Shown here: positions 1 to 30,682 of the stretch, piece after piece | How the letters are laid out: the number at the start of each line of letters is the position of its first letter | Numbering within the stretch: the first letter of the stretch is position 1 | The notes under the pieces: generated by a model | The model's input: the letters and a program-made list of their open reading frames with translations, nothing else | Database searches by the model: none | What the model was told of the DNA's origin: nothing | Program-made: the position numbers and the translations under genes | NCBI GenBank assembly: GCA_001563915.1 | Contig: LKMP01000011.1 | Location: forward strand, 1-30,682 | Length of the DNA stretch: 30,682 nt | Origin: Nanohaloarchaea archaeon B1-Br10_U2g21 | Lineage (GTDB): Archaea > Nanohalarchaeota > Nanosalinia > Nanosalinales > Nanosalinaceae | Direction: 5' to 3'

Positions 1-3000
1 GTTTTAGGCCCTAACCCTGATAGTGACACTGCAGGAGGAAGCACTTGCGGGGATGGTTATGAGGACTCTGATTATGAGAGGGGCGATCCAGATGGTCAAG
101 AAAGCGAGGGCTCTACGTCAGGATATACTACAGAGTGCAGACCTGATTTTGGAAGAATATGGGAAAAATATGATCTCGAAGATCCTATGGATAATGATTG
201 TGATAACGATGATGCATCATGCGAGGGTGATGCTGAGGTGAGCTGTGAATCTGGAAGTACAGGAGGCAGCGATAGCAGTTGTTACAGTGATGATTGTGGT
301 ACTGAAACCAGTGCAGATTGTGACTTGGATGAGGATAATAGTGGTCATGAAGGTAATGAAGAGTTTAGAGCATCAGGAGATCTTATTGAGGTTAGAGAGT
401 GTACTAATGATGGATCATGTAGTCAGAGTAATGAAGAAAACTGTATAGATTATGACGGCGATAGCTGTACATCTAGTAATGCTGGAGGATCCTGGGATGA
501 TTGTCATATTGAGGATCCTGAGGAAGGATGTATTGGATCTTGTACTGCAAGTAATAGCGACCCATGTAGTGCTGATACTTGGGAAGGAGAAGGAGAAGAA
601 AGGTCTTGGAATAGCTGGTCAGAAGAACATGATTGTACGGATCGTAGCACTGTTGATGGTGGTACTTCAAGTCCAGATGATTACGAAAATAGTCAAGCTG
701 CTACATATACAAGATTTACTGCGCATCAAGATGCAAGTTGGGGAGGAGATGGCAAAGTATGGTGTGGGTATGACCATACTACGACTATTAATGCTGATGG
801 GCCGTGGGGATTAGGTAACGGATTTGTCGTAATCTATGAAGATGAGATAGTTGCAACTGAAAACCCTGCAGGAGACGATGAAGTAGGCCAGCATGTATAC
901 GTAGATGAGAGCAACGCAGACTATGATTTCACTGACAAAATTGATACAGACTGCGATGGAAGTAGAACTTGTATAAAATATGCTAACTTTTACACTGAAT
1001 CAAGTGGATGGACGGCTAGTAATAATCCTTCTGAATCAGAAGTAAGGTCTGCTGTGGATGTCGATGTAACGAGAGCTTATACTCCTGATGAGTCATATTC
1101 AGTGTGTAAAAATGTGAACAGAATTAATGAAGAAAACGGGAATGGAGACACTCTGCTTGACTGTGACTATATGAGTGGCGAAATATCTTTTGACAATATT
1201 TCTCCTCTGCCTGAGGCTTGTGGGGACGAAGAAGATGAGCAGTTAATGCTAATGGAAGGGCCTCAAGTTGACCAAGGGTCTGTAGAAGAACACCTATTCC
1301 ATGAGCAGAAATGTGTGTCTTGGGGTGATGATGAAGTAGACCGTTTTGATAGAGAATTAGATGAAAATGCATGTGTTAATAAGGGAGAAGCTTTTGCTGA
1401 GGGAACAGTAGCTAACGTGGCTTTCCCAGATGGACTAGTAGATAGTGAACCAGAACATTACAATGAATATGAAGAAGGAGGCGACAGTCCCGACTGGCAA
1501 GTCTGTCTTAACATTGCTGATTCTCCTTATGCAGACGCTGAAGAGGTTACTGATAAACCTTACAATCATCGTTATAATGACTGGGATGAGGAATCCTTTG
1601 GAGGACAGTGGTACGATCTTGATGATTCTAGAGTCAACGACTACTTGACACAAGGAAATCATGATATTACTTTAACTTCTGAGCAAAGAGCAGATACTCC
1701 TAGCGATGAAGAAATCCATCATATCGATTATTATTATGGAGAACATCCAAATCCTAGTGATTCTACATATAATCCTGAAGGAGAGAACGAAGGAACTGCT
1801 CTTTTAGCAGACTGTGGGCCTCTAATTGAAGGGTGTGGTGATGATGGTTCAAGTACAAGCGGAGGAGTTAACGCAGATGAGGGCACGTTCTTTACGTTCT
1901 TTGAGGAGAGTGCTGTAGATCCTGATTACCATCCTCAGGGAGAAACGGAGGAATTTTGGTATCCTACAGAGTCATCTATTGAACCTGTTTTTAATCCTCC
2001 TGGAATGATGAATTTAATTAAAAGCCATCAGGATACGGATAACAGTCGTTATCCAGGACAGTTAAGTCCTGGGCATTATGAATATGATAACTGGAACCGT
2101 GAATGGTATGAAGATACACAGATAGATGAAGAAAGTGCAGTACAGTTTGCGTACACAAGAGATACTACTTGGGTAGTTGACTCAACAGGCACTCCATACC
2201 CAGCATGGGGTGTGGAAGATACAGGTTATGAGTCTGATGATATGGGACAGGATGATAACATCCAAGAAAACGAGGAAGGATTCTCAGCAGGAATTCATTA
2301 TAACTTAGATTATACGGGAAGTATAAGAGAACAGCCTTCTGACGACACTGTTAATAAACCGGATAGAGCTATGGCGAACTCGCTAGCTGTAGTCTCAGCA
2401 GTAGAAATGACGGATGATGAAGGAAACATGATTAATGAAGGGGAAGCATTTTGGATAGATCCTGATGATTTAAGGTATCACGCAGACGAAGGCGTTATAG
2501 CCGGAATTGAGCCTGAAACAGATGACTGGCAAAGATTAGTACAATACGAAATCGATCTTACAGGTCCGGATTCAGGCCTTGGATGGGATTGGTCTTATGA
2601 TGAATATTATGATGAAGATAGAGATCCAGAGATAAATCCTGAAGTAATAGAAACAGATGATGACTATGGTTCTGACATAGTTTATACTGATATTTACTGG
2701 GAGGAAGATGACGGAGATTTAGCAGATGGACTTGAACCTCCTATGTGTGGAGATGACAGATGGGAGTATCTTCTAGAAGAAAAAGGAGAATCTGCTAATC
2801 CTGATAAATATTCTGGTCGTTATGCCTGTGCTACAGATCAAAGTTTGTGTGTATCCTATGAAGGAGATGATGACCAGGTACTATATGAGCAAGGAGATTA
2901 CCTCAATACTAATGGACCGGGAGAAGACGAAGGACGTTTAAAACAAGATGAAGAGGCCTGTGCTCAAAGACCAGAAGATGATGTTGCTATGTGGTGGGAT

Positions 3001-4020
3001 CAAGATTATGGTCAAATAGATACAGATGAGAGCAGTAATTTGTGCCGTGAAAACAGTTTATTTGGAAGTCAAGGTAAGAGGTGGATTAACTATGACTATA
3101 TTAATGAGTATCCTTTCGCGGTTAACGAAGGTATTGATGATTCATGGAATGCTAGACTTAACCAAATGAGTCATGACTATTTAATTTCTGATCCTGAGGG
3201 TGAAGAATGGATTGATGACTATGAAAATGGAGTAGGCCCATTAGAACAAGATTATACTCCTGTTCCTACCGGGACCGAAGATGAAAGAGTGGCCGATCCA
3301 TCTCACGGAGAATACGGGTTCTGTGCGGGTGACGATGCTTCAGAGTACCTGATTAGACAAGAATCTCAGACAAGATTTTTAGACACAAAAGATGAAGTAA
3401 AAGGAGTGGCTTTAAGCCCAGACAGCTGTGTATTAGAAAATGACTATGAAGATTATGAATTTGGGCTTGAAGGATCAAATGACGACGACCGAAGAATTTA
3501 CCAAGAAGGAGACACCGTTGATTTCGAAAGCGGAGGCACTGAAAGAGAAATAGGATGTTTTGAAGGACAATGGTGGGATGACTGGCCAGTACAGTTCCTA
3601 GAAGATAATTCTGAAGTCGGATTGTCCGATACAGATATCACCACGTTTAGAGTAATCAATCCTCAGGACAGTGAAAGAACTTTTGACTTAACTCTAACAA
3701 CTGGCGATGAAGATTTAGAAAGAATGGTGAGCTTTTCAGACTCCGGATCAGATGAAATGAGCGTAACAGTTCCAGCCAGAAGCTCTAACACCTACGATGT
3801 AGAAATCAGAGGCCTAGACCTTATAGATAATGAAGAACTACAATTAAGAGCAGAATCAAGTAGAGGAGACCTTGACGGAACAGATACAATTGATATCTCA
3901 GTTGTCGAAGGATATGTATCAGAAACAGAAGGAGAAATAAGAGATGTATCCGGCCTAACTTTCATGCACTTAGCACTAATATTCTTATTAGGACTTGTCT
4001 ACTTCATCTATAGAGAATAA
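1..4020 (+). CDS. Very large acidic, Cys-rich cell-surface protein with C-terminal membrane anchor (5'-truncated by window)
   Basis: The frame is open from base 1 (VLGPNPDSDTAGGSTCGDG...) into the 187..4020 ORF, so the true start lies upstream. D/E/C/W/Y-rich, with DNDCD and DTDCDG motifs and CGDD-x2-EY-like repeats. Ends in a beta-rich domain and VSGL-TFMHLALIFLLGLVYFIY-RE (TM helix plus charged tail). Confidence 0.85.
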   Translation, partial: VLGPNPDSDTAGGSTCGDGYEDSDYERGDPDGQESEGSTSGYTTECRPDFGRIWEKYDLEDPMDNDCDNDDASCEGDAEVSCESGSTGGSDSSCYSDDCGTETSADCDLDEDNSGHEGNEEFRASGDLIEVRECTNDGSCSQSNEENCIDYDGDSCTSSNAGGSWDDCHIEDPEEGCIGSCTASNSDPCSADTWEGEGEERSWNSWSEEHDCTDRSTVDGGTSSPDDYENSQAATYTRFTAHQDASWGGDGKVWCGYDHTTTINADGPWGLGNGFVVIYEDEIVATENPAGDDEVGQHVYVDESNADYDFTDKIDTDCDGSRTCIKYANFYTESSGWTASNNPSESEVRSAVDVDVTRAYTPDESYSVCKNVNRINEENGNGDTLLDCDYMSGEISFDNISPLPEACGDEEDEQLMLMEGPQVDQGSVEEHLFHEQKCVSWGDDEVDRFDRELDENACVNKGEAFAEGTVANVAFPDGLVDSEPEHYNEYEEGGDSPDWQVCLNIADSPYADAEEVTDKPYNHRYNDWDEESFGGQWYDLDDSRVNDYLTQGNHDITLTSEQRADTPSDEEIHHIDYYYGEHPNPSDSTYNPEGENEGTALLADCGPLIEGCGDDGSSTSGGVNADEGTFFTFFEESAVDPDYHPQGETEEFWYPTESSIEPVFNPPGMMNLIKSHQDTDNSRYPGQLSPGHYEYDNWNREWYEDTQIDEESAVQFAYTRDTTWVVDSTGTPYPAWGVEDTGYESDDMGQDDNIQENEEGFSAGIHYNLDYTGSIREQPSDDTVNKPDRAMANSLAVVSAVEMTDDEGNMINEGEAFWIDPDDLRYHADEGVIAGIEPETDDWQRLVQYEIDLTGPDSGLGWDWSYDEYYDEDRDPEINPEVIETDDDYGSDIVYTDIYWEEDDGDLADGLEPPMCGDDRWEYLLEEKGESANPDKYSGRYACATDQSLCVSYEGDDDQVLYEQGDYLNTNGPGEDEGRLKQDEEACAQRPEDDVAMWWDQDYGQIDTDESSNLCRENSLFGSQGKRWINYDYINEYPFAVNEGIDDSWNARLNQMSHDYLISDPEGEEWIDDYENGVGPLEQDYTPVPTGTEDERVADPSHGEYGFCAGDDASEYLIRQESQTRFLDTKDEVKGVALSPDSCVLENDYEDYEFGLEGSNDDDRRIYQEGDTVDFESGGTEREIGCFEGQWWDDWPVQFLEDNSEVGLSDTDITTFRVINPQDSERTFDLTLTTGDEDLERMVSFSDSGSDEMSVTVPARSSNTYDVEIRGLDLIDNEELQLRAESSRGDLDGTDTIDISVVEGYVSETEGEIRDVSGLTFMHLALIFLLGLVYFIYRE

Positions 4021-4021
4021 A

Positions 4022-4153
4022 TTATAAGTTAAAGAGGCCTTTACCCTCTTCTATAACCTTATCTGTTCCATGCATTTTTTCCGCGTGTTTCTCCAATGCT
4101 TCTTTCATTGAGAAAATTTTACCGCATACCGTGCATTCTAATACTTCTTCCAT
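4022..4153 (-). CDS. Small C2H2-type zinc-finger protein (43 aa), absent from ORF track
   Basis: Manual translation: MEEVLECTVCGKIFSMKEALEKHAEKMHGTDKVIEEGKGLFNL*, matching C-x2-C-x3-F-x5-L-x2-H-x4-H. It fills the intergenic gap without overlap. Confidence 0.85.
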   Translation of the reverse strand: MEEVLECTVCGKIFSMKEALEKHAEKMHGTDKVIEEGKGLFNL

Positions 4154-4208
4154 ATAAACGATATTAGACGAAGCAAGTATTAAAACAGATTCGATGTATT
4201 AACTCGGT

Positions 4209-5708
4209 ATGGGACAGGAGCTAGGTATAACTGTTAGCAAACAAAAAAATCCATCTGAATGGTATACACAAGTAGTACAGAAAGCGGATTTAGCAGACTA
4301 TGCGCCAGTTAAAGGCTGCATGGTTATCAAGCCATACGGAATGCAGATCTGGAACTCAATAAAACAAGAATTTAATGAAAAAATTACTGCTACAGGTGCT
4401 GAAAACGCTTACTTCCCATTATTTATCCCTGAAAGTTATCTAGAAAAAGAAGAAGATATAGTAGAAGGATTTGACCCAGAAGTAGCATGGGTCACTCATG
4501 GAGGAGAAGAAGAACTAGATGAAAAACTTGCAGTAAGACCTACTTCAGAATCAATAATTGCCCCATTCATGTCTAAGTGGATTCGATCACACCGCGATCT
4601 GCCTCTAAGACTAAATCAGTGGGCAAACGTAGTTAGGTGGGAGGCCACAGATACTAGACCATTCCTCAGGACCCGCGAATTTTTATGGCAAGAAGGTCAC
4701 ACAGCCCATAAAACAGAAGAAAATGCAGATGAAGAAACATTACTAAGACTTGAGCAGTATAGGGAAGTAATTGAAGATCATTTAGCAATACCTTCAGTAC
4801 GAGGTTACAAACCTGAACACGATAAGTTTCCCGGAGCAAAATACACTACAACTATTGAGACACTAATGCCTGATGGAAAAAGCATTCAATCTGGCACCTC
4901 TCATCAGCTAGGTCAACACTTTGCTGAAGCATTTGACATAACTTTTGAGGATGAACATTCTGAGCAAAGCACTTGCTGGACAACATCTTGGGGACTGTCC
5001 ACTAGAACTGTCGGCGCATTGATAATGGCTCATGGAGATGATAATGGGTTAAAGCTACCTCCAAATGTCGCACCTATACAAGTTGTGGTAGTGCCGATTT
5101 ACCAAGATGAAAACAAGGAAGAAGTACTCGACTATTCAGAGAAACTTGCTGAACAAATTAAAAGAGCTAAAGGCTGTGGATGCAAATCAAATATCAGAGT
5201 AGAGATTGATGATAGAGATCACCGGAGTCCTGGATACAAGTTTAATGAATGGGAGCTGAAAGGCGTACCTCTCAGAATAGAAGTAGGGCCTAATGAAGTA
5301 GAAGATGATGCTGTTACAACAGTTAGAAGAGATAACGGTGATAAAGAACTAGGAATAGACCGGAAAAAATTCTTGAGAAGTGTAGATGATCTTCTAGATG
5401 AGATACAAAATTCAATGTATGAAGAACTTGAAGAGTATCTTGAAGAAAACATTCGTGAAGCCTCATCAAAAGAAGAAGTTCTCGGCACAATTGGGAAGAG
5501 CCGTGGATATGTCAAGACGAGATGGTGTGGAAAAGAAGAGTGTGAAAACGAGATTAAGGATCAAGTTGCAGCAGAAATAGTCGTACTGCCTTTCCATGAA
5601 GACAGTAAGCCTGAAACTATTCAATCCTCTGAAGAAGAAATAGGAGGCGACTGCGCTATCTGCAGCAAAAAAGCTAAGAGATGGGCTTATTTCGCAAAAA
5701 ATTATTGA
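4209..5708 (+). CDS. proS: Proline--tRNA ligase, archaeal/eukaryotic type
   Basis: Class II motifs (YFPLFIP, RPTSE, RWE..TRPFLRTREFLWQEGHT, SWGLSTR), anticodon-binding domain (KGVPLRIEVG), C-terminal Cys4 Zn domain ending FAKNY. No INS editing domain. Confidence 0.97.
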   Translation: MGQELGITVSKQKNPSEWYTQVVQKADLADYAPVKGCMVIKPYGMQIWNSIKQEFNEKITATGAENAYFPLFIPESYLEKEEDIVEGFDPEVAWVTHGGEEELDEKLAVRPTSESIIAPFMSKWIRSHRDLPLRLNQWANVVRWEATDTRPFLRTREFLWQEGHTAHKTEENADEETLLRLEQYREVIEDHLAIPSVRGYKPEHDKFPGAKYTTTIETLMPDGKSIQSGTSHQLGQHFAEAFDITFEDEHSEQSTCWTTSWGLSTRTVGALIMAHGDDNGLKLPPNVAPIQVVVVPIYQDENKEEVLDYSEKLAEQIKRAKGCGCKSNIRVEIDDRDHRSPGYKFNEWELKGVPLRIEVGPNEVEDDAVTTVRRDNGDKELGIDRKKFLRSVDDLLDEIQNSMYEELEEYLEENIREASSKEEVLGTIGKSRGYVKTRWCGKEECENEIKDQVAAEIVVLPFHEDSKPETIQSSEEEIGGDCAICSKKAKRWAYFAKNY

Positions 5709-5713
5709 AAGAT

Positions 5714-6259
5714 ATGAAAGTCTATCTGGTAACCGGAAACTCTGAAAAAGTCAAATCAGCTGAAAAAGCGTTTGAAGATACTAATATAGAATTACGGCAG
5801 TTAAGAACTAGTGTTCCAGAAATTCAAGCATCCACAAGCCTAAAAGTTGCTAGACATACTGTAGAACAAATCTGTAAACAGTACAATGCACCTGTAATTA
5901 GAGAAGATCATAGCGTTTACTTAAACGCGATTCCCGGATTTCCAGGCCCATTTATGAGTTATTTCAATAAGAACATCCCTGCCAAGAAATTGCTTAAATT
6001 ACTTGAAAACTTTGATGACCGCACAGGATACTTCGAGATAGGTACAGTATTAGGTCTTCCTAATGGAGAAATAAACGAATATGAGTTTCGTGTACCTATC
6101 AAAATTTCTAAAGAGCTAAAAGGAAATAAACGAAACTGGAATCAAGTCTTAATGCTTAAAGAAGAGTCCAAAACTTTTGCTGAATCGTGTAGCGAATCCA
6201 GAATCAGTATATGGAATCAAAATTTCAGAAAAATTGCTGAAGAACTAGACAGCAGTTAA
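5714..6259 (+). CDS. Ham1/RdgB/ITPase-family NTP pyrophosphatase (divergent)
   Basis: VTGNSEK, PEIQ, ED..YLNAIPGFPGPF and KTFAE motifs. Start moved to ATG 5714 (MKVYL) just after the proS stop. The SHR motif is absent. Confidence 0.8.
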   Translation: MKVYLVTGNSEKVKSAEKAFEDTNIELRQLRTSVPEIQASTSLKVARHTVEQICKQYNAPVIREDHSVYLNAIPGFPGPFMSYFNKNIPAKKLLKLLENFDDRTGYFEIGTVLGLPNGEINEYEFRVPIKISKELKGNKRNWNQVLMLKEESKTFAESCSESRISIWNQNFRKIAEELDSS

Positions 6260-6270
6260 TCAGCAGCACC

Positions 6271-6338
6271 TATTTAAAACTAGACTTGTAAAGTTTGAGT
6301 ATACAGTTTCTAATCGGAACTGTTCTTTTCTCGGTGAT
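6271..6338 (+). promoter_or_regulatory. Putative TATA box, leader hairpin with U-tract and Shine-Dalgarno site of the psmB-aCPSF1 unit
   Basis: TATTTAAAA 6271-6279; 8-bp stem 6303-6310/6316-6323 followed by TCTTTTCTC; GGTGAT 6333-6338, 9 nt before ATG 6348. Confidence 0.45.
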
Positions 6339-6347
6339 TAAAACATT

Positions 6348-6986
6348 ATGTCAGATAAAGAAGAAAAATCAGTCGGACAGTTCAAAACTGGAACAACAAC
6401 GGTAGGCCTCACAACAGAAGAGGGAGTGGTATTGGCCGCAGACAGAAGAGCTTCCATGGGAAGACTCACAGCTTCAAAATATGCTAAGAAAATTTACAAA
6501 TTAGATGATAATCTAGGCCTGACAATTGCAGGAAGTGTTGGCGACGCACAGAAAATCGTCCGAATTATGAGAGCTCAGCTAAAACTTCATAGACTTGAAA
6601 CCAAAGAACTAAGCGTCAAAGGAGCAGGCACATTACTATCAAATATTCTGCACAGTAACAAAATGATGCCGTTTATGAACCAGTTTGTTCTAGGAGGAGT
6701 AGACGAAAATGGAGGCGTACTGTATGATCTTGATCCTGCTGGAGGCTTAATGGCTCATGAATACTTTACAGCTACAGGTTCAGGTAGTCAAATGGCATAC
6801 GGAGTTCTTGAAGACAAATACGAAGAAGATATGGATCACGAGGAAGGAGTCCAACTTGCAAAGAGTGCTGTAAAGTCCGCGATGGAGCGAGATACTGCTT
6901 CAGGTAATGGTATAATGGTTGCAGAAATCACTGAGAACGGTTTCGAGGTGCTGGAGCAGTCAGAGCTCAAGCAAGTCGTTGAATAA
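6348..6986 (+). CDS. psmB: Proteasome subunit beta
   Basis: Short propeptide then KTG/TTTVG catalytic Thr; LAADRRAS, GSVGDAQ, ATGSGS and RDTASG motifs. Confidence 0.96.
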   Translation: MSDKEEKSVGQFKTGTTTVGLTTEEGVVLAADRRASMGRLTASKYAKKIYKLDDNLGLTIAGSVGDAQKIVRIMRAQLKLHRLETKELSVKGAGTLLSNILHSNKMMPFMNQFVLGGVDENGGVLYDLDPAGGLMAHEYFTATGSGSQMAYGVLEDKYEEDMDHEEGVQLAKSAVKSAMERDTASGNGIMVAEITENGFEVLEQSELKQVVE

Positions 6987-7011
6987 ATCAATATTAAACA
7001 GGTTTTCATTT

Positions 7012-10000
7012 ATGGAAGAACTTAAAGACATTAAAGCAGAGTTACCTAGAAATGCAAATGTATCTGAGATAAGGTACGAAGCATCAGACATAGTACTCTA
7101 TACAGACAGTGAAGAATTCTTTTTAGACAACAGAGATACAGTAAAAAAACTGGTTTCTAAACTTAAGAAAAGAGTAGAAGTAAGACCTACGTCTAAACTA
7201 TTCAGAGATCCTGAAAACGCAAAAAAGAAAATAAAAGAAGTAGTATCAGGAGAAGCTGGTCTTGAGGATACTATTTTTCAGCCAAGCCTTGGAAAAGTAA
7301 TAATTAGGGCTGAAAGACCTGGAAAAGTAATAGGAAATAAAGGAGAAGGATTAAGAGAGATTAGAAAAGAAACTCTTTGGGCTCCACAAGTAGAACGAGT
7401 ACCGGCAATTAACTCTAAAATTGTGGATAAAGCCCGAGAACTCACAGTAGAAGATCCTGAATTCAGAAAAAAGTTCTTGCATGAAGTAGGAGAAAAAATC
7501 AGACTCGATAAATCCGTAGGCGACGAATGGATTAGAGTATCATCTTTAGGAGGCTTCAGACAAGTAGGAAGAAGCTGCGTACTAGTCCAGACAGAAGAAT
7601 CCAACGTATTACTAGATGCAGGTATCGATCCTAGCGCAGAGCCGGGAACAGCTCAGAACTATCCCTACCTTAATGCGCCTGAACTCGACCTTAGAAATCT
7701 AGATGCAGTAGTGCTTTCACATGCACACATGGACCACTGTCTAACTCCAGATACTCCTGTAACCATGGCTAACGGCGAAAGAAAGCCAATCACAGAAGTA
7801 GAGAAAGGTGACGACTTGAAAGCCTTAAATTGGGAGACTGGAGAACTAGAAAAAGGAACTTGTACAGGCACTAAAGAAGTAAAAGACGACAGATACTTGG
7901 AAATCAAGACACCTTTCAATAGCATTAATGCCTCAGGAGACCACAAATTCTTTGGGGTCAAAAATTTAGAGGTTAAAGAAATTGAAGCAAGCAATCTAGA
8001 AACTGGAGATATGATTCCAAGGAAGTCAGTACATAGAGGATCAAAACTTGTTACACTAGATAAACCTGATTACAGAGAAAGAATTGAAGTACCAGAAACA
8101 GCTAAAACAGAGCTTAGAAATACAAGAAATAAGTTAGGCATAACTCAAAAAGAGGTATCTGAGCAACTTGGAAAAGGAGTCAACTTTGTATCAGACCTAG
8201 AAAACAAATACGATTCAATATATCTTGAAAATCTCAAATCAATGCTTGAGCTCTATAAAATAGATTTCAAAGAGTTCCTAGAAAATCACGATATTGAAAC
8301 AGTTTCCTATCCTGACGAACTTGATAGAGAGATTGCCCAGCTAGTAGGCTATTTCTACGGCGATGGGCACAAGACAGGTAACAGGTTAAGGTTCACCGAT
8401 AAAAATAAGGGTTGTCTTCAGAACTACAACGAGCTCGTATACTCAATTTTTAATTACAGAGGAAATATCAGAAAACATCCTGACAGAACTAAAAACGCGT
8501 ACTCACTGGAAATCAACAATGTTGGAATTGTAAGGTTCTTGGAACAAAACTTTGAAGGGCTATACGAAAATGGAATAGACTCAACTCTACCCAACAAGAT
8601 ACGACTGGGAGACCATGAAGTTGCTCAAGGATTTATCAAAGGCCTTTTCGATGCAGAAGGAGATGTGAACAACCAGATTAGGATAGCTCAATCAAATCCT
8701 GATGCCCGAAAACAAATACAGAACCTTCTTTCTTCTATAAACATTAAGGCCTCGAATTCGGATTCAAATATCAGGCTGTCAGTATCTTCTGGAAAGTCTA
8801 TCCGGAGATTTATTGAAGAAGTAGGTTCTGATCACCCTATTAAATCTGAAAGACTAAATGAGCTTCATCCAAACTTATCAAATGACTCTGAAGAGATAAT
8901 TCCTGTTACTTCAGAGGATTTGCATAGAGTTCTGGAAGATGCAGGTATGATCGGAAGAGTAAATGGAAGTCCTAGCTACAAAGAACTAGATAGTTGTCTA
9001 GTCGACTGGTACAGGAGAAATCCAGATAGTCATGCTACAAAGAAAACGGTTGAAACGCTTATAGACACTCTGAAACAGAGAATATCAGACATCGAGGCAT
9101 TGGGGATAGAGAACATTTCAGAAGCAAGAAAAGGAATGTCTTTAACTCGAGAAATAGTAGCAAAATCAACTGATAGTACAGTCAGCCAAATACAGCTTAT
9201 AGAGGATAGAGGACAACAAACCGATTACGTAGTTGAACTTGAATCCTATATCAAAGAAAAGCTAGAACAGGCAATAGTGAAAACCCGAGAAAATATTGAG
9301 AAACTTGAAAACCTGTTAAAACTAAATCTAGACTGGCAAAAGATAACAAGTATAGAAGAAAAGGAAAATGAGTATGGATACTTAGTAGACATCAGAGTAG
9401 ACCCACAACACAACTTCATAGCCAATGACCAAGTAGTACACAACTGTGGAATGATCCCTTATCTATACAAGATGGGTTACGATGGTCCGCTGTACTGTAC
9501 AAAGCCGACAAGAGATATCATGATTATGATGACTTTGGACTACATAGGTCTTGCACACAGTGAGAATAACAAGGCGCCATATGACTCTTCTGCTATCAAG
9601 AAAGCAGTGAAAAGAACTATTACGCCTGACTACGGCGAAGTAACGGATATTACTCCCGATATGCGCTTAACTCTGAAAAATTCAGGACACATAATCGGTA
9701 GCGCATTAACACACTTACACATAGGAGAAGGCCTCCACAATATTCTCTATACAGGGGACTATAATTATGACTCAACGGAGATGTTGAGACCTGCAGACAC
9801 AAATTTCCAGCGTGTCGAGACGATGATTACTGAGGCAACTTATGGAGGACGGGATGATAAGCAGAGTCCGCGCGAGGAATCTGATAAGAAGTTCCTGTCT
9901 AAAATGAAGCAGACTTTAAACAAAGGAGGGAAAGTGATCGTCCCTGTTTTCGCAGTAGGACGTTCACAGGAAGTTTTAGGTCTTTTATCGGACGAAATGG

Positions 10001-10593
10001 ATAGAAAATACTTTGACTATCCTGTGTATATTGATGGAATGATTAACGACGTCAATGCTCTTCACACAGCTTATCCTGAGTTCTTATCTGAAAAAGTTCA
10101 GGATAAAGTCCATAAAGAAAATTCCCCCTTCCTCAAAGAAAACATTAAGGCAATCGGAAGCCACAAAGAGAGACAAGAAGTATATGATTCAGGTCCATGT
10201 ATCATCTTGACAACTTCTGGAATGATTACTGGAGGACCAATTATGTCTTACCTCAAGGAAGAGGCCTCTAATCCCGATAATTCATTGATTTTTGTTGGTT
10301 ATCAGGCTGAAGGAACTCTAGGTAGAAAAATACAGAGCGGTAAAAGTCCTGTTAAGGTTAACGGAGAAAAAATAGATATCAATATGGATGTTTCCACAGT
10401 TTCAGGTTTTTCTGCTCACAGTGATAGGCAACAAATTATAAACTACTGTAAAAATCTAAGATCCACGCCTAATAGAGTATTGACAAATCACGGTGAGAAA
10501 AAGAAATGTTTCTCTCTAGCATCAACCTTGCACAAAATCTTGAGGATCGACACTTCCGCTCCTCAAAATCTTGAAGCCAACAGGCTTAACTAA
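7012..10593 (+). CDS. fttA: Beta-CASP ribonuclease aCPSF1 / transcription termination factor FttA, intein-containing (about 624 aa after splicing)
   Basis: N-terminal KH domains (PGKVIGNKG), LGGFRQVGRS, HAHMDH, GHIIGS, YTGD, PVFAVGRSQE, GYQAEGTLG, FSAHSD and NHGE. Start set at ATG 7012 (MEELK). Sits in its known position after psmB. Confidence 0.95.
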   Translation: MEELKDIKAELPRNANVSEIRYEASDIVLYTDSEEFFLDNRDTVKKLVSKLKKRVEVRPTSKLFRDPENAKKKIKEVVSGEAGLEDTIFQPSLGKVIIRAERPGKVIGNKGEGLREIRKETLWAPQVERVPAINSKIVDKARELTVEDPEFRKKFLHEVGEKIRLDKSVGDEWIRVSSLGGFRQVGRSCVLVQTEESNVLLDAGIDPSAEPGTAQNYPYLNAPELDLRNLDAVVLSHAHMDHCLTPDTPVTMANGERKPITEVEKGDDLKALNWETGELEKGTCTGTKEVKDDRYLEIKTPFNSINASGDHKFFGVKNLEVKEIEASNLETGDMIPRKSVHRGSKLVTLDKPDYRERIEVPETAKTELRNTRNKLGITQKEVSEQLGKGVNFVSDLENKYDSIYLENLKSMLELYKIDFKEFLENHDIETVSYPDELDREIAQLVGYFYGDGHKTGNRLRFTDKNKGCLQNYNELVYSIFNYRGNIRKHPDRTKNAYSLEINNVGIVRFLEQNFEGLYENGIDSTLPNKIRLGDHEVAQGFIKGLFDAEGDVNNQIRIAQSNPDARKQIQNLLSSINIKASNSDSNIRLSVSSGKSIRRFIEEVGSDHPIKSERLNELHPNLSNDSEEIIPVTSEDLHRVLEDAGMIGRVNGSPSYKELDSCLVDWYRRNPDSHATKKTVETLIDTLKQRISDIEALGIENISEARKGMSLTREIVAKSTDSTVSQIQLIEDRGQQTDYVVELESYIKEKLEQAIVKTRENIEKLENLLKLNLDWQKITSIEEKENEYGYLVDIRVDPQHNFIANDQVVHNCGMIPYLYKMGYDGPLYCTKPTRDIMIMMTLDYIGLAHSENNKAPYDSSAIKKAVKRTITPDYGEVTDITPDMRLTLKNSGHIIGSALTHLHIGEGLHNILYTGDYNYDSTEMLRPADTNFQRVETMITEATYGGRDDKQSPREESDKKFLSKMKQTLNKGGKVIVPVFAVGRSQEVLGLLSDEMDRKYFDYPVYIDGMINDVNALHTAYPEFLSEKVQDKVHKENSPFLKENIKAIGSHKERQEVYDSGPCIILTTSGMITGGPIMSYLKEEASNPDNSLIFVGYQAEGTLGRKIQSGKSPVKVNGEKIDINMDVSTVSGFSAHSDRQQIINYCKNLRSTPNRVLTNHGEKKKCFSLASTLHKILRIDTSAPQNLEANRLN
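7738..9444 (+). mobile_element. Intein (569 aa) with LAGLIDADG homing endonuclease and two XRE-like HTH domains
   Basis: N-junction HAHMDH|CLTPDT; block B SGDH; LAGLIDADG motifs LVGYFYGDG (about 8341) and FIKGLFDAEG (about 8632); block F/G VDIRV..HNFIANDQVVHN|C. Removal restores HAHMDH-CGMIPYL. Confidence 0.95.
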
Positions 10594-10626
10594 ACTCTAA
10601 AAACTTTCCCGATACAGATAGAGAAC

Positions 10627-12006
10627 ATGACAGACATAAAAATAGGTCTTGAAACACACGTACAACTCAATACAAACTCAAAACTGTTCTGCAGCTGTAG
10701 GAATGAGCAAAATGTAGAACCTAATACAAATGTCTGTCCAATATGTCTAGGCCATCCTGGCTCAAAACCAAGAGCAAACAAAGAAGTAATAAATCAGGCT
10801 TTCAAAGTCTGTAAAGCTCTGGAGCTAGACTTTAATGAAGAGTCTGTATTTGCACGTAAAACTTACTTTTATCCTGACATGTCGAAAAATTATCAGGTAA
10901 CTCAGTATGATAGACCCGTCGCACAGAATGGACGGTTTGAAGTTAAAATTAAAGACAAGAAAAAAGAGATAGGTATAAAGAGACTTCATATTGAGGAAGA
11001 TCCTGCACGACTTGTTCATGAAGAAAACTACTCAAAGGTAGATTACAACAGAGCCGGTACACCCTTACTTGAAATAGTCACCGACCCCGACTTAAAGTCA
11101 TCTGAGGAGGCCCGGACATATCTACAGCAGCTTGCTCACGTACTTGAATACTTGAAGGTCTACAGCCCTGTATCTGACTATTCAATTAAGAGTGATGCCA
11201 ACATTTCAATTAACGGCGGAGAAAGAGTAGAAATTAAAAACATTACAGGAACATCCGCAATAGAAAAAGCATTGAACTATGAACTCTCTCGACAAAAACA
11301 ACTAACAAAAAGAAACAAAGAGGTAAAACAACACACTCGCAGATACAATCCAGATATGGGTTCTACTATAAAAATGAGAGAAAAAGAAACAGAAGAAGAT
11401 TATGGATACATAGTTGACCCTGACCTTACAACCCAGAAAAGTAAAGATGTTTCTAACGTAGAAATACCTGAGCTGCCTCGAGAAAAGTATCGCAGATTCA
11501 AAAAAGACTATGAAATAAAAGATAAAATAGCCGAATCCCTTGTTTCTGACCCTGGACTAGCAAAAGCATACGAAAAACTAGCTCAAAAACATGATACACA
11601 TATAGCCGCAACTTTACTAACCGGAGACCTAAAGAAAGTCTTGAACTATAATGATGTGGCATATAGTGAGGCCAAACTCGAGATAGACTGGCTATCGCAT
11701 CTTCTAGAATTAATTGAAGAAAATCGTATTAGTGACAGAAACGCCGAAAAAGCACTACGCGAAATAGTAGAAAATCCAAGGCCTATCAAAGAGATTATAG
11801 AAGAACTAGGACTAGAGAAATCTAGCGATGACAAAGTAGCCCAAGCAGTAAACAAAGTGATTAAAAACGAGGAAGAGGCCGTGAAAGACTATACTTCAGG
11901 AGATGAAGGAGCAATCAATTATTTAGTAGGCCAAGTAATGCAAGTCACACAGGGAGGAGCAGATCCTAAAAAGACTCGAGAGCTTTTACTGGAAGAACTG
12001 GAATGA
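10627..12006 (+). CDS. gatB: Asp-tRNA(Asn)/Glu-tRNA(Gln) amidotransferase subunit B
   Basis: IGLETHVQL, KLFCSC..CPICLGHPG, RKTYFYPD..KNYQ, RLHIEED, DYNRAGTPLLEIVT, VEIKN, and C-terminal YqeY tail GQVM..T.G.ADP. Confidence 0.95.
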   Translation: MTDIKIGLETHVQLNTNSKLFCSCRNEQNVEPNTNVCPICLGHPGSKPRANKEVINQAFKVCKALELDFNEESVFARKTYFYPDMSKNYQVTQYDRPVAQNGRFEVKIKDKKKEIGIKRLHIEEDPARLVHEENYSKVDYNRAGTPLLEIVTDPDLKSSEEARTYLQQLAHVLEYLKVYSPVSDYSIKSDANISINGGERVEIKNITGTSAIEKALNYELSRQKQLTKRNKEVKQHTRRYNPDMGSTIKMREKETEEDYGYIVDPDLTTQKSKDVSNVEIPELPREKYRRFKKDYEIKDKIAESLVSDPGLAKAYEKLAQKHDTHIAATLLTGDLKKVLNYNDVAYSEAKLEIDWLSHLLELIEENRISDRNAEKALREIVENPRPIKEIIEELGLEKSSDDKVAQAVNKVIKNEEEAVKDYTSGDEGAINYLVGQVMQVTQGGADPKKTRELLLEELE

Positions 12007-12917
12007 AGGCGCACAAATTTTTAACAGAGAACGATATAGAATTTGAACTAGTTGAACAAGAAAACCCTACAAAAGACTGTGATGCTGCTGCTAGAGAAAG
12101 AGGAGTTGAAACTCATCAAATTGTTAAAAGTCTTATTATAGAGCGGCATTGTGAAAAAGGCGACAAAAAAAATACAGAGCTCCTTCATGTGCTGTTACCA
12201 GGAGACAGAACAATTTCTGAGAAAAAATTTGGCGAACATCACTTGGTAAATCCTGAAAGATCAGAAAAACTAACAGGTTTCAAATCAGGCACAGTACACC
12301 CTTTTTCAACAGATATTAAACATGTACTAGACTTCAGAGTACTCAAAAATGATAAAGTATCATTTACAGTAGGAGAGCAGCTTAAGGGAGTAATAATAAC
12401 TACTGCTAATTTTAGAAAAGCACTACAAAAATCAGATTTTGAGTACGAAGTCAAAGATGTAGCTCTTTCAGATAAAAGGGATATTGAATTACTAACAGCT
12501 AGAGATCTTCCTGAGGATAAAGCACAGTTTATCACTGAACATGGATTCACTCACCTATATCTCCAACTCAACTACAAAAATGATATGATAGTCAAAGCTT
12601 TAGAAGAAGCAAAGCGCTATCAATTAAGGCCTAGTAAGTCAATTTTAGAAAATATTTTAGAAATATCTAATACTCTAACTCAAGTGCAAAAAATCACAGC
12701 TTATTATGCTAAAAATGGAGAATTACCTCAGGAACAAGATGAGTTTGAAGTACATCAAGTTGTTGAGGATGTGTTCTCAGAATTTCCTAGTGCCAGAAAA
12801 GACCTTGAAAATGGTAAAGGCTCAGTTGAAAATTTTGTAATAGGCAAGGTTATGGAGAAAACTCGCGGAGAAGCTAAACCTGAAAAAGTTAGGGAGATTC
12901 TTCAATATGAGTATTAA
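12003..12917 (+). CDS. YbaK/INS-superfamily aminoacyl-tRNA deacylase fused to a GatB-like helical and YqeY domain
   Basis: The first ~150 aa show YbaK features (QIVKSL conserved Lys, LLPGD, TGFKSGTVHPF GxxxP loop). The 53 aa at 12744-12902 align ungapped with the tail of the adjacent GatB (20/53 identical by hand). ATGA overlap with gatB. Confidence 0.85.
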   Translation: MKAHKFLTENDIEFELVEQENPTKDCDAAARERGVETHQIVKSLIIERHCEKGDKKNTELLHVLLPGDRTISEKKFGEHHLVNPERSEKLTGFKSGTVHPFSTDIKHVLDFRVLKNDKVSFTVGEQLKGVIITTANFRKALQKSDFEYEVKDVALSDKRDIELLTARDLPEDKAQFITEHGFTHLYLQLNYKNDMIVKALEEAKRYQLRPSKSILENILEISNTLTQVQKITAYYAKNGELPQEQDEFEVHQVVEDVFSEFPSARKDLENGKGSVENFVIGKVMEKTRGEAKPEKVREILQYEY

Positions 12918-13596
12918 GAAAAAAATAGACGAAAAAGTAGAATCTTTGAAAGGGCAGGAAGACGTGAGAGCTGTAGCTATAGTAGGGAGCTATGCTCGTG
13001 AGCCTAAGATGAATCATAATGATATTGACATATATGTTATCGTGAAGGGCGGATGGCGTAAAAGAGAGACGTTTCAGGAAAATGGAGTCGTATGGGAAGT
13101 TTTCTATAATTCTATTGATTGGATTAAGACCTATTTTGAAGAAGATCGTAATTGGTATACCTACCACTGGTTAAGTAACGCTGATGTGCGTCATGATCCG
13201 GAAAACCTTTTCGAAGAACTAGAGGATCTAGCTGAGGAATGGAAAGAAAATCAGTTTAAAGTAGATAAAGAGCGACTACTATACAGCATATGGGATATTC
13301 AACAAGACTTAGATTCCTCTGACGTGGGTCAAAAAAGATTTATGATGCATAAAGCCTTCAACAGACTACTAGATAAACACTATCTCCTGAAAGAAGAACC
13401 ATTAGTTAAAGATAATTACAAGCTGAAACGAATGAAAGATTTTGATGGCTATATGTATAAACTATCTCAGGAATTCCTGATGGAGAGTTCAACAATGAAA
13501 AAAGAACAAAAACTCAATAAAATCATAGAACACGTCACAAAAAATATTGGTGTTCCTAAACCTGAGTGGAAAACTAAGAAAGAATTTCTAAACTAG
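12907..13596 (+). CDS. Pol-beta-superfamily nucleotidyltransferase with C-terminal helical domain
   Basis: hhGSYAR..NDIDIYV signature and a third acidic residue in WEVFY. Overlaps the upstream gene by 11 nt. Confidence 0.8.
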   Translation: MSIKKKIDEKVESLKGQEDVRAVAIVGSYAREPKMNHNDIDIYVIVKGGWRKRETFQENGVVWEVFYNSIDWIKTYFEEDRNWYTYHWLSNADVRHDPENLFEELEDLAEEWKENQFKVDKERLLYSIWDIQQDLDSSDVGQKRFMMHKAFNRLLDKHYLLKEEPLVKDNYKLKRMKDFDGYMYKLSQEFLMESSTMKKEQKLNKIIEHVTKNIGVPKPEWKTKKEFLN

Positions 13597-13597
13597 C

Positions 13598-13810
13598 TTA
13601 AGTTTGGTTTCTATCTTTTCTAAGCATCTTAAAGCCTATTTCAGTTCCTTGGTTATCGCTGTATATTCTTAGCGGCACATTTTCACTGATTTCATGGTAA
13701 AGCTTCCAGTCTGATCCGTCCAGCGCAACTTTTCCCTTCTCAATTGAATCAGCTAAATCTCGTAAGAATTCTGCTGCATCACTATTAGACAGATTAAATT
13801 CTTTATTCAT
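13598..13810 (-). CDS. Small amphi-Trp-like domain protein
   Basis: LSNSDAAEFLRDLADSIEKGKV amphipathic helix typical of this family. The C-terminal Trp is absent. Start is ATG 13810 or GTG 13825. Confidence 0.55.
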   Translation of the reverse strand: MNKEFNLSNSDAAEFLRDLADSIEKGKVALDGSDWKLYHEISENVPLRIYSDNQGTEIGFKMLRKDRNQT

Positions 13811-13876
13811 TTTCCTATAACTCACAGCTAGAAAACTGAGCCTTAGCTTCCATATTTCTAAAGCTTTTTGACTTCA

Positions 13877-15058
13877 TCACGCAAACATCTCGTCCGGATG
13901 CCTGTTTTCGTTTCCAAGGAAGTCTTTCTCTACTCCAAGGTTTCCTTCTTTCAAGTCCTTGATTGCTTCATTGAAGTCTGCCATTGAGACTTTTGCATTT
14001 TTAACATCTTCAAATCTTTCCAAGGCATTTACTGCAGCCTGTCTAGCTATCTGCTTGATGTCACGACCGGTAAAGTCATCATCAAGCTCTGAAGCAACTA
14101 ACTCGATGTCAATATCGTCTTCTAACTCTAGTTTACGAGTATGTACTTGTAAAATCTCTTTTTTAGCTTCCATATCAGGAACCGGTACCTCAATCGCAGA
14201 AGTCCTATTCAATAATGCAGGATCCATTATATCCGGAGTATTTGTTGCAAAAATAGATATAACGTTGTCATCGCCTTCAGAGTCAAGACCATCAAGTTCG
14301 CTCAATAACTGAGACATAGTTCTCTCTACTTCTTCTCCACCATGTCTCCTGTCATCAAGCCGCTTCTTTGCTATAGCATCAACCTCATCAATAAACACAA
14401 TTGCAGGCCTATCGCTAGCTCTTGCTTGTTCATAAAGTCTTTTCACCTTCTTTGCACCTTCCCCAATAAATTTCTCTACAAGTTGTGGGCCGTTAATCAT
14501 AAACATGTCGGCATCATACTCATTGCTTAAGGCCTTTACTAGGTGTGTTTTGCCTGTTCCAGGCCGTCCAATTAATAGTATAGATTTATCCATGTCAAGC
14601 CCCCAGCTCTGAATTTTGTCTAATTTATCTGAGTCTAGTTGGGCTCCAACATTGGAGTTTAAAGATTTTATTACGTGATCTAATCCTCCTATATCTTGAA
14701 ATGTGGTCTTAGTTTGTACAGGGACAAATTCGCTGTCTCTGACTTTTTCAACTACGTCAGTTATTTTGAATGTGTTAGGATCTAGGGCTACTTCAGTTCC
14801 AGGCTGGAGATCTTCAGGATTATAACCTTGAGGTACTTCAACTCCGTATCGGCCTTTCATATTGCCTGAGGCTTCTACCCATATTCTGCTGCCATCAAAT
14901 TCAGATACAATAACTCCTCTGAGTACCGGCGTTTTCAAAGTGGTGCCGTTAGGATTCTTGTCCTTTGTCTGTTGTTGAAAGTACTGTGGAAACTGTACTC
15001 TTTGCTTTTTACCGTCTTCCTTATCTTTCTCCAAGTCTTTATTGTTCTGTTCAGACAT
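13877..15058 (-). CDS. pan: Proteasome-activating nucleotidase (PAN)-like AAA+ ATPase, divergent
   Basis: OB domain (LKTP..LQPGTEVAL), DIGGL, Walker A GRPGTGKT, pore loop KFIGEG, Walker B VFIDEVDA, EVERTM.QLL.ELDG, C-terminal HbYX-like MFA. SD GAGGTG at 15065-15070 supports ATG 15058. Confidence 0.8.
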   Translation of the reverse strand: MSEQNNKDLEKDKEDGKKQRVQFPQYFQQQTKDKNPNGTTLKTPVLRGVIVSEFDGSRIWVEASGNMKGRYGVEVPQGYNPEDLQPGTEVALDPNTFKITDVVEKVRDSEFVPVQTKTTFQDIGGLDHVIKSLNSNVGAQLDSDKLDKIQSWGLDMDKSILLIGRPGTGKTHLVKALSNEYDADMFMINGPQLVEKFIGEGAKKVKRLYEQARASDRPAIVFIDEVDAIAKKRLDDRRHGGEEVERTMSQLLSELDGLDSEGDDNVISIFATNTPDIMDPALLNRTSAIEVPVPDMEAKKEILQVHTRKLELEDDIDIELVASELDDDFTGRDIKQIARQAAVNALERFEDVKNAKVSMADFNEAIKDLKEGNLGVEKDFLGNENRHPDEMFA

Positions 15059-15203
15059 TTGAAGCACCTCGATTAAAAACTTCCTGAGTTTCTTGTACCA
15101 TTTAACCCAGATCACTGTGTAACAAAAGGCCTTCTTATCTTTATAAATCAACTTGAAACAAGGGATTCAGGGCTTATAAGAGCTTATGGCTAATTAACCC
15201 GAT

Positions 15204-16604
15204 ATGGTTAATACTAAAATTGTGGCGACTCTAGGACCGGCTACATCTTCAAAACAAAAACTTGCCGAATTAGTAGATGCTGGTATGGACGTAGCTAGAT
15301 TAAACTTTTCGCATGTAGATAGAGATGCTCATCTAGAAACCTTTGAAACTATAAGGCAAGTTTCAGAGAAAACTGCAGTAATGGCTGATACTAAAGGTCC
15401 AGAAATTAGACTGGGTGAGGTCGAAGAAGGAACAGTATTGGAGAACGGGCATGTTATCGAGATACATAATGGAGAAGATAAATCTAATGCTGAAACACTC
15501 TACATTAATCACGATGGGCTTTTTGAAAATATTGAGCCAGGTGATGAGATAAGAATTGATGATGGCATTATAACACTTGAAGTAGAAAGAGCCGATAAAA
15601 TTGTAGAAGCTACAGTGATTTATGGCGGAAAAGTTTCTGACAGAAAGGCTGTAAATGTTCCCAGTAGAGATATAGGCCTACAGGCTCCTACCAAAAAAGA
15701 TAGAGAAGATATAGAGTTCGCTGCTAAGCATGGTTTTGACTTTATCTCATTATCATTTGTTAAAAAAGCGGAAGATGTCAAAAAAACAAGGCAGATACTT
15801 GAAAGATCTGGTTCTGAAGCGCAGATTATTTCAAAGATTGAGCATGAAAAAGCAGTAGAAAATTTTGATGAAATATTGGAGGCTTCTGATGCTATAATGG
15901 TGGCTCGAGGAGATTTAGGAGTTGAGCTTCCTGCAGCAGAAGTACCTCGGTTACAAAAAGAAATAATTGAAAAATGTAACAAGGCTGGTAAGCCAGTTAT
16001 TACAGCTACTCAAATGCTCGAATCTATGACAGAAAGCCCTACGGCTACAAGGGCAGAAATATCTGACGTAGCAAATGCTATAATGGATGGTACAGATGCA
16101 GTAATGCTTTCTGGAGAAACAGCTATAGGAAGCTATCCGATAAAAGCTGTTGAAACAATGAAGGAAATTTCTGAAGCTGTAGAAGATTCTATCAGGGATA
16201 AAGTGCATCATACTGTTAAAGAAAAATCTGTAAACAGAAGCGAAGTAATCTGTAAGAACGTTTGGCAAGCTTCAAGAGATATTGAGGCTTTATGCATTGT
16301 CATACACACTACTTCTGGCTCTACTGCAAGAAATATTTCAAAGTATCGGCCTGCAATATCTATAGTAGCTTTTACAGATACTGAGGTTGTTGAAAGACAG
16401 TTAAATCTTGTTTGGGGTGTAAAACCATTTTACCAAGAGTTTCCAGAAAATGTGGAAGATATGATTGTTGATTCTGCTGAGAGACTTAAAAATTTAGGAA
16501 TTTCTGAAGGAGAGGATAAGATAATCTTGAGTGCAGGGGTACCGACATCCATAACAGGAACTACTAATATGATGCAGATACGAACAATGAGAGAGCTATT
16601 ATAG
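15204..16604 (+). CDS. pyk: Pyruvate kinase
   Basis: TKIVATLGPA, RLNFSH, DTKGPEIR, KIE, MVARGDLGVE, ATQMLESM and DAVMLSGETA motifs. Confidence 0.97.
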   Translation: MVNTKIVATLGPATSSKQKLAELVDAGMDVARLNFSHVDRDAHLETFETIRQVSEKTAVMADTKGPEIRLGEVEEGTVLENGHVIEIHNGEDKSNAETLYINHDGLFENIEPGDEIRIDDGIITLEVERADKIVEATVIYGGKVSDRKAVNVPSRDIGLQAPTKKDREDIEFAAKHGFDFISLSFVKKAEDVKKTRQILERSGSEAQIISKIEHEKAVENFDEILEASDAIMVARGDLGVELPAAEVPRLQKEIIEKCNKAGKPVITATQMLESMTESPTATRAEISDVANAIMDGTDAVMLSGETAIGSYPIKAVETMKEISEAVEDSIRDKVHHTVKEKSVNRSEVICKNVWQASRDIEALCIVIHTTSGSTARNISKYRPAISIVAFTDTEVVERQLNLVWGVKPFYQEFPENVEDMIVDSAERLKNLGISEGEDKIILSAGVPTSITGTTNMMQIRTMRELL

Positions 16605-16675
16605 CTCTCTTATTCAGCTGAAAGAAATACAAAGTCATTTGTCTATAAGAGCTCATAATAGGGAAAAATAAGCGA

Positions 16676-16750
16676 CGAGCCCGTAGGGATTTGAACCCTA
16701 GACCTTTCGGTCCGAAGCCGAATGCTCTGTCCAGACTGAGCTACGGGCCC
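16676..16750 (-). tRNA. tRNA-Arg (anticodon TCG), intronless, CCA not encoded
   Basis: Reverse complement folds as a cloverleaf: acceptor GGGCCCG/CGGGCTC, anticodon stem TTCGG/CCGAA with loop CTTCGGA, T-loop TTCAAAT. TTATTTAA about 40 nt upstream. Confidence 0.95.
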
Positions 16751-16901
16751 TCTTATCATGAGGAATAATGAAGCTTTCGACTTGGAATGCTTAAATAACG
16801 ATGGATTAGACTGCCTAAAACGTATCTTTGAAACTCATTTTTTGTGATTGTTGAGTTTTTAATAAGGGAAAAAAGAATTATACGGATTTATAGATAGTTC
16901 A

Positions 16902-17540
16902 TTAAAGTTCTTGAGGATTCAATTCTTGAACTGCAATTGCTGCTAACTTTGCATCTTCATCTTCGTTTCTTAGGTTAGAGAGGTGTTGTCTTTCAAGAGC
17001 TTCGTTTTCATTAACTAAGACTCCCAATGAAGCTCCATATGCTGTCGCTGCCTCTTCTGCAATTTGATTTCCTCTAACTGCATCTCTTTGAGCTTGTTCT
17101 CCATATTCTAAGTGTTTCTGAAGTTCTTCTAGTTGATTTATGTTTTTATTGAGTTGTTCAGAGTCTTGATATGGTTTAACTCCTTTTTGAGCCATTTGAA
17201 GAGCTTGTTCGGCTTGTTTCTCTACTGTGGTTGCGGATTGTATAGGATTTCCTTGACCTGAAATTATGTCTGCGAATATTTCTCTGTATTCTTCAGCTTG
17301 CTTATTTGCGGCGCCTCTAGTAACATAGATATCCCCCATTCCTTCTGAACCATATTCTATTGCTTCTGCAAGCTCAGAAAGGTCTGTAGTCTGTAGCTCT
17401 TCAGCTGCTCTTGCTTGATGCGCGAGCCTGACAAGGCCTGTTTTCATACTTTCTTGCATGTCAGGGTTTTTGATGTCTTTTGTCATAGTGTATGCTTCAC
17501 CTATAGCTCTATGAACGAGATCAAAATTATATTCCGTCAT
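16902..17540 (-). CDS. Hypothetical Ala/Glu/Gln-rich alpha-helical protein
   Basis: Long acidic ORF with no recognisable motif and a possible internal duplication. Start is ATG 17540 (GTG 17549 alternative). Confidence 0.7.
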   Translation of the reverse strand: MTEYNFDLVHRAIGEAYTMTKDIKNPDMQESMKTGLVRLAHQARAAEELQTTDLSELAEAIEYGSEGMGDIYVTRGAANKQAEEYREIFADIISGQGNPIQSATTVEKQAEQALQMAQKGVKPYQDSEQLNKNINQLEELQKHLEYGEQAQRDAVRGNQIAEEAATAYGASLGVLVNENEALERQHLSNLRNEDEDAKLAAIAVQELNPQEL

Positions 17541-17678
17541 ATATGTCACTTTCCAGTAGTAATATTAAATAAGTTTTCTATAAGATATCGGTTCACAATT
17601 TAAAACAGAACGCTTCTGCCTTCAGAGTATTTATTACTTTAATATAGCAGTAGTTAGCTATAATTTAAGGTCGCCAGA

Positions 17679-18326
17679 ATGTCGCATCAAATCAAACCAT
17701 CAACAAGGGAACTGGAAGAAGCAAAGGAAATAATAGATGTAGCTCTATTGAAAGCAGAAGAAAACCTGCCGATTGAACAAGAAGTAGTTATAGAATTGGG
17801 CTGGACAGAAAATGAATTCACAATCGAGGAGATGGGAGGCTCAAATGGTTTTGCCAAGTATCCCAATATTATTACTCTGAATTTCAATACTTCAGCAGGC
17901 GAATGGCGTAAGTCTTTGAGAGCTTCTGCATTCCACGAGTACGCCCATATCTGGGATTATGAGCAGAGAGGCCAGCAGTGGGAGAAACGCTGGGAATACA
18001 TTCTCGGTGAGGCATTAACACAGCATTTTGCTGAACAGAACGCAGAATACGAATCGCCTTGGCGAACCAAACATAGTAAAGAAGAGATAGCTCAATATTG
18101 GTCAAAAATCAGAGACAAAGAACTTGACCATGTATATCATAATGACGGCGGAAACGATTCGTTATTTATCAATAAAGGAGAAGGCGAATATCCTAACTGG
18201 CTCGGCTATACACTATCATATCAGATAGGAGAACAACTACTTCAACACCACGATCTTGAAGACTTCCCAGAACTCGACAAAAAAGATGTAGTAGAAGCTG
18301 GGAACAAGATTTACACTAAAGCTTGA
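17679..18326 (+). CDS. Putative Zn-dependent metalloprotease (DUF2268-like gluzincin)
   Basis: HEYAH motif, downstream third-ligand Glu (GEALTQHFA) and WLGYTLSYQIG C-terminal motif. Confidence 0.75.
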   Translation: MSHQIKPSTRELEEAKEIIDVALLKAEENLPIEQEVVIELGWTENEFTIEEMGGSNGFAKYPNIITLNFNTSAGEWRKSLRASAFHEYAHIWDYEQRGQQWEKRWEYILGEALTQHFAEQNAEYESPWRTKHSKEEIAQYWSKIRDKELDHVYHNDGGNDSLFINKGEGEYPNWLGYTLSYQIGEQLLQHHDLEDFPELDKKDVVEAGNKIYTKA

Positions 18327-18394
18327 GTTTAAGCTATTTAGTGATTCTGAGGCACATTATTTTTGTAAGAAAGATTATTGCATCAATCTTGTAT

Positions 18395-19360
18395 CTAGGA
18401 GTTAACAACCTTTATCTTATAACCATCTGAAACTCTCTTCTGATGTTCATTAATGTCTTTCCCTACTTCGGGAAATACTTCCGAAACTCTTACAGATTCA
18501 CCCTTAATCTCTGGGTCCACTGCACGAGCCTTAGTAGTCTCAATAAAATCATAATCCTCACTTTCAATTTCTATCTTTAACCCTCTCTGAAGAAGATTTA
18601 ATATAGCCATAATCTCATCATTATTTGAGTTCCTCAATTTTTCAAGAAGCACTCTATCAGTATTGAACAAATCCTCTTCCTCAATTATGCTCACTTCCAG
18701 GGCCTCTCTCAATGCCTCTGCAAACAAATGATATATAGCAACTTCTCTAGGATTAGCCCACCACTGCCGGTCAGCATACATAAACTTTTCAGCGAATTCT
18801 TTCCCTATATTAGCATCCTTAAACACAAATTTCCCGTCTTCTACTGCGAGACTTTCTAAAAATCGCTCTACCTCTATATCTTCATGTCTCTTTAAATCCC
18901 TCATTGAGTAATCTAACCGATCAGCACATAAGTCAGGAAGATCTCTTTCAAGAAGGCCGAAATTTGATTCATCAAGTATATAATCCACCTCTAAATCATA
19001 GTTCTCAAGTATCTCAGGTATTTCTGAACTATAGACAATATCTTCCATAAAGTCTTCATGGTATTCGTGCTCTTCATTCTCAAATACAAAATCTGCTACG
19101 TGAGAGAACGCTGTATGCGGCACATCATGCAATAGCCCTGCTATTTGCTCTTCTATAGATGCATGAAACTCTCTAAGTAAAAGCATAACGCCTATAGAGT
19201 GTTCAAACCGAGTTACATAAGGTTTATCATCAATGAAGAATGGTGAAGGGCCTCCTTGATGCACTTCTTTTAAACGCTGAACAGGCTTTGATTTAATTAA
19301 ATCTTTGAGAACAGGTTCATCTATAGTTACAGTGCCATATACAGGATCTGTAATCTCCAT
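18395..19360 (-). CDS. HD-domain phosphohydrolase (dNTP triphosphohydrolase-like)
   Basis: DPVYG, QRLK..Q, TRFEHSIGV, LLHDVPHTAFSH and ADRLDY motifs. Confidence 0.88.
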   Translation of the reverse strand: MEITDPVYGTVTIDEPVLKDLIKSKPVQRLKEVHQGGPSPFFIDDKPYVTRFEHSIGVMLLLREFHASIEEQIAGLLHDVPHTAFSHVADFVFENEEHEYHEDFMEDIVYSSEIPEILENYDLEVDYILDESNFGLLERDLPDLCADRLDYSMRDLKRHEDIEVERFLESLAVEDGKFVFKDANIGKEFAEKFMYADRQWWANPREVAIYHLFAEALREALEVSIIEEEDLFNTDRVLLEKLRNSNNDEIMAILNLLQRGLKIEIESEDYDFIETTKARAVDPEIKGESVRVSEVFPEVGKDINEHQKRVSDGYKIKVVNS

Positions 19361-19402
19361 AATGAAACTAGCGGCAGAAAATTATTTCTACCTATTGATT
19401 TT

Positions 19403-20149
19403 TCAGCCAAGTTCCATGTCCGAAAGTTTGTCTCGCCTGAACAAGTCTATTTCTTCCAAAGTATTAGTCTTATTCTGTTTTGCAGCAAATACAATACTTT
19501 CAGCTACATCTTCAGGTTCAGACACTTGTCCAGGTTCAAAAGCATCTTGAAATGCTGTACCCGCCTCTGAGTTGAAATCTGTTCTAACTTCTGAAGGATT
19601 AACAACAGTTACTGCTACTCCTTGATTTCCAACCTGTGCCGATAGACTCAATCCAAATCCTCGAACCCACCACTTACTGGCTGCATAAACAGGATTAGTG
19701 CCTCGTGGATACTGGCCTGCAATACTACCAAGTAATACTAGGTTGCCTTCAGTTTCTTTCAGATATGGAATACTTTCTCGAGCAGTGTAGAATACTCCAT
19801 CAATATTCACTTCGTTATTTTTTTCGTAATGTTCATCAGGCATTGTTTCTACCTCACCACTGTAAGCCAGGCCTGCATTAGCCACCACTATATGAATTTC
19901 GTCAAATACTTCAACGGCTTTATCTAAGAGTTGTTCTAATTGTTCTTTCTCAGTTACGTCAGTAGGTATTACGGCAGTTTCAATACAGTGTTTTTCCCGT
20001 AAATCTTCCGCTAACTCTTTGAGTTTATCCTTACTTCGAGATGCTAGCGCAATAGATACTCCTTCTTCGGCAAGTCTATGAGCTGTAGCTTTTCCTATCC
20101 CTGATGAAGCACCAGTTATAATTGCATTCTTTCCTTTGAGTTCCTCCAT
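19403..20149 (-). CDS. Short-chain dehydrogenase/reductase (SDR)
   Basis: TGASSGIG, NAG, catalytic Ser (GSIAG) and YAASK. Confidence 0.93.
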   Translation of the reverse strand: MEELKGKNAIITGASSGIGKATAHRLAEEGVSIALASRSKDKLKELAEDLREKHCIETAVIPTDVTEKEQLEQLLDKAVEVFDEIHIVVANAGLAYSGEVETMPDEHYEKNNEVNIDGVFYTARESIPYLKETEGNLVLLGSIAGQYPRGTNPVYAASKWWVRGFGLSLSAQVGNQGVAVTVVNPSEVRTDFNSEAGTAFQDAFEPGQVSEPEDVAESIVFAAKQNKTNTLEEIDLFRRDKLSDMELG

Positions 20150-20251
20150 TTTTATCGGCCTCTTAAGATATTTTACATGTCAAGATTCAAAACAACTCTG
20201 ATTTTGTAACTCAAGTAATATTTTTTATTCTACTTCGCATAAACTCATTAT

Positions 20252-21826
20252 ATGAGCAGATCAGTGGCTTATTTCTCCATGGAGATTGGACTAAACCCTG
20301 AAGTAAAAACTTATAGTGGCGGTCTAGGCGTTCTTGCAGGTGATACTCTGAAAGCTGCCGCAGATCAAGGCCTAAATTTTACAGCAGTAACACTAATGTA
20401 CCGTGATGGATACTTCAGACAGGTGCTTGAAGGACAGATGCAAAATGAAGAAGGACAGGAATGGAATTACTTTGAGTTGCTTGAGGATACCGGAGTGACC
20501 ACACATGTAGAGATTAAAGGCGAAGAAGTCGAGATCAAGGCCTGGAAATACGTGATTGAAGGTGAAAGAAGAAATGTGGAGGTTTATTTCCTTGACACTG
20601 GTCTCGATTCTAATTCTGACTATGCTAAATCTCTGACTTCCAGTCTTTACGCAGGCGATAATGAGTTCCGGTTAAGCCAGGAGGCTTTACTAGGTATAGG
20701 GGGCGCAAGAATAATTGATGAGCTAGGGTTAAATCCAGATTACTTTCACATGAACGAAGGACATTCAGCACTTTTGACTTTAGAGGCTGTAGGTGAAAAA
20801 ATATTTACGACTCATACACCAGTAGCTGCAGGGCATGATAGCTTTCATAAATCAACTGTAGAACATGTTTTAGGTAGTAGAGCTGAAGAGCTTGATTTAG
20901 AAGAGGGATTAAATATGACTGAGCTCGCATTAAAACATGCTAGCTATAAGAATGCTGTGTCAGATAAGCACGGTGAAGTATCAAAAACAATGTTTCCTGA
21001 ACACGTATTTGAAGAAGTAACTAACGGAGTTCACTCAAATACATGGACTATAGAGTCTTTCCAAGAACTCTATGATGATCACATTCCAGGATGGAGAAAG
21101 GACTCGCACAGACTTTCTAAAGCTTTAAGAATACCTGATAAGGCGATTTGGAGTGCAAGTAGGGACGCGAAGATATCGCTAAATGAAATAGTTCAAGGAG
21201 AATTAGATACAGGAACATTTACAGTAGGTTTCGCTAGAAGAAGTACAGCTTATAAAAGACCTACGCTGATTTTCAAGGATTTAGAAGAGCTTGAACGACT
21301 TGCAGAAAAATATGGAGGATTGCAACTAGTTTTTGGTGGAAAAGCCCATCCAAATGATACTAATGGGAAAGAGCTAATCCAACAAATTCTGAAATACGGA
21401 GAACTCTTAGAAAAAGTGGATGTCTACTTTATAGAGGACTATGGAATGGAGGATGCATTAAAAATGGTTTCTGGCTGCGATATCTGGCTGAATAATCCTG
21501 TTCGAGGTAAAGAAGCCTCAGGAACTTCAGGTATGAAAGCAGCACACAATGGCACACCTCAACTTTCAACTCTTGATGGGTGGTGGATTGAAGGCCACAT
21601 TGAAGACGTTACAGGATGGAGTATTGGCGAGGATTATGTAGAAGGCGAAGATCAAGATAAAGTTGACTCAAAATCAATATACCAAAAGCTTGATCACATA
21701 CTTTCAATCTATCATAACGACAGAGAGAAATGGCTAAGTGTTATGAAGCATAGTATCGCGCTAAACGCCTCTTATTTCAACACTGACAGAATGGTAAAAG
21801 AGTACGTAGCTGAAGCCTACCGCTAA
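20252..21826 (+). CDS. glgP: Alpha-glucan (glycogen/starch) phosphorylase, compact GT35
   Basis: YFSMEIG, YSGGLGVLAGD, HMNEGH, FTTHTP, TNGVH, FARR..YKR, GKAHP and EASGTSGMK (PLP Lys). Confidence 0.93.
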   Translation: MSRSVAYFSMEIGLNPEVKTYSGGLGVLAGDTLKAAADQGLNFTAVTLMYRDGYFRQVLEGQMQNEEGQEWNYFELLEDTGVTTHVEIKGEEVEIKAWKYVIEGERRNVEVYFLDTGLDSNSDYAKSLTSSLYAGDNEFRLSQEALLGIGGARIIDELGLNPDYFHMNEGHSALLTLEAVGEKIFTTHTPVAAGHDSFHKSTVEHVLGSRAEELDLEEGLNMTELALKHASYKNAVSDKHGEVSKTMFPEHVFEEVTNGVHSNTWTIESFQELYDDHIPGWRKDSHRLSKALRIPDKAIWSASRDAKISLNEIVQGELDTGTFTVGFARRSTAYKRPTLIFKDLEELERLAEKYGGLQLVFGGKAHPNDTNGKELIQQILKYGELLEKVDVYFIEDYGMEDALKMVSGCDIWLNNPVRGKEASGTSGMKAAHNGTPQLSTLDGWWIEGHIEDVTGWSIGEDYVEGEDQDKVDSKSIYQKLDHILSIYHNDREKWLSVMKHSIALNASYFNTDRMVKEYVAEAYR

Positions 21827-21896
21827 ACAGATACAGACTTAGTCTTTCAGTGTTGTAGAATATGCCGATAGAGATCTAAATTAGACGTCAAGACTA

Positions 21897-22136
21897 TTAT
21901 TCATCGTCGATTAAAGATTCAATTTGGTAAGTCTTTTGGCACTGAGGATATCCTTCACAACCCCAAAAATAACCATAACGACCTTCGCGTATTTTCATAG
22001 GCATACCACACTCCGGGCATGCAACGTCTCGTGGCTTATTCTCTCTATGTTCTTTGCAGACAGGCTGTCTCTTTTTGTTCTTTGTAGTAGCGTTCTTACC
22101 ACAGAACACGCACTTGGTCATTTTTGTCTCTGCCAT
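21897..22136 (-). CDS. Small double zinc-ribbon protein with topoisomerase-type C4 zinc finger
   Basis: CVFC..CKEH followed by CPECG.PMKIREGRYG.FWGCEGYPQC (zf-C4 topoisomerase pattern). Confidence 0.8.
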   Translation of the reverse strand: MAETKMTKCVFCGKNATTKNKKRQPVCKEHRENKPRDVACPECGMPMKIREGRYGYFWGCEGYPQCQKTYQIESLIDDE

Positions 22137-22179
22137 AAACTACACCTTAATCTGAAAAAGTTTTAACGTAGCTCTTGAG

Positions 22180-23088
22180 TTATTGACGGTGTTCCTTGAT
22201 ATATTCTGCAGCATTTAACCCCGCTATACATCCTTGGCCTACCGATACAGCCAATTGTTGAACTCCTTTATTATTGACATCTCCTGCCGCATAAAGACCC
22301 TTGACGCCAGTACTCATTTGACTATCTACCTTTATTCTGCTGCCATCAGTCTTTTCAATAAGTTCTGTTAAGTCAGAATTAGGCTTAGTGCCTATCTCAA
22401 TGAATATGCCGGGTACTTCAAGTTCAACTTCTTCACCATCTTTATTGATTACTGCACCTTCAAGCAGTTGGTCACCGCTATAGAACTCCACTATTTCTGA
22501 ATTCTCCCAGTGCTCTACTTTTTCATGATCTTCAATTCTTTCGATTGTTATTTCTTCCCCTGAGTATCCTTTGCTTCTGTTGATAACATATATTTTCTCA
22601 GCGATGTCTGTCATGTAGTCAATAGCCTCTGTAGCCGCGTAACCTGCGCCGACTATGGCGACTTCTTCTCCTTGATATAAAGGACCATCACATACAGCAC
22701 AGTAGCCTACCCCTCGTCCTGAAAGTTCTTTCTCTCCTTTTACTCCTAGTTTTCTTCTACTACCGCCTGTAGCAATAATAACCGATAATGCTTCAAGTAC
22801 TGTTCCATCTTCAAGCTCTACTTCAAAGTGATCAGGCCTCCTAATGTCAACGGCTTTTTGACCAAGCATTTCATCAACATCGTAGTCTCTCATATGTTCA
22901 ACATATCGTTTAGCGAGTTCAGGTCCTTCAATCGATTTGAATCCTAGATAGTTTTCGACTACGTCAGTATTGTTTATCTGGCCGCCGTATTCGTCTGCCA
23001 CAATTGTAACTTCGACACCGGCTCTTGCTGCATATACAGCAGCACTTTGTGCTGCAGAAGCGCCTCCAATAACTACAAGTTCCTTCAT
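22180..23088 (-). CDS. trxB: Thioredoxin-disulfide reductase
   Basis: N-terminal FAD-binding motif, GGQ..T..VENY.G, ATG, GVGYCAVCDG redox motif, VGAGYAA and YAAGDV. Confidence 0.92.
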   Translation of the reverse strand: MKELVVIGGASAAQSAAVYAARAGVEVTIVADEYGGQINNTDVVENYLGFKSIEGPELAKRYVEHMRDYDVDEMLGQKAVDIRRPDHFEVELEDGTVLEALSVIIATGGSRRKLGVKGEKELSGRGVGYCAVCDGPLYQGEEVAIVGAGYAATEAIDYMTDIAEKIYVINRSKGYSGEEITIERIEDHEKVEHWENSEIVEFYSGDQLLEGAVINKDGEEVELEVPGIFIEIGTKPNSDLTELIEKTDGSRIKVDSQMSTGVKGLYAAGDVNNKGVQQLAVSVGQGCIAGLNAAEYIKEHRQ

Positions 23089-23201
23089 ATAGTATAGCCC
23101 TAGAAGCAGAGATTTATTATATTATTCAGTATATATGAGTGAAGCAATCCAAGTTATTCTCTACTTATTTAACTATAATCGCAGTTAATCATTTCTACAG
23201 C

Positions 23202-23274
23202 GCGGCGTTGGTCCAGTGGCCTACGACCCCACCTTGCCATGGTGGAGACCTGGGTTCAAATCCCAGACGCCGCA
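23202..23274 (+). tRNA. tRNA-Gly (anticodon GCC), intronless
   Basis: Acceptor GCGGCGT/ACGCCGC, anticodon stem CCACC/GGTGG with loop TTGCCAT, T-arm CTGGG-TTCAAAT-CCCAG. TTATTTAA at 23165-23172. Confidence 0.95.
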
Positions 23275-23393
23275 TCCAGATAATATCCATATTCTGAGTG
23301 TTTTAGCGAGTCTTCATCTACATTTTAGTTCGTATTAGAGCTAGTCTAAGATATACAAAAACTTATAACAATTCATGAGTTAAAAGTAACTAC

Positions 23394-23801
23394 ATGGATT
23401 CTAACGAATTTGTTAGGCTTGATGAAGGCTTAAATCAAGAACAGGTTATTTCATACCTAGAAGATCCTCATAATGACCCATTTGTACTGCGAGACTTACT
23501 TTACAGCCAGGAAAACTCTAAATCTATTGGCGAAACTCGCTTACAAAATGACAAAACTTTCAGAGAAATAAAGTCTCAATTATATGACCTACAGGATTTA
23601 GGAGTTGTAGAAATAAGAAATCATGATCTTGATAGAATTGAAAAATCACTAGGTAGACCTAAAATGACAGTAGACTCCACTTATGAGCTGACTGACGAAG
23701 CGCACCGATTTTTCTATGGTAAACCTTATACGCTGAGCTGGGCCTACAATCTAGCTCAAGAAATTAAGTCCAACGAGACTCTACAAGAGGAGTTAATATG
23801 A
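23394..23801 (+). CDS. Hypothetical protein, possible winged-helix domain
   Basis: EIKSQLYDLQDLGVVE...YELTDEA resembles a wHTH recognition helix and wing. TATA-like CTTATAA about 26 nt upstream. Confidence 0.55.
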   Translation: MDSNEFVRLDEGLNQEQVISYLEDPHNDPFVLRDLLYSQENSKSIGETRLQNDKTFREIKSQLYDLQDLGVVEIRNHDLDRIEKSLGRPKMTVDSTYELTDEAHRFFYGKPYTLSWAYNLAQEIKSNETLQEELI

Positions 23802-24079
23802 GTAAACTAACTCTGTATTTTCCAGAAACAACAGGTTTTGAGAAAGCAAAATCCATTCTAGATGAGTCCGAATTTGAATACGAAATTGGAGATGAGCAGG
23901 ATTTAGAGGACGCAGGTAAAAAAATTCTTGGAGAGAAAAAGCCCACATTGGTAGTAGAGGCTTTTGGAGGCATTTTAGTAGATCACAAAGGCTGCCATTC
24001 TATTGAAATAGCCTTAGAGTACTTAGGCTCAAGCAGCGAATATTCTGAAGAAGAATACTCTAGTAAAGAATTGATATAA
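23798..24079 (+). CDS. Hypothetical protein, glutaredoxin-like pattern without CxxC
   Basis: LTLY....FEKAKSILDE....YE...KPTLVV follows glutaredoxin topology. ATGA overlap with the upstream gene. Confidence 0.5.
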   Translation: MSKLTLYFPETTGFEKAKSILDESEFEYEIGDEQDLEDAGKKILGEKKPTLVVEAFGGILVDHKGCHSIEIALEYLGSSSEYSEEEYSSKELI

Positions 24080-24108
24080 AAAATAGAAGAAAGGAGAGTT
24101 GGAGAAGC

Positions 24109-24642
24109 TCAGTTTATTGGCTGCGATGTTTCGACATCAATACCCTTTTGCTCTAAAACTTCTCTGATTTCCTGTATTTTGCGTTCGGCAGCATCGGAAT
24201 CGCTGACTTCAGAAGCTGTAGATCTAATAGCCCATCGGCCTTCAGGATAAGAAGGCATGTAGTTAATCACTATTCCAAACTCTGGGAAAATAGCTTCTTC
24301 AGACTCTTCTTCATCGTCCTCTGAGAGATTTACGAACGATTCCTCGATCTCTATACCACCATGCACCAGTCTATAGACAAGCGTTTCCGCACCCATTTCT
24401 CCATTATAGGCTTTTTCTAACTCTTTTCCGTATACTCTTGCAAAGAATACGTCTCTGTCTTCTAACCTTTCAAACGCTTCTTCCAGAGCTTCATCTATGT
24501 TTGGCGCATGTGATGAGGCCTTATATCCATATGCGTCTGCAAAGGCTGCGTTGTAAAAAGCCACGCGATAGCCGTTGCTCTCTAGTAGCTCTCCCACTTT
24601 TTGAATATTTTCTGCAAACCTCGTCTTGAAATCTCCAACCAT
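24109..24642 (-). CDS. Hypothetical acidic protein
   Basis: Acidic ORF matching host composition. ATG 24642 lies about 29 nt from TTATATAA (24671-24678). Confidence 0.7.
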   Translation of the reverse strand: MVGDFKTRFAENIQKVGELLESNGYRVAFYNAAFADAYGYKASSHAPNIDEALEEAFERLEDRDVFFARVYGKELEKAYNGEMGAETLVYRLVHGGIEIEESFVNLSEDDEEESEEAIFPEFGIVINYMPSYPEGRWAIRSTASEVSDSDAAERKIQEIREVLEQKGIDVETSQPIN

Positions 24643-24792
24643 GATTGTGTTACCTATGAATAACAAGTTTTTATATAAGTTCTGGAGGCTGTAAAAAACA
24701 GCGTTACAGAGCTTAACAGATTTGAGGCGTACGGAAAATCTGTGTCTGCACAGCCAGTAATTTAAAACTCGTTCGTTGTAACAAATATAGAT

Positions 24793-25830
24793 ATGAATCC
24801 TGAAGAATCAACCGAACTAGTCTCTCGTAACATGGCCGAAGTAATAACCGAAGAAGAACTCTCAGAAATATGCGAACTTGAAGACCCAACAGCATACATC
24901 GGTTACGCCCCTACAGGTACTATGCACATTGGACATTTCACCACAATCAGGAAAATAGCTGATTTCGTAGACGCAGGATTCACCTTCAAAATTTTAATAG
25001 CAGATGTACACGCCGAACTTGACATAGAAAAATCTCCGCGTGAACTAATTGATGCAAGGACCGAATACTACCAAGAAGCAATTAAAGGGATGCTAGAGGC
25101 TTGTTATATTGATTCTGAAGCAGTAGAATTCGTTAAAGGAAGCAGTTTTCAACACAGTCCAGACTACCAGAAAGGCTACATGAAGCTGATGGAAAACATG
25201 ACAGTCAACCGAGCTGAAAGAAGCGTTAATGAAGTAGTAAGACACAGCGAAGGTATGAAAGCTTCAGCACTACTCTATTCAGCCATGCAAATTATGGATT
25301 GTGCCAAGCAAGGTCTAGACGTAGACGTAGCCTATGCAGGTCTCGATCAAAGAAGGATATACATGCTTGGTCGTGAAACATTACCAAAAATCGGTGGAGA
25401 AGCACCTTCATGTGTCTTCGCACCTCTTCTTTCAGGCCTCACAGGCGGAAAAATGAGTGCATCTGATGAAAGCTCTAAGATCAGTATCCATGATGAACCC
25501 GAAATAGTGGTTGAAAAAGTAGAGAGTGCCTACTGCCCACAGGGGGAACTAGAGGACAATGGAGTGCTAGAATACGCACAGCATTTAGTCTTCCCAATCC
25601 TTGAGAAAAACGGAGACAGCCTAATAATTGAAAGACCTGAAAAATATGGAGGCAACATCAAATACACTAGCTATGAAGAACTTGAAGAAGACTTCTTAGA
25701 AAAAGAACTCCACCCACAAGATTTGAAAAAAGCAGTTGGAAAAGCAATCTCGAAAGTCCTAGAACCTGTGAAAGCAAGACTAGAAGATAGAGAGAAACTG
25801 ATGAAAAAGGCCTATCCTGAAGAATTCTAA
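24793..25830 (+). CDS. tyrS: Tyrosine--tRNA ligase, archaeal type
   Basis: YIGYAPTG.MHIGH, IADVHA, YSAMQIMD, GLDQR, KMSAS, AYCP and LHPQDLK motifs. Confidence 0.96.
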   Translation: MNPEESTELVSRNMAEVITEEELSEICELEDPTAYIGYAPTGTMHIGHFTTIRKIADFVDAGFTFKILIADVHAELDIEKSPRELIDARTEYYQEAIKGMLEACYIDSEAVEFVKGSSFQHSPDYQKGYMKLMENMTVNRAERSVNEVVRHSEGMKASALLYSAMQIMDCAKQGLDVDVAYAGLDQRRIYMLGRETLPKIGGEAPSCVFAPLLSGLTGGKMSASDESSKISIHDEPEIVVEKVESAYCPQGELEDNGVLEYAQHLVFPILEKNGDSLIIERPEKYGGNIKYTSYEELEEDFLEKELHPQDLKKAVGKAISKVLEPVKARLEDREKLMKKAYPEEF

Positions 25831-26025
25831 CTAGTTATACTCATTTAATTCATTCATTTTTATCCACATCTTTATTCATTCTGTAAGTCTAAAAACTAGG
25901 TTCTCCTCACGCATCCAAAGTAGTGCTTAATACAATATCGAATTATCAGCCTATGAAATAGAGAAAAGAAATATGTAGAATCTAGTGTCGTTTGATATGT
26001 GTCGAAGCTTTAGAGCCTTACGGCT

Positions 26026-26217
26026 TTATGCTTCTGTTACGTTGGTTGCTTTTGGGCCTCTGTCGCCTTCTTCTTGATCGAATTCGACTTCTGTTCCTTC
26101 ATCAATTGAATCGCCTTCAAGCTCACTTACGTGGAAGAATATATCGTCTTCCATTTCATCTGTCTCAATGAAACCGAAGTTCTTCCGTTGTTTCCATAGC
26201 TTAACTGTTCCTTTCAA
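26026..26217 (-). CDS. csp: Cold-shock domain protein (CspA family), TTG start
   Basis: KGTVKLW, RNP1 NFGFI, RNP2 DIFFHVS and GPKATNV. SD GGAGGTG at 26227-26233 points to TTG 26217. Confidence 0.93.
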   Translation of the reverse strand: MKGTVKLWKQRKNFGFIETDEMEDDIFFHVSELEGDSIDEGTEVEFDQEEGDRGPKATNVTEA

Positions 26218-26330
26218 AACTAAAAACACCTCCTTTGTATAATCTAATTACACGGGTAGCTTTATTAGGGGTGAGGCCTCTTTCAAAAAGTTACTGTGTG
26301 TAAGTATTGTTGTAACGGAGTAAAAAAATT

Positions 26331-27443
26331 ATGAAGTTCGGCGACTTTGATATTTCAGATAATATAGTAGAAAACCTTGCGGAGCAAGGTATAACAGAAC
26401 CTACAGAGGTTCAACAGAAATCAATTCCAATAATCTTTGAAGGCAAAGACCTGCTGGTTGAGTCAGAAACTGGTTCAGGTAAGACTCTAGCATTTTCACT
26501 ACCAGTAATGGAAAATCTTACAGGTAATAATGTCCAAGCTTTAGTACTTTCTCCTACAAGAGAACTAGCTAAACAAATCGCAAAAGAAGTCGAAAAAGCT
26601 TCAGATGGTTCAGTTGAAAGCGTTACAATTTATGGTGGTGTGTCTTACGGACCTCAAATTGAGGGTGCAAAGAAAGCAAATATCGTGATTGGTACACCTG
26701 GACGTGTACTAGATTTATTGAAGAAAGGCCAGTTAGATGTATCCGGCCTTGACTATTTCGTTTTGGATGAAGCTGATAGAATGCTTGACATGGGTTTCCA
26801 AGATGAGTTAGAGCAGATCATTGATTTCTGTCCTCAGAAAAGGCAAAATTTGTTGTTTGGAGCGACAATACCTCACGGCTTAAAGAAGTTGTGTGATAAG
26901 TACCGTATTGATCCTGAGATTATCAGAATCGAGCGAAAGAAGCATACTCGTAACTTGAAAGAAGGATACATTAACTGTAAAAAGGATAATAAGTTGTCAA
27001 CTCTCTATACTTTCTTGAAGCAACGTGACCGAGATCTTTCCATCATTTTTTGTCAGACAAAGAACACTACGCGTTGGTTAGCTGACAAACTGCGTAAAAA
27101 TGGATTCAAAGCTCAAGAACTGAACGGGGATATGTCTCAGCATCAGAGAGAAGAAGTAGTCGACAAGCTGAAGCGAAAAGATATTCGTGTCATTGTGGCT
27201 ACTGATGTGGCGGCTAGAGGACTTCACATTGATGATATAAGCCACGTGTTTAACTATGATGTGCCAAACAAGGCGGATACCTACACACATAGAATTGGGC
27301 GTGCTGGAAGGCAAGGCGAAGAAGGAGAAGCTATAACGCTTCTTGAGCCAAATGATCATCAAAAATTCCGGCGGTTAAAGAAGCAAAAAGATATTCCTAG
27401 AATCAATAGGGATGAAATTGACTTTGAAGAAGCTGACATATAG
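26331..27443 (+). CDS. DEAD-box RNA helicase (minimal core)
   Basis: Q motif PTEVQ, TGSGKT, PTRELA, TPGR, DEAD, GAT (motif III variant), ARGLHI and HRIGRAGR. Confidence 0.95.
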   Translation: MKFGDFDISDNIVENLAEQGITEPTEVQQKSIPIIFEGKDLLVESETGSGKTLAFSLPVMENLTGNNVQALVLSPTRELAKQIAKEVEKASDGSVESVTIYGGVSYGPQIEGAKKANIVIGTPGRVLDLLKKGQLDVSGLDYFVLDEADRMLDMGFQDELEQIIDFCPQKRQNLLFGATIPHGLKKLCDKYRIDPEIIRIERKKHTRNLKEGYINCKKDNKLSTLYTFLKQRDRDLSIIFCQTKNTTRWLADKLRKNGFKAQELNGDMSQHQREEVVDKLKRKDIRVIVATDVAARGLHIDDISHVFNYDVPNKADTYTHRIGRAGRQGEEGEAITLLEPNDHQKFRRLKKQKDIPRINRDEIDFEEADI

Positions 27444-27494
27444 GGCACTATCAGGAGACCCTCTTGTTTTAAACTAGGCTGAGAAATTAGTGTT

Positions 27495-27857
27495 ATGGTT
27501 TCTGAAGTTTCTGTAGGCCTTGTAGTCAAAGATAGAAAACTCTTAATGTTTTTTGACGACGTCTCTGAGACGTGGTCTGTTCCACAGAGGGACGGTACAA
27601 ACGGAGAATTGACATCAGTTACAGCTGAAAAAGCTGTAAACCAGTTAACAGGCTGCAAGAGTAGTGTTTCAAAGTATAGAGGTAAATTCAAGACGACAAT
27701 GGTGTGTGAGGGTAAAGAAGTAAACTGGCAGCCTTACTCAATAGAGATAGAAGGCGAACCTGAAAATGGCCAATGGATTCCTCTAAAGGAAATAAAAGAA
27801 AAAGAGCTTGCTGAGCCGCTTACAAAGGTATCAGAGAAAATAGCGTCTAGGCTATAA
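27495..27857 (+). CDS. Nudix-fold-like protein with degenerate Nudix box
   Basis: VGLVV..KLLM...WSVP..GE......AEKAVNQLTG has Nudix spacing but lacks REUxEE. W.PL.EI C-terminal motif. Confidence 0.55.
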   Translation: MVSEVSVGLVVKDRKLLMFFDDVSETWSVPQRDGTNGELTSVTAEKAVNQLTGCKSSVSKYRGKFKTTMVCEGKEVNWQPYSIEIEGEPENGQWIPLKEIKEKELAEPLTKVSEKIASRL

Positions 27858-27954
27858 ACACAAGTCTCTATCTTTTTTCTTTGATATAAACATATTCTAT
27901 TTTTCATAAAATGATGCGTGTTTCTTAATAAAGTTTGTGATTTATTTAACCCCT

Positions 27955-28743
27955 ATGACCGTTCAGAAGACTGAATCCAATAACTTAAGGCATATTTATA
28001 GAAAGATAAAAAATTTGGATGACTTCGAACCCTCTCCAAAAGTTAACGAAACTTTTTCCAACCTAGTAACAGGAATAGTTGATGAAAATCTTGAAGGAGA
28101 TTTATCTAATCAGGAAATACAGGAACTCAGAACTTTGTGCGGTAAGTCAGAGTTTCAGCTTGAAAAGCATTGGAGTCAGAGAATAATTGAATCAGAAGAC
28201 CCTAAAAAAGAGATGGAGAAGTTCCCATACTACACCAACTATGAAAAACTGGTTGCTTTCGAGTACGCAACAGTTGTAGGCTGCTGCAAAGACTTGGAAA
28301 AGAACGCAGTATTTGTAGGTGGAGGGCCTCTACCTTTCTCAGCACTTATACTTGCAAAAGACTATGATTTTGACATCACTATAATTGATAGAGATTCAGA
28401 AGCCGTAGAGAACGCACAGAAACTATGTGGAAGACTAGATCTCGAAATAGAAGTTATTCAATCAAATGCAGAAGAGTTCAAAGGTTACAATGACTATAGT
28501 CTTATCCACGTCGCAGCCATGGTAGGAGGAACTGAAGATGAAGAGATTGAAGTATTTCAGTCAATAAAAAGTCAGATAGACAAACACAGCCATATCGCAG
28601 CTAGAACAGTTCATGGGAGGAGAAAACTGCTTTACAGACCTGTCTCTAAAAGAGTGAAAAAAATGTTCAATGTTGAAGCTGAGAAAAGACCTTCAAGAGA
28701 CGTAATTAATTCCACAGTTGTTATGACTGTACCAAAGAATTAA
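27955..28743 (+). CDS. Nicotianamine synthase-like SAM-dependent enzyme
   Basis: PSPKVN..FS.LV, E..LEKHW, FPYY.NYEKL..FEY, FVGGGPLP.S, AAMVG, R..HG.R.LLY and VINS motifs of the NAS family. Start ATG 27955. Confidence 0.85.
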   Translation: MTVQKTESNNLRHIYRKIKNLDDFEPSPKVNETFSNLVTGIVDENLEGDLSNQEIQELRTLCGKSEFQLEKHWSQRIIESEDPKKEMEKFPYYTNYEKLVAFEYATVVGCCKDLEKNAVFVGGGPLPFSALILAKDYDFDITIIDRDSEAVENAQKLCGRLDLEIEVIQSNAEEFKGYNDYSLIHVAAMVGGTEDEEIEVFQSIKSQIDKHSHIAARTVHGRRKLLYRPVSKRVKKMFNVEAEKRPSRDVINSTVVMTVPKN

Positions 28744-29570
28744 GCCTCAAAGTTAGCCCATTTTCCATCCATATCTTTCTCATTTCCAAGCCAGCTACCT
28801 CTTCCATCTTCTTTCAAACCAACATCGGCTGTGAGATCGTTTCCAAACACGTCAACGACATTGGCGCCATCCATTGCGTCACCCATGAACTCTTCGGTCA
28901 CTAATAGGCCTAAAAGTCTTTCATCAGTATAAACATCTTCTAATGGCATTTCGCTAGGCAAATCAGTTTCGCTGTCGATGTGCCAGTCCTCATTGCGCGT
29001 AGTATATTGATTTAAGAACTCATATCGTTTCTGGCATAAATCTTGGCCGTTTGCATGTTTTCGAAGATCTCCCATTGTAGCTATTTCATTGTTGGAATCT
29101 CCTTGTTCTCTGCTCTGCCCATCATAGGCTTCTCTTTTGTACATCATCCATGATACTGGATTATTGTAGTCCATTGATTGACCTATACTATCTCTCTTTG
29201 AGGTTAGGCTTAGGACTGTGGCAGATAGCTGTGAAACGTTTTCTATACTTTCTGAACCTGCTAGAGTTACAAGCTCTTCGTAAAGCTCTTCTTCGTCCAC
29301 AAGTTCTCCATATTCTAATTGGCTAACTAACTCATTTATACTCAGCTTATATTGATTATCTTCTCTAAAATTACCTTCTTCATCTTCTAAAGCTTTTTGT
29401 GCTTCATCAAACGCGAAGTAGTGGTCTGCATCGATTAAAAGCTCGTTTACTTCATGACAGGCTTCTACATACTCTTCTTGAAATTCTTCGGCAACATCTC
29501 TTGGGGATGGCCTATCTTCGTAACCTTTTTTGATCGAATGTGTAGTCTTAATGTTTGAATTGCCACTCAT
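28740..29570 (-). CDS. Hypothetical protein, paralog A of a tandem pair
   Basis: Shares NPV.W.MYKR.AY.G, C..RY.F, DW.ID and KWA.F with the adjacent gene. Confidence 0.75.
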   Translation of the reverse strand: MSGNSNIKTTHSIKKGYEDRPSPRDVAEEFQEEYVEACHEVNELLIDADHYFAFDEAQKALEDEEGNFREDNQYKLSINELVSQLEYGELVDEEELYEELVTLAGSESIENVSQLSATVLSLTSKRDSIGQSMDYNNPVSWMMYKREAYDGQSREQGDSNNEIATMGDLRKHANGQDLCQKRYEFLNQYTTRNEDWHIDSETDLPSEMPLEDVYTDERLLGLLVTEEFMGDAMDGANVVDVFGNDLTADVGLKEDGRGSWLGNEKDMDGKWANFEA

Positions 29571-29609
29571 AAGTTATTAATAATAAATTAGTTTTTTAAT
29601 AACTCTCAG

Positions 29610-30266
29610 TCAGTTGATCAACTCAGAATTAGAATCAAACTCCGCCCATTTAGCTGGTCTTCCGTTTTCCATATTGAACTCATGTCGTCGCCATTCCTCC
29701 ATGAAGTCATCGTTCTGAACAAGAGAAACAATTCTATCATCCTCCCACAGCCCGCCTAAATCCATTCCCGACTCAAAGTCTTCATTTTTATCTATATTCC
29801 AGTCAAGGTTTGACTCACAATATTCTTTAATAAAAATATATCTTGCTGTACAAATACCGTCTGGAACCTCACAGTGTTCTCGGAAGTCTTTCATATCCCT
29901 CATCTCATCATTTGTGCCGATATAGGCCTTACGTTTGTACATAATCCAAACTACCGGGTTCTTGAACTTCATATTCCGGCCCACCGATTTTTTCTCTTCT
30001 TCTAATTCTTTCTTTTCCTTCTTCAGACCTCCTATTTTTTCGCTCTTTACTCCTCCTTCTGTAACCTGGCTGATATCAACCTTTTTTTCAGTCGCTATTT
30101 TTACGGCTTCTGAAAAGACCTCATCCTCAATCTCAGATGCTTTATCGTTCAGCTTAGACCATCGTTCAAACATCTCTAGAAGATCCTCTACTTCTTCCTT
30201 TGCATCTCGAAGGATAGTATCTTTGTCGAGTTTTTCAAGCCTTTTGTATTTCTTGGACTGCATCAT
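29610..30266 (-). CDS. Hypothetical protein, paralog B of a tandem pair, with N-terminal coiled coil
   Basis: Same motifs as paralog A. Start is ATG 30266 (SD-like GGGGATGAT upstream) or 30278. Overlaps the 3' end of the upstream GTPase gene. Confidence 0.7.
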   Translation of the reverse strand: MMQSKKYKRLEKLDKDTILRDAKEEVEDLLEMFERWSKLNDKASEIEDEVFSEAVKIATEKKVDISQVTEGGVKSEKIGGLKKEKKELEEEKKSVGRNMKFKNPVVWIMYKRKAYIGTNDEMRDMKDFREHCEVPDGICTARYIFIKEYCESNLDWNIDKNEDFESGMDLGGLWEDDRIVSLVQNDDFMEEWRRHEFNMENGRPAKWAEFDSNSELIN

Positions 30267-30682
30267 AGACTCTATCATCCCCTATTACTACCATTTTATC
30301 GTTTACAGGTTTTTCGCCGTCAAAACTTAATTCGCCAGAAGAATATTCGACAAAACGTTTTTTCCCATTTATTTTGACTGTGCCTTTCATCCTTCCAATA
30401 TTGAACTTGTCTGAAATCCGTTCAAAACTTTTCTTGAACTCTTTTTCAGAATCAAATTCTAGACTATCGACTACTTCATAGCGGTCAAAATCGTGGTCTT
30501 CTTCAATGTTTTCAGATACCGCTTCAGCCATATATGTGTCCAAAGAAGAGCTGGAGGAAATCTTATCGAGAGCTATTTCTGAATTCTGTGCAGGCACAAC
30601 TTCTATTTCTTCTTTTATCTCTTTGACTTCATCTCTGTAGACCTTTACTGTTTGTTCTTCAACGAGGTCTGTTTTGTTGAGA
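30235..30682 (-). CDS. COG0523/CobW-family (G3E) GTPase metallochaperone, C-terminal part (5'-truncated by window)
   Basis: The frame stays open to the window edge and reads LNKTDLV (G4 NKxD). A CobW_C-like domain follows, with RMKG and MVVIG. Confidence 0.75.
   Translation of the reverse strand, partial: LNKTDLVEEQTVKVYRDEVKEIKEEIEVVPAQNSEIALDKISSSSSLDTYMAEAVSENIEEDHDFDRYEVVDSLEFDSEKEFKKSFERISDKFNIGRMKGTVKINGKKRFVEYSSGELSFDGEKPVNDKMVVIGDDRVYDAVQEIQKA

Follow-up and report, generated by a model that had tools for sequence, protein, structure and literature searches.

Does the indirect route to Asn-tRNAAsn have a proofreader of its own? Organisms without AsnRS or GlnRS deliberately make Asp-tRNAAsn and Glu-tRNAGln, mischarged species that are harmful if they reach the ribosome, and the accepted safeguards are rejection by the elongation factor and substrate channelling within transamidosomes, the second as described in PMC2811023. 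The question is raised by a locus of a small salt-lake archaeon in the window (the whole stretch of DNA analysed, 30,682 nt), in which gatB is directly followed by a gene that joins a YbaK-type deacylase domain to a GatB-type tail.

Gene arrangement at the gatB locus

The gatB gene (10627..12006, plus strand) encodes 459 residues, comprising the GatB_N cradle domain and the GatB_Yqey helical and tail region (Pfam, 316 and 119 bits), and scores 533 bits with the NCBIfam GatB equivalog NF004012 (cut-off 338). The fusion gene (12003..12917, plus strand; 304 aa) has an ATG start, which lies within the gatB stop codon as the original prediction had it: the sequence reads ATGA at 12003..12006 (plus strand), the start overlapping the TGA stop. 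The same 4-nt overlap, in the form GTGA, occurs in two relatives from another family (L043 and L044). Translational coupling of the fusion to gatB, as judged from the gene arrangement, is supported. The 3′ end of the fusion gene overlaps by 11 nt with a gene for a putative Pol-beta-type nucleotidyltransferase (12907..13596, plus strand; 229 aa), whose Pfam scores are slightly below the respective cut-offs (Polbeta, 26.5 bits against 26.9; NTP_transf_2, 19.7 against 21). Among relatives, this nucleotidyltransferase gene is the conserved downstream neighbour of the fusion.

The N-terminal YbaK domain

The N-terminal part of the protein (aa 1-156; 12003..12470, plus strand) had been read as a YbaK/INS domain, and both profile and structure comparison bear this out: Pfam tRNA_edit (PF04073) matches aa 21-139 over profile positions 2-122 of 123 (E 5.4e-13, 49.5 bits, cut-off 25.5), and the confidently predicted structure of the fusion (AlphaFold; pLDDT 93.6, pTM 0.77) has the YbaK fold. 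In VIA-align comparisons, residues 1-155 of the model align with APE2540 (1wdv) at Z 17.4 and an rmsd of 2.1 over 143 residues; the N-domain model matches H. influenzae YbaK (1dbu) at Z 15.8, also found by Foldseek (E 4.3e-10), and C. crescentus ProXp-ala (5vxb) at Z 14.8. The fusion shares with the YbaK/ProX/ProXp deacylases (PF04073) the fold (Z 14.8-17.4), the conserved Lys and the GXXXP loop and, being free-standing, it presumably acts in trans as they do. It differs from them by its 148-aa GatB-type tail, by its placement in a GxVHP clade of its own (support 100/98) and by its coupling to gatB instead of proS; the NCBIfam equivalog for Cys-tRNAPro deacylases of the YbaK_EbsC type (TIGR00011) gives it 35.1 bits, below the cut-off of 153.25.

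The lysine highlighted in the original prediction (IVKSL) is Lys42 (codon 12126..12128, plus strand), which occupies the position of the catalytic lysine in the family literature and lies in the motif QIVKSL; the GXXXP loop reads GTVHP (aa 96-100; 12288..12302, plus strand). Lys42, a PGDR motif and G96-T-V-H-P100 are invariant in all 35 aligned fusion homologues, at identities down to 40%. Such invariance argues for a working active site, and hydrolysis is predicted. In the account of plant ProXp-ala, K46 is named as the catalytic lysine, and a role of the GXXXP loop is named as well (PMC9425024). That the GTVHP loop is unusual holds in part: GXXXP itself is family-wide, whereas His at the fourth place marks the clade, being present in 30 of 30 fusion-clade rows of the YbaK comparison and, outside the clade, in one single-domain YbaK (as GSVHP).

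The C-terminal GatB-type tail

The C-terminal half had been proposed to mirror GatB, and the homology indeed extends over the whole helical and tail region. Pfam GatB_Yqey (PF02637), the domain expected there, matches aa 233-301 over profile positions 77-145 of 148 (E 6.4e-13, 49.3 bits, cut-off 27). Recomputation reproduced exactly the 20 identities in 53 ungapped positions between 12744-12902 and gatB 11830-11988; across 30 shuffled versions of the fusion, the best 53-mer had 11-14 identities, and none of the 30 attained 20. BLASTP of the fusion against the organism's own GatB yields 18/48 identities (E 2e-6). The weaker likeness of RDLPEDKAQFITEHGF... to YEIKDKIAESLVSDPGL... is recovered in a profile-profile alignment of 35 fusion homologues with 14 GatBs (hhalign; 99.2%, E 3.2e-19), which places fusion columns 127-305 on GatB columns 269-473; aa ~160-304 of the fusion are thereby matched to residues 283-459 of the adjacent GatB, the whole of its helical and tail portion.

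According to hhalign and the profiles, the helical part of the tail (aa ~157-243; 12471..12731, plus strand) is shorter than the homologous GatB helical domain; the YqeY-like tail domain that follows (aa 244-304; 12732..12914, plus strand), seen by Pfam, profile and structure, carries the motif NF(L/V)IGQVM..T.G.A. The fusion-family profile matches GatE at positions 156-297 (2d6f_C 455-615), S. aureus GatB 404-472 (E 9.4e-12) and D. radiodurans GlnRS (2hz7_A 795-849; E 5.4e-7), and one homologue, P0129, covers positions 2-148 of the Pfam GatB_Yqey profile. The YqeY-C likeness of the last 60 residues (Z 5.5-6.1; 8xje, Z 6.1 with model residues 244-304) is weak for a helical bundle, and stand-alone YqeY (PF09424) is not among the Pfam matches of the fusion at E up to 1.

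Which features of GatB are retained, and which are lost? In S. aureus GatB, the D-loop pocket consists of V449, M452, G457, A459 and P461 (Nakamura et al., PMC2811023); as read from the alignment and not from a structure, these residues correspond to V-M...G-A in the IGQVM..T.GKA stretch of the fusion, the Pro position being variable. All 35 homologues share G271, S274, N277, G281 and G289, and at least 90% conservation is seen for M284 and A291. The fusion is unlike GatB in that the cradle (kinase/amidotransferase) domain is absent: no GatB_N is matched, and the GatB equivalogs align with the tail only, at scores far below their cut-offs (TIGR00133, 42.7 against 314.8 bits; NF004012, 46.1 against 338). 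The Lys-rich KXGKXK motif, described as a feature of GatB tails (PMC2811023), is degenerate, with the family consensus xxGKDS and ENGKGS in the fusion protein itself. The organism's own GatB likewise has no KXGKXK (TSGDEG / SGDEGA).

A tree of the tails places those of the fusions within an archaeal GatB clade (support 98/97) that is separate from bacterial GatB and from GatE. A tail of archaeal GatB type, as opposed to GatE type, favours tRNAAsn over tRNAGln as the putative client. The tail is no recent tandem copy of the 3′ end of the neighbouring gatB, as the GatB tails of Nanohaloarchaea group in a clade of their own (100/99), outside which the fusion tails fall. The other settings in which the module was encountered are enzymes of Gln- and Asn-tRNA, namely GatB, GatE and D. 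radiodurans GlnRS (PMC1865053, PMC2811023), and it is also reported from the N-domain of eukaryotic GlnRS; free-standing YqeY proteins are the exception. Deinococcus radiodurans GlnRS offers a parallel for a YqeY/GatB-like C-terminal module acting in cis on a tRNA enzyme, where the module is described as required for productive binding of tRNAGln (PMC1865053); unlike in the fusion, its partner is a synthetase and not a deacylase, and the enzyme is bacterial.

Distribution and synteny

The combination of tRNA_edit with GatB_Yqey occurs in at least 120 clusters of proteins 295-306 aa long. Within the phylum, the fusion was found in 33 of 70 genomes, as full-length copies that are free of internal stops in 32 of them, the copy in G050 (identified with a second query) containing one in-frame TGA; the concern that the fusion might be an assembly chimera is thereby removed. 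Synteny with gatB was examined as suggested: in 30 of the 33 genomes, the gene immediately upstream, on the same strand, is gatB, which abuts or overlaps the fusion in 20 of these 30 and is separated from it by 337-478 nt with a small variable ORF in the other 10. Two of the remaining three copies are at contig ends, and one (G005) lies elsewhere than gatB. Members of family f1 share nearly the whole neighbourhood (gatB, fusion, nucleotidyltransferase, small ORF and PAN); the adjacency to gatB may therefore to a large extent be inherited synteny, kin not being independent observations. In family f4, the 4-nt overlap between gatB and the fusion is retained though the downstream genes differ.

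Among the 37 genomes in which the fusion is absent, three consist of a single contig, are 95-99% complete and have kept GatB; the fusion is therefore dispensable. In one genome without the fusion (G046), the 155-aa ORF that follows gatB shows no YbaK or GatB signal and hence no fusion remnant. AsnRS scores above the cut-off in five genomes, none of which carries the fusion. Two fusion relatives, P0139 and P0144, look eukaryotic, and searches with them returned no plant matches; the former is extended at its N-terminus and unusual in composition, and the latter is only distantly related and has two matches only.

YbaK domains built into whole GatB

A second kind of union between the same parts is seen in 24 archaeal proteins of 609-709 aa, in which a YbaK domain accompanies a complete GatB: in 18 of them it is inserted in the zinc-loop region of the GatB cradle domain, and in six it is N-terminal. 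Their sources annotate these proteins as GatB only. Like the fusion, they join a YbaK-type domain with Lys and GXXXP loop to GatB parts; unlike the fusion, they keep the entire GatB, and their loop reads GLVPP. In the YbaK tree, the domains of the whole-GatB proteins form a clade (100/95) that is split from the GxVHP fusion clade at 100/98. As the YbaK domains come from separate clades, YbaK and GatB parts are, by this tree, independently joined at least twice, and for the same reason the whole-GatB fusions are not direct evidence on the substrate of the fusion protein. A genome scan with the YbaK-insert alignment, one of whose two patterns came from the N-terminus of GatB, kept 80 loci that were nearly all bacterial GatBs of the ordinary kind; the informative one was an archaeal MAG (L049), which has a GatB that is close to the YbaK-insert GatBs and has no insert.

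Pathway setting and proposed function

The inventory of synthetases and amidotransferases is based on the organism's own genome, which is 92% complete. Its only Asp/Asn synthetase found is an AspRS of the non-discriminating (ND) type and its only Glu/Gln synthetase found is an archaeal GluRS; gatC-gatA, gatB and gatD-gatE are all present, and AsnRS and GlnRS were not found. The setting of an indirect pathway, which the original prediction had presumed, is thus the one encountered, with GatCAB, GatDE and ND-type AspRS. The same genome encodes a second, ordinary single-domain YbaK (177 aa, GGVSP), so that the fusion is an extra and not the sole editor. The organism's tRNAAsn has G1-C72, G73 and an intron, and its tRNAGln has A1-U72; the D-arms of both differ from those of tRNAAsp and tRNAGlu, a difference that does not settle the tRNA choice of the fusion. 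A predicted complex from the GatB alignment with the fusion alignment scored 0.00, a value informative for neither outcome.

What the analysis establishes is how the protein is built and folded, how it is conserved, its linkage to gatB, the pathway enzymes of the genome and the recurrence of YbaK-GatB fusions; from these we infer that the protein is a hydrolase, that its tail binds tRNA, and which tRNA and amino acid are concerned. The reading that we tentatively prefer, at somewhat less than even chance, is that of a trans-editing deacylase that is directed to tRNAAsn by its GatB-type tail and linked with the amidotransferase pathway. The fusion product would be a free-standing aminoacyl-tRNA deacylase composed of a GxVHP-clade YbaK domain and an archaeal GatB helical/YqeY-like tail. 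The tail would bind the elbow of the tRNA (D-loop and variable-loop region) in a GatB-like manner, thereby picking the tRNA and bringing its aminoacylated CCA end to the pocket of the YbaK domain for hydrolysis of the ester bond. The likeliest job would be the clearing of Asp-tRNAAsn, or otherwise wrongly charged tRNAAsn, that has escaped from the amidotransferase; tRNAAsn is the likeliest client given a tail of archaeal GatB type, the coupling of the gene to gatB and a genome that makes Asn-tRNAAsn via ND-AspRS and GatCAB only. Against the tRNAAsn editor speak its dispensability, a gatB adjacency that may largely be inherited, the degenerate KXGKXK motif and the competition for an obligatory substrate into which an Asp-tRNAAsn deacylase would enter with GatCAB.

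The main rival, to which we assign a distinctly lower probability, is a ProRS-linked or general trans-editor acting on Ala- or Cys-tRNAPro or on Ser/Thr-mischarged tRNAs. Its GatB-derived tail would only raise general tRNA affinity, perhaps offsetting weak electrostatics in a high-salt cytoplasm, and the adjacency to gatB would be a relic of tail acquisition. The solved structures nearest the N-domain, APE2540, T. thermophilus ProX, YbaK and ProXp-ala, point in this direction and, the ProX and YbaK proteins being linked to ProRS editing, away from a tRNAAsn editor; the same holds for the archaeal-type ProRS gene of the window (4209..5708, plus strand), which lies 6.3 kb upstream of the fusion and has no editing domain (Pfam tRNA-synt_2b, HGTP_anticodon and ProRS-C_1 without tRNA_edit; TIGR00408, 572 bits). 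A precedent within the enzyme family for an appended tRNA-binding domain is plant ProXp-ala, a YbaK-family editor of ~308 aa: removal of its 143-aa helical C-domain is reported to have lowered Ala-tRNAPro deacylation 14-fold by impairing tRNA binding, although this C-domain, unlike the tail of the fusion, is stated by its authors to be without homology to any translation factor (PMC9425024). A ProRS-linked editor would, however, add to the canonical single-domain YbaK already in the genome, and it sits uneasily with a complete archaeal GatB-type tail with conserved D-loop-pocket residues, with a 4-nt gatB overlap kept across two families that have different downstream genes, and with the independent fusion of YbaK to whole GatB elsewhere.

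Less probable by far is a non-hydrolytic accessory of the amidotransferase, whose pocket would hold the aminoacyl end and whose tail would hold the elbow of Asp- or Asn-tRNAAsn, sequestering or protecting the tRNA or passing it between ND-AspRS, GatCAB and EF1A. In its favour, the start-stop overlap with gatB suggests matched synthesis, and the whole-GatB fusions place the YbaK domain physically on the enzyme; yet neither the catalytic-type Lys nor the GXXXP loop varies, as would be expected of an active hydrolase, and we know of no member of the YbaK family that acts without hydrolysis. That the gene is an artefact, whether through chimeric assembly, a wrongly called frame or decay, is a reading in favour of which nothing was found and which is refuted for practical purposes by the two-domain clusters, the strong motif conservation, the confident fold prediction and the intact copies in 33 genomes.

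Meaning for the indirect pathway

The original prediction knew of no description of the YbaK-GatB_Yqey architecture, and searches of the literature readable without subscription likewise found none; among the matches listed, no title or abstract describes an enzyme that edits Asp-tRNAAsn in trans. Extending the preferred tRNAAsn-editor reading, it is possible, if somewhat less probable than that reading itself, that a dedicated proofreader serves the indirect synthesis of Asn-tRNAAsn, and perhaps of Gln-tRNAGln, and that archaea have enlisted YbaK-type deacylases for the amidotransferase on at least two occasions: in Nanohaloarchaea as a separate protein with a copy of the tRNA-recognition tail of GatB, in another archaeal lineage as a domain in the GatB cradle. 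If this is true, a third safeguard would stand beside elongation-factor rejection and transamidosome channelling, and a deacylase with the tRNA-recognition module of GatB would be the first dedicated editor of the indirect pathway, as would the YbaK domain built into GatB. The latter would make GatB an 'editing amidotransferase', analogous to the editing synthetases, and the logic of synthetase editing would extend to amidotransferases. Even under the main rival, the fusion would represent a natural re-targeting of an editing domain through a swapped-in tRNA-binding module, and such a re-targeted editor would help in working out how tRNAs are selected by trans-editors.

Fusion of a YbaK domain to a GatB-type tail

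The ORF at 12003-12917 (+ strand; 304 residues, starting with ATG) encodes a protein in which a tRNA_edit domain (residues 21-139; Pfam, 49.5 bits, cut-off 25.5) is followed by a GatB_Yqey domain (residues 233-301; Pfam, 49.3 bits, cut-off 27), in agreement with the YbaK domain and GatB-like tail that the original prediction had placed in one ORF. The predicted ungapped match of 20/53 identities to the neighbouring GatB is exact, and 30 shuffles all yielded 14 identities or fewer; by BLASTP, the two proteins share 18/48 identities (E 2e-6). A weaker match proposed at the start of the C-terminal half is recovered as well: in a profile-profile alignment of 35 fusion homologues with 14 Nanohaloarchaeal GatBs (99.2% probability, E 3.2e-19), RDLPEDKAQFITEHGF is paired with YEIKDKIAESLVSDPGL, and fusion columns 127-305 align to GatB columns 269-473. 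The more distant homologue P0129 covers positions 2-148 of the 148-position Pfam GatB_Yqey model, and positions 156-297 of the fusion family profile match GatE 455-615. The C-terminal half thus comprises more than a terminal motif; as judged from the profiles, it is the complete GatB helical and YqeY-like tail region, in which the helical portion is shortened.

Across the 35 homologues, with identities down to 40%, the N-terminal domain has invariant Lys42 (QIVKSL), PGDR 66-69 and GTVHP 96-100, as well as D110, R112, S120, T122 and G124. Invariant tail residues are G271, S274, N277, G281 and G289; conservation of M284 and A291 reaches at least 90%. In GatB, the counterparts of the tail motif IGQVM..T.GKA are V449, M452, G457, A459 and P461, which according to Nakamura et al. 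(PMC2811023) make up a hydrophobic pocket that accommodates the D-loop of the tRNA. The Lys-rich KXGKXK motif of GatB, described by the same authors, is degenerate both in the fusion tail and in the GatB of the same genome.

In the AlphaFold2 model (35-sequence alignment; mean pLDDT 93.6, pTM 0.77), the N-terminal portion (residues 1-156) can be superposed on APE2540 with Z 17.4 (rmsd 2.1 Å over 143 residues), on H. influenzae YbaK with Z 15.8 and on C. crescentus ProXp-ala with Z 14.8; Foldseek likewise retrieves 1dbu (E 4.3e-10). For the C-terminal 60 residues, the similarity is to YqeY C-domains (Z 5.5-6.1), and Foldseek matches the model to S. aureus GatB (E 7.5e-4); for such a small helical tail, structural scores are weak alone, and its assignment rests on the sequence profiles.

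Linkage to gatB

The fusion is preceded by a full-length gatB (10627-12006; Pfam GatB_N 316 bits, GatB_Yqey 119 bits; NCBIfam NF004012, 533 bits, cut-off 338), and, as predicted, its ATG overlaps the gatB TGA (ATGA, 12003-12006). On the 3' side, the gene of a 229-aa Pol-beta-type nucleotidyltransferase (12907-13596; both Pfam matches just under cut-off) overlaps the end of the fusion by 11 nt; the three genes are thus packed tightly, like an operon. In relatives (loci L013-L042 and L129-L133), the nucleotidyltransferase gene occurs at full length or with the C-terminal ~90 residues only. Elsewhere in the window, 6919-10593 encodes an FttA/aCPSF1-type beta-CASP RNase (KH_TffA, Lactamase_B, Beta-Casp, RMMBL) split by an intein of ~560 aa (Intein_splicing at aa 281-842, LAGLIDADG_3, HTH_3), which sits directly after the HAHMDH metal motif; the 1277-aa ORF at 187-4020 has no Pfam family at E ≤ 0.001.

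The anticipated synteny with gatB extends to most of the 33 full-length copies in the phylum: 20 abut or overlap a same-strand gatB, 10 follow it after 337-478 nt, two are cut by contig ends and one (genome G005) is located elsewhere. The 337-478 nt gap holds a small variable ORF (L014, L018, L025, L027, L029, L030, L031, L035, L038, G061), which in several loci encodes a cupin (Pfam Cupin_2 at L030:1176-1469) and, judged by eye only, is Nudix-like in L018 and L038. Throughout f1, the family of the window's genome, the order gatB, fusion, nucleotidyltransferase, small ORF, PAN ATPase is conserved, and common descent may account for this much of the linkage. Two findings reach further. In family f4, the 4-nt overlap of gatB and fusion is kept, with different genes downstream. 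In addition, all five fusion-less genomes examined retain the neighbourhood, gatB running directly into the nucleotidyltransferase gene in four and being separated from it by an unrelated 155-aa ORF in the fifth (G046). The fusion is therefore a clean presence/absence at one site.

Distribution and origin

A word-indexed protein search with the fusion gave 144 proteins at E ≤ 0.001. The best 120 of these, which are the matches listed, all measure 295-306 aa and have both Pfam domains; those that carry a source name are labelled no more precisely than 'YbaK/EbsC family protein' (Nanohaloarchaea, Nanosalina or Nanohalobium). An exhaustive search of 1.84 billion representatives returned only 104 matches at E ≤ 0.001, nine of them at E ≤ 1e-30. 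Two different queries agree on a full-length fusion in 33 of 70 phylum genomes, which make up one class and one order, and 17 of the 28 high-quality genomes have it. By family, it occurs in 29/49 f1 genomes plus the window's own, in 3/10 of f4 and in 0/10 of f2, f3 and f5 together; a 34th genome (G041) holds a tail fragment only, at a contig start, and the fusion is absent from three genomes that are assembled in a single contig and 95-99% complete. The fusion is hence a conserved family present in relatives, and an artefact is excluded. Several distant members of the GxVHP clade, the YbaK clade holding the fusion (P0139 with its 44-member cluster, P0135, P0133, P0152, P0183 and P0144), have long N-terminal extensions, differ in composition from the archaeal members and may be of eukaryotic origin; in P0139, GatB_Yqey is still matched, though weakly (29.8 bits).

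In the tail tree, the fusion tails fall into an archaeal GatB clade (98/97), apart from bacterial GatB and GatE, which bears out the proposed kinship to GatB. The Nanohaloarchaeal GatB clade (100/99) does not contain them; this rules out a recent copy of the neighbouring gatB and points to a tail that is either old or acquired from another archaeon.

The distant matches also include longer proteins (609-709 aa) that combine tRNA_edit with GatB_N and GatB_Yqey and that their sources simply call GatB. Searching specifically for this combination yielded 22 clusters; with P0140 and P0224 added, 24 were examined (P0134, P0140, P0224, P0244-P0264). In 18, the YbaK domain sits between the N-terminal GLExH...KLFCxC and CxxCxGxPG segments of GatB (zinc-loop region), in six it precedes a complete GatB, and the Lys (QIAKAL) and the loop (GLVPP) are retained in these archaeal proteins; a close GatB without the insert is encoded in an archaeal MAG (L049:4001-5407). 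In the YbaK-domain tree, in which the single-domain rows are a biased sample, namely those nearest the query, all tail-bearing fusions lie on one side of a 100/98 split, and the domains embedded in GatB group apart from them, in a 100/95 clade of their own that lies among the single-domain YbaKs. YbaK and GatB were joined a second, independent time in other archaea.

Putative role in the indirect pathway

The gene inventory of the window's genome (816 kb, completeness 92%) is the one classically seen in archaea that rely on GatCAB for Asn-tRNAAsn. Of the class IIb synthetases, only LysRS and AspRS were found, and the AspRS reaches 561 bits (cut-off 353) on the equivalog for non-discriminating enzymes. 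Archaeal GluRS is the only GluRS/GlnRS-type enzyme; gatC-gatA, gatB, and gatD beside gatE are present as well. A second, ordinary YbaK (177 aa) has the loop GGVSP. In the phylum, GatB scores above cut-off in 56/70 genomes and AsnRS in only 5/70, with the fusion in none of these five and no GatB seen in four; the genomes being kin, this is a consistency check and no statistical test. The only tRNA-Asn(GTT) found (C19:2-92, minus strand), picked up only with the ARAGORN intron option, lies at the very end of its contig and has an 18-nt intron. The C-terminal region of the genome's GatE (C16, L011:1465-3309) has no Pfam GatB_Yqey match at E ≤ 0.001 in a whole-genome scan; GatE tails of relatives align to the GatB model.

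The domain architecture and fold, the conservation of active-site residues and tail pocket, the linkage to gatB and the set of pathway genes are all documented by the data above; activity, tRNA binding and substrate are inferred, and here we tentatively favour a tail-guided deacylase for tRNAAsn. The other settings encountered for the tail module are GatB, GatE and Deinococcus GlnRS (PMC1865053, PMC2811023) and the N-domain of eukaryotic GlnRS, all enzymes of tRNAGln/tRNAAsn, with stand-alone YqeY proteins as the exception, and archaeal GatCAB is described as preferring Asp-tRNAAsn (PMC2811023). Together with the archaeal GatB type of the tail, these settings argue for tRNAAsn: the tail would guide the protein to this tRNA, and the deacylase would remove Asp-tRNAAsn that got past the amidotransferase. 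The main alternative, which we consider less likely, is a ProRS-type or general editor that borrowed a generic tRNA-binding domain; the nearest solved relatives of the N-domain are ProX/YbaK proteins, a ProRS gene of the archaeal type without an editing domain (4209..5708, + strand) lies 6.3 kb upstream, and the plant ProXp-ala C-domain, as outlined in PMC9425024, offers a precedent. A non-hydrolytic accessory role is improbable because the Lys is invariant.

The pairing of tRNA_edit with GatB_Yqey is already visible in precomputed annotations. In the main texts of freely accessible papers, no description was found of the fusion architecture, as had been surmised, or of an Asp-tRNAAsn deacylase. 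If Asp-tRNAAsn is borne out as the substrate of the tail-guided deacylase, the fusion would represent a new principle, the proofreading of the indirect pathway.
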